From Candidatus Hydrothermarchaeum profundi (GTDB lineage Archaea; Hydrothermarchaeota; Hydrothermarchaeia; Hydrothermarchaeales; Hydrothermarchaeaceae): 64,000 bases of DNA. Where the stretch lies: positions 1,352,989 through 1,416,988 of the forward strand of contig MTMF02000009.1 of the NCBI GenBank assembly GCA_002011125.2, in the 5' to 3' direction. Positions 1 to 64,000 of the stretch are shown here, in pieces (positions within the stretch are counted from its first letter, which is position 1; each line of letters opens with the position of its first letter). The position numbers and the translations under genes are program-made. Under the pieces are notes generated by a model, which had not been told where the DNA came from, did no database searches, and saw only the letters and a list, made by a program, of their open reading frames with translations.

Positions 1-809
1 GAGTTTATTTTTTTAGTAATCTCCTCTTTTGAATCGTGGACGAATATTGCGGTTTCAGGTAAAGATTTAGACATCTTGGAACTTATCTCCACATCTATAC
101 CCGAGTTCTCGTCAAAACCTTTCCCTTTAACAGGACCTTTAAGTCCCATTAGCATTCTATGACTAACGATTACGGGTCTACCATCGACTCCACAGTCAAC
201 GTAGTCTAACTGTTCTTTCATTCCTTTTTTTCCAGATATCTCTCTCGCTAACATATTCACTTTTCTTTGGTCCATACCGAGTTGGCAGATATCTGCTTTA
301 ATATGGAATATATCAGCGCACTGCATACTGGGATAGAATACAAATGCCGTGGGTTGCGAGTCGTCAGCTTCTCTGCCTGCTATAGCTAAGCTTCGTTTGG
401 TTCTTGTTAGCGAGTGGTTTTTAGCTATTAAAATGACTTTCTTCCAGTATTCTGGATCATCGAAGAAGTCTTTATGCCATATGACTTTTACTTTTTTCAT
501 ATCTACTCCTGCAGCCTTCCAGACTTCTATGAAATATCTCCCGGCGTCTCTTATTTTCTCAAGATCTCCTCCAAATTTGTTGTTAATCCATGCAAAAGAA
601 TCTGCGAGCAGTAGTTTTACTTTGACGCCTGCCGTAATCAGGTCTTTTAATAGAAGCGGCCTGTAGACGCCTACTGGCAGATGGGCAATACCACTTGGCT
701 CGAACCCATCGTATGCTACTGGATGCTTTTTTTCTTCAAGAAGTCTTCGTAGTTCTTCTTCAGTTATTATCTCTTGTCCTATGTTCTTTATGATTTCAAA
801 CCTATCCAT
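1..809 (-). CDS. tyrS: Tyrosyl-tRNA synthetase (3' end outside the window)
   Basis: Not in the ORF track. Manual translation from ATG at 809 gives MDRFEIIKNIGQEIITEEEL...AYDGFEPSGIAHLPVG...YPSMQCADIF...QLGMDQRKVNMLARE...KMSKS, all TyrRS motifs. Confidence 0.93.
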   Translation of the reverse strand, partial: MDRFEIIKNIGQEIITEEELRRLLEEKKHPVAYDGFEPSGIAHLPVGVYRPLLLKDLITAGVKVKLLLADSFAWINNKFGGDLEKIRDAGRYFIEVWKAAGVDMKKVKVIWHKDFFDDPEYWKKVILIAKNHSLTRTKRSLAIAGREADDSQPTAFVFYPSMQCADIFHIKADICQLGMDQRKVNMLAREISGKKGMKEQLDYVDCGVDGRPVIVSHRMLMGLKGPVKGKGFDENSGIDVEISSKMSKSLPETAIFVHDSKEEITKKIN

Positions 810-891
810 CTCAACACCCAAAAAATATTGCTGTGAGCAATATTCCATGATAAAGGTAGAAAAACTTTATTAACTTTATTACAAGAAGTGG

Positions 892-1410
892 ATGATTATG
901 GCGCTAAGAACGTTAAAACCAAAGAAGATAGACCCTTCTTTTATAAATGAAGTCAAGGCCGCTGGAGGAAAAAATATCGGGGCATGTTTCCAATGTGGGA
1001 CATGTGTAAGCTCATGTCCTGCGGGGCTAGTTACTACATATAAGATTAGGAAGATATTGAGGAAAACTTCTCTCGGTTTAAAAGACGATGTTTTAAAGAG
1101 CGAGGATATCTGGAAGTGTACGACGTGTCTAGCGTGCTATGATAGGTGTCCTAGGGGTGTAGAGCCGGTAGAAGTGATATTAGCTATAAGAAATATCGCA
1201 GTAAGGCATGGATATTTTCCTGAGAAACTTAAGAGTAATTTGAGAAATATTATAAACGCTGGGCAGCTGGTGACATTGACTGATGATATAAGTGGTTTTA
1301 GAGTGGAGTTGGGCCTGAGTGAGAACTCTCCTCATATGAAGTCTTCTAAAGCCCTCGATGAAGTTAACAAGATTTTGGAGATTACGGGTATAGAAGGATT
1401 GGAGGTATAA
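892..1410 (+). CDS. hdrC: Heterodisulfide reductase subunit C
   Basis: Two [4Fe-4S] motifs (CFQCGTCVSSCP, CTTCLACYDRCP); directly upstream of hdrB. Confidence 0.92.
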   Translation: MIMALRTLKPKKIDPSFINEVKAAGGKNIGACFQCGTCVSSCPAGLVTTYKIRKILRKTSLGLKDDVLKSEDIWKCTTCLACYDRCPRGVEPVEVILAIRNIAVRHGYFPEKLKSNLRNIINAGQLVTLTDDISGFRVELGLSENSPHMKSSKALDEVNKILEITGIEGLEV

Positions 1411-1412
1411 GT

Positions 1413-2297
1413 GTGAGGTATTCTCTTTTCTTGGGATGTGTTGCACCGCACCGTTATCCTGGGATTGAAGCGGCTACGAGGAAAATATTTGATAGGCTGG
1501 GTATAGATTTAATTGATATGGGCGATGCTTCTTGCTGTCCTGCGCCAGGTGTCTTCAGATCCATAGATAATTTAACATGGTTAGCGCTTGGAGCTAGGAA
1601 TATTACTATAGCCGAGGAGAATAAAGCTGATATTCTGACTGTGTGTAATGGATGTTTTGGCTCATTAAACGAAGTCAATTATAGGTTAAAAAATGATGTT
1701 ATCACTAGGTTGGAAGTGAACGATATTTTATCGAAGATAAATAGGGAATACAAGGGGGAGAGGGAGGTAAAACATGTTGTAGATGTGTTGTATAATGATG
1801 TAGGAGTAAAAGTTATAAAGGAAAGCGTAGCTGTGCCTTTAGAAGCTTTAAAAGTTGCAGTGCACTATGGGTGTCATTTCTTAAGACCTAAGACCCATTT
1901 AGAGCATAATGGCAGTGCTAGAATGAAAGCATTTAATGCGTTGGTAGAGGCAACTGGGGCTACTAATGTCGTCTATAGGGACAAACTTTTGTGTTGTGGG
2001 GCTGGTGGCGGGTTGAGATCTAATGACTTAGAGTCTTCTTTAGAGATTGCTAAACAAAAGTTAGAGAATATCCGTGAATCGGGGGCGGATATTATAGTCA
2101 ATCCTTGCTCGTTTTGTACATTTCATTTAGATACTTCTCAGCCTGCATTAAACGAGAAATATGGGGAAACCTTTAGGATCCCTGTACTCCATTATGTTCA
2201 GTTTCTTGGCCTGGCGATGGGATTAAAGCCCTATGAGTTGGGATTACAGAAACACTTAATACCTCTAGATGATTTACTGGAGAAGGTGGGTGTATGA
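1413..2297 (+). CDS. hdrB: Heterodisulfide reductase subunit B
   Basis: Two CCG domains: FLGC...CCPAPG...CNGC and HYGCH...CCGAGGG...CSFC. Confidence 0.93.
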   Translation: MRYSLFLGCVAPHRYPGIEAATRKIFDRLGIDLIDMGDASCCPAPGVFRSIDNLTWLALGARNITIAEENKADILTVCNGCFGSLNEVNYRLKNDVITRLEVNDILSKINREYKGEREVKHVVDVLYNDVGVKVIKESVAVPLEALKVAVHYGCHFLRPKTHLEHNGSARMKAFNALVEATGATNVVYRDKLLCCGAGGGLRSNDLESSLEIAKQKLENIRESGADIIVNPCSFCTFHLDTSQPALNEKYGETFRIPVLHYVQFLGLAMGLKPYELGLQKHLIPLDDLLEKVGV

Positions 2298-2812
2298 ATT
2301 TAGAAACTTTGCAGCAGGTTTGGTTAGTTACAATGAATATGGCAACCGAAGTTAGACGTAAAGGCATTGAAGTAGGCAATGCCTTTGACTATCTTAGGAC
2401 TGCTAAGGTGATATTAAACGAAAGGACCTTCGGCGAGACCGAGGATAGAGGTTTCCTTTTTAGAGCTTCTGAGCTTATAGACAATGCGCAGAGGGATATC
2501 TTCATTGCAGCCGAAGCTCTTGGTAAAGAATTCACAGTTGACTGGGAGAATAAAATTAGGGAGGTCCTTAATGGAAAGAAAGTGGGAGAATTCCCTGCAA
2601 CTAGATCATCTAAATTTTATTCACAGCTCCCGAGAAGTAAGAATTGGGTTAGGGTGCCAGATAAGAAGGAAGTTAAAGAAAAGGTTGAGGAACTTAAGGA
2701 CATTGAGGTTAGGCCTCATGGAGAGGGATATCTATTATTGATAGGCGATAAAGCTTCTTTGAGAAAAGCTCTTGACGCAATTTCTCCCGTTATGAGGGTG
2801 AAAGAACGATAA
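2294..2812 (+). CDS. DUF2096-like protein
   Basis: N-terminal QQVWLV...EVRRKGIEV...LRTAKVIL and late SKFY..LPR..NWVRV resemble DUF2096, a family seen beside hdrCB in methanogens. Confidence 0.65.
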   Translation: MNLETLQQVWLVTMNMATEVRRKGIEVGNAFDYLRTAKVILNERTFGETEDRGFLFRASELIDNAQRDIFIAAEALGKEFTVDWENKIREVLNGKKVGEFPATRSSKFYSQLPRSKNWVRVPDKKEVKEKVEELKDIEVRPHGEGYLLLIGDKASLRKALDAISPVMRVKER

Positions 2813-3636
2813 TAGATTGCCATGCCCATGTTTCACAAAAGCCGAGGGCTATACCTGATGACCTTAAAGAAGCCGCCTTCGGGTATCACCTCAGAACAGG
2901 TATAGAAGTTACTCGGTATGGGGTGGTTGATGATCTTTTAGAACAATCTGTCTCATATGGAGTTTCTAAAATTTGCGTTTCGCCGCTAATAAGCTCCGCG
3001 AGGGAGGAATATGAAGGACTTAATGATTTCACTTCCTATGTGGTTAGAGATAACCCCTGTTTCGAAGGATTTGCTGTAGTTCATCCTTTTCAAAAATATG
3101 CGAAAGGAGAGCTTGAGAGAGCCATATACGATCTGGAGTTAAAAGGACTTTTTCTTGATCCTGAGTTACAGGGATTCAGATTTTCTGATGATAGATTCTG
3201 GGATTTTCTGGAATTCGTGAAGACCCTTAAAATTCCTGTTTTTGTTCATTGCGAATATAATTCCGAAAATAAGTTTTTTGTGCCTGAAGAGGTTAATGAA
3301 GTGATTATTAGTTTTCCAAGAGTAAACTTTATTTTCCCTCAAGCTGTAGGATGGGATAAAGTATATTCTGAGGAGAATGTATTCTATGATACATCACATT
3401 CTTCTTCTGACAAGCTATTAGAAATGGTAACGGAATTAGGGGCAGACAAGGTATTATTCGGCTCTGACTTCAAATATAACTTCTACCCGGCTTATGAGAT
3501 AGAGAAAATCCAGGGACTTGACTTGTCTGAGGAAGAAAAGGAGAAGATTCTTGGGGGGAATATGGCACAGCTTTTTGGTGTTTCTGTTGAGAAAGGCACG
3601 AGGTTTTCTGGTTTTTTTAAAAGATTTTTTCGGTAA
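2806..3636 (+). CDS. Amidohydrolase family 2 (TIM-barrel metallohydrolase); likely start upstream of the ORF-track call
   Basis: In-frame IIDCHAH metal motif at 2809-2829, plus PVFVH, YDTS and KVLFGSD. An in-frame TGA lies at 2773 and there is no ATG/GTG/TTG before the motif; ACG at 2806 follows SD GAGGGTGA. Confidence 0.8.
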   Translation, partial: TIIDCHAHVSQKPRAIPDDLKEAAFGYHLRTGIEVTRYGVVDDLLEQSVSYGVSKICVSPLISSAREEYEGLNDFTSYVVRDNPCFEGFAVVHPFQKYAKGELERAIYDLELKGLFLDPELQGFRFSDDRFWDFLEFVKTLKIPVFVHCEYNSENKFFVPEEVNEVIISFPRVNFIFPQAVGWDKVYSEENVFYDTSHSSSDKLLEMVTELGADKVLFGSDFKYNFYPAYEIEKIQGLDLSEEEKEKILGGNMAQLFGVSVEKGTRFSGFFKRFFR

Positions 3637-3642
3637 TTATCC

Positions 3643-4674
3643 TTAATATGTTCTATAGATCAAAAAGTCGGCGAGAATCTTTAATTTTTCCATCGCTTCA
3701 TTATTGATCCCTGTTTTTTCGAGATGACTTATAGCTTCTTTTTCGTATTTATCAGCTATCCGACGTGAATATGTTTGAGCGTTGACTTTTTCTAAGATGT
3801 GAAGTACTTTTTTTATGTCTTCTTCACTGGAAGACTCTTTCTCGTAGATTTCAATTAGTGTCTCCCTATCTTCTTTTGAGGCTTTTTCAAAGGCGTAGAG
3901 AACAGGGAGAGTTTTCTTCTTGTTTTTAATATCACTTGCGTGGGGTTTCCCGGTTTTTTTTGCATCCTGCCATATCCCTAAGATATCATCAACTATCTGG
4001 AAGGCTATCCCGATCTTTCTTCCAAATGCTCTGAAGTGTTTTATTGTACTTTCATCGTTCGTGGCGAGTATAGCCCCTATGTGCGTCGATGCCTCTATTA
4101 AGGCAGCGGTTTTTCTGGAGATCATATCTATATACATTTCGGGAGTTACATCTGTTCTCCCTTCAAAGTCCATGTCTAAGTATTGCCCTTCACATAACTC
4201 GATAACTGTGTTGTTAAGTATAGCGAGTACGTCTACAATTTTTGATTCGGTTACATTACGGTCTCTCAAGTTTAAGGCTGCTAGATTAGCCATTACATGC
4301 ATTCCATCTCCTACGTTTATAGCATGGGGAACTCCCCAAAGCTTCCATACTGTTGGTTTGTGTCTTCTCTCTTCATCCATGTCTTCGATATCATCGTGAA
4401 TTAATGAAAAATTATGTATCAGCTCTAAAGCCGCCGCCGCTGGTAGAGCTTTATCATATACCCCACTTAGGGCATTATAGGTTAAGAGGCAAAGTGTCGG
4501 TCTAAATCTTTTGCCTCTATACTGCTCTATCGGTCTTAAGTTTTCGTCAAGCCAGCCGAGATGATATTTCATCATGTCATAGAGAGGTTTAGGAAACATT
4601 CTTTTCTCGAAAATGGATTTTATTTCGTTGTCTATCATTTCGAGATGCTGGTAGAGTATACTTTCTGCATTCAA
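3643..4674 (-). CDS. idsA: Polyprenyl diphosphate (GGPP) synthase
   Basis: GKRFRP, HDDIEDMDEERRH (FARM), GQYLD, KTA and FQIVDD (SARM). Confidence 0.92.
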   Translation of the reverse strand: MNAESILYQHLEMIDNEIKSIFEKRMFPKPLYDMMKYHLGWLDENLRPIEQYRGKRFRPTLCLLTYNALSGVYDKALPAAAALELIHNFSLIHDDIEDMDEERRHKPTVWKLWGVPHAINVGDGMHVMANLAALNLRDRNVTESKIVDVLAILNNTVIELCEGQYLDMDFEGRTDVTPEMYIDMISRKTAALIEASTHIGAILATNDESTIKHFRAFGRKIGIAFQIVDDILGIWQDAKKTGKPHASDIKNKKKTLPVLYAFEKASKEDRETLIEIYEKESSSEEDIKKVLHILEKVNAQTYSRRIADKYEKEAISHLEKTGINNEAMEKLKILADFLIYRTY

Positions 4675-4933
4675 TTTGGAAGACTCTCCGTTTTTTGAGT
4701 TGAAGTATAAGAGCTTTCAATAAAAATATTTCGAAGGATACCGTTTGTATTATGAGTAGTTAAAGTTGTTTGATAGGTAATCCTGGGGTGAGTTGGTAAG
4801 CCTTGTTAGTCTCACTCATTCTCCTTATACTATTTTGGTTCAGAGTCTACTATTTAGATTAATATTTTTTTAGAAGATTGATGGCCTGATAAACTAAGTA
4901 TTTAATAAAATGATGGAGAACAGAACCTTAAAA

Positions 4934-6832
4934 TTAAGCTTTATGTAGCTCTGGCGAAGGCTTATCTATGCCCTGTGGCAGAGGTAGTAGGTCTTTTACT
5001 CTTTCTATTAGACCTTCCTTGTCTCCTTTCCACACAAAGGCTTTTTCTAGGGCCTGAGATAGATTTTTAACAGGTATTATTTCTATGGTCTTTGCTTTCT
5101 TTTTATCTATCATAACATCTTTCATGTTACCTTCCGGTATCACGATCTTTTTAATACCGGCTGAAATTGCTGCTTCTATCTTAGCGTTTACGCCTCCTAC
5201 TGGTAATACATCTCCTCGCACGCTTAGACTACCTGTCATGGCTATAGACTGATCTACCGGTATGTTTTCTAACGCAGATATTACTGCAGTGGCCACAGAT
5301 ATGCTTGCACTGTCTCCTTCTACCCCTTCATAGGTTTGGAGAAACTGTATATGGACATCATATTTTGAGATATCTCTCCCGGTGTGTTTCTTTATTACTG
5401 CGCTAACGTTTTGTATTGCTTCCTTCGCTATTTCTTGCAACTTTCCAGTAGCTATTATCTTCCCCTCCTCTTTACTGTGTGCAGGAGCTACTTCCGCAAC
5501 AATTGGGAGGATAACACCGCTATCACTCCCGATTACAGCGAGACCATTTACTCTACCTATCTCTTCTCCTTCTATCCTGTAAACATTATAGTCTTTCCTG
5601 ATACTTATGTATCTATCTGCAATTTGTTGCTCGAGAGTCCTCGCTATCTTCTTGGCAGTTTTAATATGTTGTGCGGTTACAATTGGTGCGTTCTCGCTTC
5701 TTGCGACATCACCAGCTGCTCGTATAAGTCCACCGAGATTGCGCAACCTAAGGGTTAACTTACCTCGCCTGCCTGACCTTCTCCTAGCTTCCTCTATTAT
5801 CTCTTTTACAGCATCCCTTGAAAAATGAGGTATCTTTTGATCTTTAACTACCTCCTGAGCAACAAATTGAACTAGTTTGTTTCTATTTTCAGGAGTATCC
5901 TCCATTACATCTTTCATGTATATTTCATATCCATATCCTCTAATTCTAGATCTCAATGCGGGATGCATATTTTGGACTGCTTCAAGGTTTCCAGCCGCTA
6001 CTAATATAAAGTCACAGGGCACAGGCTCGGTTCTAACCATTGCACCGCTAGAGCGTTCGCTTCGACCAGTAATTGAAAATTTCTTTTCTTGCATCGCGGT
6101 CAGTAGGTTTTGTTGGGATTCTATCCCTAAAGTGGCTATCTCATCAATGAAGAGAACCCCTTTATTTGCTCTGTGTATTGCTCCAGCTTCAATCAACTCA
6201 TGTGGGGGGGTTTCCAATCCACCGGACTGGAAAGGATCGTGTCTAACATCACCAAAAAGAGCTCCCGCATGGGCTCCAGTGGCATCGATAAAAGGCGCTT
6301 TCTTTTTTTCAGAGTTGTTGATTAGAAGCTTAGGGACCATTACTTCATCTTTGATCTTGATGTATTGTCTGCCCATAAGTAGAAAGACCGAAGCTATGAT
6401 ACCTGCGAATAGTACCATCGGTTGGGCCCCGGGTGCTAGGAAGCCGTAATATAGTACAAGGAATAGGATTGCGAAGAAAAGCATCTTAAACATAGTGTTT
6501 ACAGGAGCCTCTACTTTCCTCTTTTGCTCTCTGAATCGCTCTACTATCTTTTCTCCACTACCTGCTTTTACTACTTCTATTCGAGGATTGTTTTTGTCGG
6601 CAGGGTTCGGATGGACTAGCACATCTTCAAGTTCTTCGGTCGGCAACAGTTCCGACATAGCCATTCCGAGCATACTTTTACCGGTACCTGGCTCACCTAT
6701 CAAGAGGATATGACGTTTTTGTTTCGCTGCTTTCCTGATTATCTCAACTGCATGCTCTTGTCCGATTACTTGATCTATAAGTTTTTTTGGCACTTCGATC
6801 TCTTCGGTTGTCTCGAATTTCATCAACGCCAA
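4934..6832 (-). CDS. lonB: Archaeal membrane-anchored Lon protease (LonB), no intein
   Basis: GEPGTGKS Walker A, two TM helices in the AAA insert, LFIDEI, EGDSAS catalytic Ser, PVGGVNAK Lys. Confidence 0.96.
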   Translation of the reverse strand: MALMKFETTEEIEVPKKLIDQVIGQEHAVEIIRKAAKQKRHILLIGEPGTGKSMLGMAMSELLPTEELEDVLVHPNPADKNNPRIEVVKAGSGEKIVERFREQKRKVEAPVNTMFKMLFFAILFLVLYYGFLAPGAQPMVLFAGIIASVFLLMGRQYIKIKDEVMVPKLLINNSEKKKAPFIDATGAHAGALFGDVRHDPFQSGGLETPPHELIEAGAIHRANKGVLFIDEIATLGIESQQNLLTAMQEKKFSITGRSERSSGAMVRTEPVPCDFILVAAGNLEAVQNMHPALRSRIRGYGYEIYMKDVMEDTPENRNKLVQFVAQEVVKDQKIPHFSRDAVKEIIEEARRRSGRRGKLTLRLRNLGGLIRAAGDVARSENAPIVTAQHIKTAKKIARTLEQQIADRYISIRKDYNVYRIEGEEIGRVNGLAVIGSDSGVILPIVAEVAPAHSKEEGKIIATGKLQEIAKEAIQNVSAVIKKHTGRDISKYDVHIQFLQTYEGVEGDSASISVATAVISALENIPVDQSIAMTGSLSVRGDVLPVGGVNAKIEAAISAGIKKIVIPEGNMKDVMIDKKKAKTIEIIPVKNLSQALEKAFVWKGDKEGLIERVKDLLPLPQGIDKPSPELHKA

Positions 6833-6939
6833 GCTAAACCACCTTCCCTTAGGGGATTTTAATTATTGATTTTCTACTTTAAATACCTTGGGTACCCCCT
6901 CCTTTCTAGGAAATTTTATATATTTTTCAATTATAGCTC

Positions 6940-7806
6940 TTGGATATGAGCAGGATAATATTCGGGGGTTCATCATGTGAGGTTCTTGCTAGGGAAGTGG
7001 GATCAGATTTAGAGTTGGGTGTATTGACTATCCGCAAGTTTCCTGACGGTGAGCGTTATATTAGAATCGAGAGCGAGGTGGAAGGTAAGGAATGCATAGT
7101 AATACAGTCAACTAATAGACCGCAGGATGAAAATATTCTGGAGCTATTGGGGGTTCTCAGCACTCTTAGGGACTTAGAAGCAAAACGCATAATAGCAGTT
7201 GTACCTTTCTATGGGTATGGTAGGCAAGACAAAAGGTTTACTCCGGGGGAGTGTGTTACTGCGAAGACAATTGCCCAGTTGATCCAGTTATATTCTGACG
7301 AATTTATAACTATTAACATCCATAAGGAACACATATTGGATTTTTTCGAAATCTCCTCATGTAATTTAGATGCAGGCCCTTTGCTTGGGAGGTATTTTAA
7401 AAACTACGATATGAAGGACCCTTTAGTAATAGGGCCGGATAAAGGAGCATTGAAACTCGCTAAAACGGTTGCAAAAGAGTGTGAATGCGCTTACGATTAT
7501 CTAGAGAAAAAAAGAATAGGCCCCGGAAATGTTGAAATGAAACCTCGGGAAGTGGATGTTAAGGGCAGAGATGTTGTTCTTGTGGATGACATAATAGATT
7601 CTGGCGGCACGATGTTAGAGGCGATGAAGAAGTTAAAAGTAGCTGGTGCTTCAAATATACTAATAGGATGCATCCATCCAGTATTAACGGGTAATATTAT
7701 TACACGGCTCTACTCTTATGGAGCAAAAAAAGTTGTTGCAACCAATACAATTCCAACCCAAATTAGCGAGATATCAGTTGCCTCGTTGATAAGATCCTCT
7801 TTATGA
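6940..7806 (+). CDS. prs: Ribose-phosphate pyrophosphokinase
   Basis: FPDGE, YGRQDKRF, PDKGA, LVDDIIDSGGT. Confidence 0.95.
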   Translation: MDMSRIIFGGSSCEVLAREVGSDLELGVLTIRKFPDGERYIRIESEVEGKECIVIQSTNRPQDENILELLGVLSTLRDLEAKRIIAVVPFYGYGRQDKRFTPGECVTAKTIAQLIQLYSDEFITINIHKEHILDFFEISSCNLDAGPLLGRYFKNYDMKDPLVIGPDKGALKLAKTVAKECECAYDYLEKKRIGPGNVEMKPREVDVKGRDVVLVDDIIDSGGTMLEAMKKLKVAGASNILIGCIHPVLTGNIITRLYSYGAKKVVATNTIPTQISEISVASLIRSSL

Positions 7807-8249
7807 AATTCAAGAAGGTTGTTGTTGGAGGAAGCTTCGATCATTTACATAAGGGGCATAAGGCTTTGCTTGAGAAAGCTTTTGAGTTAGGCGAGAAGGT
7901 TATAATAGGACTTACCTCTGATGAGATGGTTAATAAGCCTCTTCAGCCATATGGCCATAGAAAAAAGAGGCTGGAGGAGTACTTGTCTAATTTTAACTAT
8001 GAGCTAATTAAACTCAATGACCCTTACGGGATAGCAGTAGAAGATCCTGAGGTTGATGCTATCGTGGTTTCTGAGGAAACTTTAGAGAGAGCGAAGGAAA
8101 TAAACCAAATGAGAAATGAGAAAGGTCTTAAGAGACTGGAGGTAATAGTTGTTCCTATAGTGCTTGCAGAAGATGGTAAGCCTATCTCGTCTACTAGGAT
8201 TAGAAAAGGTGAAATTAACGCTGATGGAGAAATAATAAGAGAAAATTGA
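7803..8249 (+). CDS. coaD: Phosphopantetheine adenylyltransferase (archaeal type)
   Basis: GGSFDHLHKGH, IVVSEET, ISSTRIRKGEI. Confidence 0.88.
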   Translation: MKFKKVVVGGSFDHLHKGHKALLEKAFELGEKVIIGLTSDEMVNKPLQPYGHRKKRLEEYLSNFNYELIKLNDPYGIAVEDPEVDAIVVSEETLERAKEINQMRNEKGLKRLEVIVVPIVLAEDGKPISSTRIRKGEINADGEIIREN

Positions 8250-8369
8250 GCTATATCCTAATAAGCTTTAGCTTAGTTTATCTGTTTCGGAAATTAAACT
8301 ATTTTTGCTCTAACGTAGGCTCTCTTCACTACAATAACATTTATATATTTTTCTTGGGAGTATTCCTCC

Positions 8370-8786
8370 ATGAATTCAGCTTTTGATAAGAGAGTGAAGG
8401 ATGTGATGAGTAGGGGTGTAGTTACCGTGAGGTTTGACGCCCCTCTCAGAGAAGTTATTCGAAAAATGGCAGAGGCAGATGTGTCTGCGGTTATAGCAGT
8501 TGATGGCGAGTCAGAGATAATGGGGACAATCTCTTCAATTGATGTTATAAAATATCTAAAAAGCAGACCGCCTGAGGATTTAAAGAAGGCTGTTGCTGAG
8601 GACGTTATGACTCCTACTATACATATTGAGCCTAATAAGACTTTGAAGGATGCTGCTGAGATCATGATTGGTAAGAGGATTCACAGGTTGGTTGTGCTTC
8701 ATCCTCATCAGGTCGCTGGCAATCGGCCAGTTGGAGTCCTATCGATTACAGACATTATAAGAGAAGTTAAGAATAGCATAATGTGA
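8370..8786 (+). CDS. Stand-alone CBS-pair protein (tandem copy 1)
   Basis: VKDVMSRGVVTV...GTISSID...AEDVMT...IHRLVV...GVLSITD. Confidence 0.9.
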   Translation: MNSAFDKRVKDVMSRGVVTVRFDAPLREVIRKMAEADVSAVIAVDGESEIMGTISSIDVIKYLKSRPPEDLKKAVAEDVMTPTIHIEPNKTLKDAAEIMIGKRIHRLVVLHPHQVAGNRPVGVLSITDIIREVKNSIM

Positions 8787-9179
8787 GATTATAAATGAGG
8801 TTTTGATATGTATTCGGCTTTTGCGAGGAAAGTTAGAGATGTGATGAGTAGGGGTGTAGTTACCGTGAGGTTTGACGCCCCTTTAAAGGAGGCCGTAAGG
8901 ATTATGGCAGATGCGGATGTTACCGCTATAATAGCGGTAGATGATAGGGGAGAAATAATGGGCGTGGTTTCTTCAATTGATGTAGTAAAATACCTTAAAG
9001 ATAGAACTCCTGAGGAACTGGACACCGCGGTAGTTGAAGATGTTATGACACCCTCAGTGATACAGGTTGAGCCTAATAAGACTTTGAAGGATGCTGCTGA
9101 GATCATGATTGGTAAGAGGATTCACAGGTTGGTTGTGCTTCATCCTCATCAGGTCGCTGGCAATCGGCCAGTTGGAGTC
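8626..9179 (+). repeat. Identical 113-bp direct repeat (8626-8738 = 9067-9179) between the CBS paralogues; a second identical 45-bp block at 8400-8444 = 8838-8882
   Basis: Read directly: ttgagcctaataag...ccagttggagtc occurs twice, and gatgtgatgagtagggg...gacgcccct occurs twice. Confidence 0.9.
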
Positions 9180-9227
9180 ATTTCAACGACGGATCTTATT
9201 AGGGAATTAAATAAAACTATCGACTAA
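8808..9227 (+). CDS. Stand-alone CBS-pair protein (tandem copy 2)
   Basis: Paralogue of 8370..8786 with the same CBS motifs. Confidence 0.9.
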   Translation: MYSAFARKVRDVMSRGVVTVRFDAPLKEAVRIMADADVTAIIAVDDRGEIMGVVSSIDVVKYLKDRTPEELDTAVVEDVMTPSVIQVEPNKTLKDAAEIMIGKRIHRLVVLHPHQVAGNRPVGVISTTDLIRELNKTID

Positions 9228-9229
9228 GG

Positions 9230-9302
9230 GGGCCCGTGGTCTAGTGGTTATGACGCCACGCTTACAACGTGGAGGTCGGGAGTTCAATTCTCCCCGGGCC
9301 CA
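9230..9302 (+). tRNA. tRNA-Val(TAC)
   Basis: GGGCCCG/CGGGCCC acceptor stem, anticodon arm CCACG-CT-TAC-AA-CGTGG, GTTCAATTC T-loop; no intron, no encoded CCA. Confidence 0.96.
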
Positions 9303-9365
9303 TTTCTTTTTGTTCAAATATTTGGGGTTATTTTTTTCTTTTGTAAATTTTGTTATCTAATATAC

Positions 9366-9557
9366 CTACCTATATCTTAATTGTAGTGCGATTGATGTTA
9401 AGAATTTAAATACTCCTGCGATTATGACCACTATTCCTGTAATATATGAGGCCCTTGCAGCTATACTATTGCCAGTTCCAATAAAATTCATTGTAATCCC
9501 TAGAACAACCAGTGAGACACCGAGGATAATCTCTACCAAGCCAAGCCTTCTAAGCAT
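9366..9557 (-). CDS. Small two-TM membrane protein
   Basis: 63 aa with two hydrophobic helices; fills the gap between tRNA-Val and the third CBS gene. Confidence 0.6.
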   Translation of the reverse strand: MLRRLGLVEIILGVSLVVLGITMNFIGTGNSIAARASYITGIVVIIAGVFKFLTSIALQLRYR

Positions 9558-9624
9558 TAAAAAAATATATACCTCTAAATTTAAAAAACTTGTGTGTTTA
9601 ATTATTAAGCGGGTGATATTATCT

Positions 9625-10017
9625 ATGAGTAAAAAAGTTAGAGATGTGATGACTTATGGTGTAATAGCTGTTAATTTTTCTACTCCTGTAACTCAGGTTA
9701 TAAAAAAACTAGTAAAGGAAAATATTTCTGGGCTAGTGGTAGTTGACAATGCGGGGGACATGATTGGGGTGATCTCAGCTCTCGATGTATTCAAGATAAT
9801 GAATGAGGGAGATAAAAGCTGGGAGTTTGTGGCTGAAGATATTATGACTCCTTTTACTATAAGCATCACCCCTGACGTAGATATTGAGGAAGCAGCTAGG
9901 ATGATGCTCCAACACGATATTCATAGGTTAATTGTAACAGAATCTCCCTCTAGAAAAAAGCCTATAGGAATTATTTCTTCAACCGATATACTCAGGGAAT
10001 TTGGGAGGATGGTATAG
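9625..10017 (+). CDS. Stand-alone CBS-pair protein (third copy, diverged)
   Basis: MSKKVRDVMT...GVISALD...AEDIMT...IHRLIV...GIISSTD. Start moved to ATG 9625 after SD GGTGA. Confidence 0.88.
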   Translation: MSKKVRDVMTYGVIAVNFSTPVTQVIKKLVKENISGLVVVDNAGDMIGVISALDVFKIMNEGDKSWEFVAEDIMTPFTISITPDVDIEEAARMMLQHDIHRLIVTESPSRKKPIGIISSTDILREFGRMV

Positions 10018-10046
10018 TTTTCACGAGCGAGATTTATTCGGATTGG

Positions 10047-10508
10047 ATGAAGAATGCTCAAGAAACAAAAATAAAGGACATACTCAAAAAAGTGAAACCG
10101 GAGGGTAGGGTACTGGATATAGGCGCAGGACCGGGATTTTTAAGCCAGTTTGTCCCAGTATTATCAGTAGATATCGATCTTCCTAATCTAAAGAAGGCTA
10201 AAGGGGCTAGGATACTGGCTGATGGAAGAAATTTACCTTTTAAGGATGAATGCTTTTCAACCATATTTTGCATTGATACATTCCATCTTTTAGATAACTC
10301 TGATGAACTCATGAGGGTCTTAAAGCCTAACGGAAAGGCAGTAATTTCTGCATACTGTAATAAATATACTAGAATAGAAAAACTCAAGGCCTTGGAGTCT
10401 GTATTTAACAATTATAAGATCGTAAGTAAATTTATTGTGGGTAAAGAAGAACTGGATGCAGTAGTGGTAGTAGAAAAACATAAAAACGAGTTGAGGAAAG
10501 GGATATAA
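10047..10508 (+). CDS. Class I SAM-dependent methyltransferase
   Basis: VLDIGAGPG motif I, ADGRNLPF, RVLKPNG. Confidence 0.85.
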   Translation: MKNAQETKIKDILKKVKPEGRVLDIGAGPGFLSQFVPVLSVDIDLPNLKKAKGARILADGRNLPFKDECFSTIFCIDTFHLLDNSDELMRVLKPNGKAVISAYCNKYTRIEKLKALESVFNNYKIVSKFIVGKEELDAVVVVEKHKNELRKGI

Positions 10509-10512
10509 ATCT

Positions 10513-10586
10513 GCGGCCGTAGTCCAGCCTGGTTAAGACATCTGCCTGCCACGCAGACGACCCGGGTTCAAATCCCGGCGGCCGCA
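10513..10586 (+). tRNA. tRNA-Gly(GCC)
   Basis: GCGGCCG/CGGCCGC acceptor stem, TCTGC-CT-GCC-AC-GCAGA, GGTTCAAATCC. Confidence 0.96.
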
Positions 10587-10607
10587 TTCATCTTTTGAGG
10601 AAGGCTT

Positions 10608-11111
10608 ATGAAAAACTCCAAAGTAATATTAGTAGCACTTGTATTGGTTGCATTTACCTATGGGTTTATCTCTTCTCAGACCGAGAAGAAAGAGGTAAAT
10701 ACATCGTATGGGGAATTGATCCAAGAATTTGCGAAAGAAGGAATCATTGTTGAAGATTTTTATGTGACCACCGGAGAAGAGGTGAGGAAAGCTTTCAATT
10801 CAACAGTAGTCCCAGATGAGGCGCAGGTTATTTTCGTTATCTACCGTACTTCGTCGAATGAATCAGATGAAGAATACATGAAGGGTCATGTTAAAGTAAT
10901 ATATGGTATATTAGATGCGTATCCGGCTATTGATGGAGTATTAGTATGGGATGCCACTTATTCTAGCTTCACAGATATTGCAATGATAATATATGCAGAA
11001 AAGAATCTAGCTCTTAAAATAAGAAACACGACTAAAAGCTATGAAGAGCTTTTAAATAATTTTCAACTAATAGAGTTTAGTTCAAATAGATTTATAAATG
11101 AGGGTATGTAA
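10608..11111 (+). CDS. Hypothetical exported or membrane-anchored protein
   Basis: Basic plus hydrophobic N-terminus; SD GAGG; stop overlaps the rnp4 start (TAATG). Confidence 0.7.
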   Translation: MKNSKVILVALVLVAFTYGFISSQTEKKEVNTSYGELIQEFAKEGIIVEDFYVTTGEEVRKAFNSTVVPDEAQVIFVIYRTSSNESDEEYMKGHVKVIYGILDAYPAIDGVLVWDATYSSFTDIAMIIYAEKNLALKIRNTTKSYEELLNNFQLIEFSSNRFINEGM

Positions 11112-11437
11112 TGAGGCGTAAGACAACAAAGTCTATAGCCAGAGAGAGAATTGAGATACTAATGCAGAGAGCAGAGAAGATTTTTCATGAAGACAAGGAA
11201 AGAGCAGACCGCTATGCGCATTTGGCAAGGAAAATAGCGATGAGATGCACATTGCGATTTCCTAGAAAATGGAAACGTAGGATATGCAAAAATTGCAAAT
11301 CCTTCCTGGTGCCAGGAGCAAACTGCAGGGTAAGGCTTTATAGGAGCACAGTATTTATAACCTGTCTCGAATGCGGAAAATCTTATAAGTACCCCTATAA
11401 GAGAGAAAAGAAGATAAAAAGAAGATTAAAGGCTTAA
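11111..11437 (+). CDS. rnp4: RNase P protein component 4 (Rpp21)
   Basis: IARERIEIL, CKNC...LVPG.NCRVR...TCLECG zinc ribbon. Confidence 0.93.
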   Translation: MRRKTTKSIARERIEILMQRAEKIFHEDKERADRYAHLARKIAMRCTLRFPRKWKRRICKNCKSFLVPGANCRVRLYRSTVFITCLECGKSYKYPYKREKKIKRRLKA

Positions 11438-11482
11438 AATTATTTGCAATTGTCAAAAATATATGGAAAAGGAGGATTTAAT

Positions 11483-11920
11483 ATGACAAAGGTCTATGAT
11501 GTTCCAGCATCGATTCTCATAAATAGGGTTTCTGAAGAACTCAAAAAGATAGAGAACATTAAACAGCCGGATTGGGCAGCTTATGTTAAGACTGGAGCTG
11601 ATAGAGAGAAAGCACCTGAGAATGAGGACTGGTGGTATACTAGAAGTGCCTCGATACTAAGGAAGATATACATTTATGGTCCAGTGGGGATCCCTACTTT
11701 AAGAAGACTCTATGGCGGGAAGAAAAATATGGGGTATAAGCCGGAGAGAAAAAGAGGAGGAAGCGGGTCTGTGATAAGTGAGATCTTGAAGCAGCTTGAG
11801 GAAGCCGGTTTAGTTGAGAAGACTGATAAAGGTAGAGTACTTACTAATAAAGGGATATCTTTTATGGACCGTATTTCTCATCAGATAAAGAAAGAGATTC
11901 CAGAGCTCAGTAAATACTAA
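11483..11920 (+). CDS. rps19e: 30S ribosomal protein S19e
   Basis: MTKVYDVP, WAAYVKTG, WWYTRSASILRKIY; start at 11483 after GGAGG. Confidence 0.96.
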   Translation: MTKVYDVPASILINRVSEELKKIENIKQPDWAAYVKTGADREKAPENEDWWYTRSASILRKIYIYGPVGIPTLRRLYGGKKNMGYKPERKRGGSGSVISEILKQLEEAGLVEKTDKGRVLTNKGISFMDRISHQIKKEIPELSKY

Positions 11921-11936
11921 AGGTAAGGGGTTCTGT

Positions 11937-12263
11937 ATGGGTGAGGATATAGAAGAGCTAAAAAGGAAAAAACTGGAGGAGCTTCAACGTAGACTAGCTG
12001 AAGAAAGTGCTAGAGAGGAAGAGAGAAGGCAGATCGAGGTACAGAAGCGCTCCATATTGATGGCGATTCTCACTCCAGAGGCTCGCAGCAGGCTAGCTAA
12101 TATCAGGCTTGCTAAACCAGAGTTTGCAGCACAGATTGAGAGTCTCCTCATACAGCTTGCTCAGGCAGGGAGAATCCAGCAACAGATTACAGACGAGCAG
12201 CTAAAGAGCATCCTCGCTAGATTATCAGAAAAGAAAAAAGAATTTAGGATAAGGCGAATATGA
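11937..12263 (+). CDS. PDCD5-like DNA-binding protein
   Basis: ILTPEARSRLANIRLAKPEFA...LIQLAQAGRI; conserved position after rps19e. Confidence 0.92.
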   Translation: MGEDIEELKRKKLEELQRRLAEESAREEERRQIEVQKRSILMAILTPEARSRLANIRLAKPEFAAQIESLLIQLAQAGRIQQQITDEQLKSILARLSEKKKEFRIRRI

Positions 12264-12264
12264 A

Positions 12265-12843
12265 ATGGAGGTCACTGTGCTTTATAGTGGGGGAAAGGAT
12301 AGTTCTTTGGCCGCATATATTTTAAATAAGCTGGGATATGAGATCCGCTTATTAAATGCTAACTTCGGTATCCTTGATTCGTGGAGGCATGCAGAAGAAG
12401 CTGCATATGCAATTGGATTCGATTTCGAGGTTAAAAAATTTGAAAGAAAAATCGTGATGGAAGCATTAGAGATGATCTTACAGGATGGGTATCCAAGAAG
12501 AGGGATAAATTATATCCACAGGAGAGTGCTAGAAGAGGTTGCAAAGGAATATGATATAATAGCTGACGGGACAAGAAGAGACGATAAAGCACCCTGTCTT
12601 GATTTAAGCGAGATTAGGAGCATTGAAGATAGATATGATATCGAATATATTGCTCCCCTCCGCGGAATAGGATATAAAACCCTCAATTCATTAGCTAGGA
12701 TGTGTTATGAATTTGAAGAAGGAAACGCTCTGTTAAAAGGCGATTATGAGAGCGAGATTAGATATTTACTTAAAAGCGAGGGAAAAAAAGAAGAAGACTA
12801 TTTCCCAAAACATATTCAAACTAAAGTAATACGGAGGATATGA
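12265..12843 (+). CDS. PP-loop (adenine nucleotide alpha-hydrolase) family protein
   Basis: LYSGGKDSSL, IADGTRRDD, DYESEIR; conserved position before rpl39e. Confidence 0.85.
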   Translation: MEVTVLYSGGKDSSLAAYILNKLGYEIRLLNANFGILDSWRHAEEAAYAIGFDFEVKKFERKIVMEALEMILQDGYPRRGINYIHRRVLEEVAKEYDIIADGTRRDDKAPCLDLSEIRSIEDRYDIEYIAPLRGIGYKTLNSLARMCYEFEEGNALLKGDYESEIRYLLKSEGKKEEDYFPKHIQTKVIRRI

Positions 12844-12846
12844 AAA

Positions 12847-12999
12847 GTGTCTAAAGTAGAGTTACCTCGGAAGATCAGAATGGCGAAAGCAATAAGGCAA
12901 AATAGACCAGTTCCGATTTGGGTTATTGCAAAAACCCTTAGAAATGTAAGAACTCATCCCAAGAGGAGATACTGGCGTAGAAGTAAACTTAAAGTATGA
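12847..12999 (+). CDS. rpl39e: 50S ribosomal protein L39e
   Basis: Below the ORF-track cutoff. Manual translation from GTG: [50 protein letters not shown]. Confidence 0.93.
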
Positions 13000-13012
13000 G
13001 GGTGCTGGAAAA

Positions 13013-13258
13013 ATGGAGAGGACATATATTATTCCCTTAAGGAACCCGAAAAGAGCTCCGCAGAAAAAGAGAGCTAAACTTGCAGTTAGGGAGGTTAGAG
13101 ATTTTATAGCTAAGCATATGAAAAGCGAGGAAGTGAAGATAGATAAGGCCCTCAATGAGCGCATATGGGCGCATGGTATGAAAAACATTCCATCCAAAAT
13201 AAAGGTCAAAGCAACTTCAAGGGATGATGGAAGCGTTCTAGTAACCTTGGCAGAGTGA
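13013..13258 (+). CDS. rpl31e: 50S ribosomal protein L31e
   Basis: [31 protein letters not shown]. Confidence 0.95.
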
Positions 13259-13262
13259 TAAT

Positions 13263-13925
13263 GTGACTCAGCTGATCTCATATAAGAGAAACCCTAATAT
13301 TGGGGTTATCGGTAGAGCAAATGATCAGCTGGCGGTATTACCTACGGAGTGTCCTAAGAGTTTTGAGGAAGCAGTGATAGAGACTCTAGATGTTAATGTC
13401 ATAAAGACAAACATAGCTGGTACAAGTCTTATTGGAACCATGATGGCTATGAATAACAATGGGATAATCTTGCCCTCACAAGTGTACGGCGAGGAAGTAA
13501 GTAAGTTGAAGAAACACGATATTAGTATTGGAATAATAAAAGACAAGTATACTGCATTAGGCAATCTTGTTCTTTTAAACGATAAAGGCGCAATAGTTGC
13601 TGAGGGATTCACCAAACGAGCTATAAAAACTATGGAAGATGTTTTAGGATGTGAAGTTGTTAAGGGTACAATAGCGGGCTACCGTATTGTTGGTAGTGCG
13701 GGTGTAGCTACAAATAAGGGGGGGTTAATTCATCCCCTGGCTAATGATGAGGAATTAGAGTGGATCGAGGGTATACTTAAGGTGGAAGTTGATGTTGGCA
13801 CAATAAATAGAGGCTCAGGATTCGTTAGAGCTGGGCTGATAGCGAACTCTAAAGATGTTATGATAGGTAATCTAACTACAGGACCAGAGATTACAAGGAT
13901 AGAAGAAGCATTAGGGTTGCTGTGA
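13263..13925 (+). CDS. eif6: Translation initiation factor 6 (aIF6)
   Basis: NPNIGV, NNNGIILP, ALGNLVLLNDKGA, GTINRGS, TTGPE. Confidence 0.95.
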   Translation: MTQLISYKRNPNIGVIGRANDQLAVLPTECPKSFEEAVIETLDVNVIKTNIAGTSLIGTMMAMNNNGIILPSQVYGEEVSKLKKHDISIGIIKDKYTALGNLVLLNDKGAIVAEGFTKRAIKTMEDVLGCEVVKGTIAGYRIVGSAGVATNKGGLIHPLANDEELEWIEGILKVEVDVGTINRGSGFVRAGLIANSKDVMIGNLTTGPEITRIEEALGLL

Positions 13926-13935
13926 GGTGGTTTGA

Positions 13936-14121
13936 ATGGTTAAGGTTTATGAGATAAGAGGTAAATTTTTGATGGGTGAAAAATTTCAACCATTTGTTAA
14001 AGAATATCGAGCGTTGAACGAGAAGCAAGCATTAGAGTACGTTTATTCTAACCTTGGCAGTAAACATAAAACCCCTAGGAATAAGATAAAGATCCTTGAG
14101 ATTAAAGAAAAGGGGGAGTAA
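13936..14121 (+). CDS. rpl18a: 50S ribosomal protein L18Ae/LX
   Basis: F.KE.RA..EK.A.E.VYS.LGSKHK..R..I; synteny. Confidence 0.92.
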
Positions 14122-14125
14122 AAAA

Positions 14126-14542
14126 ATGGAGGAAACTGAAAGAATCTTAGAAGAATATGAACTCTATAGAGCCCAGGCGGAGGTCTATCGTCAGAACCTA
14201 GATCTGTTAAATGCGAATATTCTCGATCTCATGGTTGTAAAAGAAAGTCTAGATCAGATAAAGGAGATAGGTACTGATAACGAAGTGTTGGTGCCAATAG
14301 GAGGAGGCACATTAGTTAAAGCGAAGATAATAGACACGGAAAAGGTGATCGTTGGATTAGGCGCTGATGTATCAGTAAAGAAGACTATATCAGATGCAAA
14401 GGGATATTTAGAGAACAGAATTAGCTGGATGGAAAAAACACGAAATGAAACCACGGAAAGGCTCCAATATATTTTATCAAAGCTTGAAGAAATCACCCCT
14501 AAAGTACAGCAGATCTTGGCTCAAGCTCAAGAAAGAGGCTGA
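14126..14542 (+). CDS. pfdA: Prefoldin alpha subunit
   Basis: EVLVPIGGG...KVIVGLGADV between coiled coils; start at ATG 14126. Confidence 0.92.
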   Translation: MEETERILEEYELYRAQAEVYRQNLDLLNANILDLMVVKESLDQIKEIGTDNEVLVPIGGGTLVKAKIIDTEKVIVGLGADVSVKKTISDAKGYLENRISWMEKTRNETTERLQYILSKLEEITPKVQQILAQAQERG

Positions 14543-14546
14543 TTAG

Positions 14547-15443
14547 TTGTTTGGCTCTATTAAAGAGAAATTTTCTGATTTTACAAGGGCCTTACAAGGC
14601 GATGTTCTGCTTAGTGAAAAGAAGCTGGACGAGGTCCTTCAATCACTAGAAATAGCCCTGCTTGAAAGCGATGTCGCTTTTGATGTAGTGGAAAAGATCG
14701 TCTCTAAACTTAAAGCTGACCTTCAAGGGATGAAGGTAAAAAGAAGGGATATTTCACAGGTTGTAAGAGACTCCTTAAAAAGATCCCTCGTGGAAATTTT
14801 TGTAAAAAGCCAGAAGACACTGCCCGAGTTGGTTAAAGAAAAAAAATCTAGGCCGTATGTAATAGCATTTGTAGGCGTCAATGGTTCTGGAAAAACCACT
14901 ACTATCGCAAAAATAGCTAGGCTTATGATGAAAAGAGGATTCAGCTGTGTTTTTGCTGCGAGTGACACTTTTAGAGCTGGAGCTATCGAGCAACTTCAAA
15001 AGCATGCAGATAGATTAGGAGTAAAAATGATTAAACATTCAAAGGGAGCGGATCCTGCGGCTGTAGCCTTTGATGCGATTTCGCATGCTAGGGCTCACAA
15101 TAAGGATGTAGTGCTGATAGATACCGCAGGCAGAATGGAAACGAATGTTAATTTGATGGATGAGATGAAGAAGATCATTAGAGTCGCAAAACCCGATATA
15201 ACTCTATTTGTTGGTGATGCTCTTACGGGGAATGCAGCGGTAGATCAGGCTGAGATATTCAATAAGGCAATTAATATTGATGGAGTTATATTAACAAAGG
15301 CTGACGCAGATGCTAAGGGAGGCTCCGCCATCTCTATAGCATATGTAGTAAAGAAACCTATATTCTATTTAGGAACTGGCCAGGGATATGATGACTTAGT
15401 AGAGTTTAACCCTGAGTGGTTTATAAATGAGATATTATCATGA
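14547..15443 (+). CDS. ftsY: SRP receptor FtsY (short, no acidic N-domain)
   Basis: LLESDVA, GVNGSGKTTT, DTFRAGA, DTAGR, TKAD...KGG. Confidence 0.96.
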   Translation: MFGSIKEKFSDFTRALQGDVLLSEKKLDEVLQSLEIALLESDVAFDVVEKIVSKLKADLQGMKVKRRDISQVVRDSLKRSLVEIFVKSQKTLPELVKEKKSRPYVIAFVGVNGSGKTTTIAKIARLMMKRGFSCVFAASDTFRAGAIEQLQKHADRLGVKMIKHSKGADPAAVAFDAISHARAHNKDVVLIDTAGRMETNVNLMDEMKKIIRVAKPDITLFVGDALTGNAAVDQAEIFNKAINIDGVILTKADADAKGGSAISIAYVVKKPIFYLGTGQGYDDLVEFNPEWFINEILS

Positions 15444-15593
15444 CCAAGTTTTATTTTGAATTATTCCTAAACGTATTAATCTTTCTACAATTTCGTTAAT
15501 AATCTCGGGGTCTATTCCCAATTTTCCCGCTATTTCATAGGAATTATAGTTCCCCTTATTATACAGTTCCACAATTATTCCTTCTAATATCAT
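15438..15593 (-). CDS. Small winged-helix-like protein (51 aa)
   Basis: Manual translation: MILEGIIVELYNKGNYNSYEIAGKLGIDPEIINEIVERLIRLGII. HTH pattern EIAxKLGI...V.RL..LG; minus-strand TTTATATA about 25 nt upstream. Confidence 0.6.
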   Translation of the reverse strand: MILEGIIVELYNKGNYNSYEIAGKLGIDPEIINEIVERLIRLGIIQNKTWS

Positions 15594-15701
15594 CACTTTA
15601 TATTTTTATTCGAGGATATATAAACCTTTATTGTCAACATACTTGTTCATGAAAGATACATCTATGATAATATTTTAAAGAGGAAAGAGTGATTAATTAA
15701 C

Positions 15702-16403
15702 ATGCGATACCTCCTCCTATTAATAATATTATTAGCAGGATGTGTTGGTAAGTCTGGAGAAATAAAAGATCAACAAGTAGATATAACCTTAACTACATCT
15801 GATGGCATAAAAATTGCCGGGACGTTTTATAGTTCTCAGAATGAGAACCCTAAGGGAGTAATTCTATTGCATATGCTTGGGAGAAACAGAGGTGACTGGA
15901 ACAACTTTGCAAGGGTTCTTCAGGATCATGGATATTCGGTTATTGCGATCGATTTACGGGGGCATGGTGAAAGCGAACTTGACTGGAAAAATTTTAATTC
16001 AGAAGATTTCAATGCAATGATTAAGGATGTTGAAGTAGCAGTTGAGTACTTATTTAATAGCGGAGCATCTGAGATAGATATAATAGGGGCGAGTATAGGA
16101 GCTAATGTGGCCTTAAACTACGCAGTGCTTGATAAGAGAGTTAAAAAGCTTGTTTTACTCTCTCCAGGCCTTGATTATAGAGGGGTTAATACTGAGATCG
16201 CTATAGGAGAATATGGTGAAAGGCCGATTTTAATAGTAGCGAGCGAAGAGGACGAATACTCTGCTCAGTCGGCCAGAGTTCTTTTCAATAGAGCTTTAGG
16301 TAATAAGCAGATAAAGATTTTCAAAGGTGCGGGCCATGGTACAAAAATGTTTTCTAATAAAGATCTAGAGCCTTTATTATTAGAATGGTTGGAGGCAGAA
16401 TAA
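15702..16403 (+). CDS. Alpha/beta hydrolase lipoprotein
   Basis: LAGC lipobox, DLRGHGES, GASIG nucleophile elbow, late GHG. Confidence 0.88.
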   Translation: MRYLLLLIILLAGCVGKSGEIKDQQVDITLTTSDGIKIAGTFYSSQNENPKGVILLHMLGRNRGDWNNFARVLQDHGYSVIAIDLRGHGESELDWKNFNSEDFNAMIKDVEVAVEYLFNSGASEIDIIGASIGANVALNYAVLDKRVKKLVLLSPGLDYRGVNTEIAIGEYGERPILIVASEEDEYSAQSARVLFNRALGNKQIKIFKGAGHGTKMFSNKDLEPLLLEWLEAE

Positions 16404-16747
16404 TGAGACAGATTATGGTGTCAGAAAGTACTTTCAGGAAGTTAATTGAATTAAAAAATCATTGGTCTTTTCAGCAGGGCAGAGTTACAAATCCCGAGGT
16501 ATTGAGGATTCTTAATAAAGTGAAGAAGGAAATCTTCGGTTATACAGATTCAACTCCTCCTAGGGAGATTGAAGAGATATGTAAAAAGAAAAGTAGAGAA
16601 CAATTGGAAATGGAAAGGGAGAGATTTACAGAAGCTTATCAAAAGCTCTTAGTCTCTGGATATGACTTTGAGCCTGAATATACCTTGGATGAGCATATTA
16701 GAAGGATGCTGGAGTTAATAGATGAGGAGAAAGAAATTTATCTATAG
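16403..16747 (+). CDS. Hypothetical protein, possible split ribbon-helix-helix
   Basis: ATG at 16403 overlaps the upstream TAA, with SD GGAGG. N-terminus MRQIMVSESTFRKLIELK and C-terminal TLDEHIRRML resemble the two halves of an RHH fold. Confidence 0.6.
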   Translation: MRQIMVSESTFRKLIELKNHWSFQQGRVTNPEVLRILNKVKKEIFGYTDSTPPREIEEICKKKSREQLEMERERFTEAYQKLLVSGYDFEPEYTLDEHIRRMLELIDEEKEIYL

Positions 16748-17038
16748 TTTTTTTATCATCTTTCTATAAGCTTATTGTAGCGTCTAGATGTAAGTAAAAC
16801 GATTAACCGGAATGCGAAAAAGAATTCATAAGCTAGGTGAAGAAAATTGTTGAAAAAATGGCAGATTATTTTACTAGATCGCTTTCCGATTGATTTTATT
16901 AATGATTTCTGAAGTATTACTAGGCGTAAATAATTTTCTTAGCATAAGAATAACTATAACTGGCCCTCAATATAGAGCCGGATATTTAAATTTTTCACCG
17001 GTGACTTTAAATATTAGGAGATGAAATCAAAACTTCAA

Positions 17039-17100
17039 AGAAGTTGGAAAACCAGAAGATTAGGCCTGGAGTCTAATTTTTCCTAGTTTTTTCGGCTTCT
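17039..17100 (+). promoter_or_regulatory. Long G-U-rich stem-loop in a putative 5' UTR
   Basis: agaagttggaaaa...agattaggc-CTGGA-gtctaattt...tttttcggcttct pairs over about 26 bp with several G-U pairs. It lies between TATA TTTAAATA (17006-17013) and SD AAGGTG (17104). Confidence 0.55.
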
Positions 17101-17117
17101 AAAAAGGTGTGTATAAA

Positions 17118-17387
17118 ATGGAAGATACGACGTTAGTATGTGTGGAATGTGGAGAAGAGTTTACCTTCTCTGCCGACGAGCAAGAATTTTACATGAGTAA
17201 GGGGTTCATGACCCCGAAAAGGTGTAAGCCCTGTAGAAATAAGATGAAATCTCGTAGAAGAGGTTATGGAGAAAGGAGAATGTATTCGGCGGTATGCGCT
17301 GACTGCGGTATGGAAACGCAGGTTCCTTTTAAGCCTAGAGATGACCGTCCGGTATACTGCAGGGATTGTTACCAGAAAAGAAGGTAG
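17118..17387 (+). CDS. Zinc-ribbon (zf-trcl-like) plus CxxC-x17-CxxC domain protein
   Basis: CVECGEEFTFSADEQEFY..KGF..PKRCKPCR and CADCG...VPFKP...RPVYCRDC. Confidence 0.9.
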   Translation: MEDTTLVCVECGEEFTFSADEQEFYMSKGFMTPKRCKPCRNKMKSRRRGYGERRMYSAVCADCGMETQVPFKPRDDRPVYCRDCYQKRR

Positions 17388-17470
17388 ATTAGCTATTTTG
17401 TAAACCGCTAGATTGTCAATTTAAAGTTGAGAGCATTAGCAAGAGAAAGCTCTACTAAAGAAATTTGACT

Positions 17471-17497
17471 AAGCTAGATTTATAATTAGCTTTTTTT
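17471..17497 (+). terminator. Hairpin plus T7 tract downstream of the zinc-ribbon gene
   Basis: aagctagat-ttata-attagcttttttt. Confidence 0.4.
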
Positions 17498-17557
17498 ATA
17501 TATTTATATTGAAAACCTTTTTAATTAGATTGTTTCTGTAATAGTACTGGAGAGCGT

Positions 17558-18505
17558 TTGGAGGAAATAATGGAAAGGGAGATATCACTCAGGGAGTATA
17601 TCTTAGGGATATTTCTAATGAGCATGGGATTTCTATTGAATATCTTATACTGGGGTACCGAATTGCTAATACGTGGTAAGAGTCCTTATGAAGATTTTAT
17701 TGAGGATCCTGTTTCTCATACGTTCATCATCCTTGCAATACCGATGATGATGCTCGTAGGGTACCTATTCATAAGAGAGCGTAAAATGAGGATCCGCCTA
17801 AGAGAGGCCAATAACTTTAAAGACCTCTTCACTGATATCCTGAGTCATGATCTGTTAAATCCGGCAGGAGTTATCAAAAATGCTACAGAGCTGTTATTGG
17901 ATGACTTACCGGAGAGAAAAGAGGCAAAGGTGATAAAGAGAAGTACGGAAAGACTCATAGAAACTATAGAAAACGCTGCAAAGCTCTCTAAGCTCAAGTC
18001 TATTAAAGAAATGGAAAAGGAGATTATAGATTTGAGTAAGATTATAGAGGAAGCTATATCTGAGATGTCTCCTCTAGTCGATGAAGCAGGAATGGTTCTG
18101 GAGAATAAGGTTACTAAACCTCTCCCTGTATACGCTAACCCGTTTATTAAAGATGTCTTCACTAACCTCATCGGCAATGCTGTGAAATATGCTTCTACTG
18201 GTAAAAGGATTATAATAGATTCTGAAGAAAAAGGCAGTAGGGTTAGAATACTAGTTAAAGATTTTGGCCCTGGAATAAAAGATGAAGATAAAGAATACAT
18301 ATTCAGCCGGTTCAAAAGAAGAGAACGAAAGGGAGTTAAAGGTACTGGTCTTGGTCTAGCTATCGCTAGAAATATTGTCAAGCAACATAATGGCAAGATA
18401 TGGGTAGAAGATAATTGGGTAGAATATCGTGATGAAGAAGGGCAAGTTCGTAGGAGGAAACAGGGGAGCATCTTTGTTATAGAATTACCCAAAGCTAAAA
18501 GTTAG
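17558..18505 (+). CDS. Membrane sensor histidine kinase (2 TM, HisKA, HATPase)
   Basis: SHDLLNP H-box, NLIGNAVKY, KDFGPGI, GTGLGL. Confidence 0.92.
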   Translation: MEEIMEREISLREYILGIFLMSMGFLLNILYWGTELLIRGKSPYEDFIEDPVSHTFIILAIPMMMLVGYLFIRERKMRIRLREANNFKDLFTDILSHDLLNPAGVIKNATELLLDDLPERKEAKVIKRSTERLIETIENAAKLSKLKSIKEMEKEIIDLSKIIEEAISEMSPLVDEAGMVLENKVTKPLPVYANPFIKDVFTNLIGNAVKYASTGKRIIIDSEEKGSRVRILVKDFGPGIKDEDKEYIFSRFKRRERKGVKGTGLGLAIARNIVKQHNGKIWVEDNWVEYRDEEGQVRRRKQGSIFVIELPKAKS

Positions 18506-18542
18506 TCTAATACTATATACCGATAAAGTTTGTAGAAGAGCA

Positions 18543-20891
18543 TTATAAAGGCAGCGAGAAAGTAAATTTTGTACCTTTCCCAACTTCACTTTCAATCCAT
18601 ATTTTCCCTTTGTGAGCTTCTATGATGTCTTTAGCTACTGCGAGCCCCATCCCAGTCCCACCGTACCTCCTAGTTGATGTAGCATCTATCTGAAATAGGG
18701 GCTCGAAGATTTTTTTATGATACTTCTCCGGAACGCCGGGTCCGGTGTCTTCAACACAGATTTCTATCTCCCTCTCTTTTTTCATTGCGGTTATCCTCAC
18801 TACTCCCCCCTTTCTGTTAAACTTTATTGCATTATTAATTAGATTCCGTAAAACTTGTACAATTTTATCTTCGTCAGCCGCTATTTCAGCCTCTGCCGGC
18901 ACATTTACTTTTATTGAAATCTCTTTTCGTTTAGCTTCTAATTCTAATTCTGAGATAGCTCTCCTAACTACTTTAGTGAGGTTTATGGCTGTATACACGA
19001 GATGCGTTCTACTTTTATGTTTTCTACCAGCTTCGACTAGGTCCTCGACAATTAGGTCCTGCTTTCGTAGAGCATCTAGAGCTTTAGCGAGTAGTTTATT
19101 TCTCAGCTCTCTATTTTCTTCCTCCATAGCTAGTTCAATCGTGCCCTTAGCAATAGTGATAGGCGTTCTTAGCTCATGACTCACGTTGGCTATAATGTCA
19201 TCCTTAACTTTACCTAGAGATTTTAGCTCGTTATACGCTAGCAATAGGTTTTCCTCTGCTCGCTTTTTCTCGGTTATATCTTCAATCAGGAGTATGGCTC
19301 CATTAAATCTCTTATTCCGATAGAGCGGCACTCCTCGCAATTTTAAAAAAGTTTCTTTACCATAGATAGACTTGAAGGGAGTTTCAATAAAAATCTCTTC
19401 TCCGTTTAATAATCTCTCAAACTCTTCCGCAATCCCTATACTAACGAGGGAGGGTACTCTTCTAATATCCATTCCCATTGCTTTGGATTCTTCTCCTTCA
19501 GGAACTCCCATAATCCTCTTAGCTGCAGCGTTCTCATATATTAGGCGCATATCCTTATCTAGTCTTAGGATACCTAGGGGGGACTTTTCAACTATCTCTT
19601 CGTTAAAGTTTTTAATAAATAGGATCTCTTCATAGGCGCGGTGAAGTTCTCTCTCAGCTTTTTTTAGTGTCGTTATATCTCGTAAGGATAGATGATACGC
19701 AGGCTCGTTATTCCATATGGTTTCTACGACTTGCATCTCTGTGATCTTTTTTTCTTTTTTATGAGGAACACCGACTTCTATAACTTCTTCTGAGACTACT
19801 GGAAATCCAAAGTCTTCTCCGATGAGGTCTTCTGGTTTTTTACCAAAAAGTATTCCTGCGCTTTTATTTGCAAAGCGTATAATACCCCTTTTATCAACAA
19901 TTAAAATAGCGTCAGCGCTCTTTTCAACTAGCGTTCGATATCTGGTTTCGCTCTGTTGTAATGCGTCTTTTACGTGTTCACGTTCTACGTTACTTCGTAG
20001 CACTTTAATACCGAAGGATAGGCTAGATGCTAGGTTTTCCAGTAACTCTACCTCAGTTTTATCGAAGGAATCAGTTCTTTGAGAATAGATATTCAAGGCT
20101 CCAATTACGTTTCCGTCAATAGCTAGTGGAAGAGCAATAGAAGATACATAGTCATGTTTTACGGCAGCATTCCGCCATGGCTTATAATGAGGCTCAGTTA
20201 AAATATTCTTAATTATACATGTCTTTTTCTCCCGGATAGCGGTACCTGTTGGGCCTTTACCTGTCTCTTTATCTCCCCATGTTATCCTGATCTTATCTAA
20301 ATAGCTGTCTTCATAACCAAACCAAGCTATAGGCTGCACGGTCTTTCTTATATCTTGCTTAGCAAAGCCGATCCAAGCTAGTCGGTACCCTCCTTCTTCA
20401 ACGATGATCCTACAGATCTCTCTTAAAAATTCTTTTTCTTCCTTTGCCTGAGCAAGTGCCTGATAGCACTTGCTAATCACTTTAAATGCTCTACCGGTTT
20501 TTTCTAGATCTCTTTTTACTCTCATATGTTCAATAGCGCAGTTAATAGCATGCTGTAGCCTAACGCCACTGACCGGCTTAACTAGATAACAATCAGCACC
20601 CGCTCGTATTGATAGAATACCTAACTCTGGTTTGTTTCGAGCTACAATAATAACAAGGGGTTTATCCGGATGTTGTCTTCGAATTTGAAGTATCTCGCTA
20701 AGTTGATTGTTTTGTCTAAGATTTAATAATAATAGGTCAAAATCCTCCGTTACTAGGGGACCTTCTCCATCTGAGAAGCGGCTAATACGAGTAACTGAAA
20801 TATCGGCAGGTAATGTCTTTTGAATTATTCTGAAGTCGGTAGCGTCGACTCCGATTAAAAGAGTTTTTAGAGTTTTACTCATCCAAGCCAT
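18543..20891 (-). CDS. Cytoplasmic multi-sensor histidine kinase (pseudo-REC-GAF-PAS-PAS-HisKA-HATPase)
   Basis: GADCYLVKP REC remnant, GAF (LAWIG...GKGPTG...SSIALPL...GALNIYS), two PAS-like blocks, SHELRTP, NAIKF, DTGPG, GGTGMGL. Confidence 0.92.
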   Translation of the reverse strand: MAWMSKTLKTLLIGVDATDFRIIQKTLPADISVTRISRFSDGEGPLVTEDFDLLLLNLRQNNQLSEILQIRRQHPDKPLVIIVARNKPELGILSIRAGADCYLVKPVSGVRLQHAINCAIEHMRVKRDLEKTGRAFKVISKCYQALAQAKEEKEFLREICRIIVEEGGYRLAWIGFAKQDIRKTVQPIAWFGYEDSYLDKIRITWGDKETGKGPTGTAIREKKTCIIKNILTEPHYKPWRNAAVKHDYVSSIALPLAIDGNVIGALNIYSQRTDSFDKTEVELLENLASSLSFGIKVLRSNVEREHVKDALQQSETRYRTLVEKSADAILIVDKRGIIRFANKSAGILFGKKPEDLIGEDFGFPVVSEEVIEVGVPHKKEKKITEMQVVETIWNNEPAYHLSLRDITTLKKAERELHRAYEEILFIKNFNEEIVEKSPLGILRLDKDMRLIYENAAAKRIMGVPEGEESKAMGMDIRRVPSLVSIGIAEEFERLLNGEEIFIETPFKSIYGKETFLKLRGVPLYRNKRFNGAILLIEDITEKKRAEENLLLAYNELKSLGKVKDDIIANVSHELRTPITIAKGTIELAMEEENRELRNKLLAKALDALRKQDLIVEDLVEAGRKHKSRTHLVYTAINLTKVVRRAISELELEAKRKEISIKVNVPAEAEIAADEDKIVQVLRNLINNAIKFNRKGGVVRITAMKKEREIEICVEDTGPGVPEKYHKKIFEPLFQIDATSTRRYGGTGMGLAVAKDIIEAHKGKIWIESEVGKGTKFTFSLPL

Positions 20892-21083
20892 CTCATAGTA
20901 TTATATATTGCAGGTTTCCTAGATATCTATTTACCCCTACTCACTTTTAATATACTAATCCTAAATTTTTATTATTATATATCTCTTCATGTTTAACCAT
21001 TTATGCTTTTTCTTTAGTGTCAATATATAAAAGAGCTATAAATCAATATAGCTTTCAATAATCAGTACAACAAGTGAGATCAT

Positions 21084-21788
21084 TCAGTGCTCCATTTTTT
21101 TCTTTAATGCAAATATAAATCCAGTCATAACCATTAGAAGATAGAATGCTCCTGCTTTATAAGGAATTCTTTTGGTTTGGATCTCAATAGAAAAATTAGG
21201 ATTTCGCCTAGCACTAAGATTTATTTTGACCGTGTTTTCTCCCTCATTATACACACAGTTAACGCAACTAACCTTTTTAACATCAGCTGAGATCCTTATT
21301 TTTCCTTCGATCCCCCCATATATATAGACGGGATTTCTATCCGCTTCAATGCTTATAGGAAGATAAAAGTAATACGTGTCCCCCCACAGTCTCCTACTAA
21401 ATCCCCTAATCCTCGTGGGGTACTCCATCTTAGCGGATATAATTGCGCTTTGGTTTCCCATCAAGACTACCGGAACTCTATACTCCGTTCTAAACTCGTC
21501 CTCATAAATAATATCCGGGTTGACACTCTGATTGTTTAAATGAATCTCCAATAAGTCGGGCTTACCATTAAAACTATATCTTAAAGCTATCCTCATTTCT
21601 TGACTATAAGGGTTAGATAAGACATATTCATGTTCTAAAATCGTCTTGAATAAAGTTAGCTCCCCCGATACTCTCGCACTCCCCAAGATCTCAATACCCT
21701 CTACCGGTACCGGTTCCCTCACTAATATCGGTTGAGCCATAACTCCTGCAATCAAGATGAGTAATGGTAATAAAACAACCCGTTTCAT
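21084..21788 (-). CDS. Hypothetical exported protein with C-terminal TM anchor
   Basis: N-terminal signal peptide, beta-rich body, C-terminal hydrophobic helix followed by KKK. Confidence 0.7.
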   Translation of the reverse strand: MKRVVLLPLLILIAGVMAQPILVREPVPVEGIEILGSARVSGELTLFKTILEHEYVLSNPYSQEMRIALRYSFNGKPDLLEIHLNNQSVNPDIIYEDEFRTEYRVPVVLMGNQSAIISAKMEYPTRIRGFSRRLWGDTYYFYLPISIEADRNPVYIYGGIEGKIRISADVKKVSCVNCVYNEGENTVKINLSARRNPNFSIEIQTKRIPYKAGAFYLLMVMTGFIFALKKKMEH

Positions 21789-22358
21789 TTACATCACCAA
21801 GAGAATATACTGGAGGACGATACCGACTCCTACAAGGCAAGAAGCTACAATAAAATGGTCATAAAAGGACTTCTCTATCACCAGCCTTTTTTCCTTTATA
21901 AAAAAATAAACAGAATAGCCGAGGTGAAAGGCAGTACTAGCAGAAAACATCATAGCAGATACGAATACACCTAGAACCACGATTACCTTAATGTTAACTA
22001 AGAAGGGGGTAAACTCTAATATCTCGGCAAATGAGGAACCAGAAGCAATACCGATAACAAAAAGAAGGGTCACGGAGGGTATGGTAAGCAGGACCCCTGA
22101 AGCTACGATCGATACCGCAGGAACAATGTTAGATCTAAGAACATCCAAGAATTCTATCTCGGAGTTAACTCCATAGGCCCTACCGTACTCGTATCCCAGA
22201 GATTTCATAGCATAGACAGTCTCCTGATGAATTGGGAATATTGGTTCAAAGCCAAAAGCTGGGCCACGGATAACATCCAGCAACCTGAGAGTGTACCCTA
22301 TAAAGAAACCTGCAAAAAACACTATAGCCGAGATCACCAAAAACTTCCTGTTTTCCAT
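21789..22358 (-). CDS. Multi-TM membrane protein, weakly SpoIIM/DUF95-like
   Basis: About five hydrophobic segments; abuts the downstream gene with no gap. Confidence 0.6.
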   Translation of the reverse strand: MENRKFLVISAIVFFAGFFIGYTLRLLDVIRGPAFGFEPIFPIHQETVYAMKSLGYEYGRAYGVNSEIEFLDVLRSNIVPAVSIVASGVLLTIPSVTLLFVIGIASGSSFAEILEFTPFLVNIKVIVVLGVFVSAMMFSASTAFHLGYSVYFFIKEKRLVIEKSFYDHFIVASCLVGVGIVLQYILLVM

Positions 22359-22653
22359 TTTTTCACTTCATTAGGTTATAGAAAAGAGGGATTTAAGCTT
22401 TTCCTCATTTGACCCATGTATTACATAACACAATTTCCGTATAGGATATCCAACTCATAAGGATAATTAAGGAATATCTGTTGAGAACATGGTACAAGGA
22501 AGATAAAAAGAAGTAGACAGTATTATAATATATAAAAAAGCCCTTCGAAGCAACGTTATGAAACGCTTTTTATTAGCTTCGCCCTACGTAGGCTAATAAT
22601 AACTATAATTCATAGATTTAAAAGTTCCTTCTCAATTTTTAAATATTAAAAGT

Positions 22654-22738
22654 CGCCGGGGGGAGGATTTGAACCCCCGTGCTCCATAGGAGCAGTGGAT
22701 CTCGAGTCCACCGCCTTACCAGACTAGACTACCCCGGC
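22654..22738 (-). tRNA. tRNA-Ser(CGA)
   Basis: Reverse complement GCCGGGG...GTGGA-CT-CGA-GA-TCCAC, long variable arm GCTCC-TAT-GGAGC, GGTTCAAATCC, discriminator G. Confidence 0.96.
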
Positions 22739-22769
22739 TTTAGGTTTTTATAAAGGATTAACTCTAAAA

Positions 22770-23042
22770 CTAGTCTTTTTTTATTTTTCTTTCAAAAAAA
22801 TCCCCGATTATAGTTCCTACTATAAATGCTAATGTCAGATAAATAACACCTATAATAGTTCCAATTAAAGTTGCTCCGAACTTCAGGAAACCGCCAGTTA
22901 TTAAATTTAAGAAAGCAAAGAAGATACCCAAGCCTAAACCTATTTTAAATCCTTTCTTAAGGAGTTCGCCTTTTTTTTCTTTTCCAGGATTGATATATCC
23001 ATAGATAATACCTGTAACAAAAGCTAATAAGTCAAATACCAT
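22770..23042 (-). CDS. Small three-TM hypothetical membrane protein
   Basis: GIIYGY.NPGKE.K..LLKKG..IG pattern of a small archaeal membrane family. Confidence 0.75.
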   Translation of the reverse strand: MVFDLLAFVTGIIYGYINPGKEKKGELLKKGFKIGLGLGIFFAFLNLITGGFLKFGATLIGTIIGVIYLTLAFIVGTIIGDFFERKIKKD

Positions 23043-23125
23043 GGTTAACTTTATTACGAAATTTTATTATTTATTTTTATTGGGGGTAAGTATTTAAAAA
23101 ATAAAAACTTTTTGGAAAATTCGAT

Positions 23126-23278
23126 ATGCAAGTAAACAAAAATCCGACAATAAAAGAGGTAAATAAAAAAGCTGTTTGTAAATGTGCCTATTGCGGCCAA
23201 GTTATCGAGATTTGTACTAGGGACAACCCTTGTCCTATTTGCGGCAGTTCTTTATTCACAGTTGTCTATAAATCCTAA
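23126..23278 (+). CDS. Small zinc-ribbon protein (50 aa)
   Basis: Manual translation: MQVNKNPTIKEVNKKAVCKCAYCGQVIEICTRDNPCPICGSSLFTVVYKS, with CxxCG...CPxCGS; TATTTAAA upstream. Confidence 0.6.
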   Translation: MQVNKNPTIKEVNKKAVCKCAYCGQVIEICTRDNPCPICGSSLFTVVYKS

Positions 23279-23492
23279 ATCTTTAAAAAAGCAAACATTT
23301 TTGTAAATTGAATATAATAAATAATATATTTAGAAAAGTATATTATAAAACATATAAATAATTACAATATCTTTTTAAAATTTAAAACATTATTGTAAAA
23401 AAGAGAATTCTGAGGTAGTTAGATAATTAGAGGATATAAATTATTCTACAGCTCTAAAAGTCCGCTTAGAATTGTTCTCATGCGGTCAAATT

Positions 23493-24167
23493 TCAAAAAT
23501 TTTTTAACAATTGTCCTGAAGAAGATAACTTCTCCATAATTTTTACTGTTCTCCAGACTTTTGAATGTGATATTCCTAGTTTTTTAGCTATTTCTCTATA
23601 GCTCATACCTTCCTTTCTAAGATTGATTATATCATGAACTTCACGTTTGGGATATATTTTTTTATGACCATTTTCTGTTCTCGTTTCAAATAGATCAGGG
23701 ACACGGCCCATCCAAAAGCCTTCTCTTTTTAATTTCTGCATTCCAAAGCTAGTTTTTCTTGCTAAATCTTTTCTAAAGTATGTAGCAAACCCTGCCTGCA
23801 TTGTGAACATTAGTTCCCCCTCTGGAGTGGTTATATCAATATCTAAATTGCTGAATCTTAAAAAAACACCATGCTCTGAAAGCTTTTCCACAATAGTTAA
23901 CGCATCCCTAGTATTTCTCGATAATCTATCATTGTGATAGCATAAAACAACTTTAAATAGTCTTTTTTCAGCATCTTCGAGTAATTGAGCTAGGGCAGGT
24001 CTCCCTTCAATAGATTTCCCGCTAACTCCATCGTCGATGTAGATCTTGGTTACCTCAAGCCCCTCTTTTTTTGCCCAATCTATTAAATACTCTTTTTGGG
24101 CTTCGATAGAAGCACCGTAGCTAGCTTGTTCTTCGGTTGAAACTCTTACGTATAACGCAGCTTTCAT
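23493..24167 (-). CDS. Small serine recombinase (resolvase/invertase type) with C-terminal HTH
   Basis: YVRVSTEEQ catalytic Ser, DDGVSGK, RPAL, DRLSRN, TTPEGELM; C-terminal GMSYREIAKKLGISHSKV HTH. Confidence 0.92.
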   Translation of the reverse strand: MKAALYVRVSTEEQASYGASIEAQKEYLIDWAKKEGLEVTKIYIDDGVSGKSIEGRPALAQLLEDAEKRLFKVVLCYHNDRLSRNTRDALTIVEKLSEHGVFLRFSNLDIDITTPEGELMFTMQAGFATYFRKDLARKTSFGMQKLKREGFWMGRVPDLFETRTENGHKKIYPKREVHDIINLRKEGMSYREIAKKLGISHSKVWRTVKIMEKLSSSGQLLKNF

Positions 24168-24199
24168 AACTGATTTTAGTAAATCGGTGCTTATATTAG

Positions 24200-24228
24200 T
24201 GTTTCGGAAGGGACCCCTTTCGAAACAG
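24200..24228. repeat. Inverted repeat upstream of the serine recombinase
   Basis: TGTTTCGGAAGGG-ACC-CCCTTTCGAAACA; 13-bp arms with one mismatch. Confidence 0.75.
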
Positions 24229-24258
24229 AATTTTTACAGATAACATAATAAGCAACGT

Positions 24259-24774
24259 TTACTTTGGAGTACCAACCAGCATTTCTATTTCTCTAATAAG
24301 AGAGGATACCTCTTCCTTTAATTCTCTGCCCTCTTTGTTCCTTGGTTTTAGCTTATTATTGAGAGATTTAAATCTACCTAAAACTCTTGCCTTGTTATAT
24401 CTGTCTTTTTTGGAGATATTTTTGGATTGCAATTCCTTTTTCATAGATAATAGGGATTCTCTATATCTAATGAGTTTCTCAATAGTGGGGGTGACTCTAG
24501 TGATTGTTTTATCGGTTCTCCCGGAAAGAATTTCGTTAAAACTCTTTATATTTAAAGCTAACATTTCACCTTTCGATGAAAGTCTGATATATTTGGTTCT
24601 GCCTTTTTTTATTGATTCGAGTATGCCTAAGTTCTCCATTTCTTTAATAAGATTAAAAGTATGGGCATATGTACTCTTTATTTCATTGGCTATTTCTGAT
24701 ACATACTTTCTCTTTTTTCCTGCAAGGGAAAGTAAAATCTCTTTACTTACTCTTTGAAAAAATATATCTTCCAT
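24259..24774 (-). CDS. Winged-HTH (MarR-like) regulator with helical C-terminal extension
   Basis: YVSEIANEIKSTYAHTFNLIKEMENLGIL...KGRTKYIRLSSKG. Confidence 0.8.
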   Translation of the reverse strand: MEDIFFQRVSKEILLSLAGKKRKYVSEIANEIKSTYAHTFNLIKEMENLGILESIKKGRTKYIRLSSKGEMLALNIKSFNEILSGRTDKTITRVTPTIEKLIRYRESLLSMKKELQSKNISKKDRYNKARVLGRFKSLNNKLKPRNKEGRELKEEVSSLIREIEMLVGTPK

Positions 24775-25046
24775 AATATATTTAATAGTATATAAGTATA
24801 TTTAAACTTTTCCTTTTTTTTTCAAAAAAGTTTGCATAATTAAAAAATAATTGAAAAAAACTCTAAGGTAATATTTTAGATACAGAGGTATTATTTGTTC
24901 TATTGTTTTTATTGGATGCCTCTGATCTGAAGAAGCTAAAGAGAAGGAATTCGTAGCTCAATCAATATTATGAGTCCCAACTAGAGGAACTAAGATTAAG
25001 ATAGTACGCAACTTTTAATAGTTACTAGATAAAGAAAATAACTACT

Positions 25047-25445
25047 ATGAAGAAAGTAAAAGATGTTATGACTCCCTATGTTAGGACCATCGGTCCAGAA
25101 GCGACAATGGATGAAGCTGCAAAGTTAATGAAAAAATTTAGAATAGGCTCTTTAGTTGTAGTTGAAAATGACAAACCAGTAGGCATAATAACTGAGCGTG
25201 ACCTAGCATATAAGATAGTCGCTGAAAGGAAACAGAATGCCAAAGTAAAAGAAATTATGTCAAGGGATCTTAAAACAATAGAGAAAGAGAAGACCCTTGT
25301 TGAGGCTGCTAAACTTATGGCTGCTCATGTGATCCGAAGGTTGCCGGTAATGGATAAAGGGAAGCTTGTGGGTATAATTACTCTGGAAGATATAATGAAG
25401 GCAGAAAAGGTAGGTGGAGAGGCAGGGGCTTATTCATTTACCTAA
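25047..25445 (+). CDS. Stand-alone CBS-pair protein
   Basis: VKDVMT, IGSLVVV...VGIITERD, IRRLPV...VGIITLED. Confidence 0.92.
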   Translation: MKKVKDVMTPYVRTIGPEATMDEAAKLMKKFRIGSLVVVENDKPVGIITERDLAYKIVAERKQNAKVKEIMSRDLKTIEKEKTLVEAAKLMAAHVIRRLPVMDKGKLVGIITLEDIMKAEKVGGEAGAYSFT

Positions 25446-27821
25446 AAATATTCTTGGCGCATCTCCGTATTCTACCTCTTTTATACTATGCATTTCTTTT
25501 AGATCTTTTTCAAATGGTTTAAGTACTTCCGGTAAGACAACTTTCTCTACCGGAGATTTTAACGAAAGGCCCGCTTCTTTCTTCTTTTTCCATATTAGGC
25601 TATTTATCTCAAGGATATCTGATGTTTTTATTTCTAATTCATAATCTTCCTCGACCTTTGGAAACTCTGTAAAGTGGATATCTTCGCCTCGGAGTTCCAT
25701 ATATAGTTTGTAAGTTATAAAAGGCACTATAGGAGCCAGTAATTTTAATATAGCCTCTAAGCACTTGTTCAAAGTGTATATAGCCGCATTTTGTTCTTCT
25801 TGGCTAAATTTACCCTCGTGGTTATATGCTCTATTCTTTACCATTTCTAAATAGTGGGATGCAAAAGTCTCCCACAGGAAATGTTTTATCCTTATGGCAG
25901 GATTATGAAAGTCATATTTCTCATATCTCTCTCTCGTGAACTTTATCAGCTTATTAATCTCTGAAAGTATCCATTTATCTGATTCCATCAGCTTATATTT
26001 CCCCTCTACTTTTGGGAATAGAGATATAAAGCGAGCTAAGTTCCAGAGCTTTGTAAGCGTTTTTTTCGTTCCAGCTATTCTTTGAAAAGAACATCTAAAG
26101 TCTGTTCTATCTAAGTTACCCTCTACGGCGGCCCATAATCTAAATGGCTCTGCCCCAAACTCGTCGAGTACGTCCTTAGGATCAATCACGTTCCCCACAG
26201 ATTTACTCATCTTTCGTCCTTTTTCGTCAACAATATGGTAGTTTATCCAGACATCCTTGAAAATCACCTTCCCTGTGAGCAAATAATCTTTTAAAACGGT
26301 ATAATATAGCCAGGTCCTTATGATTTCTTTCCCTTGTGGACGGAGGGAGCACGGAGAGTTTTTTTCAAAAAACTCTGGGTCCCTTGAATATTTCAGTATA
26401 TATAGGGGAGTTATAGATGAATCGAACCAAGTATCAAATACTCTCTCATCGCCTTTAAATTCTGAAGACCCGCATCTTGGGCAGTTTTTAACCGGAGCTA
26501 TGTCTTTCCAAGGCTTATAATAACGGCCTTTTTTAGGAACTATTATCTCTCCACAGTTTTTGCAGTGCCACACAGGTACTTCAGTTGCATAATATCTCCT
26601 GCGCGATATAGGCCAATCTATCTTTATAGAGTCGATCCAATCTAGTAAGATCTGTCTACTTTGGGGCGCATAAAAATTCATCTGATAAGCGAGTTTCCGC
26701 ATTTCATCCTTGTAATCCAATTGCTTTAGATAGAATTCTTCCATTTCAATAAATTCTATATCATCTCCCGATCTCTCGCAAGTAGGGGTTCTATGCACAA
26801 TTTCATGTTGTCTTACAAGTAAACCTCTCTTCTTTAGCTCTTCAATCATTTTTTTTCTAGCTTCTTTTACAGGTAGCCCTGCAAGAAATCCAGCGTTTTC
26901 ATTCATTTTACCATCTTGGTTTATTGCTATCGTAGGCTCAAGTCCCATTTCTATAAAGAATCTAATATCTGAGGTATCCCCAGCAGAACACATCATAACC
27001 AGGCCTGTGCCTTTCTCCATGTCAGCCATCGGATGAGCTTTAACTGGGACTTCCTTCTCAAATATTGGGGTAATGGCAGTTTTACCCTCCAATCGTTGGT
27101 ATCTTTCATCCTTGGGATTAAAAATCACCATGCCACAGGTACACACAAGCTCTGGCCTAGTTGTACTTATTATTATTTCCTCCCCAGTTTCTTTTATCTT
27201 AAAGATAATATCATTAAAAGTGGTAGGCTCTTCCTTGTAAACGATCTCAGCATCCGCTATAGTTGTTCTACATCCAGGACAATAATTTGTAATTCTTTTG
27301 TCTATGTATATTAGGCCTTTGTTCCAGAGATCTATGAAGGTCTCTTGAGTAAGGGTTCTATAATCTTCAGAGTCAGTTTCATATACTTCACCTAGTCCCG
27401 TACCAATCTCGAAAGAGTTAAAACTTATACCTAATCTCAAAAAAGATTCTATAGTTTTAGTGCCAGCATCTTCTAGTACCCCCTTACAAAGTTCAATGAA
27501 TTTTTCTCTAGGCGTTTCAGACAGCTTAATACCATATTTCTTTTCAGTTGCCATTTCAATAGGTAAACCATTCTTGTCAAGTCCAAGGGGGAATAAGACA
27601 TTATAACCTATCATCCTCCGGAATCTAGCGAACATATCCATAATCACGTAGGTTGTAGCTTGGCCGATATGTACTGGGGTGTTAACATAAGGAGGGGGGG
27701 TATCTATAGAATAAACAGGTTTGTCGCTTTTCTTATTAAATGCGTAGAGTTTTTCTTCTTTCCACTTAGTGTATATCTCCTCTTCAAACTCTTTTTTCCA
27801 TCTTTTTTCTTTAATTGGCAT
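25434..27821 (-). CDS. valS: Valyl-tRNA synthetase
   Basis: SIDTPPPY, HIGQ, TTRPE, GTGLVM, DWPISRRR, DTWFDSS, PQGKEIIRTW, KMSKS. Confidence 0.93.
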   Translation of the reverse strand: MPIKEKRWKKEFEEEIYTKWKEEKLYAFNKKSDKPVYSIDTPPPYVNTPVHIGQATTYVIMDMFARFRRMIGYNVLFPLGLDKNGLPIEMATEKKYGIKLSETPREKFIELCKGVLEDAGTKTIESFLRLGISFNSFEIGTGLGEVYETDSEDYRTLTQETFIDLWNKGLIYIDKRITNYCPGCRTTIADAEIVYKEEPTTFNDIIFKIKETGEEIIISTTRPELVCTCGMVIFNPKDERYQRLEGKTAITPIFEKEVPVKAHPMADMEKGTGLVMMCSAGDTSDIRFFIEMGLEPTIAINQDGKMNENAGFLAGLPVKEARKKMIEELKKRGLLVRQHEIVHRTPTCERSGDDIEFIEMEEFYLKQLDYKDEMRKLAYQMNFYAPQSRQILLDWIDSIKIDWPISRRRYYATEVPVWHCKNCGEIIVPKKGRYYKPWKDIAPVKNCPRCGSSEFKGDERVFDTWFDSSITPLYILKYSRDPEFFEKNSPCSLRPQGKEIIRTWLYYTVLKDYLLTGKVIFKDVWINYHIVDEKGRKMSKSVGNVIDPKDVLDEFGAEPFRLWAAVEGNLDRTDFRCSFQRIAGTKKTLTKLWNLARFISLFPKVEGKYKLMESDKWILSEINKLIKFTRERYEKYDFHNPAIRIKHFLWETFASHYLEMVKNRAYNHEGKFSQEEQNAAIYTLNKCLEAILKLLAPIVPFITYKLYMELRGEDIHFTEFPKVEEDYELEIKTSDILEINSLIWKKKKEAGLSLKSPVEKVVLPEVLKPFEKDLKEMHSIKEVEYGDAPRIFLGK

Positions 27822-27851
27822 ATTGGTCTCACTGAAAAGATCCCATGATAT

Positions 27852-28610
27852 TTAAATTTTGAGCTTCATTTCATCTTTAGCTGCTATAGTATTTATTCCG
27901 GTTTCCTTCTGTGCTCTTCTAGCCTCATTATCTGCGATATCGATCATTTTCAATCCAAAGTGCTGAATTATAGCGAGTTCAGGTTTTGCTTCTTTACAAA
28001 TCTTTATGACATCATCTATACATAGATGCCAAGCTATTCTTTCGTTTCTAGGCCGAATTACGTTAAAGATAATTACATTTGCATTTTTATAATAGTTGGA
28101 TATTCCTTCAAAATATTGTGTGTCAGATGTATAGACTATAGTACCATTATCTTTAGTTAAAAACTTTAATCCAACCGTTGTTGGATCACTATGTTTTGTA
28201 GGCAAACACTCTACCCGGCATCCTCCTATATCAAAAGACTCCCTTGGTTTCATCACAATTTTTTTTCCTACTTTTTGCTGGTGATAAGCGGAGATAGCTG
28301 GTCCGAGGTTGTCTATCCCTATTAATGTGCTTTCACTTCCGGCGAGGATCCCTTTTTTTAGGGTCATACCCTTGGTCATAGCTTCGATAAGAATCTCTGC
28401 GTCATTGTAATGGTCAGGATGGCAGTGTGTCACGACGACGGCATCCGTTTTTATTGGGCTAATATTCATTTTTTTCATTGCTACTAAGGCACCGGGGCCT
28501 GGGTCAATGTGTATGTTATTTCTTGAATGTAATCTGAAACCACCTGTTTGGAGGCGCTGTAAGAGCGTGGTCCATCTACCTCCTCCCGAACCCAGAAAGA
28601 CTAATTCCAC
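27852..28610 (-). CDS. MBL-fold metallohydrolase
   Basis: FLGSGGG, IDPGPGA, THCHPDH, YTSDT. Confidence 0.88.
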   Translation of the reverse strand: MELVFLGSGGGRWTTLLQRLQTGGFRLHSRNNIHIDPGPGALVAMKKMNISPIKTDAVVVTHCHPDHYNDAEILIEAMTKGMTLKKGILAGSESTLIGIDNLGPAISAYHQQKVGKKIVMKPRESFDIGGCRVECLPTKHSDPTTVGLKFLTKDNGTIVYTSDTQYFEGISNYYKNANVIIFNVIRPRNERIAWHLCIDDVIKICKEAKPELAIIQHFGLKMIDIADNEARRAQKETGINTIAAKDEMKLKI

Positions 28611-28660
28611 ACTATCACAGGAAATTCATAGTAGAGAAAAGTTTAATAAATTTTTCTAAT

Positions 28661-30376
28661 TTAGAGAAGGGAGAATATTTGGTGAAAAAAGAGCTTTATA
28701 CCTTCAATATTAAGGGGATATGAGATCGTATAAATATTATTAGATCTATCGGATTCCAAAATCCAATGGTCTTTATCAATTTTAATATACTCAGGTTTAG
28801 CTTCTGTTTCAAACGATACTTGTTCTTTCAAGTTTCGCATCCAAACTTTTTTAGTAATCTCGCCATCGGCAGTGTATAACGTGACATCAATCGGCATCTC
28901 TGTTATATCACCTACCTGCGCTATTTTGACTATGACAGAATGTCCTTTTGTAATTGCGCTTTCAACTTTATAATCCGGTAAATTAGTGCCGTATACCCAC
29001 TGCTTAAAAAACCAGCTAAGGTCTTTTCCAGAGACTCTCTCACTTACTTTCTGGAAGTCCTCAACAGATGAACTTTTTCCAGAATACTGGCTTGCGAAGC
29101 TTTCCATTATACTTTTAAAGGTATTGTCCCCCACGACGTATCTTAACATGTGGAGTACAAGTGCGCCTTTAGAATAAACAACGGCATGGTAGATCCCTCC
29201 ACCATACTCCTCCTCAACCCTTGTAATTGGCAGGTCTCCAAGTTCAGTGACTTTATCCAAATATTCTTTTCTCTTCTTTTCTAAAGCGGAGATCAATGCA
29301 TCTCTCCCATACTTATCTTCTAGGAACATGGCTCCAGAATATGTAGCAAATCCTTCCAATAACCAGTAGTGCTGCTCTGTTGGTGATTCCTCGATTTCTG
29401 GTTTAGGGGGGGTAAGGATCATACTGAATTTCTCAATAGATCTTAAGCTAGGCTCTCCTTTAGCGAATACCAGTGCTCCCCACCAATTATGGGCGATTTC
29501 ATGGGCAATGAATTCGGGTGAAGGTTCTTTTCTAAAAATGCCTGCCGAGAGCATTATTAGCCCTTGATCGCCATGTCCTCCGTAAAAGAATTCAGGGATC
29601 TCTACAACTGAAAATTTTTGAAAGGGATAACACCCAAAAGCCGAGGAGTAAAATTCTATGATATCGGATGAAAGTTTAAATGATTTTTCTGCACGGAAGT
29701 ATTCTTCCGGATAAAGATAATACTCTACCTCTAAAAATTTATGAGGACAGTTCTGAATAAATATCTCTCTCTTTGCTTGAAGATATTTTCCAGAAGCGAA
29801 GGAGATACCACGGGTCGGATTTTTAATATCCCAAACAAAGGTTTTATAAGCGTTTTCTTTGAGTACTTCAACTAATTCTCCTACAGTGACCGCTGTTTCG
29901 TCTTCTGGAACTGTAAGTGATATTCTAGCAGTAGCTCTGTCGCCCCAGATTAGTGGGTACCACACGGACTCATAGATCATATAACTACCTTCCCTGCCTA
30001 TGTAACCCCATATAAATTTTCCAGATTGAAAATTAGTATCAGAGATACCTGAATATTCGAAAGTAAGTGTTTCAAGGGTTCCATTTTTAAGTGTTTTTTC
30101 TAAAGTCACTTCTATCTTGTTATCGTGTCTCTCAAAATGCAAAGGTCTACTTTTACTATCTGTTATCCTTGAGATAGAAAGGTCCTTATTTAAAAAAAAG
30201 GCCACTTTATCTATATCTCCGAGAGCTTTTATCTCGAGAGATATCTTTGCAGTGAATTTGTGTTCTTGGGGAAGTAAATTTATATGAAAGTCGTAGTGTT
30301 GTATATCAACATTATTTTCAGCATAAGCTATTGGTAGCATAAATAAAAAGATAACTCCAACGAGTATTACTCTCAT
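28661..30376 (-). CDS. Secreted M1-family (gluzincin) metallopeptidase
   Basis: Signal peptide, HEIAHNWWG, WLLEGFATY, VYSKGALVLHMLR, FFKQW. Confidence 0.88.
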   Translation of the reverse strand: MRVILVGVIFLFMLPIAYAENNVDIQHYDFHINLLPQEHKFTAKISLEIKALGDIDKVAFFLNKDLSISRITDSKSRPLHFERHDNKIEVTLEKTLKNGTLETLTFEYSGISDTNFQSGKFIWGYIGREGSYMIYESVWYPLIWGDRATARISLTVPEDETAVTVGELVEVLKENAYKTFVWDIKNPTRGISFASGKYLQAKREIFIQNCPHKFLEVEYYLYPEEYFRAEKSFKLSSDIIEFYSSAFGCYPFQKFSVVEIPEFFYGGHGDQGLIMLSAGIFRKEPSPEFIAHEIAHNWWGALVFAKGEPSLRSIEKFSMILTPPKPEIEESPTEQHYWLLEGFATYSGAMFLEDKYGRDALISALEKKRKEYLDKVTELGDLPITRVEEEYGGGIYHAVVYSKGALVLHMLRYVVGDNTFKSIMESFASQYSGKSSSVEDFQKVSERVSGKDLSWFFKQWVYGTNLPDYKVESAITKGHSVIVKIAQVGDITEMPIDVTLYTADGEITKKVWMRNLKEQVSFETEAKPEYIKIDKDHWILESDRSNNIYTISYPLNIEGIKLFFHQIFSLL

Positions 30377-30598
30377 CCTATCTCCTTCCTCAGGACCCTG
30401 GGGGGAAGAGCGATCAAACTTTGCATTATATTGGCCGAGATGTCATATATAAATTATTCTATTAAAAAAGATTTAGTTAAACTGGAATCCTTCTTTTTTA
30501 TACGTTTATATCGTCTTTAGCGGTTTTCTAGGGGTAAATGGTATAATTTATATTTGTGGCATAGTATGCAAGTCATATCATCTAATTAGAAAGTAATT

Positions 30599-31531
30599 CT
30601 ATTGATGTAAGAGCTGAGATAAAAGCTCACTAATGTCGGCTTCTGCTACACATACGTACTTGTCTGCTGCACCGTAGTAGACTAGTAGTCGGCCGTCAAT
30701 AACAACGGCGGCTTCTGGGAAAACTACATTTTGAACATCGCCATGCTTCTCGTATTCCTCCCTAGGCTCTAACACAGGTTTTTTAGTTCTACTAATAACG
30801 ATGCTAGGGTTTCTAGAGTCTAGGAGGGCTATACCTGCACGGTATACCTTCTTATTATCAACACCGTGATAAATGAGGAGCCACCCTTCTTCAGTTTTTA
30901 TTGGAGGTGAACCCGCGCCAACTTTGAATTCTTCCCATTTTTCTTCTGGTTTTAATAAAAGTTTATGGTTTTTCCAATCTCGGAGATTCTTGGAATAAGC
31001 TATCCAAATACTCGGTTTAGCTGTGCCATACTCTTTCCCAATCCAATTGTGAGGACGATGAAGCATAACGTATGAGCCATCTATTTTTTCGGGAAATAAT
31101 ACTACATCTCTGTCATCAGCTCCTGGCGGGGTTATTACTCCTATCTTGTGGAATTTTTTGAAATCCCTAGTTTTAGCAAGAGCTGTTCGTGGTGGACCTC
31201 CTCCTTGCCTTGCGGGTTTTTTAAGGGCAACGTAAGTCATATATACTTCGCCCTCTATCTTGGTTATTCTAGGGTCCTCACATCCCCACTTGTCATATTC
31301 TCTATCAGGTTGAAAAACTGGGTTAGTGGATACTCTTCTAAAAACGTAGCCATCTTCACTTATAGCATATCCTATCCTAGATATGTAGTAGTCATATTCC
31401 CCAATAGCACGGTAAAGTAGATGAATTCTTCCTTCCGTGTATAACGCCGCAGGATTAAATACTGCTTTTGATTCCCACCAGTTCTTGGAGATCGGCTTTA
31501 GTACTGGATTAAATTTGTAACGCACAAGCAT
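30599..31531 (-). CDS. GH130 family beta-mannoside phosphorylase-like protein
   Basis: VFNPAA, LLYRA, GCEDPRI, VLFPEKI, LHRP, KVGAG.PPIKT..GWLLIYHG, GDVQNVVFP, YYGAAD. Confidence 0.9.
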   Translation of the reverse strand: MLVRYKFNPVLKPISKNWWESKAVFNPAALYTEGRIHLLYRAIGEYDYYISRIGYAISEDGYVFRRVSTNPVFQPDREYDKWGCEDPRITKIEGEVYMTYVALKKPARQGGGPPRTALAKTRDFKKFHKIGVITPPGADDRDVVLFPEKIDGSYVMLHRPHNWIGKEYGTAKPSIWIAYSKNLRDWKNHKLLLKPEEKWEEFKVGAGSPPIKTEEGWLLIYHGVDNKKVYRAGIALLDSRNPSIVISRTKKPVLEPREEYEKHGDVQNVVFPEAAVVIDGRLLVYYGAADKYVCVAEADISELLSQLLHQ

Positions 31532-31590
31532 AGCTTACTCTACCTTGCAATTTCTATTATTTTAGAATCACATAAAAAAGAATTTTAAAA

Positions 31591-32616
31591 CTATAGTCTG
31601 TTTTTATCGAGGATGCTCATAATCTCGCTAATATCGATTTCTCCTATGCCTATGACTGAGTCTGTGGCGCCATACGATATTAAAATCGTGTCATCTATCT
31701 TAGCAGCGCCGCAAGGGAAAACAACGTGAGGTCTGTCTCCGTATATTTCATATATTTCCTTTGGGGCCATTATATAGTTGGGTGTGATGGCGGCCACTTT
31801 AGAATCATGGGTTAACACAGCAAAAACACGGTAAGATTGTGTATCCCTATCTACACCGTGCAATAATATAAGATTTTCATTGTCTATTTTTATAGGCGGG
31901 GTCGCCCATCCTACCTTTTGCTCAAAATCGGCAGGTTCAAAGGCCGTTAGGGTATCTTGGACTCTGATTTCTTCTAGTTGATCTGTATTAATATTATTGC
32001 TTACTTTGCTTATCGTTAGATAAAACTTCCCATCTGTGAGGTGTAGTCTATGAAAAAGAAGGAGCTCATTATCTTCTTTTACTAAAAACGCATTTTTGTC
32101 ACTTATTACATATTCCTTTAATTTCTCAGGCATTCTAAAAACTAAAATCTTTTTCCACTTGCCGGATTTATAAGCAGCCGTTACTGGAAGCGTCCTTTCG
32201 TGTTTAATAATAGGATTGAAATAATTTACTGTTCTACCACAGTAGGTCATTAGGAGTTCCCCCTCTAGTTCATAAACGCGTGGATCTTCCACTCCCCAAT
32301 AGTCGTACTTACAGTCAGGGTACACCTTTATTTCTGCCTCGTAGAATTTATTCGAGTTAGAATAAATATCGCTTAAAGGGAGAGTAATTTGAGCTACTGC
32401 ACTTGAATAAGTGTAATATCCTAGAATAATCCGAGCGTATAATCTAACTTGATCACCATTAATAGCTAAAGAGGGATTAAAGATAGTAGCAGGTTTCGCT
32501 ACTGGATGACCTACTAATCTTATTCTATCTGCTGTAATTACTTTAAGTCTCCTAACAATATCTATTGTTTTAAACTCTCTTTTCTCCTTTGGTTCTTTAT
32601 GTATTACCTCAAACAT
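31591..32616 (-). CDS. Second, divergent GH130 family protein
   Basis: IFNPS, GVEDPRV, LFHR, KVGWATPP, LLHG, GDRPHVVFPCG, SYGATD. Probable start is ATG 32616; the ORF track extends to 32664. Confidence 0.85.
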   Translation of the reverse strand: MFEVIHKEPKEKREFKTIDIVRRLKVITADRIRLVGHPVAKPATIFNPSLAINGDQVRLYARIILGYYTYSSAVAQITLPLSDIYSNSNKFYEAEIKVYPDCKYDYWGVEDPRVYELEGELLMTYCGRTVNYFNPIIKHERTLPVTAAYKSGKWKKILVFRMPEKLKEYVISDKNAFLVKEDNELLLFHRLHLTDGKFYLTISKVSNNINTDQLEEIRVQDTLTAFEPADFEQKVGWATPPIKIDNENLILLHGVDRDTQSYRVFAVLTHDSKVAAITPNYIMAPKEIYEIYGDRPHVVFPCGAAKIDDTILISYGATDSVIGIGEIDISEIMSILDKNRL

Positions 32617-32766
32617 GACGTGGTAGTTTAAATGAAACCTTTTTTTAATTTTTTGCTTAATCAAATACTAGATTTATGGTTTTGGTGGTTCCTAAAATTT
32701 TTTTAAATAGTTATTGTTTTTTTCTTCTAACAGGGATTTTTGTTTTAATAGTTGGGGGTGGTAGCA

Positions 32767-33912
32767 GTGAAAATAGGCATGATGACCAGATGGAACTCAG
32801 CTTGTGGAGTTTCTGTGCACGCAGAACTAATTGGGAGAGAATGGGTGTCGAGAGGACATGAGTTGAAAATTTTCGCCCCCATAGAGTATAGCGAGACCGT
32901 TAATATTGAACTTCAGGATGAGGATTATGTCACGAGATGTTATAGATTAGATGGATACTATAGAAAGAAGAAAGCGTATATGTATCGTGCACAGGAGCCG
33001 CCTTATTTTGATCCAGAGCCTTTTCTACAAGATGATTACGATGTATTTGTAATACAAAATCTAGAGATAATGCCAATGAAAGAACTCTTAAAAATTTATC
33101 CAGAAATAAGAAAAGGGACATCGACTGTATTTGTAGTTCATGAAGGAAGACTGCCAGATGACCCTCTGTTCTATAAGTTTGATTTTGATGCGGTAGTATG
33201 CTTTGATGAGCGATATAAGAACTTCCTTAAAAAGATTTACCCTGAGGAAAAAATCCATATTATACCCTATCCCTGTTATCCTCCTATTGAGGGTGACAAA
33301 GCTATTGCGAGAGAAAAGCTCAAGTTACCTGAGGACTTGGCTGTCATATTTAACTATGGTATAGGTATTTTTAGACATCTTCATTTACTACCCTCCATTA
33401 AGAGAGTGGCTAAGAAGTACCCATTACGATTCTTGGTTTTAACGGATCACCCTGATTGGTATGAACTCTTTGATACTGTAAAGCAAAAATATGACTTTGT
33501 AGATCTACGAAGAGGCGCACCGGAGATTCAGGAGCTATATGAGTATTTATCTGCCTCAGATGCGCTCCTTTTCCACAAGGACCATAGCCCAAATGTAGTA
33601 GTTTCAAGTAGCGCTTATTTATGTATGGGTTCTCTTTGTCCGATTATTGCATACGATTCAAACTATTTTGAAACACTGGATAAAGAGGTGATAAAATATC
33701 GGTCGCTTATTGAGTTAGAAGAAAAACTTGAGTCTATTATCAAAGGCGATGAAATAGTTGAAGAGACAAAACAGGCAGCAAAGCGATATGTAGAGTTGAA
33801 TTCAAGTGAAAAGATAGCAGAGAAGTTCTTGCAGCTATTTGAGAATTTAATATTGAGTAAACAAGTGATACTTAGTACTCCAACACTGCAAGAAAAACAT
33901 GGGGTGGCGTAA
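32767..33912 (+). CDS. GT-B fold glycosyltransferase (GT4-like), candidate mannosyltransferase
   Basis: MKIGMMTRWN..CGVSVHAELI...GHEL N-terminus, AREKLKLP, YLSASDALL, CPII, S.EKIAEKF. GTG start after GGGGTGG. Confidence 0.8.
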   Translation: MKIGMMTRWNSACGVSVHAELIGREWVSRGHELKIFAPIEYSETVNIELQDEDYVTRCYRLDGYYRKKKAYMYRAQEPPYFDPEPFLQDDYDVFVIQNLEIMPMKELLKIYPEIRKGTSTVFVVHEGRLPDDPLFYKFDFDAVVCFDERYKNFLKKIYPEEKIHIIPYPCYPPIEGDKAIAREKLKLPEDLAVIFNYGIGIFRHLHLLPSIKRVAKKYPLRFLVLTDHPDWYELFDTVKQKYDFVDLRRGAPEIQELYEYLSASDALLFHKDHSPNVVVSSSAYLCMGSLCPIIAYDSNYFETLDKEVIKYRSLIELEEKLESIIKGDEIVEETKQAAKRYVELNSSEKIAEKFLQLFENLILSKQVILSTPTLQEKHGVA

Positions 33913-33932
33913 AGCCCAAGTATCTAGTGTTA

Positions 33933-34943
33933 TTACCTTTCGTAGAAGTCTTTAACTCGCACAGTATCCTGTGGATGGGGGGTAGAGTACTCAAATATCC
34001 TAAGGTTCTTTTTTGCAATGATGCTGTGAACTTTTCCAGGCTCTATATGGATTATGCTACCTGCCGTAGCACTGAGTTTTTTATCCTCATTGGGAAACTC
34101 TATGTATCCCTCTCCTTCCAATACATGCATGCTTTCATCCTTATACCGGTGATAATGTAGACTGGTACGGAAACCTTTCTTTAAATATAGCTCCTTAACT
34201 AGATATTTCTCGTTATTAACGATGATTTTTTCATAGCCCCAAGGCTTATCCATTCTATTCTCATATTCTCTCCTTACAGCCTCTAAGTCCTTCATACCAT
34301 CTACACTACGCCAGAAAACTCCATCCTCAAAGTAGCTTCCGACTTTACGTTCCTCAACTAACTCTGGAAATACGGTCTTCTCTATCTCTTTATGATCATA
34401 TTCCTTTGAGAAGTATGGGAATGCTTCTGTTTTTATATAATATATCCCAGCGTTAATGAAAAGGTCCAGCGGAGGCTTTTCCCTGAAAGAGGTGATAATT
34501 CTATCGTTAAATTCTATTATTCCGTAGGGGCTCTGCATTCGTGTAATAGCGATAGTCATTATTCTATCATTCTTTCTAGCTACATCTACCAAGTTCTTGA
34601 TGTTTATATCAGTAACAACATCCCCGTTCCTCACTACAACATCATTATCAATATCCTGTAAGGCGTTATTAAGAGCCCAAAGAGTACCCATAGGCTTTTC
34701 TTCTGTAAGGTATTTTATTTTAACTCCAAAACGCTCTTTTCCTACCCTCTCTCTTATCTTCTCTTCAAGATAGCTTACGAGCAAGAATACCTCTCCTATC
34801 CCAGCGTACTTGAAATCAAGGATCTGTTTGTCTAGAATAGTATAGCCTTCTTTAATTTCTAGCAACGGTTTAGGGGTTTCGTTAGTCAAAGGCAAAAGGC
34901 GCTTACCATACCCCCCTGCGAAGATGATTCCAGTAACCTCCAT
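33933..34943 (-). CDS. Sugar-1-phosphate nucleotidyltransferase fused to a C-terminal cupin (mannose-1-P guanylyltransferase/PMI-like)
   Basis: AGGYGKRLLPLT..TPKPL, NGD, EKP, INAGIY; cupin KPWGYE...RTSLHYH...E resembling type II phosphomannose isomerase. Confidence 0.82.
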   Translation of the reverse strand: MEVTGIIFAGGYGKRLLPLTNETPKPLLEIKEGYTILDKQILDFKYAGIGEVFLLVSYLEEKIRERVGKERFGVKIKYLTEEKPMGTLWALNNALQDIDNDVVVRNGDVVTDINIKNLVDVARKNDRIMTIAITRMQSPYGIIEFNDRIITSFREKPPLDLFINAGIYYIKTEAFPYFSKEYDHKEIEKTVFPELVEERKVGSYFEDGVFWRSVDGMKDLEAVRREYENRMDKPWGYEKIIVNNEKYLVKELYLKKGFRTSLHYHRYKDESMHVLEGEGYIEFPNEDKKLSATAGSIIHIEPGKVHSIIAKKNLRIFEYSTPHPQDTVRVKDFYER

Positions 34944-35081
34944 CTTCCCACCCCGTCTACCTAAGGCTTAATGAACAAGTGCTAGGTGATGTAAAGCTCC
35001 CCCCTCTGCTAGGGGATGCATTTTATTTCTCAATCTTCTTAAATAAAAAAATCTTTAATGACATGCTAAAAAATTTCTAAC

Positions 35082-37043
35082 TTAATTTACTACTAATAAG
35101 TGATACTTCCCCAACCTCCCAGTCAGCCTGCTATTTTCAAGTTTAACTTTGGAATCATATACCTTTTCACCATTTTCATCAAATTCTATAACCTTATCTC
35201 CCCCAAGCAAGTTAATGTCTATCTCTACCTCATATGGTGCAAAGAAGGCGGATCGTGTTTCTCCATTTGTAAAGTAGCCATATGAAGGTTTATTATAAAC
35301 AGCAGGTGATCCCCTGGTTTCGGCCATAATATTCGCTAGAAAGGTGGAAGCATCCAAATGTAAATACCCGCCATTCACAAAATAGACATTCCCATGCCTT
35401 AATATTAAAGCAGTTTTATCATCAAATTTTTTATCTCCATCTTTTGCGGTAAAACCTGATAAAAGAACATCTACGCTTTCGTCAAGCTCCTCTGGATTGA
35501 TGTAGTTAAGGTAGTGACCTACATTAAACGTTCCAGCATCATCTTTGTTCCAGAACTCAAAGCTATAGCCTCTATATTTAATTTTGTATTCTCCCAAGGG
35601 GAAAACTGCGAGCACAGATCTTGGGATAGGATCAAAAGAAGCAGCGCTGGAAATTGGAGTATATTTTCTTGAAATACCTAAGGCTAAGGTAACAATATTC
35701 CAATGTGGCATATCCGGGATTCCTCCAGCAACCTGATAAAAAACTGGCACATTGCTTTTTGAGAGAGCAGCTAACTGTAAGGGTAAATCCTGCATTTCAT
35801 CGAATATTTCGCCTGCCGAGAACACATAATATAATGAGGCATTTATTACGGGTTGTGCTGTAACTACAATATCATAACCAGATGCCAAAAGCGAATTTGT
35901 TACTGCACTCATAGAGGATAAAAAAGCTTGATTATAAAAATCTATAATATCCTCTCCTTTTTTAGGCTCGTCTATAATTAGATTAGCAACCGGTTTTAGT
36001 GGATCTGATTTTTTCCTACCAAACTCTTCGAGGAGGGGCAGTAAACGTTCTTTAAAGTTATAGTTTTCTACATATTCGACCTCTTCTCCATAAATAGGTC
36101 CTTCACCGCCTTCAGCCACTACAAAATAATATGTTCTTGGACCATATTGTACACTCCGGAAGAGGGCTATATTCTGATGAGTTCTCGGTCCTAGACCCCA
36201 GCCGCCTGCTGTTAGGGTTTGTGCCTCTATACCACATCCTTTTGCCGTAGCATACATTACGTTTAGGTTTCCAAGTTCGCCGTAATATGTTCCAAGTTTC
36301 CAGAGTTTTTGGAGATATGCTCGGTCCTTAGGGTCTTTTTCTGCATTTCTCGGGTAATAGGCGTAGTCTTCAGAAATAAAGACATCTGCTCTACATTTAA
36401 GATCCTCAAAAAAGTGCATATATCCTACACCATAAGTTTTAGAAGCCCTCGCAATAGAGTCAATATATTCTTCTTCAAAAGCTTCTTCGCTAATATAAAT
36501 GTCCACGTCTTCTTTTTTTGCAAGATTTGCGATATCTCTTATTAGATTTTCCACAAGTTTTGGTATAAGTTTCTCTTTCTTTATTTCCTCAGAATAAGGC
36601 ATCATGTCCCCTATTATATGTGCTATGCCCTCAATCATAAGCACGACGGTCATGTTATGCATTTTAGCCTCGCTTAGAATATCTGAGAGAAGATTTGGAT
36701 ACTCCGGGTCAAGTTTAAAGCCAGCTTCTCTGAGTGCGGGAGAGTCAAATATCATGTAACCCTCGAGGTCAAAGGGCGAAAAAGAAATTATATTTATTCC
36801 TTTTGCCGTTTGTTCATCAAACCATCCTTCTGCATCTCCGATGATGTATGGGTCGAGGTCTTCTAAGCCGAAGTTATATTCTGCGCCAAGTGAAATTAAG
36901 GGTCTTTCCGCGGGATAATTTGCATTAGTTTCATCTATTTCCTCGGCAGGGGGTTGGCTAATTGGACTTTCTCCAACACATCCGAGCATTAAAATTAAAA
37001 AAATACATGATAATACCAATAAGGAATGTCTCTTATATTTCAT
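35082..37043 (-). CDS. Large hypothetical lipoprotein (possible glycoside-hydrolase-like TIM barrel)
   Basis: Lipobox LMLG-C, P/E linker, acidic alpha/beta body; family not recognised. Confidence 0.65.
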   Translation of the reverse strand: MKYKRHSLLVLSCIFLILMLGCVGESPISQPPAEEIDETNANYPAERPLISLGAEYNFGLEDLDPYIIGDAEGWFDEQTAKGINIISFSPFDLEGYMIFDSPALREAGFKLDPEYPNLLSDILSEAKMHNMTVVLMIEGIAHIIGDMMPYSEEIKKEKLIPKLVENLIRDIANLAKKEDVDIYISEEAFEEEYIDSIARASKTYGVGYMHFFEDLKCRADVFISEDYAYYPRNAEKDPKDRAYLQKLWKLGTYYGELGNLNVMYATAKGCGIEAQTLTAGGWGLGPRTHQNIALFRSVQYGPRTYYFVVAEGGEGPIYGEEVEYVENYNFKERLLPLLEEFGRKKSDPLKPVANLIIDEPKKGEDIIDFYNQAFLSSMSAVTNSLLASGYDIVVTAQPVINASLYYVFSAGEIFDEMQDLPLQLAALSKSNVPVFYQVAGGIPDMPHWNIVTLALGISRKYTPISSAASFDPIPRSVLAVFPLGEYKIKYRGYSFEFWNKDDAGTFNVGHYLNYINPEELDESVDVLLSGFTAKDGDKKFDDKTALILRHGNVYFVNGGYLHLDASTFLANIMAETRGSPAVYNKPSYGYFTNGETRSAFFAPYEVEIDINLLGGDKVIEFDENGEKVYDSKVKLENSRLTGRLGKYHLLVVN

Positions 37044-37164
37044 CTCTTTCGTAATAATTGCTCATACTTTTTTTAACTTATTCCCTAAGCTACTAATAGA
37101 ACTTTGCATTCACAGTTCTAAAAATGATTAGAAAACGACATTAAAAATAAGAAAATGAAAGTAG

Positions 37165-37238
37165 TGGACCCGCCGGGATTTGAACCCGGGGCCTCTCGCA
37201 TGCCAAGCGAGCGATCTTCCAGGCTGAGCTACGGGCCC
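37165..37238 (-). tRNA. tRNA-Ala(GGC)
   Basis: Reverse complement GGGCCCG...CTCGC-TT-GGC-AT-GCGAG...CGGGTCC-A; G3:U70 identity pair present. Confidence 0.95.
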
Positions 37239-37250
37239 ATTTTTGAATTT

Positions 37251-38723
37251 TCACCGATTATTATTACTCAGTTCTCGGTCTACAAAGGATGGCAGTAGGA
37301 CCTGTTCGAATTTTTGGATTTCTACAGGATACTTTGCGGTTAAGCATCCCATGCATAAATCATTTTCTCGTAGTCCTATAGCTTCAGTTAACCCTTCTAT
37401 ACTTAAATATTTTAAGGAATCCGCACCAATTATCTTTCTAATAGCCTCAACATCTCTCCCAGAAGCGATTAGTTCCCTATCAGTGGGCATATCTATTCCT
37501 AGTTTACATAAAGATTTTATCGGCGGGCATCCCACTCTCATATGTACCTCCTTTGCACCAGCTTCCCTCAATAAGCTGATTATCCTTTTGGAAGTGGTTC
37601 CCCGTACTATGCTGTCATCAAAAATAATAATATTCTTCCCTTCGATTTCTGAGGCCATGGGATTCAGTTTTAGCCTAACCGCCAACTCTCTCGCTTGCTG
37701 ATGTGGCAGTATGAATGTCCTACCTACATATCTGTTCCTTATCAAACTTTCTCGATAAGGTATGCCTGAGGCATTTGAATAGCCGAGGGCAAAAGGAATT
37801 GCAGAGTCAGGTATTGGCGAAACGAAATCAGCATCTATATCGTCTTCCTCTGCGAGTATTCTACCGATCTTCTCCCTTACATCATATATGGGAATGCCAT
37901 TCAAAATAGAGTCTGGACGAGAGAAGTATACGTACTCAAACATGCAGTAAGCCTTTCTACTACGCTTAAACGCACGGATGCTTTTAATTTCCTCTCCATC
38001 TATTAAAGCTATCTCACCCGGTTTTATATCTCTCAAAATTCTTGCACCCAATACATCAAAGGAAACACTTTCTGAGGATATCATTATTAGGTCATCGTTT
38101 TTTCCGAGAGATAGAGGTCTTATTCCCAGAGGATCTCTAACTGCTATTAAATTATCGTCTGTTAGGATAACGAGGGAGTAGGATCCTACAAGCTTTTTCA
38201 TTACTTCTGTTATCGAATATACGATATCCTCAGACTTTACATATTCTCTAATTATCAGATGGGCGATTACTTCAGTATCTGAGGTTGATATAAATGCTTG
38301 CCCAGCTTTTTCGAGTTTTCTACGTAACTCCATAGAATTCACTATATTTCCGTTGTGGCATATCGCTAATGTTCCCATAGAGTGCCTAACGACAAAAGGC
38401 TGTGCATTCTCGATTCTAGACTCCCCCGTGGTAGAATACCTCACGTGCCCTATACCCACATAACCTTTAAGGCTTTCAAGAGTTTTAAGATCAAAAAATT
38501 CTGTGACAAGGCCCATGCCTTTTTCAGTGTGAAAAGACCCATCATAAGTTGTTATACCACATGATTCCTGACCCCGATGTTGTAAAGACAGCAGAGAATA
38601 AAAGAGATAAGGGGAAACATCCTGCTCAGAACGCGAATATACCCCCGCAACACCGCACTTATCTCTAGGTTTGATAAGGCGGTATGAAGACCTATCCTCA
38701 ATGATTTCTTTTGTTCCAGGCAT
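37251..38723 (-). CDS. purF: Amidophosphoribosyltransferase (start uncertain)
   Basis: KCGVAG mature N-terminal Cys, [42 protein letters not shown] Fe-S ligands. Confidence 0.95.
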
Positions 38724-38865
38724 ATTTACGCAACTTTTTGGTTCTTCCAAATCCGCAGGATGCACAATACCCATGTTTGGCGTGAAAAGAATTTTTCCCG
38801 CATCTTCTGCACCTTATATGTAGGCGCTTATTCCTTTTTCCTTTTGAAGGTGTTCCTTTTGACAT
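38698..38865 (-). CDS. rpl37e: 50S ribosomal protein L37e
   Basis: [11 protein letters not shown]...HIRCRRCG...CASCGFG. Confidence 0.96.
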
Positions 38866-38982
38866 TATATCACCGCCAGATTTTGACGAAGGCAAGAATT
38901 TTCATTGTGGGTATTTAAGGTTTGTGGAACCGATTAGCATATTATGAAAAAATATAAATTAAATTTGTGTAAAAATAATAAT

Positions 38983-39515
<533 letters not shown>

Positions 39516-39568
39516 TTAGAGTAGGAATTCTTCTAAGTCGGAAATGTATTTAAATCTGTCGGTAGGAT

Positions 39569-40066
39569 GTGAGTCGTAGGATGAAGATAAAAAAACGGTA
39601 TTTTGCTCGAAAAGATATGATTAATAAAATCCAATCAAATTTAGAGGGAATTTCTACTGAATTCTCAAAATTAATCCAAAGAGGCATCGAGGTAGTTGAA
39701 ACAGATGTAGGGGTTACTCTAATTTTATACGCAGGAGAGCCCGTAATTTTTAAAATTGAAGGGCGATTTTTTCCAACTGTTAAAGGAGCTTTAAAAATTA
39801 ATATAGAGCATATGTATGTGACAGTTGATAAAGGCGCGGTACCCTATATAATAAATGGAGCAGATATAATGCGCCCCGGCGTAGTTGACTTTGATAAAAA
39901 TATAAGGAAAGGGGACCTTGTTGTGATCAATGAAGAAAATTATAGAAAGCCTCTGGCAATAGGTAAATCTCTCTGGGACGCTGAAGAATTTAGCTTAAAA
40001 GATAAGGGGAAATGTGTAGAGAATCTTCATTACATAGGTGATTCTATTTGGAATCTAGAATTGTGA
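39569..40066 (+). CDS. PUA-domain RNA-binding protein (MCT-1/Tma20-like)
   Basis: FPTV, VTVDKGAVPYIINGADIMRPGV, KGK.VENLHYIGD.IW. Confidence 0.9.
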   Translation: MSRRMKIKKRYFARKDMINKIQSNLEGISTEFSKLIQRGIEVVETDVGVTLILYAGEPVIFKIEGRFFPTVKGALKINIEHMYVTVDKGAVPYIINGADIMRPGVVDFDKNIRKGDLVVINEENYRKPLAIGKSLWDAEEFSLKDKGKCVENLHYIGDSIWNLEL

Positions 40067-40163
40067 GCGCCTTTTATTTCCCCTCAGTCCTCTGTTGCTA
40101 TTTGTAGAAAAGTATAAAAATGCATAAACTAGAAATGTAGTAAGAAAATAAGGAGGATTGCTC

Positions 40164-40595
40164 ATGGGAATCAAAGATTGGTTTGGAAAATTATCAGGTA
40201 GCAGCACTCCGAAGGAGCCAGAAGAAGTGGGAGATGATTATGCAGAGCTGGAAATACCAGAAGGAGCGGCTCAATTTGAGATTCCTGCTAGATATGTTAA
40301 AGTTTTCAAACTCAAGGGTTTTGCAGATATAGATGTTGCTGCGAGAGAGTTAAGCGAGGGTAATATAGTGATAATGGACATAAAGCCGTTAGCAGAACGC
40401 AGTATGAATGAACTCAGACACGCGGTAGATGAAATGAAGGATATTTGTATTTCTATGGGCGGGGATATAGCCGGGCTTAGTGAGTATCATTTGATCCTTA
40501 CACCACCAAATGTTAAAATTGAACGAGCTTCAGAATCAAAATCTGAGGATTTCGAAGAGACGATGGAGAGAGTAAGAAGGAAAACAGCAACTTAA
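40164..40595 (+). CDS. sepF: Cell division protein SepF
   Basis: EL.EGNIVIMDI.PL...L...V..MK......GGDIAGL....LILTPP.VKI. Confidence 0.85.
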   Translation: MGIKDWFGKLSGSSTPKEPEEVGDDYAELEIPEGAAQFEIPARYVKVFKLKGFADIDVAARELSEGNIVIMDIKPLAERSMNELRHAVDEMKDICISMGGDIAGLSEYHLILTPPNVKIERASESKSEDFEETMERVRRKTAT

Positions 40596-40659
40596 ATCTA
40601 ATTTTTGAGAACTATCCTAGAAATTCTCTAACTAGTAGTCATTTTTGGAGAAGTAATAG

Positions 40660-41154
40660 ATGAAATTTCGTCCTTTAAACAATTTAGAAAGAGAAGTAAT
40701 TAGAAAGGCAGGCAAAGACTACGGACTAAATGTGGATACTGCTCTGAAAGGAAAGAAGCTTATTATTTCTTCCGGTAGAAAAGAAGTATTTGCCACTAAC
40801 AAGTTGACTGTTAAGATTATTGAAAAAATGAATAAAGAGCCATATTGTGCTGGACTTTTCATAGGGGAAATAAGGAAGAATAGATTTGAGCTTAGTTTGG
40901 AAGGAGCTTATCTATTCGCTCCTTTTGCAAATAAGAAGATAATTATAGATGATAAAGCCGAACAGTTAGTTTTATATGGTAGAGATGTTTTTTCTAACTC
41001 AATCGTTTCGTCTCCTAAGCTAAAGGAAGGTGAAAGGTGTATAATTCTCAATAAGTTTGGAGACGCATTGGCGATTGGCGAGGTAAAGGGAGGAACTCAA
41101 GTCTCTATTAGAAATATCAAAGACCGTGGATGGTATCTGCGAAGGGGAAGATAA
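40660..41154 (+). CDS. NIP7-like PUA-domain protein (ribosome biogenesis)
   Basis: PY.AGLFIG, FELSLEG, AEQLVLYGRDVF, KDRGWYLRRG. Confidence 0.85.
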   Translation: MKFRPLNNLEREVIRKAGKDYGLNVDTALKGKKLIISSGRKEVFATNKLTVKIIEKMNKEPYCAGLFIGEIRKNRFELSLEGAYLFAPFANKKIIIDDKAEQLVLYGRDVFSNSIVSSPKLKEGERCIILNKFGDALAIGEVKGGTQVSIRNIKDRGWYLRRGR

Positions 41155-41155
41155 A

Positions 41156-41896
41156 ATGGTATTGGAAAAAGGTGACTTCGTTAGAATAAATTACACAGGT
41201 AAAATTAAAGAAAGTGGGAAAGTATTCGATACTACGCTAGAAGAGGTAGCAAAAGAGCATGGGATATATGAGGAAAAAATAAGCTTCAAGGCGGTTCCCA
41301 TAGTCATAGGAGCAGGCCATGTTATAAAGGGCTTAGACGAGGCCCTGGTTGGAGCGGAGGTTGGGGAAAGAAAGGTTGTAGTGATTCCACCAGAAAAAGG
41401 TTACGGCCTCAGGGATCCTAAGCTTATTAAGGTTATTCCATTAAAAGACTTTAAAAAGCAAGGCTTAAAGCCCTATCCGGGGATGAGGGTGGAAACTGAA
41501 GGGAAAGTCGGCAAAGTTCAAAGCGTTAGTGGAGGTAGGGTGAGAGTAGATTTTAATTATGAGTTGGCAGGAAAAGTATTAGAATACGAGGTTACGGTAG
41601 AGGAAAAGGTAAACAAAACAGAAGAGAAAGTGAGACTTTTATTGGAATACCATTTCCCTTACGCTGATCCTAATGAGCATGAAATAAATCTTGATGGTAA
41701 AAAAGCCACGATTACATTGGCTGAAAACGTAAAATACCGTAATGAAGCATTAATTGGAAAACATTCTCTTGTGAGAGATATATTTAGATATATAGATGGG
41801 ATTGAAGAAGTTGATTTCTTAGAGGTATTTAAAAAACAGAAAGAAGAGAAACCCGGAAAAGAGGACTCTGATACTAAAGAAGCCTCTTCAGACTGA
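41156..41896 (+). CDS. slyD: Long-type FKBP peptidyl-prolyl isomerase (SlyD-like)
   Basis: GDFVRINYTG, FDTT, VIKGLDEAL, PPEKGYG.RD, RVRVDFN..LAGK.L. Confidence 0.9.
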   Translation: MVLEKGDFVRINYTGKIKESGKVFDTTLEEVAKEHGIYEEKISFKAVPIVIGAGHVIKGLDEALVGAEVGERKVVVIPPEKGYGLRDPKLIKVIPLKDFKKQGLKPYPGMRVETEGKVGKVQSVSGGRVRVDFNYELAGKVLEYEVTVEEKVNKTEEKVRLLLEYHFPYADPNEHEINLDGKKATITLAENVKYRNEALIGKHSLVRDIFRYIDGIEEVDFLEVFKKQKEEKPGKEDSDTKEASSD

Positions 41897-42302
41897 CTAA
41901 TGTGATTTTATTTCCCTTCTTACATTCCAGAGTATCTCTAACATCGGTTATTCTACATTTATCGCCGTCTTTTAGTCCTTCAGGGGCGCAATAAGTATAG
42001 TTCTCACAAAATATTTCTTCACAATCAGTGGGATGGAAATCAAGTTTAGCTCCAGTAAAGGCTTGTTTTTCATTTATAGCACAGAGGACATCACCCTCCA
42101 CTACCTGTGCCACTTTAACTTTTCCATATAGAGGGCATTTATGTTCTATCTCTTTTACTTCTTCAACTCTATATTTCCTACCTTTTTCAAGATTTTCAGT
42201 GCAAGCTTTCAATAGCCTACATTTACTGCATTCGTCAGCTACTCCAAGGTAGATAAATTCGTATCCTTTCTTTGCGGACTTAGAGTCAATCAAGGTAATC
42301 AT
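41874..42302 (-). CDS. UPF0179 family protein
   Basis: MITLI...AK.G.EF.Y.G...EC..C.L...C..NLE.GR.Y; adjacent to egsA. Confidence 0.85.
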   Translation of the reverse strand: MITLIDSKSAKKGYEFIYLGVADECSKCRLLKACTENLEKGRKYRVEEVKEIEHKCPLYGKVKVAQVVEGDVLCAINEKQAFTGAKLDFHPTDCEEIFCENYTYCAPEGLKDGDKCRITDVRDTLECKKGNKITLVSLKRLL

Positions 42303-43345
42303 ATTACCTCCGTATTTTTTGCCAAAGTAATGGCAGACTCTCTATCTAACGGTTTATGTTCAAGTATAGTGTAACGATGAGGCCTTATCTCTCTTGCCTT
42401 TAATAAAGCTTCTACGATATACTTTTCTCTTATTCCTAGTTCTTTGGAGTTTACTGGGGCACCTAGAGTGCTCAGGGTTTTTCTTATCTTCTCCCAATTT
42501 CCTTCATGAAGATACATCATCATTATTGCGCCAACTCCGCATTGTTCCCCATGAAGAGCGGGTGATGGCGCTATCATATCTAGGGCATGGCTAAATTTAT
42601 GTTCTGAGCCACTCCCCGGCCTAGATGATCCTGCTATACTCATTGCAACTCCTGAAGAAATGAGGGCCGTTACGACTTTTTTGATACTATCATCACTTCT
42701 ATTCTTAATTTTACGGCTGTTTTTCATTATTATTTTGGCCGTCATATTAGATAGGGAAATAGCGTATTCGCTAATTTCCTCTCCTGTGATTTTATGGGCA
42801 AGTTCCCAATCTTTTATTGCGGTGTATTTTGATATAAGGTCACCACAGCCGCTTGCTAAGAGCCTATAAGGGGATTTTCTTATTATCGCTATGTCAGCTA
42901 TGACTGCTATTGGAGCATGAGCCTCAAGAGAAACAGACCCACTCTCACTTTTAATCGATGCTCTAGAGGAGGCTATCCCATCGTGAGAGGCTGCTGTAGG
43001 AACGCTGATAAATTCTCTGTGGCACTGTTTTGAAGCAAGCTTTGCAACATCAATGACTTTACCCCCACCTACTCCGATTATGAAATCTATGTTCTCCTTT
43101 ATAATAATTTGTTCGACTATTTTGACCTCTCTCACAGTTGCATTGTCAATTATATGACTCCTTAATTCGTGGCTTGCTTGTAGAAGTGATACTACTTCTT
43201 TACCTGCTATTTCATAAGTGATAGGATCTGAGATCACTAAGGCTCTCTCATTTAGTTTTAGTTCTGTACAAACAGATCCGATTTTGTCAATAGCACCCTT
43301 TTCAACCAGCACTATTCTAGGTAGTTGCATCATTTTAGAATTCAT
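42299..43345 (-). CDS. egsA: Glycerol-1-phosphate dehydrogenase [NAD(P)+]
   Basis: GVGGGKVIDVAK, VPTAASHDGIAS, SSRPGSGSEHKFSHALD, LHGEQCG. Start at ATG 43345. Confidence 0.95.
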   Translation of the reverse strand: MNSKMMQLPRIVLVEKGAIDKIGSVCTELKLNERALVISDPITYEIAGKEVVSLLQASHELRSHIIDNATVREVKIVEQIIIKENIDFIIGVGGGKVIDVAKLASKQCHREFISVPTAASHDGIASSRASIKSESGSVSLEAHAPIAVIADIAIIRKSPYRLLASGCGDLISKYTAIKDWELAHKITGEEISEYAISLSNMTAKIIMKNSRKIKNRSDDSIKKVVTALISSGVAMSIAGSSRPGSGSEHKFSHALDMIAPSPALHGEQCGVGAIMMMYLHEGNWEKIRKTLSTLGAPVNSKELGIREKYIVEALLKAREIRPHRYTILEHKPLDRESAITLAKNTEVI

Positions 43346-43397
43346 CGATGAAAGTTTCTCCACAAAGTTTATTAAGTTTCCTTTTAATTCCGCTCTT

Positions 43398-44189
43398 ATG
43401 GCGGAATACACGGTTCAAGACTATGTAATATACTTGGGAATTCTTTTGCTTATCTTATGGGGATTTTCACGGTTCATATTCAAAAGGATAGAATTCGATA
43501 ATAGATTTTTATGGGCTGCCGCCCCTTACATAGTCTTTGGCGTTACATTAAGGATGCTTGCAGATGTAGGGATGTATGAAAGAAACCAGCTGTGGAATAT
43601 CACTCCCGGAGTTTATATCACTTCAATAACTCTTGGGCTAATTGCCATTGCTATTGGACTCGTGATCGAAACACGCTTTAAGATAGAGTATTGGTATACC
43701 CCCTTACTAATTGGGATTTTTGCTGCATTGTTCACCTCTTATAATCTCTCAAAGTTTATTGTAAGAGGAGAAAGAATATTATATCCATTCATTTTGGCAT
43801 TTGGTATAACGCTTGCTATTTACCTTTTGTCTTCCTTTACTAATCAAACAAGAGTTTTTAGAAAGTTAGATAATGTTGCTATCATCTACGCTCATCTCCT
43901 TGATGGGTCTGCAACTTTTTTAGGCATTGATTTTTATCATTTTTCGGAGGAACATCTTTTACCAGATATTTTCATAAAGACTACAGGAACAGCGTTTATA
44001 ATGATCCCTTTAAAAATACTAGTGGCTCTACTTGCAATCTATTTTTTAGAAAAGTGGTATCGGGATGAAAAATTAAAAGGAAACGTGAGGGGGGCTTCTC
44101 AGCAATATAAAATTTTTAAATTCTTATTTTTTATACTGGGGATAGGTCCAGGACTTAGAGACGCTATTCTACCAGCGACAATAGTTTAA
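43398..44189 (+). CDS. DUF63 family membrane protein
   Basis: PYIVFG..LR.LAD, ITPGVY, AHLLDGSAT..GID...F.EEH.LP, LGIGPGLRD. Start at ATG 43398. Confidence 0.85.
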   Translation: MAEYTVQDYVIYLGILLLILWGFSRFIFKRIEFDNRFLWAAAPYIVFGVTLRMLADVGMYERNQLWNITPGVYITSITLGLIAIAIGLVIETRFKIEYWYTPLLIGIFAALFTSYNLSKFIVRGERILYPFILAFGITLAIYLLSSFTNQTRVFRKLDNVAIIYAHLLDGSATFLGIDFYHFSEEHLLPDIFIKTTGTAFIMIPLKILVALLAIYFLEKWYRDEKLKGNVRGASQQYKIFKFLFFILGIGPGLRDAILPATIV

Positions 44190-44202
44190 AAAAAGAAAGA
44201 GT

Positions 44203-44706
44203 TTATTTTATTTTTACCTTCTTGGCTTTGTACTCTGGTTTGGGCTCAAGTTTCGGTAGAGTTATTGTAAGTATCCCCTCCTTAAGTTCGGCTTCTACAT
44301 CGTCTGTCTTTAGTTCTTCGGGTAGCTCGATGCTTCGGTAATATCTCCTACTAGACAGCTCTCTCCGAATCCAGTTTTTACCTTCTTCATCTTTACTTTC
44401 ACTATGCTCAGCAGAGATCTCTAGGCTATAAGGCGTCACTTTGATGTCTATGTCCTCTTTAGGAATCCCTGGCAACTCTACTTTTACTTCATACTTGTCT
44501 CCCACGTCAGCGATATCCATAGCCGGTACTCTAGTAGAGTCGGCTGATTCTATACCCACGTTAAAAGGTCTAAGCAACTCGTCAACGCTTCTCCTAAACT
44601 CTTTGAATAATCGGTCAAACTCGTTCCACAAGCTTAATGACTCTCGCATCATTATGTTGCCTCCTATTTCTCGGGGTATAATGTTGGTATCTTTTTTTCT
44701 AAACAT
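44203..44706 (-). CDS. Small heat-shock protein (Hsp20/alpha-crystallin)
   Basis: PAMDI.D....YEV.VELPGI.KEDI, R.IELPE, AELKEGILTITLPK. Confidence 0.94.
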   Translation of the reverse strand: MFRKKDTNIIPREIGGNIMMRESLSLWNEFDRLFKEFRRSVDELLRPFNVGIESADSTRVPAMDIADVGDKYEVKVELPGIPKEDIDIKVTPYSLEISAEHSESKDEEGKNWIRRELSSRRYYRSIELPEELKTDDVEAELKEGILTITLPKLEPKPEYKAKKVKIK

Positions 44707-44769
44707 AAGACACCACCTCCTTTTTCTTACTTTCTGTTATTTTAATAATCAGTTAACACCTTCAAATAT

Positions 44770-44792
44770 TTTAGTAACATTTTGTAATAAAA
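44770..44792. promoter_or_regulatory. Phr-type heat-shock repressor operator in the hsp20 promoter
   Basis: TTTAGTAACATTTTGTAATAAAA matches TTTnnTnACn5GTnAnnAAA at every specified position; just downstream of minus-strand ATAAATAT (44793-44800). Confidence 0.7.
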
Positions 44793-44920
44793 ATATTTAT
44801 GGTAGTAAAAGCTAATTAAGACAACTAATCGCTAAACCTATAATTAAACTAAAAATTTGAGAATTTTACCATTTAGTTAACAACAACTTTTTATACTTAC
44901 TACCGTTAACAGGGGTTTCC

Positions 44921-46333
44921 ATGAGAGAGAAAATGAATAGGAACTTCAGCGAGTGGTACAACGATATAATTGAAAAAGCAGAGATATTAGATATCCGGTA
45001 TCCTGTTAAAGGGCTTTATGTCTGGTTCCCTTATGGTTTCAAAGTTAGGAAATACGTGTTAGACGTGATTAGGGAGCTATTAGACAAGACAGGTCATCAA
45101 GAAGCATTGTTTCCACTACTAATACCCGAACATGAGTTTGCAAAAGAAGCCCAGCATATAAAAGGATTTGAGGATGAAGTCTTTTGGGTTACTCATGGGG
45201 GTAGGGAGCCTCTAAATGTCAAGCTGGCTTTGAGACCCACATCTGAGACAGCTATTTATCCTATGTTTTTAGTTTGGGTTCGGTCACACGCAGACCTTCC
45301 TATAAAAATCTACCAGATTGTAAATGTTTTTAGATATGAAACAAAACATACCCGTCCTCTAATTAGGCTGAGGGAAATAACAACTTTCAAAGAGGCTCAT
45401 ACTGTACATGAAAGTATGGAGAGTGCAGAGGCACAGATTGAGGAAGCTATTCAAATTTACAAGAATTTTTTTGATGAACTTGGTGTACCTTATTCAGTCA
45501 TTAGAAGGCCGGATTGGGATAAATTTCCCGGCGCTGTGTATACGATGGCATTTGATACTATTTTTCCGGATGGGAGAACCCTGCAAATCGGAACGGTGCA
45601 TAATTTAGGTCAAAACTTTGCAAAGACTTTTAACATAAAATTCGAGGACTCTGAGGGTAACCAGCAGTATGCTTATCAAACCTGTTATGGAATCTCAGAT
45701 AGAGTAATAGCCGCGTTATTAGTAACGCATGGTGATGATCATGGTCTCTGTATTCCACCAAAAGTAGCGCCTATCCAGTGTGTTATAATACCTATATGGT
45801 ATAAAAACAAGAAAGATGAAGTGGATAGAGAAGTCGTTAAATTAAAGGAAGAGCTGAAAGACCTACGAGTTCATGTAGATGACAGAGATATAAGGCCTGG
45901 AAGCAAGTATTTTGACTGGGAGATTAAAGGAGTACCTCTTAGAATAGAGCTGGGTCCAAAAGACATTGAAGAAGGAAAAGTAACCGTAGTAAGGAGAGAT
46001 ACCATGGAGAGAACCACGATTTCCCGGGAGAATGTTAAAGAAAGTGTAAAGAGGATACTAGCTAGTATAACCGATAACTTAAAAGCAAGGGCGTGGGACG
46101 AATTTAAGAAAAAAATATATGAAGCTACTTCTTTAGAAAACGCGAGGAAGATCATAAAAGAGGGTAGGGGAGTTGTGCGGTTGGGTTGGTGCGGCGATGA
46201 AGCGTGTGGAAAGATTATCGAAGATGAGATAGATGCAGATTTTCTCGGGATAGTGGACGAAAAAAAAGATGGGGTTTGTCTAGGATGTGGCAGAACTTCT
46301 AGAAATATGATTCAGGTGGGAAGAAGTTATTAA
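44921..46333 (+). CDS. proS: Prolyl-tRNA synthetase (archaeal/eukaryotic type)
   Basis: [45 protein letters not shown]-terminal Zn site. Confidence 0.97.
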
Positions 46334-46390
46334 ATTTGAATCAACAGATATCTTTTTATAGTAATTTCTTGTTAAAGATGGAGGAGTTGA

Positions 46391-46975
46391 ATGGCTAGAG
46401 CTAGAAGAAGAGTAGATACTTGGAAAACAAAAAGATGGTATGAAATATTAGCCCCTAAGGGCTTTGGAGAAGTAAAGATAGGAGAAACTCTGGCGAGTGA
46501 TCCTTCGTCTCTAATAGGAAGAACAGTTGAAACAACTATGAGAGAGTTGGCGGGAGATTTTACAAAGCAGCACATTAAGCTTAAATTTGTTATAACCGAT
46601 GTCAAGGGAAACCAAGCATACACGGCTTTTAAGGGTCATGCATTATCTAGGGAGTATATGAGAAGCCAGATAAGAAGGAAAAGCACTAGAGTAGAAGGAG
46701 TTGTCGATGTAACTACGAAAGATGGATGGAAACTTAGGGTAAAAACTATAGCAATTGCTATAGGTAGGGTTCAAACAGCTCAAGAAAAGGCTATTAGAAG
46801 AGTAATGTCTGATTTAGTCAAGAAGGAAGCAGAGGAAAAAGACTTAGATTTATTAATTCAAGAGATCATCCAAAACAGGCTATCCGTAAACATGTATAGA
46901 GCTGCCAGCAAGATATATCCTTTAAAGAGAGTTGAAGTTAGAAAAGTTAAAGTTTTAGAATCAGCTTCAGCCTAA
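46391..46975 (+). CDS. rps3ae: 30S ribosomal protein S3Ae
   Basis: D.WKTKRWY, GRTVETT, KIYPLKRVEVRK. Confidence 0.96.
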   Translation: MARARRRVDTWKTKRWYEILAPKGFGEVKIGETLASDPSSLIGRTVETTMRELAGDFTKQHIKLKFVITDVKGNQAYTAFKGHALSREYMRSQIRRKSTRVEGVVDVTTKDGWKLRVKTIAIAIGRVQTAQEKAIRRVMSDLVKKEAEEKDLDLLIQEIIQNRLSVNMYRAASKIYPLKRVEVRKVKVLESASA

Positions 46976-46990
46976 TTCATAGGTAGAATT

Positions 46991-47701
46991 ATGTTATGGC
47001 TGGCGATTTGCCTCGTGCTAGGGGTAGTGGTATATAAAAAAGGCATACTTGACTTAAAAGGTACTCTAGCTGCTACATATATCGGGCTAGTCATAGTTTA
47101 TTTTGCTGGTTTCGACTGGCTTATTCTTTTACTAGTTTTTCTGTTTACCGCGTATATTGCAACGAGATTTAGGTACAGTTTCAAAAGCGCCATAAGAGTC
47201 TCTGAATCAAATAGCGGTAAAAGAAGCATTACACACGTACTTGCTAACGGTCTTGTGCCTACCGCTTTTGCTGTTATATGGTATATTAAGGACTCTGACC
47301 TCTTAGCATCTACGATTGCAGCAAGTTATATTGCTGCTGTAGCCACAGTTACAGGTGATACTCTTTCTTCTGAGATAGGAGTATTAAGTAAAAAAAAGCC
47401 ATTGTTAATTACTACATTAGAAAAAGTACCACCGGGCACCAATGGGGGAGTTACTATATTAGGAACTTTTGCGGGTATCCTAGGTGCGTTTATTATAGGG
47501 CTGACCGCTTGGATACTAAAGTTAGCTAGTTTTGAGACCGCAATTTTAGTCGCAGTAATTGGTGGAACATTCGGATTCACTGTCGATAGCGTTTTAGGCG
47601 CTGTTTTCGAGAGAAGAGGTCTTATAGGAAACGGTTCCGTTAATTTTCTATCGACTCTCGCAGGCAGCATCGCTGGATTATATGTATATCTTTTGATCTA
47701 A
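46991..47701 (+). CDS. DUF92/TMEM19 family membrane protein
   Basis: R....VLANG, DTLSSEIG, LITT...VPPGTNGGVT..G, DSVLGA..E, VNFLST. Confidence 0.9.
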   Translation: MLWLAICLVLGVVVYKKGILDLKGTLAATYIGLVIVYFAGFDWLILLLVFLFTAYIATRFRYSFKSAIRVSESNSGKRSITHVLANGLVPTAFAVIWYIKDSDLLASTIAASYIAAVATVTGDTLSSEIGVLSKKKPLLITTLEKVPPGTNGGVTILGTFAGILGAFIIGLTAWILKLASFETAILVAVIGGTFGFTVDSVLGAVFERRGLIGNGSVNFLSTLAGSIAGLYVYLLI

Positions 47702-47776
47702 ATTAAGAGGGTATAGGTGATCAATTTATATGTTTCTAGAAAAGCTTTAAGTTACACTTTTCCAATCTTTTTCTGT

Positions 47777-48937
47777 ATGAAGGCTCTAGTAGTGATCTGT
47801 GATGGTATGGGGGATAGGCCAATAGAAGAACTTGGTAAAAAAACGCCGCTAGAGGTAGCGAGGACTCCTAATATGGATGAACTTGCTGCGCGGGGGATAA
47901 ATGGGACTATGCATCCAATCGGTCCTGGGATAAGGGCAGGCTCTGATACATCTCATTTAGCTATTTTGGGTTACGATCCCTTTAAAGTGTATACAGGTAG
48001 AGGCCCCTTTGAAGCAGCCGGTTTAGGCATTGAACTAAAACCCGGAGACATAGCATTCCGATGTAATTTTGCCACAATAGATGAAAACATGGTAGTAACC
48101 GATAGGAGGGCAGGAAGAATAAAAGATACGACGGAGCTTGCTAAGATAATAAATACTCTTACGCTACCTGGCGTTGAAATTATTTTTAAATCTCTAAGTT
48201 ACAGGGGAGCACTAGTGTTACGTGGTAGAGGCTTAAGTTATAAGGTTTCTGACTCTGATCCGCATTACCCCAATAAAAAAGTTGAGAAAGTGAAGCCTCT
48301 CGATAATTCAAAAGAGGCTAAAAGAACAGCGCAACTAGTTAATGAATTCACCGAAAAGGTACAAGAAGCTCTTAGCGGAAAGAAGGCTAATATGCTTCTA
48401 CTCAGAGGATGTGGGGCTGCTGTAAAATTGCAGTCCATAACGGAGAAATACGGGATTTCCGGCTCATGCATGGCTACTACTGCTATAATAAAGGGAATAG
48501 CAAAGTCGGTGGGAATGAATATAATCAATGCGGATTTAAATTATCTTAAGCGAAGTTCAAGGGCACTAAAAGAACTTGAAAAGGTAGACTTCCTCTTAAT
48601 GAATATTAAAGAAGCTGATGAGGCGGGGCACGACCATAACCCTCGAAAAAAAGTAGAGATAATAGAAAAAATAGATGAGGCGATAGGAGTTTTTTTGGAT
48701 TTCTCGCAGGAAAATTATGTTGCTGTACTAGCGGACCATACGACACCATGTAGCTTTGGAGATCATACAGGTGATCCCGTGCCTATTACAATTTGTGGCC
48801 CTGAAGTAAGGACTGACGAAGTAGATAAGTTTAGCGAAAGAGCAAATTCTAAGGGAGGCTTAGGATGGATAGTAGGAACAAATTTTATGCCTATCCTATT
48901 GAATTTTATGAATAAATCTGAAAAGTTTGGTGCATGA
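47777..48937 (+). CDS. apgM: 2,3-BPG-independent phosphoglycerate mutase
   Basis: DGMGDRP, TPLE.A.TPNMD, GSDTSHL, GRGPFEA, DEAGHD, ADHTTP, HTGDPVP. Start at ATG 47777. Confidence 0.94.
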   Translation: MKALVVICDGMGDRPIEELGKKTPLEVARTPNMDELAARGINGTMHPIGPGIRAGSDTSHLAILGYDPFKVYTGRGPFEAAGLGIELKPGDIAFRCNFATIDENMVVTDRRAGRIKDTTELAKIINTLTLPGVEIIFKSLSYRGALVLRGRGLSYKVSDSDPHYPNKKVEKVKPLDNSKEAKRTAQLVNEFTEKVQEALSGKKANMLLLRGCGAAVKLQSITEKYGISGSCMATTAIIKGIAKSVGMNIINADLNYLKRSSRALKELEKVDFLLMNIKEADEAGHDHNPRKKVEIIEKIDEAIGVFLDFSQENYVAVLADHTTPCSFGDHTGDPVPITICGPEVRTDEVDKFSERANSKGGLGWIVGTNFMPILLNFMNKSEKFGA

Positions 48938-48938
48938 T

Positions 48939-50300
48939 ATGGAGTATATATTCAGAGCCTATGATGTGAGGGGCATCTTTAATAAGGAAATAACGCCTGA
49001 AATAGCAGCGAAGATTGGAATTGCGTTTGGAACGTATCTAAAGGGAGAGGGTAAGGTATTAGTGGGCCGTGACCCTAGGACAAGCAGCCTTATAATGGAA
49101 AATGCTTTTATATCAGGTCTATCTGCGACAGGTTGCGATGTCTACTCGACAGGGTTGGTACCGATACCGACAGCAAACTTTAAGATTTGGCAAGGGGGCT
49201 ATGATGCCGGAGCATATATAACTGCTTCTCATAATCCTCCTGAGTATAATGGCGTTAGATTTAGGCATCCTGATGGCACGGGCTATACATTTCAAAACGA
49301 AGAAATTAAGAATATCTTTCTAAAAGAGGAGTTCAAGCTATCAGATTGGAAGAATGTAGGTAGAATAATATACATAAATCCTGAAAAAACGCTAAGAGAA
49401 TACTCAGACTATATTTTAAGCAAATTTAACCCAGTATATGAGAAATTCAAGGTGGTCATTGACCCGGGTAATGGAGCAGCATCTCTGATTGCGCCATATA
49501 TCTTCAGAGAATTTGGAGCAAAAGTTTCAACAATAAATTGTTATCCGGATGGAACCTTTCCTGGAAGACCCTCTGAGCCGAATGAAAAAAATCTCGGAGA
49601 CTTGATGAAAGCAGTAGTCGCTACAGGAGCAGATTTTGGGGCAGGTTATGATGGCGACGCAGATAGGGTTGTATTCGTAGATGATAAGGGTAGGGTTGTG
49701 CAAAACGAGAAGATAGGAATAATAATCTCAAAAAGGATACTTGAGAAAAAGAAGGGTATTATTATAGCAAACATGGAATGCTCTATGATAGTTGAAAGCG
49801 AGATTAAAAAGGCAGGTGGTACTGTAAAAAGAGTCAGAGTAGGAGATGTATTCGTGGCGGAAGCAATTAAAAAATATAATGCGCTTTTTGCAATGGAAAC
49901 AAGTGCACACTACTTTTTTCCAGAATTTTATACCTTCGATGACCCTATTGTTGTAAGCTTAAAACTGGGCGAGATACTTTCTGAATGGGGATTAAAACTC
50001 TCTGAGATGGTCGATGAGATCCCTAGTTATCCTAAAGTAATGGAAAATATACCATGCCCGGATGAAAAAAAATTCAAAGTGATAGATGAACTTATAAATA
50101 CTTATAAAAACTCAGGCTTGCCTGTAGATCTTACTGATGGTGTTAAGGTAAGCTATAGCGATGGATGGTTTTTATTGAGGCCGTCAAATACAACTCCTTT
50201 AATTAGGGCAACTGTAGAGGCGAAGTCCAACGATAGGCTTCAAGAGCTTTTAAAAATGGTTAAAAAGGAAATTAAAACTGCTTTGAAGAAAATTAGTTAG
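48939..50300 (+). CDS. Phosphohexomutase (PMM/PGM/GlmM family)
   Basis: IFRAYDVRG, ITASHNPPEYNG, DGDADR, RPSNT. Confidence 0.93.
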   Translation: MEYIFRAYDVRGIFNKEITPEIAAKIGIAFGTYLKGEGKVLVGRDPRTSSLIMENAFISGLSATGCDVYSTGLVPIPTANFKIWQGGYDAGAYITASHNPPEYNGVRFRHPDGTGYTFQNEEIKNIFLKEEFKLSDWKNVGRIIYINPEKTLREYSDYILSKFNPVYEKFKVVIDPGNGAASLIAPYIFREFGAKVSTINCYPDGTFPGRPSEPNEKNLGDLMKAVVATGADFGAGYDGDADRVVFVDDKGRVVQNEKIGIIISKRILEKKKGIIIANMECSMIVESEIKKAGGTVKRVRVGDVFVAEAIKKYNALFAMETSAHYFFPEFYTFDDPIVVSLKLGEILSEWGLKLSEMVDEIPSYPKVMENIPCPDEKKFKVIDELINTYKNSGLPVDLTDGVKVSYSDGWFLLRPSNTTPLIRATVEAKSNDRLQELLKMVKKEIKTALKKIS

Positions 50301-50309
50301 GTATGCAAA

Positions 50310-51551
50310 GTGAAAGCCGTAATACTCGCAGCAGGTAAAGGCACGAGACTTGAGCCTATAACAGATAATACTCCTAAAGCGATGCTTCCTATAGCAGGAA
50401 AGCCTATCCTAGAGTATATTCTAGAATCGATGAGGGAGGCAGGGATAGGAGAAATCACAATAGTAGTAGGGTATAAAGCGGATAGTATCCGAGACTACTT
50501 TAAAGATGGAGCTAGATTAGGTCTCTCTATCGATTATGTTTTGCAAGAAACTCAGCTAGGAACTGCAGATGCGATACGAAGATGTAAATTTGATGAGGAT
50601 TTTCTAGTTTTAGCAGGGGATGCCATAGTATCAGTGGATGTAATTAAAACTGTTCTTGAAAATCACGATTCAGCGGTTACGCTCGGTGTCAAAAAAGTAG
50701 AGAACCCTGAAGGATATGGGGTCGTAATATTAGAAAATGGAAAAGTTAAAAAAATTGTAGAAAAACCTAAAGAATATATCTCCAATTTAGCGTGTATTGG
50801 TGTAAACTGTTTTTCGCCTGAGATCTTTAATGCGATTGAAAAAACCCCAAAGTCTGAGAGAGGCGAATATGAGATTACAGATTCTATTAAAATTTTAATG
50901 GAAGAAGGTAAAAAAGTTAAAGCCGTTGAAGTTCGTGGAGAATGGCTTGATATTGGTAACCCGTGGAGCTATCTAGATGCAAATAAAAAGATTTTGGGGA
51001 AAAAAGATTTAAAGATCCTAGGTATTGTTGAAGAAAATGTGGTTTTAAAAGGAACCGTGGTTCTCGGGAAGGGCTCTATAATTAAGTCAGGGTCTTATTT
51101 GGAGGGCCCTGTATATATTGGGGAAAACTCTATTATAGGGCCTAATGCTTACCTCAGGAACTATTCTTCTATTGGTTCCAACTGCTATGTAGGGAATAGT
51201 GTTGAAATAAAAAATTCTATAATTATGGACGGCACAAAGGTCCCTCATTTATCATATGTCGGTGATTCAATTATAGGAAAAAACTGCAATTTAGGCGCAG
51301 GGACTTTGGTTGGGAACCTACGTTTAGATAGTAAAAATGTGATGATGCGAATAAAAGGAAAGCTAGTCGATACTGGGAGAAGAAAGTTTGGATGCGTTAT
51401 AGGTGATAATACAAAATTGGGATTAAATGTAATGATCAATTCCGGTAAAAAGATAGGTAACAATTGTATGATTGGGCCAGGTATTATAATATATAGCGAT
51501 ATTCCTAATGGTTCTTTTATTTTAAGTAAACAAGTGATAGAAAAAAGATAA
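50310..51551 (+). CDS. glmU: Bifunctional sugar-1-P nucleotidyltransferase/acetyltransferase (archaeal GlmU)
   Basis: LAAGKGTRL, RGEYEITD, left-handed beta-helix with EIKNSII, PHLSYVGDS, RRKFG. Confidence 0.88.
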   Translation: MKAVILAAGKGTRLEPITDNTPKAMLPIAGKPILEYILESMREAGIGEITIVVGYKADSIRDYFKDGARLGLSIDYVLQETQLGTADAIRRCKFDEDFLVLAGDAIVSVDVIKTVLENHDSAVTLGVKKVENPEGYGVVILENGKVKKIVEKPKEYISNLACIGVNCFSPEIFNAIEKTPKSERGEYEITDSIKILMEEGKKVKAVEVRGEWLDIGNPWSYLDANKKILGKKDLKILGIVEENVVLKGTVVLGKGSIIKSGSYLEGPVYIGENSIIGPNAYLRNYSSIGSNCYVGNSVEIKNSIIMDGTKVPHLSYVGDSIIGKNCNLGAGTLVGNLRLDSKNVMMRIKGKLVDTGRRKFGCVIGDNTKLGLNVMINSGKKIGNNCMIGPGIIIYSDIPNGSFILSKQVIEKR

Positions 51552-51591
51552 ACTCAACGAAGTTTACTCTCGTTACTTTGGATTATGGGTA

Positions 51592-51890
51592 TAGGGCGAG
51601 CTGGAGGGCATCTTTCGCCTGCTAGTCAGGTGAGGAAACTCCGCCCATCATTGCGGAACCCGACCTCTCGTAAGAGAGGAGGCCGAGAGGCCTAGCTCTG
51701 GAGCAGAAACGATACATCCCTGCGGTGATGATGATTGCAGAGCATGAAGGTCCGCAGGGCATGGTGAAACGGCCAACTTCGGGGATGCAAGCTCAAACAA
51801 TCGCCAATGAGCATCCGCACGAGGCGAGTGGTAGAGCGCTTAGACGAATGATGCCTTTAACAGAAGGCGGGTTACTCCCAGCACGCCCTA
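51592..51890 (+). ncRNA. rnpB: RNase P RNA (archaeal type A)
   Basis: P1 TAGGGCG.GCTGG/CCAGC.CGCCCTA; GAGGAAACTCCGCCC and ACAGAAGGCGGGTTACT (P4); P8 CCTCTC-GTAA-GAGAGG; P9 GGCC-GAGA-GGCC; GCAGAAAC and GTGAAACGGCC conserved joins. Confidence 0.93.
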
Positions 51891-51893
51891 GGC

Positions 51894-51929
51894 GAGAGGC
51901 ACTTTTCATGTGCCTCTCTCACTTTTTTT
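51894..51929 (+). terminator. Hairpin plus T-tract after rnpB
   Basis: GAGAGGCAC-TTTTCAT-GTGCCTCTC followed by T7; lies between convergent genes. Confidence 0.65.
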
Positions 51930-51946
51930 GTCTTGCGGAAAAACCT

Positions 51947-52678
51947 TCATTGCGTTTCAGGTTCTAAATAACTCGTATACTCCTGTAGAAGCTCAGGGTT
52001 TTTCAGCAAATCATCAATAGTTATGTTTTTAAGTTCTGGAGGTAGAGATTCCTCCAATTGTGCTAACTCTTCCTCTGTAATATTTTTTCCAAACTCTTCT
52101 TTAACCCTAGAAATAACTTTTTCATTTTTTATAGCTTCTTGCAAAGTCATCTCAGGATTTTCCTCTATTGAAGCGATAAGTAGTGGTATATTCGGCATAT
52201 TTGGCCCAATTTCAGCTGTTAGTATACCTGAGAAATCTTTAGTCGTTGGAATTGGGATCTTAGGTATCGGTATTGAAACAAGAGGAGTATGCAACTTTCC
52301 ATCTATTTCAATTTTATTGCCGGTAGTTGTCATTTGAAGCAATTCTGAAAGAGTTTTCGTAATTGATATCCTAGCTTCGATAGTTTTTTCTTCCCCTTTA
52401 GCTATGCTAATTTCCTTCATTATCCCAGAGCCTATATATTCTCCGTTAAGGTATATGTTGATGTCTGCAGAGGGTAGAGTAGTGGCTTCTCCGGGGTTAT
52501 ATACTGAAATTAATACATTTAACACTAAAGGGGAGAGAGTAATTGGTTCGATACCTTCTGGATATATTTCCAGCCCCATAACGGGTTTAATAATTGTTAG
52601 GTAAGTGTATCCAATGAACGCAGAGATACCTAATATCACTATTAAAAAGACCACAAGTATTTTTTTACCTAAAGACAT
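51947..52678 (-). CDS. Membrane-anchored LEA type 2-like protein
   Basis: N-terminal TM, then VYNP....L....INIYLNGEYIGSG...ISI beta-sandwich pattern. Confidence 0.6.
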   Translation of the reverse strand: MSLGKKILVVFLIVILGISAFIGYTYLTIIKPVMGLEIYPEGIEPITLSPLVLNVLISVYNPGEATTLPSADINIYLNGEYIGSGIMKEISIAKGEEKTIEARISITKTLSELLQMTTTGNKIEIDGKLHTPLVSIPIPKIPIPTTKDFSGILTAEIGPNMPNIPLLIASIEENPEMTLQEAIKNEKVISRVKEEFGKNITEEELAQLEESLPPELKNITIDDLLKNPELLQEYTSYLEPETQ

Positions 52679-52747
52679 TTTATCACCTAACTACAATTAA
52701 GAACTTTTTCATATATTTGTATTAAGGTAAAATATATTCATTTTGTC

Positions 52748-52948
52748 ATGGAAGTATCAGTAAAGATAAGAAGAGAAGAAAAGTCTGTCATATTAGATGA
52801 AGGCTCTACGATAAATGACCTTCTAAAAAAATTAGGCATAAATAGAGAAACGGTGCTAATAAGAAGAAATGGAAAACTCTGTATTGAAGAGGAGGTCCTC
52901 AACGATAGAGATAGCGTGGAGATAATCCCAGCTATCTCCGGGGGGTAA
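52748..52948 (+). CDS. Ubiquitin-like sulfur carrier (ThiS/MoaD/SAMP)
   Basis: C-terminal ISGG; adjacent to the tRNA thiolase gene. Confidence 0.9.
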   Translation: MEVSVKIRREEKSVILDEGSTINDLLKKLGINRETVLIRRNGKLCIEEEVLNDRDSVEIIPAISGG

Positions 52949-52950
52949 AT

Positions 52951-53838
52951 ATGAGATGTAATAAATGTGGAGGTCGACCTGTCTACTTTCAGAGGTATAG
53001 TGGGCAAAAATTCTGTGAAACCCATTTTAAAGACTATTTCGAATACAAATTCAGGAGAACTATAAAAAAATACCGCATGTTAGAGAGAGATGAAAAAATT
53101 GCCGTAGCTCTTTCTGGCGGTAAAGATAGCATAACGGCTCTATATCTCCTAAATAAGATAGGTGAAAGAATGGGAATTTCCTTATATGCGATAGCAGTAG
53201 ACGAAGGTATAAAGGGATATCGTGAAAAAACCTTAAAAAACGCAGAGAAATTTTGTAAAAAATATAATATTCCTCTACATATTTTATCCTTCAGAGAATA
53301 CTTCGGCAAAACGTTGGACGAAATGCAAAGAGAGAGTATGGGATGTTATAATTGTGGGGTTCTAAGAAGGAGATTGTTAAATGATAAGAGCCGTGAATTA
53401 GGAGCCTCTAAACTAGCTACAGGACACAATTTGGACGATGAAGTTCAAACAATTATGATGAACTATATCCGGGGTGATTTAGAAAGGCTTATTAGACTAC
53501 ATAAATCTGTTGATCATGAGAAATTTGTTAAAAGAATAAAGCCACTATCTGAGCTTCCGGAAAAAGAGGTTGCAGTATATGCAACCTTACAGGGATTTAA
53601 TGCACCTTTGGAGGAATGCCCTTATTCTGCAAATTCTTTCCGAGAAGACATAAAGAAAATTATATATTTCCTTGAAAATGAGAATCCTGGGATAAAATAT
53701 TCGATATTAAGAGGCTATCAAAAGCTTCAACCGTATCTAGAAAACTACTCGCTAAGAGAGATAATGAATTGCAAGATATGTGGAAATCCTTCATCTAGTG
53801 AAATGTGCAAAGCATGCCAGCTAGAGATGTATATGTAA
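52951..53838 (+). CDS. ncsA: tRNA 2-thiolation protein NcsA/TtuA
   Basis: N-terminal CxxC, SGGKDS, CYNCGV.RR, ATGHNLDD, CPY, C-terminal CxxC...CKAC. Confidence 0.9.
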   Translation: MRCNKCGGRPVYFQRYSGQKFCETHFKDYFEYKFRRTIKKYRMLERDEKIAVALSGGKDSITALYLLNKIGERMGISLYAIAVDEGIKGYREKTLKNAEKFCKKYNIPLHILSFREYFGKTLDEMQRESMGCYNCGVLRRRLLNDKSRELGASKLATGHNLDDEVQTIMMNYIRGDLERLIRLHKSVDHEKFVKRIKPLSELPEKEVAVYATLQGFNAPLEECPYSANSFREDIKKIIYFLENENPGIKYSILRGYQKLQPYLENYSLREIMNCKICGNPSSSEMCKACQLEMYM

Positions 53839-53950
53839 CTTTCGAAATCCTTATATAGGAGTAAACAACTGTTGGATGTAAAAGTCCACCTTGGGCGTTC
53901 ATTTTTCTTAGACATCGTCTAAGACATTTAAGAATCAAGGAGTAAGAAAT

Positions 53951-54946
53951 ATGGGAAAACGTGCACATCACCCAAAAAGAGGGTCACTAGGGTATAGCCC
54001 TAGAAAAAGGGCAGTATCACCTATACCCAGGATCAGATCATGGGTAGATGAAGATAGAGTTAGATTGCAAGGTTTTACAGGTTATAAAGCTGGAACAACG
54101 CATGTAATTATGATAGACGACTTCCCTCATAGCCCAACTTATGGGGAAGAAATTAAGGCAGCTGCCACCGTTGTTGAAACTCCTCCTCTCAGGGTGTGCG
54201 GGATAAGAGCTTATAGCTTGGATACAACTGGACTAAAGGTTATATCAGAGGTTTGGGAACCCAAACCTCTTAAACATTTGACAAAAGTTATTAGACTTCC
54301 TAATAAATTTGAGCATAATGCTAGTGATATTGAGAGCGTTTTAGACTCGGTAGATGAGATAAGACTGATTGTCCACACTCAGCCTTGGAATAGCGGAGCC
54401 TCTAGGAAGAAGCCTGAGATAATGGAGTATAAGGTCAGCGGAAATGTCACAGAGGGATATGCATATGCAAAGGAGCACTTAGGCAAAGATATCACAGTTT
54501 CTGAAGTCTTTGAGGAAGGAGAGTATCTTGATGTCATCAGCATTACAAAAGGAAAGGGATTCCAGAGCCCTGTAAAGAGGTGGGGGGTAAAACATCTACC
54601 GCGGAAGACAAGAAAAGGACATAGGACAGCAGGAACTCTGGGACCGTGGCATCCCTCAGCCATGATGTGGACAGTCCCGCAAAGCGGTAGAATGGGTTAT
54701 CACCAGAGGACTGAGTATAATAAAAGAATATTGAAAGTAGGTACCGGGAAGGATGAAATTACGCCTCTTGGAGGATTCTTAGGTTATGGGGTAGTTTCTA
54801 GTAATTATCTTTTGTTACATGGATCCATACCTGGTCCCAGAAACAGGCTCGTAAGATTGAGACCGGCTATTAGGCCTCCTTCAAGAATGCCTGAAGGACC
54901 ACCACAGATATTATATATAAGTAGGGAATCTAAGCAGGGCGTATAA
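53951..54946 (+). CDS. rpl3: 50S ribosomal protein L3
   Basis: GSLGYSPRKRA, GYKAG, TKGKGFQ.PVKRWG, GYHQRTEYNKRI. Confidence 0.97.
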   Translation: MGKRAHHPKRGSLGYSPRKRAVSPIPRIRSWVDEDRVRLQGFTGYKAGTTHVIMIDDFPHSPTYGEEIKAAATVVETPPLRVCGIRAYSLDTTGLKVISEVWEPKPLKHLTKVIRLPNKFEHNASDIESVLDSVDEIRLIVHTQPWNSGASRKKPEIMEYKVSGNVTEGYAYAKEHLGKDITVSEVFEEGEYLDVISITKGKGFQSPVKRWGVKHLPRKTRKGHRTAGTLGPWHPSAMMWTVPQSGRMGYHQRTEYNKRILKVGTGKDEITPLGGFLGYGVVSSNYLLLHGSIPGPRNRLVRLRPAIRPPSRMPEGPPQILYISRESKQGV

Positions 54947-54948
54947 AA

Positions 54949-55725
54949 ATGAAGGTTAATGTCTATTCTATCGATTCTAAAAAGAAGCGCGAGATTGAAT
55001 TGCCCAGCGTTTTTCTAGAGGATATCAGGACAGATATAATTAAAAGAGCGGTTTTAGCGGTGCAGTCTGAAAGATATCAACCTCAAGGAGTTGATCCATT
55101 AGCCGGAAAAAGGACATCTGCAACCTCGTGGGGTCCGGGGCATGGTGTATCAAGAGTACCGAGAGTTAAAGGAAGTAGACATCATGCTGCCGGGCGGGCA
55201 GCTTTTGTGCCTCAAGCAGTTGGAGGCAGAGTAGCGCATCCTCCCGTTGTAGAGAAGAAAATCGTTAAAAAGATTAACTTAAAGGAGAAGAGGAAGGCCT
55301 TGAGGTCTGCTATAGCAGCGACTAAAGAAAGGGAACTAGTTGAAGCGAGAGGACATAAAATTGAAAAATTGCCTGAAATACCTCTAATCGTTGAGGATAA
55401 AATTCAAAGTCTTAAGACTGCTAAAGAGACGAGAGAAGTATTTATAACACTCGGTGTATGGGAGGACATCCTTAGAGCTAAAGAAAGGAAGATAAGAGCT
55501 GGTAAAGGAAAAATGAGGGGGCGGAAGTATAAGACTAAAAAAAGTGCTCTATTAGTGATATCTGAAGATAAAGGAATAAAGAATGGAGCGAGAAATCATC
55601 CCGGAGTTGATGTGGTTACAGTAAATGAACTTAGTGTAGAGCACCTAGCACCAGGTGCTACTCCCGGGAGGCTTACTATATATACAGAGTCTGCACTGAA
55701 GAAAATCGAGGAGAGGTTCAAATGA
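54949..55725 (+). CDS. rpl4: 50S ribosomal protein L4
   Basis: [41 protein letters not shown]. Confidence 0.97.
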
Positions 55726-55982
55726 AACCCTATGATATATTGATCCACCCGGATGTGACAGAAAAGTCAATGAGCCTTATAGAAAGAGAGAACAAGTTAG
55801 TTTTCGTTGTAGCTAGAAATTCTACAAAAAACCAAATAAAAAGAGCTGTAGAAAGTTTGTATGAGGTTAAAGTGGAAAAAGTAAATACACTAGTAACTCC
55901 AAAAGGTATTAAAAGAGCCTACGTAAAACTAAGACCCGAGTACAAGGCTGAAGAAGTAGCTACAAGGATAGGCGTATTCTAA
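55722..55982 (+). CDS. rpl23: 50S ribosomal protein L23
   Basis: TEKSM..IE.ENKLVF, KVNT, K.AYVKL. Confidence 0.96.
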
Positions 55983-55993
55983 GGTGAATAAGA

Positions 55994-56713
55994 ATGGGGA
56001 AAAAAATCATATCGCAAAGACGAGGAAGAGGAACGAGCACGTTTAGAGCACCCTCTCACAGATATAAAGTAAAAGCTTTACACAAGAAATACGATGAAAA
56101 AGAGAAAGAAGGAGTAATTAAAGGAAAAATAGTTGATATTCTTAAGGACCCTGCAAGGACGGCTCCAGTTGCAGAAGTTTTATTAGAGAATAATGAAAAA
56201 ATCAATATATTAGCCGTAGAAGGAATTAAAGTTGGAGACGAGATTTCGTTTGGAGGTGCAGCTGAAATAGTTCAGGGAAATACTCTCCCTCTTGGAAAGA
56301 TTCCTGAAGGAACCCCTGTAAATAATGTGGAAGCTATACCGGGAGACGGAGGAAAATATATTAGATCTTCTGGTGTCTATGGACTCGTTATTGCTCATGA
56401 TGATGGAAGGACAGTAGTTCAAATGCCTTCTGGAGAGTTAAAAACTCTGGATTCCGATTGTAGAGCAACTATAGGGATTGTAGCGGGGGGAGGTAGAAGG
56501 GAAAAACCTATATTAAAAGCAGGAAAGCGGTGGCATATGATAAGATCCAAAGCTAAATATTGGCCTATAGTTAGAAAAGTGGCCATGAACCCTGTAGATC
56601 ACCCTCATGGAGGAGGTTCGAGAAGACCCGGGAAGCCCACTACAGTATCTAGAAATCTACCTCCCGGAGCTAAAGTAGGTCTTATAGCAGCGAAGAGGGC
56701 GGGGAGGAAGTGA
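55994..56713 (+). CDS. rpl2: 50S ribosomal protein L2
   Basis: [30 protein letters not shown]. Confidence 0.97.
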
Positions 56714-56714
56714 A

Positions 56715-57107
56715 ATGCCTAAAAAATTCTTATACCGAGGATATGAAATAGAAGAACTTCAAAGAATGTCACTGGCCGAGTTATCTAGGATTTTTCCTGC
56801 TAGGCAGAGAAGGTCTTTAAATCGTGGTTTCACTCCAAGACAAAAAAAGTTACTGGAAAAAATAAGAAAGTTCAAAGAAGGTAAAAAGGTAAGACTAAAA
56901 ACTCATTGTAGAGATATGGTGATTTTACCTGAAATGGTTGGATTGACAATTGAGGTTCATAATGGTAAAGAGTTTCAAAGGGTTGAAATAAAGCCCGAGA
57001 TGATAGGTCATTATTTAGGAGAATTTGCATTGACTAGAAAGAAAGTAGTTCATGGGGCCCCAGGTATGGGCGCCACTAAATCTAGCTTGTATGTTCCCCT
57101 CAAGTAA
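56715..57107 (+). CDS. rps19: 30S ribosomal protein S19
   Basis: [30 protein letters not shown]. Confidence 0.97.
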
Positions 57108-57116
57108 GGTGTATGT

Positions 57117-57578
57117 ATGGGCAGACTTGAATATTCTTATAAGCAAGAGGATGAAAGCAGGATTGCTAAGGCAATGGGAGTAGAGCTTAGGATGTCACCG
57201 AAGTGGTCGGTGGAAACATGCTGGGCTATCCGAGGTAAAAAATTAGAGGATGCTATTGAATTTCTCGAAGACGTTATCCAAATGAGAAGGCCTGTACCTA
57301 TAAAAAAATATAAAAAAGGTTTAGCTCATCGTAGGGGACTCTCTAAAGCGTATGCGGGAAGATACCCAGTTAAAGTAGCTGAAAATATACTTAAAGTCCT
57401 AGAAAGCGCTAGATCTAATGCCGAATATAAAGGATTAGACACAGAGAGGCTTTACATAAAGCATATCTCCGCTTTAAGAGGAAGAGTTATAAGAGGTATT
57501 CTTCCAAGAGCTTTTGGTAGAGCGTCGCCTCATAATACGTTGACAACAAATATTGAAGTGGTACTTGAAGAAAGGTGA
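57117..57578 (+). CDS. rpl22: 50S ribosomal protein L22
   Basis: SPKWSVE, GRYPVK, NAEYKGLD, PRAFGRA. Confidence 0.97.
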   Translation: MGRLEYSYKQEDESRIAKAMGVELRMSPKWSVETCWAIRGKKLEDAIEFLEDVIQMRRPVPIKKYKKGLAHRRGLSKAYAGRYPVKVAENILKVLESARSNAEYKGLDTERLYIKHISALRGRVIRGILPRAFGRASPHNTLTTNIEVVLEER

Positions 57579-57582
57579 TTCA

Positions 57583-58488
57583 GTGGCGATAGAACGGAGT
57601 TTTATTCAAGAGAATATTAGAAAATTCGAAGTAAAGGAATTTCTTAAAGAAGAACTTGAAAAAGCGGGATGCGGCGAAATTGACATCCAAAGGACACCTT
57701 TAGGGACGAGAGTAATTATCTATGCTCAGCGTCCAGGACTTGTTATCGGTAGGAAGGGTGCTTCTATTAGGAAGCTAACTAACATATTGAAAAGGAAATA
57801 TAAAATAGATAACCCTCAGATTGAAGTTAATGAACTGGAGATCCCTGAGCTGAATCCTACGGTTATGGCTAAAAATTTGGCATCTGCCATTGAAAGAGGT
57901 ATACATTTTAGAAGAGCGGCATATACGACTTTGCGTAGGATAATGGATGCTGGAGCAAGGGGCGCTGAAATCGAGATTTCTGGGAAGCTAACCGGCGAGA
58001 GAGCGAAATCTTTAAAATTTGTCGATGGATATATAAAGCACTGCGGTGAACCTGCATTTCTTTATACCCGAGAAGGACAAGCTCAGGCAGCTCCTAAGCC
58101 AGGCATCATTGGAGTTAAAGTAAAGATTATGCCTCCGGGGGTAAAACTTCCCGATGAGATAGAGTTTCTTGGAAAAGAAGAGGAGGAAGTTAAGGTAAAA
58201 TCCGCTAAAGAGGAAATCGAGGAGTTAGTTGAGGAAATAGAGAGCGAGCTTGGAGAGGAGGAAGCTCCTAAAAAGAAAATTAAACTAGAGAAATTTAAGA
58301 GAAAGAAAGTGAAAAAGAAGGAAGTAGAAGAAAAAGAAGTTGAAGAAGGGGAAGATTATAGCAGTATGAGTTGGGAAAAACTAAAAGAAGTGGCAAAAAG
58401 AAGAGGCATACCTGTGGCAGGGAAAGGAGTTACTCGACGGAAAATTGAGGAAGAACTTAAAAAGCTTGAGGAAGAGGAGGCTGATTAA
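57583..58488 (+). CDS. rps3: 30S ribosomal protein S3 with long charged C-terminal extension
   Basis: RPGLVIGRKG KH domain, FRRAAY, SGKLTGERA, GIIGVKVKI. GTG start at 57583 after GGTGA. Confidence 0.96.
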   Translation: MAIERSFIQENIRKFEVKEFLKEELEKAGCGEIDIQRTPLGTRVIIYAQRPGLVIGRKGASIRKLTNILKRKYKIDNPQIEVNELEIPELNPTVMAKNLASAIERGIHFRRAAYTTLRRIMDAGARGAEIEISGKLTGERAKSLKFVDGYIKHCGEPAFLYTREGQAQAAPKPGIIGVKVKIMPPGVKLPDEIEFLGKEEEEVKVKSAKEEIEELVEEIESELGEEEAPKKKIKLEKFKRKKVKKKEVEEKEVEEGEDYSSMSWEKLKEVAKRRGIPVAGKGVTRRKIEEELKKLEEEEAD

Positions 58489-58491
58489 GAA

Positions 58492-58692
58492 TTGGTAATC
58501 TTAAGGACTGACGAGATTATGGATCTCTCACTTTCGGAGATGGAAGAAAAGATTTCGGAATTAAAAAATGAGTTGCTAAAAGAGAGATCGAAAATAGCAT
58601 CAGGCGGGGTACCTGAAAATCCCGGAAAGATAAAAGAAATAAGGAGGACTATAGCAAGGATTCAGACGTTAAAAAGGCATAAGGAGAAATAA
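58492..58692 (+). CDS. rpl29: 50S ribosomal protein L29
   Basis: ENPGKIKEIRRTIARIQT. Confidence 0.96.
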   Translation: MVILRTDEIMDLSLSEMEEKISELKNELLKERSKIASGGVPENPGKIKEIRRTIARIQTLKRHKEK

Positions 58693-58998
58693 ATGGCAGT
58701 TTGTGAGGTTTGTGGGTTACCAAAAGAGCTATGCGTTTGCGAGGCCATTGCCAGAGAAGCCCAAAAAATAAATGTTTATACTACAAGACGGAAATTTGGA
58801 AAATTGATGACAGTGGTTGAAGGAATCAATGAAAAAGACTTTGATTTAAAAGATCTCGTAAAGCAACTTAAGATCGAATGTGCTTGCGGAGGTACCTTCA
58901 AAGACAAAAGAATTGAGTTGCAAGGCGACCACAGAAAGAAAGTGAAAGAAGTCCTAATGAAAATGGGATTTTCTGAGGATCTCATAGAAGTCAGATAA
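58693..58998 (+). CDS. Translation initiation factor 1 (SUI1/aIF1)
   Basis: [26 protein letters not shown]. Confidence 0.95.
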
Positions 58999-59291
58999 TG
59001 ACTTATATCACAAAAGAAAATTTGATAAGACACGAACTAATAGGTCTACGTTGCAGGATAGTTAATGCAACAAATCCCTCGCTGATAGGCATTAAGGGGA
59101 TTGTTATAGACGAGACAAAAAATATGCTTATAATCAAAAATAAAAAAGAGTGGATGATACCTAAGAGCGAGGTGGTCCTCGAGTTTAGGTTAAAGGACGG
59201 AAAAGTTAAAATAAATGGAAGAACCTTAGTAGGAAGACCTGAAGATAGGGTGAAAATGCATGGAAATAGGAATCGATGTAAAACAACCTGA
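58998..59291 (+). CDS. rnp1: RNase P protein component 1 (Rpp29)
   Basis: HELIGL, G.VIDETKN, IPK, GRPEDR. Confidence 0.94.
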
Positions 59292-59574
59292 TGGAACATG
59301 TGATGATAAAAACTGTCCATTTCATGGTTCCCTAAAAGTAAGAGGACAGATTATAGAAGGCAAGGTTGTTAGTGACAAAATGCATAAGACAGTAGTGGTT
59401 CAGAGAGACTACTATCATTACCTCCCTAAATTTGAGAGATATGAGAAAAGGAGAGCTCGCTATTTAGCCCATAATCCAAGTTGCATTGGGGCTAAAATAG
59501 GTGATTCAGTTAAGATAATGGAATGCCGCCCTATAAGTAAAGCGAAGAGTTTTGTAATAATAGAAAAAAGTTAG
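59260..59574 (+). CDS. rps17: 30S ribosomal protein S17
   Basis: C.D.NCPFHG.L.VRG, RYEKR, ECRPISK. Confidence 0.97.
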
Positions 59575-59582
59575 GTGTCTAA

Positions 59583-59981
59583 ATGAAGGCTTTAAAAGCG
59601 AATGTTGTAAGGGCCCTCCCTGCAGGAGCGCGATTAGAGGTTGTAGATAATTCTGGAGCTAAAGAGATAGAAATCATATCGGTCAGAGGATACAAAGGAG
59701 TGCGAAGGAGACTGCCGAAGGCAGGAGTGGGAGATCTAGTAGTAGTATCTGTAAAAAAAGGGACTCCAGACATGCGAAAACAAAAAGTTCATGCTATTAT
59801 TATAAGGCAGAAAAAGGAATACCAGAGACCTGATGGCATGAGAATCAAGTTTGAGGATAACGCTGCAGTTGTGACAAATGAAAAAGGGGAACCAAAAGGT
59901 TCGGATGTAAAAGGCCCAGTAGCTAAAGAAGCCGCAGAAAGATGGTCAAAGCTTGCCAGCATAGCGAGCATTATAATTTGA
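59583..59981 (+). CDS. rpl14: 50S ribosomal protein L14
   Basis: [26 protein letters not shown]. Confidence 0.97.
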
Positions 59982-59990
59982 GGTGTAGAA

Positions 59991-60341
59991 ATGGTATCGA
60001 GTAAGCCTAGTAAACAAAGAAAAGCGCTTTATAAAGCTCCTTTACACAAGAAATATAAATATCTCTCTGCACTTCTATCCGAGGATCTGAGAGAGGAATA
60101 TGGGAAACGCTCTATAAGAGTAAGGAAGGGGGACACTGTGGTGGTAATGAGGGGGGACTTTGCAGGGCATGAAGGAAAAGTTGAAAAAGTTTTATTAAAA
60201 AAAGGAAGAGTCTATGTTGAAGGAGCGACTGTGAAAAGGACCGACGGAACCGACCGTTTTTATCCTTTGCATCCCTCAAATCTTATGATAAAGAAATTGG
60301 ATTTAAAAGATGAAGAGAGAAGAAAGATACTAGAGAGGTAG
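59991..60341 (+). CDS. rpl24: 50S ribosomal protein L24
   Basis: [26 protein letters not shown]. Confidence 0.97.
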
Positions 60342-60342
60342 T

Positions 60343-61080
60343 GTGATGGGAAAACATCTTAAAAGGCTAGCTAGTCCCAGAAGTTGGAAGATAAAGCGAA
60401 AAGCAGGAAAGTGGGTTGTAAAGCCTGGGCCAGGCCCTCATAGGAAGGACGAGTCTATCCCTCTTCTATTATTAGTTAGAGATTATTTACATCTTGGAAA
60501 TACCAGTAATGAGGCTAAGAAAATCATAAATCAAGGTAAAATTCTAGTTGATAAGGTTGTGAGGAAAGACTACAAATTCCCAGTCGGCCTCATGGATGTT
60601 ATTGAAATTCCTGAGATAAAGCAAAGGAGGATAGTGTTGCTAGATGAGAAGGGGAGGTTAACACTTAAAAAACTGCTTAAGAAAAATTCTAAGTATAAAC
60701 TATGCAAGATTGTTAATAAGACGGTAGTCAAAGGGGGACATATTCAGCTGAACCTTCATGATGGTAGGAATATTCTCATAAAAGTTAGTGATCCAACAAA
60801 CCCCGTAGAAGATATTTATCGAACAAATGATACGGTGGTTATAAACTTAGATAAAAATACTATCTCGAATCATTTGCACTATAGAGAAGGAAGCATCGCA
60901 TTGATTACTGGTGGAAGTCATAGATCTAAAGTAGCAAAAATAGAGGAAATAAAGAAAACTCGTAGTCCTGAGCCGAATATAGTTAAGCTAAAGGTAGATG
61001 ATACATCGTTCGAAACGATAGAAGATTATGTATTCGTAATAGGTGAAGAGGAACCCTTCATAGCAGAGGTAGCAAAATGA
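60343..61080 (+). CDS. rps4e: 30S ribosomal protein S4e
   Basis: [30 protein letters not shown]. Confidence 0.97.
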
Positions 61081-61586
61081 ATCCAATGAGAAAAGTGTTA
61101 ATCGATAAAGTTACAGTGAACATGGGCGTAGGGTCCGGAGGAGAAAGACTCGCTAATGCAGAAACTTTGCTTGAAAAGCTAACCGGGCAGAAGCCTAAGA
61201 AAAATTTTGCAAAAAGCACGAACCCAAATTTTGGAATAAGAAAGGGACTACCTATTGCATGTAAGGTAACTCTCAGAAAGGAGAGAGCAGAAGTTTTTTT
61301 AGAAAAAGCTTTTAAAGCAATTGGACATAAGATTAAGGCTTCCAGTTTTGATGAATACGGGAATGTTTCTTTTGGAATTAGAGAGCATATTGATCTACCC
61401 GGGGTAAAATACGATCCGGCGATAGGCATCTATGGTATGGACGTTTGTCTTACTTTAGAGAGGCCAGGATTCAGGATTAAAAGAAGAAAAATAAGATCAG
61501 GTAAAATTTCTAAGTCCCATAGAGTAACAAGGGAGGAAGCGATAGAATTCTTAAAGAATAATTATAACGTAACCGTGGAGGAATGA
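61077..61586 (+). CDS. rpl5: 50S ribosomal protein L5
   Basis: MNPMR, FGIRKG, GNVSFGI.EHID.PG.KYDP.IGIYGMD. Confidence 0.97.
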
Positions 61587-61590
61587 ATCG

Positions 61591-61731
61591 ATGGCAAAAA
61601 TGGGAAAGGGTACTAGAAGTTGTAGAAGATGCGGTTCACACGGCCCTGTCATAAGGAGTTATGGCTTATACATATGTAGGCACTGTTTTAGAGAAGTAGC
61701 AGCTAGTCTAGGTTTTAAAAAGTATGAATAA
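61591..61731 (+). CDS. rps14: 30S ribosomal protein S14 (Zn type)
   Basis: Manual translation: [46 protein letters not shown]. Confidence 0.95.
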
Positions 61732-61742
61732 AGGTGTAAAAA

Positions 61743-62132
61743 ATGTTGATTGATCCTCTCGCTGATGCATTATCGAATATAAAAAACAATGAGCGTACCG
61801 GGAATTTAGAATGCATAATAAAGCCCTCCTCTAAGCTTATAGGAAAGGTTCTTAACGTAATGCAAGAGCATGGTTATATAACCGAATTTGAGTATATTGA
61901 TGATGGCAGAGCCGGCAAGTTTAAAGTTAAACTTGCAGGTAAAATAAATGATTGCGGCGTTATAAGGCCTAGATATCCGGTTGGAAAAAATGATTTCGAA
62001 AAATTTGAAAAACGTTATCTACCGGCTAGAGGATTTGGGATTTTAATATTAACTACTCCTGAAGGCGTTATGGATCATGAGGAGGCAAAAAATAGGGGCA
62101 TTGGGGGGAGATTACTAGCCTACGTATATTGA
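61743..62132 (+). CDS. rps8: 30S ribosomal protein S8
   Basis: [29 protein letters not shown]. Confidence 0.97.
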
Positions 62133-62142
62133 GGTCAGAACA

Positions 62143-62676
62143 ATGCTCGAGAAATCTATTAAAATTCCTGATGGAGTTGGAGTAACACTTGAAGGTAATA
62201 CGGTTAGAGTCCAAGGACCTAAGGGAGTTATTTCTAGAGAGCTTACCTATCCTGGAATAGAAATTTCCCTTGAAAATAATACTATAAAATTAAGGGCGGA
62301 TAAGGAAAGAAGAACACAAAAGGCTCTAGTGGGGACTTTCTCTTCTCATATAAACAACATGATAAAAGGAGTCACACAGGGATTCGAGTATAAGATGAGG
62401 GCAGTATATTCTCATTTCCCGATGAGCATAAAAGTATCGGGGGATGAGATTATAGTTGAAAATTTTCTCGGAGAAAAAACTCCGAGGAAGACAAAGATAG
62501 TTGGTGATACTTCGGTAAAAGTAAAAGGCAAGGAGATAATTATAACTGGGTGTAATATTGAAGATGTTGGACAAACAGCTGCGAACATAGAGCAGCTTAC
62601 AAAAGTTAAAAATAGAGATAGGAGAGTATTCCAGGACGGTATTTATATAGTGGAAAAGAATGGTGTTCCTATATGA
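62143..62676 (+). CDS. rpl6: 50S ribosomal protein L6
   Basis: GPKG, HINNMIKGV, YSHFPM, NFLGEK, DRRVFQDGIY. Confidence 0.97.
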   Translation: MLEKSIKIPDGVGVTLEGNTVRVQGPKGVISRELTYPGIEISLENNTIKLRADKERRTQKALVGTFSSHINNMIKGVTQGFEYKMRAVYSHFPMSIKVSGDEIIVENFLGEKTPRKTKIVGDTSVKVKGKEIIITGCNIEDVGQTAANIEQLTKVKNRDRRVFQDGIYIVEKNGVPI

Positions 62677-63029
62677 AATTTTTGAGGACAGAATACTTCA
62701 GATATAAGAAACTCGGCGAAAAGTGGAGAAAACCGAGAGGAATGCATAATAAAGTTAGAAGATACTTTGGGGGTAAGTTACTCTCTCCGTCGATAGGATA
62801 CCGTAGTAATAAGAAGGATAGAGGGCTTCATCCTTCAGGATATGAGGAGGTCTTGGTTGCAACTGAAGCGGAATTAGAAAAATTGGACAAAAATAAACAC
62901 GCGGTCCGATTTTCTGGGAAATTAGGTAGGAGAAAGAAAGAGGCTCTATATAAGAAGGCGGAAGAGTTAGGGTTAAAAGTTCTTAATGCGCCCCGATTTA
63001 TAGAACCTGAGGAGGAGGAAGAAGAGTGA
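62673..63029 (+). CDS. rpl32e: 50S ribosomal protein L32e
   Basis: WRKPRG.HNKVRR, P.IGYR, RGLHPSG. Confidence 0.96.
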   Translation: MKFLRTEYFRYKKLGEKWRKPRGMHNKVRRYFGGKLLSPSIGYRSNKKDRGLHPSGYEEVLVATEAELEKLDKNKHAVRFSGKLGRRKKEALYKKAEELGLKVLNAPRFIEPEEEEEE

Positions 63030-63478
63030 ACCTCTCGACTCAGAGAAGGATGGCAGCATCAATTTTGCAAGTAGGCGAAGACCGTGTGTGGTTTGATCCA
63101 GAAGAACTTGACACGATCTCTTCGTCTGTTACAAATGAGGATATAAGAAAATTGATTAAGGAGGGTATAATTCAGGTCAATCCAATTAAAGGCACAAGTA
63201 GTTATAGAGCACGGATAAGACGTATCCAGAGATCAAAAGGCAGGAGAAGGGGAGCAGGAAAGCGGAAAGGCACTAAATACTCTAGGCTCCCTAAGAAAGA
63301 AAGATGGATGTCGTCCATAAGGGCTCTTAGAAAGAAACTTGTGGAGTTAAGAGATTCTAAAAAAATAGATCCCTCGACATATAGAAAATTATATGCCATG
63401 GCAAAAGGTGGAGTTTTTAGGGACAAGGCGCATCTGGAGAGTTATATCAAAGAAAAAGGTCTATTTAAAGGTGAATAA
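63026..63478 (+). CDS. rpl19e: 50S ribosomal protein L19e
   Basis: QRRMAA..L.VG..RVW, KGRRRG.G.RKG, WM..IRALR, YRKLY..AKGG.F. Confidence 0.97.
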   Translation: MNLSTQRRMAASILQVGEDRVWFDPEELDTISSSVTNEDIRKLIKEGIIQVNPIKGTSSYRARIRRIQRSKGRRRGAGKRKGTKYSRLPKKERWMSSIRALRKKLVELRDSKKIDPSTYRKLYAMAKGGVFRDKAHLESYIKEKGLFKGE

Positions 63479-63480
63479 TA

Positions 63481-64000
63481 ATGGCCACAGGTCCAAGATA
63501 CAGGGTAGGATATAGAAGAAAGCGAGAAGGAAAAACCAACTATAGAAAGCGAGTTAAATTATTGCAATCAGGGAAACATAGGCTAGTAGTCAGGAAAAGT
63601 TTGAACCATATTATATTACAGTTTATAAAATTCTCTGAAAAAGGGGATATAACGATATCTTCTTGTCATTCAAAGGAGCTGGAGAAATATGGGTGGTTGG
63701 GGGGAACCTCAAATCTTCCTGCTGCGTATTTAACAGGATTACTCTGCGGAAAAAAAGCTAAGGGAAGGGTAAAAGAGGCAGTATTGGACATAGGGTTTGT
63801 ACCCCCTATTAAAGGCTCAAAGATTTTTGCTGCATTAAAAGGGGTGATTGATGCAGGGATAAATATACCCCATAGCGACATCGTATTTCCAGATGAAAAA
63901 AGAATCAGAGGGACTCATATTTCTGAATACGCCAAAGTCCTAGGCGAAAAGCGGAAAGAGAGATTCTCTGAATATTTTGAAAGAGGTCTAGATCCCGTTG
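63481..64000 (+). CDS. rpl18: 50S ribosomal protein L18 (3' end outside the window)
   Basis: Manual translation: MATGPRYRVGYRRKREGKTNYRKR...RLVVRKS...NLPAAYLTGLL...LDIG. Confidence 0.95.
   Translation, partial: MATGPRYRVGYRRKREGKTNYRKRVKLLQSGKHRLVVRKSLNHIILQFIKFSEKGDITISSCHSKELEKYGWLGGTSNLPAAYLTGLLCGKKAKGRVKEAVLDIGFVPPIKGSKIFAALKGVIDAGINIPHSDIVFPDEKRIRGTHISEYAKVLGEKRKERFSEYFERGLDPV

Follow-up and report, generated by a model that had tools for sequence, protein, structure and literature searches.

Described systems for beta-mannoside synthesis and phosphorolysis

Glycogen synthase and glycogen phosphorylase are encoded in one operon, and phosphorylases also degrade compatible solutes, for example, glucosylglycerate. 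TM0359 of Thermotoga maritima was reportedly identified by Rodrigues et al. in 2009 as MDIP synthase, a GDP-mannose-dependent beta-1,2-mannosyltransferase acting on di-myo-inositol phosphate (DIP), and we know of no catabolic partner described for it. MDIP synthase is reported to attach one, two, or three mannoses to DIP and to be unrelated to known glycosyltransferases, with Thermotogales and Aquificales as the groups named (PMC3124967). The Teth514_1785-1796 cluster of Thermoanaerobacter sp. X-514 encodes two cytoplasmic GH130 beta-1,2-mannoside phosphorylases, a mannose-1-phosphate guanylyltransferase, and a glycosyltransferase annotated as GT4; it includes an ABC transporter, runs in a single direction, and was interpreted as salvaging GDP-mannose from imported mannan (Chiku et al. 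2014, PMC4264767). Leishmania mannogen is reportedly an intracellular beta-1,2-mannoside made from GDP-mannose and phosphorolyzed to mannose-1-phosphate, both through GT108 mannosyltransferase-phosphorylases (Sernee et al. 2019, cited in PMC12814180, PMC4264767). The literature that we searched records no Leloir synthase-phosphorylase pair for a mannosylated inositol phosphate.

Gene content of the locus

We analyzed a window of 64,000 nucleotides (the whole stretch of DNA under study) from Candidatus Hydrothermarchaeum profundi. An earlier sequence-only reading had proposed that two GH130 proteins (GH130-A and GH130-B), a glycosyltransferase (GT), and a nucleotidyltransferase-cupin fusion (NTP-cupin) synthesize and recycle a beta-mannosylated compound, and all four genes were found where that reading had placed them (Table 1).

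Table 1. Features of the locus, in window positions
Feature	Position	Strand	Description
GH130-A	30599..31531	-	310 aa; cytoplasmic, predicted beta-mannoside phosphorylase, beta-1,2 type; PF04041 225 bits
GH130-B	31591..32616	-	341 aa from likely ATG 32616; divergent GH130 lineage, predicted phosphorylase; PF04041 309.7 bits
Divergent intergenic region	32617..32766		AT-rich, 150 bp, between GH130-B and GT; read from sequence
GT	32767..33912	+	GT-B, distinct family; candidate GDP-mannose beta-mannosyltransferase of MDIP-synthase kind
NTP-cupin	33933..34943	-	Sugar-1-phosphate nucleotidyltransferase fused to PMI-type cupin
653-aa protein	35082-37043	-	Secreted, lipoprotein-like; glycosidase-like fold; gene next after NTP-cupin

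By their likely starts, the two GH130 genes diverge from the GT gene across an intergenic region that presumably contains both promoters; the GT gene converges on the NTP-cupin gene with a gap of 20 bp. The N-termini of all four translations lack a hydrophobic leader, and none of the ORFs of at least 90 aa scanned between window positions 349 and 58488 belongs to a sugar transporter family, in agreement with the signal peptide-free proteins and missing adjacent transporter described earlier. The window shares with the Thermoanaerobacter X-514 cluster a GH130 pair near a mannose-1-phosphate nucleotidyltransferase-type gene and a GT, as well as a nearby GH-A type glycosidase, but differs in having no transporter, a very divergent second GH130, and DIP synthesis genes in the genome.

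Both GH130 proteins look like phosphorylases, as had been proposed from their motifs: each carries EDPR, HR, KVG, and HG, which line up with residues of solved enzymes, preserving the catalytic Glu-Asp pair and the basic phosphate-binding residues. GH130-A retains E85-D86, H158-R159, K203, and H222. Its best solved matches by sequence are a 1,2-beta-oligomannan phosphorylase (PDB 9fj8, E 3.5e-69) and a beta-1,2-mannobiose phosphorylase (7fip, E 1.6e-64); these are the E values of its matches to the Thermoanaerobacter X-514 beta-1,2-mannoside phosphorylases, which it resembles. The NCBIfam beta-1,2-mannobiose phosphorylase model gives it 297.5 bits, below the cut-off of 450, and the loop that follows its HR motif is longer than in solved enzymes. 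R141 occupies the position of K184 of Uhgb_MS, and this Arg in place of the Lys of beta-1,2 enzymes counts against the best reading given below; in a beta-1,3 enzyme, Glu is reported to be paired with Arg (PMC12814180). The longest ORF of GH130-B is 31591-32664(-), and the form starting at the likely ATG is the entry in the protein collection. GH130-B matches solved enzymes mainly in its C-terminal third (62 bits, or 89 bits with a family profile) and retains E126-D127, K190, H205-R206, K250, and H269; its relatives at 50%-73% identity are named from Aquifex, Archaeoglobus, Altiarchaeales, Hydrothermarchaeota, and others.

The longest ORF of the GT is 32752-33912(+), within which the GTG start (MKIGMM...) chosen in the sequence-only reading agrees with the family consensus. 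The Pfam GT4 model scores 20.7 bits, below its cut-off of 28.5, and sequence searches, including one with a profile of 81 sequences, match the GT to no solved chain; the GT constitutes a sequence family of its own. An AlphaFold2 model (pLDDT 92.9) has a GT-B fold, with MshA, GlgM, BshA, and PimA as the nearest structures at 11%-17% identity. On the question of kinship with ordinary retaining alpha-glycosyltransferases, fold and sequence differ: The nearest solved folds are retaining GT4 enzymes, PimA included, whereas by sequence the GT falls outside GT4. A beta product requires an inverting enzyme.

A sequence search found 551 GT homologues. One, at 49% identity, carries the JGI name GDP-mannose:di-myo-inositol-1,3'-phosphate beta-1,2-mannosyltransferase (MDIP synthase); this one name among the 120 GT matches listed is the link to TM0359, the other named matches being called "hypothetical protein" or "glycosyltransferase involved in cell wall biosynthesis." The window's GT is similar to TM0359 in lying outside known sequence families, in having a homologue so named, and in belonging to a genome that can make DIP. 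The GT is 55%-59% identical to deltaproteobacterial GTs versus 32%-42% to those of its relatives, so the combination found in the window may be a recent mosaic.

The NTP-cupin contains NTP_transferase (PF00483, 117.5 bits), Cupin_2 (29.4 bits), and MannoseP_isomer (PF01050, 28.7 bits) domains, and the solved chains closest to it belong to GDP-mannose pyrophosphorylases (7d72, E 3e-21); no NCBIfam model reached its cut-off. It is thus a plausible supplier of GDP-mannose, and a second paralogue is found elsewhere in the genome. Orthologues occur in 16/37 genomes of the phylum but in just one of the seven that bear the GT, there on a separate contig. The NTP-cupin is therefore native to the lineage and outside the conserved module, and the conserved four-gene unit envisaged earlier does not hold. 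The 653-aa protein, which the sequence-only reading leaves unmentioned, has a GH42/GH164-like fold with three domains and was found in 7/37 phylum genomes, none of which has the GT. Neither protein shares the conservation pattern of the GT and GH130.

GT and GH130 form a conserved module

Across 75 GT loci from other genomes, a GH130 gene lies at most 300 bp from a GT paralogue in 55 and somewhere in the locus in 57; nine of the 18 loci without GH130 end within 300 bp of the GT. Since GH130-bearing genomes usually have just one to three copies, chance can be ruled out for this recurrent adjacency. Genome-wide counts agree. In the phylum that includes the Methanophagales MAG of locus L064 (251 genomes), GH130 was found in all 31 genomes with the GT versus 39/220 without it, and in the window's own phylum (37 genomes) in 7/7 versus 2/30; because related genomes are not independent, the Fisher values for the 251-genome sample overstate the association. 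GT and GH130 are a conserved unit across genomes, as the sequence-only reading had anticipated for part of its gene set.

Subfamilies are paired as well: GT cluster 7 adjoins GH130 cluster 2 in 9/9 adjacent pairs, and GT cluster 8 (the window's type) adjoins GH130 cluster 4 (the GH130-A type) in 15 pairs and cluster 3 in four. With GT loci from more than ten named lineages, the family reaches far beyond the Thermotogales and Aquificales named for MDIP synthase (PMC3124967), and it is tied to GH130, a partnership that is not known to be described for TM0359. Many loci have two to four GT paralogues and two GH130s, as against the single GT of the window.

Two features of the cycle are not supported by this comparison. 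GH130 is entirely absent from four of five GT-bearing Chloroflexi-type genomes, so the cycle is not obligatory. In many bacterial loci, GTs and GH130s follow one another head to tail on the same strand in an operon-like order, which makes "on/off" regulation doubtful.

The module is linked to inositol phosphate genes

A search for DIP synthesis genes in the window's genome, as the sequence-only reading had suggested, found a fused IPCT/DIPPS gene with MIPS immediately before it. The inositol links of the module itself are strong. MIPS or IPCT/DIPPS genes flank it in 15/75 loci and in one relative. MIPS lies within 13/75 GT loci, IPCT/DIPPS-like fusions stand beside the GT in three (L043, L082, L113), and in two genomes (G190, G214) a GH130 of ~393 aa abuts an IPCT/DIPPS gene. 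In the 251-genome phylum sample, fused IPCT/DIPPS was found in 21/31 GT-bearing genomes versus 24/220 others, and in 18/20 genomes with a GH130-B-type gene (PF04041 at least 275 bits). Mannose metabolism is represented by PMI-type cupins or class I PMI adjoining the module at L009, L113, L053, and L107. The fusion is missing from 10/31 GT-bearing genomes, and a full-length version was found in just one of five module-bearing genomes tested, so DIP cannot be the acceptor in every module-bearing organism.

Proposed function and alternatives

Our best reading, to which we assign a probability of roughly one-half, is that the GT and GH130s are predicted to synthesize and phosphorolytically recycle a mannosylated inositol-phosphate solute. 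The GT and two GH130 genes would constitute a cytoplasmic module for one beta-mannoside. The GT would move mannose from GDP-mannose onto an inositol phosphate, for which DIP is the most likely candidate in this archaeon; the product would be mannosyl-DIP, perhaps along with forms bearing two or three mannoses. The two GH130 phosphorylases would use inorganic phosphate to release the mannose as mannose-1-phosphate, which the neighboring NTP-cupin could convert to GDP-mannose. We infer the donor and acceptor of the GT and the beta configuration of its product; likewise, we infer that this product is the GH130 substrate, along with any division of labor between GH130-A and GH130-B. Weighing against this reading are the retaining type of the nearest GT folds, the single name that links the GT to TM0359, the loci and genomes with a GT but no GH130, the patchy distribution of fused IPCT/DIPPS, the Arg of GH130-A, and the possible mosaic origin. 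What stands of the earlier cycle is the GT-GH130 module, the phosphorylase-like GH130s, the DIP genes, the flanking inositol-phosphate genes, and the MDIP-synthase-named homologue; the four-gene unit and an obligatory cycle do not.

The main rival, which we regard as unlikely, is a reserve of free beta-1,2-oligomannan within the cell, which would be a prokaryotic equivalent of mannogen, with inositol compounds serving at most as primers. The closest solved relatives of GH130-A are enzymes of 1,2-beta-oligomannan and beta-1,2-mannobiose, multiple GTs beside two GH130s are what chain building and trimming would lead one to expect, and the GT-bearing genomes without fused IPCT/DIPPS fit a reserve; moreover, Chiku et al. 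(PMC4264767) report no beta-1,2-oligomannan source found in Thermoanaerobacter despite the GT4 gene of the cluster. Such a reserve sits poorly with the several independent arrangements that bring MIPS or IPCT/DIPPS into or beside the module, with the enrichment of the GT in DIPPS-bearing genomes, and with the lone GT of the window. Distinctly improbable, in our view, is that the GH130s are synthetic, using mannose-1-phosphate (or, weakly, GDP-mannose) to place beta-mannose on DIP or a GT-made primer, with no catabolic arm. Cellular phosphate levels usually favor phosphorolysis, which speaks against a synthetic role. The reaction is reversible, and tested beta-1,2 GH130s are weakly GT-active with GDP-mannose, an activity to which the authors ascribe possibly no physiological relevance (PMC12814180). 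The same-strand order of many loci would suit synthetic GH130s, as would the 8/20 genomes with a GH130-B-type gene that show no GT at E <= 1e-30.

We consider it least probable of all that the GH130s act in salvage on beta-mannosides taken up from outside, such as fragments that the 653-aa protein might free, while the GT works on an unrelated glycan or glycolipid, for instance, a mannosylated inositol lipid made as PimA does. The lipoprotein-like glycosidase-fold protein two genes away invites this explanation, as do the PimA-containing set of nearest GT folds, the one locus (L053) whose module includes an MFS sugar transporter, and the union of GH130s with GH5 and an ABC transporter in the Thermoanaerobacter cluster (PMC4264767). 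But the 653-aa protein and the GT do not co-occur in the seven genomes with that protein among the 37 of the phylum, the window's genes have no transporter nearby in the scanned interval, the GT is separated by sequence from GT4 and from solved GTs, and an unrelated GT would not be expected beside GH130 in 55/75 loci.

Under the reading that we prefer, synthesis and recycling of a mannosylated inositol phosphate, the logic of the module would be akin to mannogen turnover or to glycogen synthase with glycogen phosphorylase. In Leishmania, a single GH130-like protein reportedly carries out both synthesis and breakdown, and the mannan formed is free, whereas the window has a separate GT-B enzyme and GH130 phosphorylases with a likely inositol-phosphate acceptor. 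With the glycogen pair, the proposed module shares the joint encoding of a phosphorylase and a Leloir synthase that act on one intracellular glycoside; sugar, linkage, and enzyme families all differ from those of the glycogen and glucosylglycerate systems. The recurrence of the GT-GH130 pairing in many microbes, frequently close to inositol-phosphate genes, suggests that the solute would be mannose-decorated and protective, and phosphorolysis by the GH130s would keep the recovered sugar phosphorylated with no ATP spent.

Arrangement and surroundings of the four genes

With the likely start codons (table below), GH130-B and the gene for a GT-B glycosyltransferase (GT) diverge across a gap of 150 bp, and GT converges on a gene for a nucleotidyltransferase-cupin fusion (NTP-cupin) with 20 bp between them. 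The GTG start of GT yields a protein beginning MKIGMM, in agreement with the family consensus. A hydrophobic leader or signal peptide is absent from all four proteins, and sugar transporter families are absent from the scanned ORFs of at least 90 aa between 349 and 58488. These observations confirm the four-gene arrangement of the sequence-only reading, including its 150-bp divergent gap, its proteins devoid of signal peptides, and its lack of an adjacent sugar transporter.

The genes around the module (GT plus GH130) are core archaeal genes, among them those for ribosomal proteins, tRNA synthetases, SepF, and NIP7, in a genome of 2.19 Mb (19 contigs, ∼39% G+C). A stretch of lower G+C (0.34 vs. 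∼0.39) ∼6 kb from the module, with a serine recombinase gene and small ORFs of no family, may be the remnant of a mobile element. Farther along the window lies a phosphoglucomutase/phosphomannomutase gene, which could be a source of mannose-1-phosphate.

Features of the window and inositol-phosphate genes elsewhere in the same genome (C9, contig coordinates)
Feature	Position	Strand	Remarks
Low-G+C stretch	22000-26000		Serine recombinase and small family-less ORFs
Serine recombinase	23493-24167
GH130-A	30599-31531	minus	310 aa
GH130-B	31591-32664	minus	Longest ORF; likely start ATG 32616; 341 aa, the form in the protein collection
GT-B glycosyltransferase (GT)	32752-33912	plus	Longest ORF; likely start GTG 32767
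Nucleotidyltransferase fused to cupin (NTP-cupin)	33933-34943	minus
653-aa lipoprotein-like protein	35082-37043	minus	No Pfam match
Phosphoglucomutase/phosphomannomutase, then nucleotidyltransferase with left-handed beta-helix	48927-51551		Nucleotidyltransferase GlmU-like
myo-Inositol-1-phosphate synthase (MIPS)	C9:879871-880986		Directly upstream of fused IPCT/DIPPS
Fused IPCT/DIPPS (di-myo-inositol phosphate synthesis)	C9:880937-882289
Second MIPS	G000:C9:1477675-1479708		Adjoins small CDP-alcohol phosphatidyltransferase

Linkage of GT and GH130 across genomes

We scanned one genome per species and obtained 75 loci from the best 80 of 232 GT relatives, a set to which remoter family members (for instance, any in Thermotoga or Thermoanaerobacter) do not belong. 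The bacterial lineages represented include Deltaproteobacteria/Thermodesulfobacteriota, Dehalococcoidia, other Chloroflexi, Atribacterota, Aerophobetes, Ignavibacteria, Omnitrophota, WOR-3, and TA06, and the archaeal lineages include Methanophagales, Methanosarcinales, Bathyarchaeia, Nitrososphaeria, and Thermoplasmata. Among these loci from the best 80 of 232 relatives, a GH130 gene lay at most 300 bp from a GT paralogue in 55 of 75 and anywhere in the locus in 57 of 75; half of the 18 GH130-less loci (nine) end within 300 bp of GT on one side. Two to four GT paralogues together with two GH130 genes on the same strand were a common layout. In one Methanophagales locus (L064:3341-16960), two GT-GH130 sets share the stretch with GT4 genes and with genes for a GH94 phosphorylase, an MscS channel, and a thermosome subunit.

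Presence and absence across whole genomes followed the same direction. GT occurs in seven of the 37 other genomes of the window's phylum, and GH130 was found in 7/7 genomes with GT vs. 2/30 without. In 251 genomes from the phylum of the Methanophagales MAG with locus L064, GH130 accompanied GT in 31/31 genomes and was found in 39/220 without GT, counts for which kinship among the genomes makes Fisher values overstated while the direction is still clear. Four of five Chloroflexi-type genomes with tandem GT paralogues (of completeness not established) were without any GH130, which speaks against an obligatory coupling.

Average-linkage clustering on pairwise identity divided the GTs and GH130s into subfamilies, which are unrooted clusters and not clades. 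GT cluster 7 adjoins GH130 cluster 2 (the ∼400-aa type) in 9/9 adjacent pairs. The window's type, GT cluster 8, formed 15 pairs with GH130 cluster 4 (the GH130-A type) and four with cluster 3. GT cluster 1 has a single adjacent pair, whose other member belongs to GH130 cluster 1 (the GH130-B type).

Identity of the glycosyltransferase

The Pfam GT4 model PF13439 scored 20.7 bits on GT, below its cut-off of 28.5; an NCBIfam search gave nothing useful, and neither the protein nor an 81-sequence profile had a sequence match among solved chains. An AlphaFold2 model built from the 81-sequence alignment (pLDDT 92.9, pTM 0.91) has a GT-B fold, and its best Foldseek matches are retaining GT4 enzymes (TM 0.6-0.7, 11-17% identity). 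Its fold neighbours include MshA, GlgM, BshA, methylmannose-polysaccharide mannosyltransferase, PimA, TreT, and sucrose-phosphate synthase. The fold by itself does not decide between retention and inversion. GT4 enzymes have an EX7E motif in the helix that follows the fourth strand of the C-domain; in GT, by sequence and model, this helix has a Ser at its start and no Glu, and is thus without the EX7E glutamates. The separation from ordinary retaining glycosyltransferases on which the sequence-only reading depended held at sequence level (PF13439 below cut-off, no solved GT4 match); in fold the nearest structures were those of GT4.

A protein search returned 551 GT homologues at E ≤ 0.001, many of them 50-58% identical and from both bacteria and archaea. 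One, P0113 (49% identical to GT), is named by JGI as 'GDP-mannose:di-myo-inositol-1,3'-phosphate beta-1,2-mannosyltransferase', the activity of TM0359, the mannosyl-di-myo-inositol phosphate (MDIP) synthase of Thermotoga maritima; the other named homologues among the matches listed are called 'hypothetical protein' or 'glycosyltransferase involved in cell wall biosynthesis'. This JGI name is the sole link between GT and the MDIP synthase family, of which GT is a candidate member. A search from P0113 gave no Thermotoga name among the 120 matches listed. In a protein atlas, the nearest GT clusters, which share no Pfam family, were labelled 'glycosyltransferase family 1', and a GT named from Thermotoga or Aquifex did not appear. 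TM0359 is treated in PMC3124967 and PMC8557575; the 2009 paper by Rodrigues et al. on the enzyme itself reportedly noted homologues in Aquifex and Archaeoglobus.

The two GH130 proteins

GH130-A and GH130-B gave full-length matches to PF04041 (225 and 309.7 bits, cut-off 26) and are ∼31% identical to each other. GH130-A also matched two solved Thermoanaerobacter enzymes from end to end: 9fj8 (1,2-beta-oligomannan phosphorylase, E 3.5e-69) and 7fip (beta-1,2-mannobiose phosphorylase, E 1.6e-64); GH130-B aligned to solved enzymes chiefly over its final third. The NCBIfam model for beta-1,2-mannobiose phosphorylase (NF052550) scored 297.5 bits on GH130-A and 81.3 on GH130-B, both below the equivalog cut-off of 450.

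According to Cuskin et al. (PMC4599007), three conserved basic residues hold phosphate in GH130 and are lost in the family's hydrolases. PMC12814180 assigns such a role to R242 of the reference enzyme Uhgb_MS, and the setting of beta-1,2 specificity to its Glu/Lys pair E136/K184; our Uhgb_MS alignment puts E136-D137, K184, and R242 where that paper has them. GH130-A carries E85-D86, H158-R159, K203 (at the R242 position), and H222, and a MAFFT alignment of 81 GH130s gives E126-D127, K190, H205-R206, K250, and H269 for GH130-B. The two alignments thus bear out the EDPR, HR, KVG, and HG residues previously read in both proteins. We take the Arg of HR and the His of HG to be the other two phosphate-holding residues, an assignment that fits their joint loss in another GH130 cluster. 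Because the catalytic Asp and the basic phosphate residues are retained, GH130-A and GH130-B look like phosphorylases rather than hydrolases by the criterion of PMC4599007.

The Glu/Lys pair corresponds to E85 and R141 in GH130-A and, in the 81-sequence MAFFT alignment, to E126 and K190 in GH130-B; GH130-A has Arg141 at the Lys184 position (Uhgb_MS numbering) of beta-1,2 enzymes. Relative to Teth514_1788, a Thermoanaerobacter GH130, the loop that follows its HR motif has 11 extra residues. GH130-B has named relatives in Aquifex aeolicus, A. pyrophilus, Archaeoglobus veneficus, other Archaeoglobales, Altiarchaeales, and Hydrothermarchaeota, and its family has many invariant basic residues. Speculatively, these basic residues in the GH130-B family, and Arg141 with the long loop in GH130-A, would be suited to binding an inositol phosphate at the plus-one site.

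GH130 cluster 3 (L009:6188-7120 and 20 similar ORFs elsewhere) comprises the second GH130 of the deltaproteobacterial operons. It keeps the Glu-Asp, with the HR Arg replaced by Met in 18/21, the HG His by Asn in 17/21, and the KVG Lys by Gly in 18/21. Judged by these residues, cluster 3 is not a phosphorylase, because all three basic positions are lost.

Inositol-phosphate and mannose genes

The sequence-only reading had called for a search of the genome for di-myo-inositol phosphate (DIP) synthesis genes, and these were found, as a MIPS gene next to a fused IPCT/DIPPS gene. Against the Thermococcales model NF041135 (419 positions), the fusion scored 318 bits with an alignment from position 2 to 416, and it has the Pfam domains NTP_transf_3 and CDP-OH_P_transf. 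With these genes, this archaeon can be predicted to make DIP, so that the acceptor of MDIP synthase would be available. The second MIPS and its neighbour presumably serve inositol lipids, separately from the DIP gene pair.

Inositol-phosphate genes also occur beside the module in other genomes. MIPS lies within the locus in 13 of 75 cases, 11 of the deltaproteobacterial layout and two (L025 and L082) arranged otherwise. An IPCT/DIPPS-like fusion directly adjoins GT at L043 (Ignavibacteria MAG), at L082 (Guaymas deltaproteobacterium), and at L113 (genome G011, of the window's order); those of L043 and L113 scored 194-195 bits over the full model. In another archaeal phylum, a ∼393-aa GH130 abuts a fused IPCT/DIPPS at G190:C67:4488-6805 and G214:C103:26103-28426. 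The fusion was present in 21/31 GT-bearing genomes vs. 24/220 without GT in the 251-genome sample, and in 18/20 of its genomes with a GH130-B-type gene (working definition, PF04041 at least 275 bits). GT is strongly linked both to GH130 and to inositol-phosphate genes.

Genes of mannose metabolism were seen as well. A PMI-type cupin gene lies 3′ of GT in L113 and in loci of the L009 type, and a class I PMI gene lies 5′ of GT in L107; in L053, the module is followed by a gene for a small protein with Cupin_2 as its only domain. The deltaproteobacterial operon L009:1042-12355 runs from MIPS, GT, a 460-aa protein (without Pfam or NCBIfam match), a dual-specificity phosphatase, and GT to two GH130 genes, GT, a PMI-type cupin, a GH5/GH42-like protein, and DUF6178. 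Its combination of MIPS and phosphatase without DIPPS hints at a different mannosyl-inositol product.

Neighbours of the module and origin of the combination

The nearest solved relatives of NTP-cupin are GDP-mannose pyrophosphorylases, and the Pfam pair NTP_transferase and MannoseP_isomer is present. The protein meets no curated cut-off; TIGR01479 (bifunctional GMP/PMI) scored 39.6 bits on the cupin part only (cut-off 373). HxH...E...H is the metal-ligand motif of cupins, and the sequence retains it. Orthologues of 65-73% identity occur in 12 other genomes of the phylum (16/37 with more distant copies), and the window's genome carries, at another site, a paralogue of 54% identity. The gene is found in one of the seven GT-bearing genomes of the phylum, G011, on a different contig. 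The gene order around the orthologues in six relatives had nothing in common with the window, and no insertion borders could be drawn. NTP-cupin is a lineage-native gene that stands beside the module by happenstance, because it occurs in 16/37 genomes, in only 1/7 of those with GT, and with a paralogue in its own genome. As a source of GDP-mannose it would nevertheless be fitting. The four-gene unit previously proposed thus reduces to GT and the GH130s, which are linked across genomes.

The 653-aa protein on its other side has a model (pLDDT 90.5) with a three-domain fold like that of GH42 and GH164 enzymes; these and an alpha-L-fucosidase match it at TM ∼0.5 and 9-11% identity. A search of 1.84 billion proteins gave it no more than 88 representative relatives.

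Identity of GT is 32-42% with the GTs of relatives, 55-59% with deltaproteobacterial ones, and 72-74% with two metagenome proteins. GH130-A is nearest (∼52%) to the GH130 beside the orthologous GT in deltaproteobacterial loci, and GH130-B (54-62%) to copies of relatives and hyperthermophiles. GH130-B is present in 6/7 GT-bearing relatives, where it accompanies a distant GT type, with both genes adjacent in G016. These identities suggest that, in the window, a GT + GH130-A pair has been joined with a hyperthermophile-type GH130-B, a pattern that implies no direction of transfer.

A proposed cycle and its alternatives

GT, GH130-A, and GH130-B most likely form one pathway for a cytoplasmic beta-mannoside, a unit of three genes. 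GT would transfer mannose from GDP-mannose to DIP, the GH130s would use phosphate to take it off again as mannose-1-phosphate, and this could be reactivated by the neighbouring nucleotidyltransferase. The two GH130s might divide the labour by chain length or by acceptor; a split by chain length is a feature of Thermoanaerobacter (PMC4264767) and a possible likeness here. The earlier interpretation is thus partly supported, as a three-gene module with strong GH130 and inositol-phosphate links and a putative chemistry, and falls as a four-gene unit. Synthase and phosphorylase genes have been found within one transcription unit in other systems, so, with control of activity, running both together would not have to be wasteful.

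The chief alternative is that the product is a free beta-1,2-oligomannan reserve. A full-length fusion was found in only 1/5 module-bearing genomes individually tested and is missing from 10/31 GT-bearing genomes of the 251-genome sample, counts that speak against DIP as a universal acceptor; set beside them are the gene contacts and co-occurrence with IPCT/DIPPS described earlier. Salvage of imported mannosides draws on the glycosidase-like 653-aa protein nearby, whose occurrence does not track that of GT and GH130: it is present in 7/37 genomes of the phylum, and none of these seven has GT. We treat this protein as unrelated to the module, though it keeps the salvage explanation alive. Other rivals are that the GH130s have a biosynthetic role, or that the product is lipid-linked or on the surface.

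The widest reading, to which we give a probability of about 35%, is that TM0359-like GTs and GH130s constitute a widespread, hitherto unrecognised system in which mannosylated inositol phosphates serve as intracellular solutes or reserves and are recycled by phosphorolysis, far beyond Thermotogales and Aquificales (in ANME-1/Methanophagales, Archaeoglobi-type archaea, Bathyarchaeia, Deltaproteobacteria, Atribacterota, and others). The GH130-B lineage of Aquifex, Archaeoglobus, and this archaeon would then be a dedicated mannosyl-DIP phosphorylase, the first known catabolic enzyme of this solute, and pairs of GT and GH130 subfamilies would correspond to different chain lengths or acceptors.

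Our literature search, in a library without most subscription journals, gave no paper joining MDIP or TM0359 with GH130 among the matches listed, and none pairing mannosyl-di-myo-inositol with mannosyltransferase; 'MDIP synthase' led only to PMC3124967 among the matches listed. Work on mannosylglucosylglycerate (PMC3736172) proved irrelevant to the module. Chiku et al. (PMC4264767) proposed a salvage route to GDP-mannose and stated that Thermoanaerobacter has no known source of beta-1,2-oligomannan; the 2025 work on dual-activity GH130 enzymes (PMC12814180) leaves their physiological role open.

If the widest reading is true, whole GH130 subfamilies without a known physiological substrate would gain one, and the beta-1,2-mannoside phosphorylases of Thermoanaerobacter, which have no known sugar source, may be explained. 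Mannosylated inositol-phosphate solutes would reach many uncultured anaerobes and archaea, and an energy-saving breakdown route would be added to the solute metabolism of hyperthermophiles.
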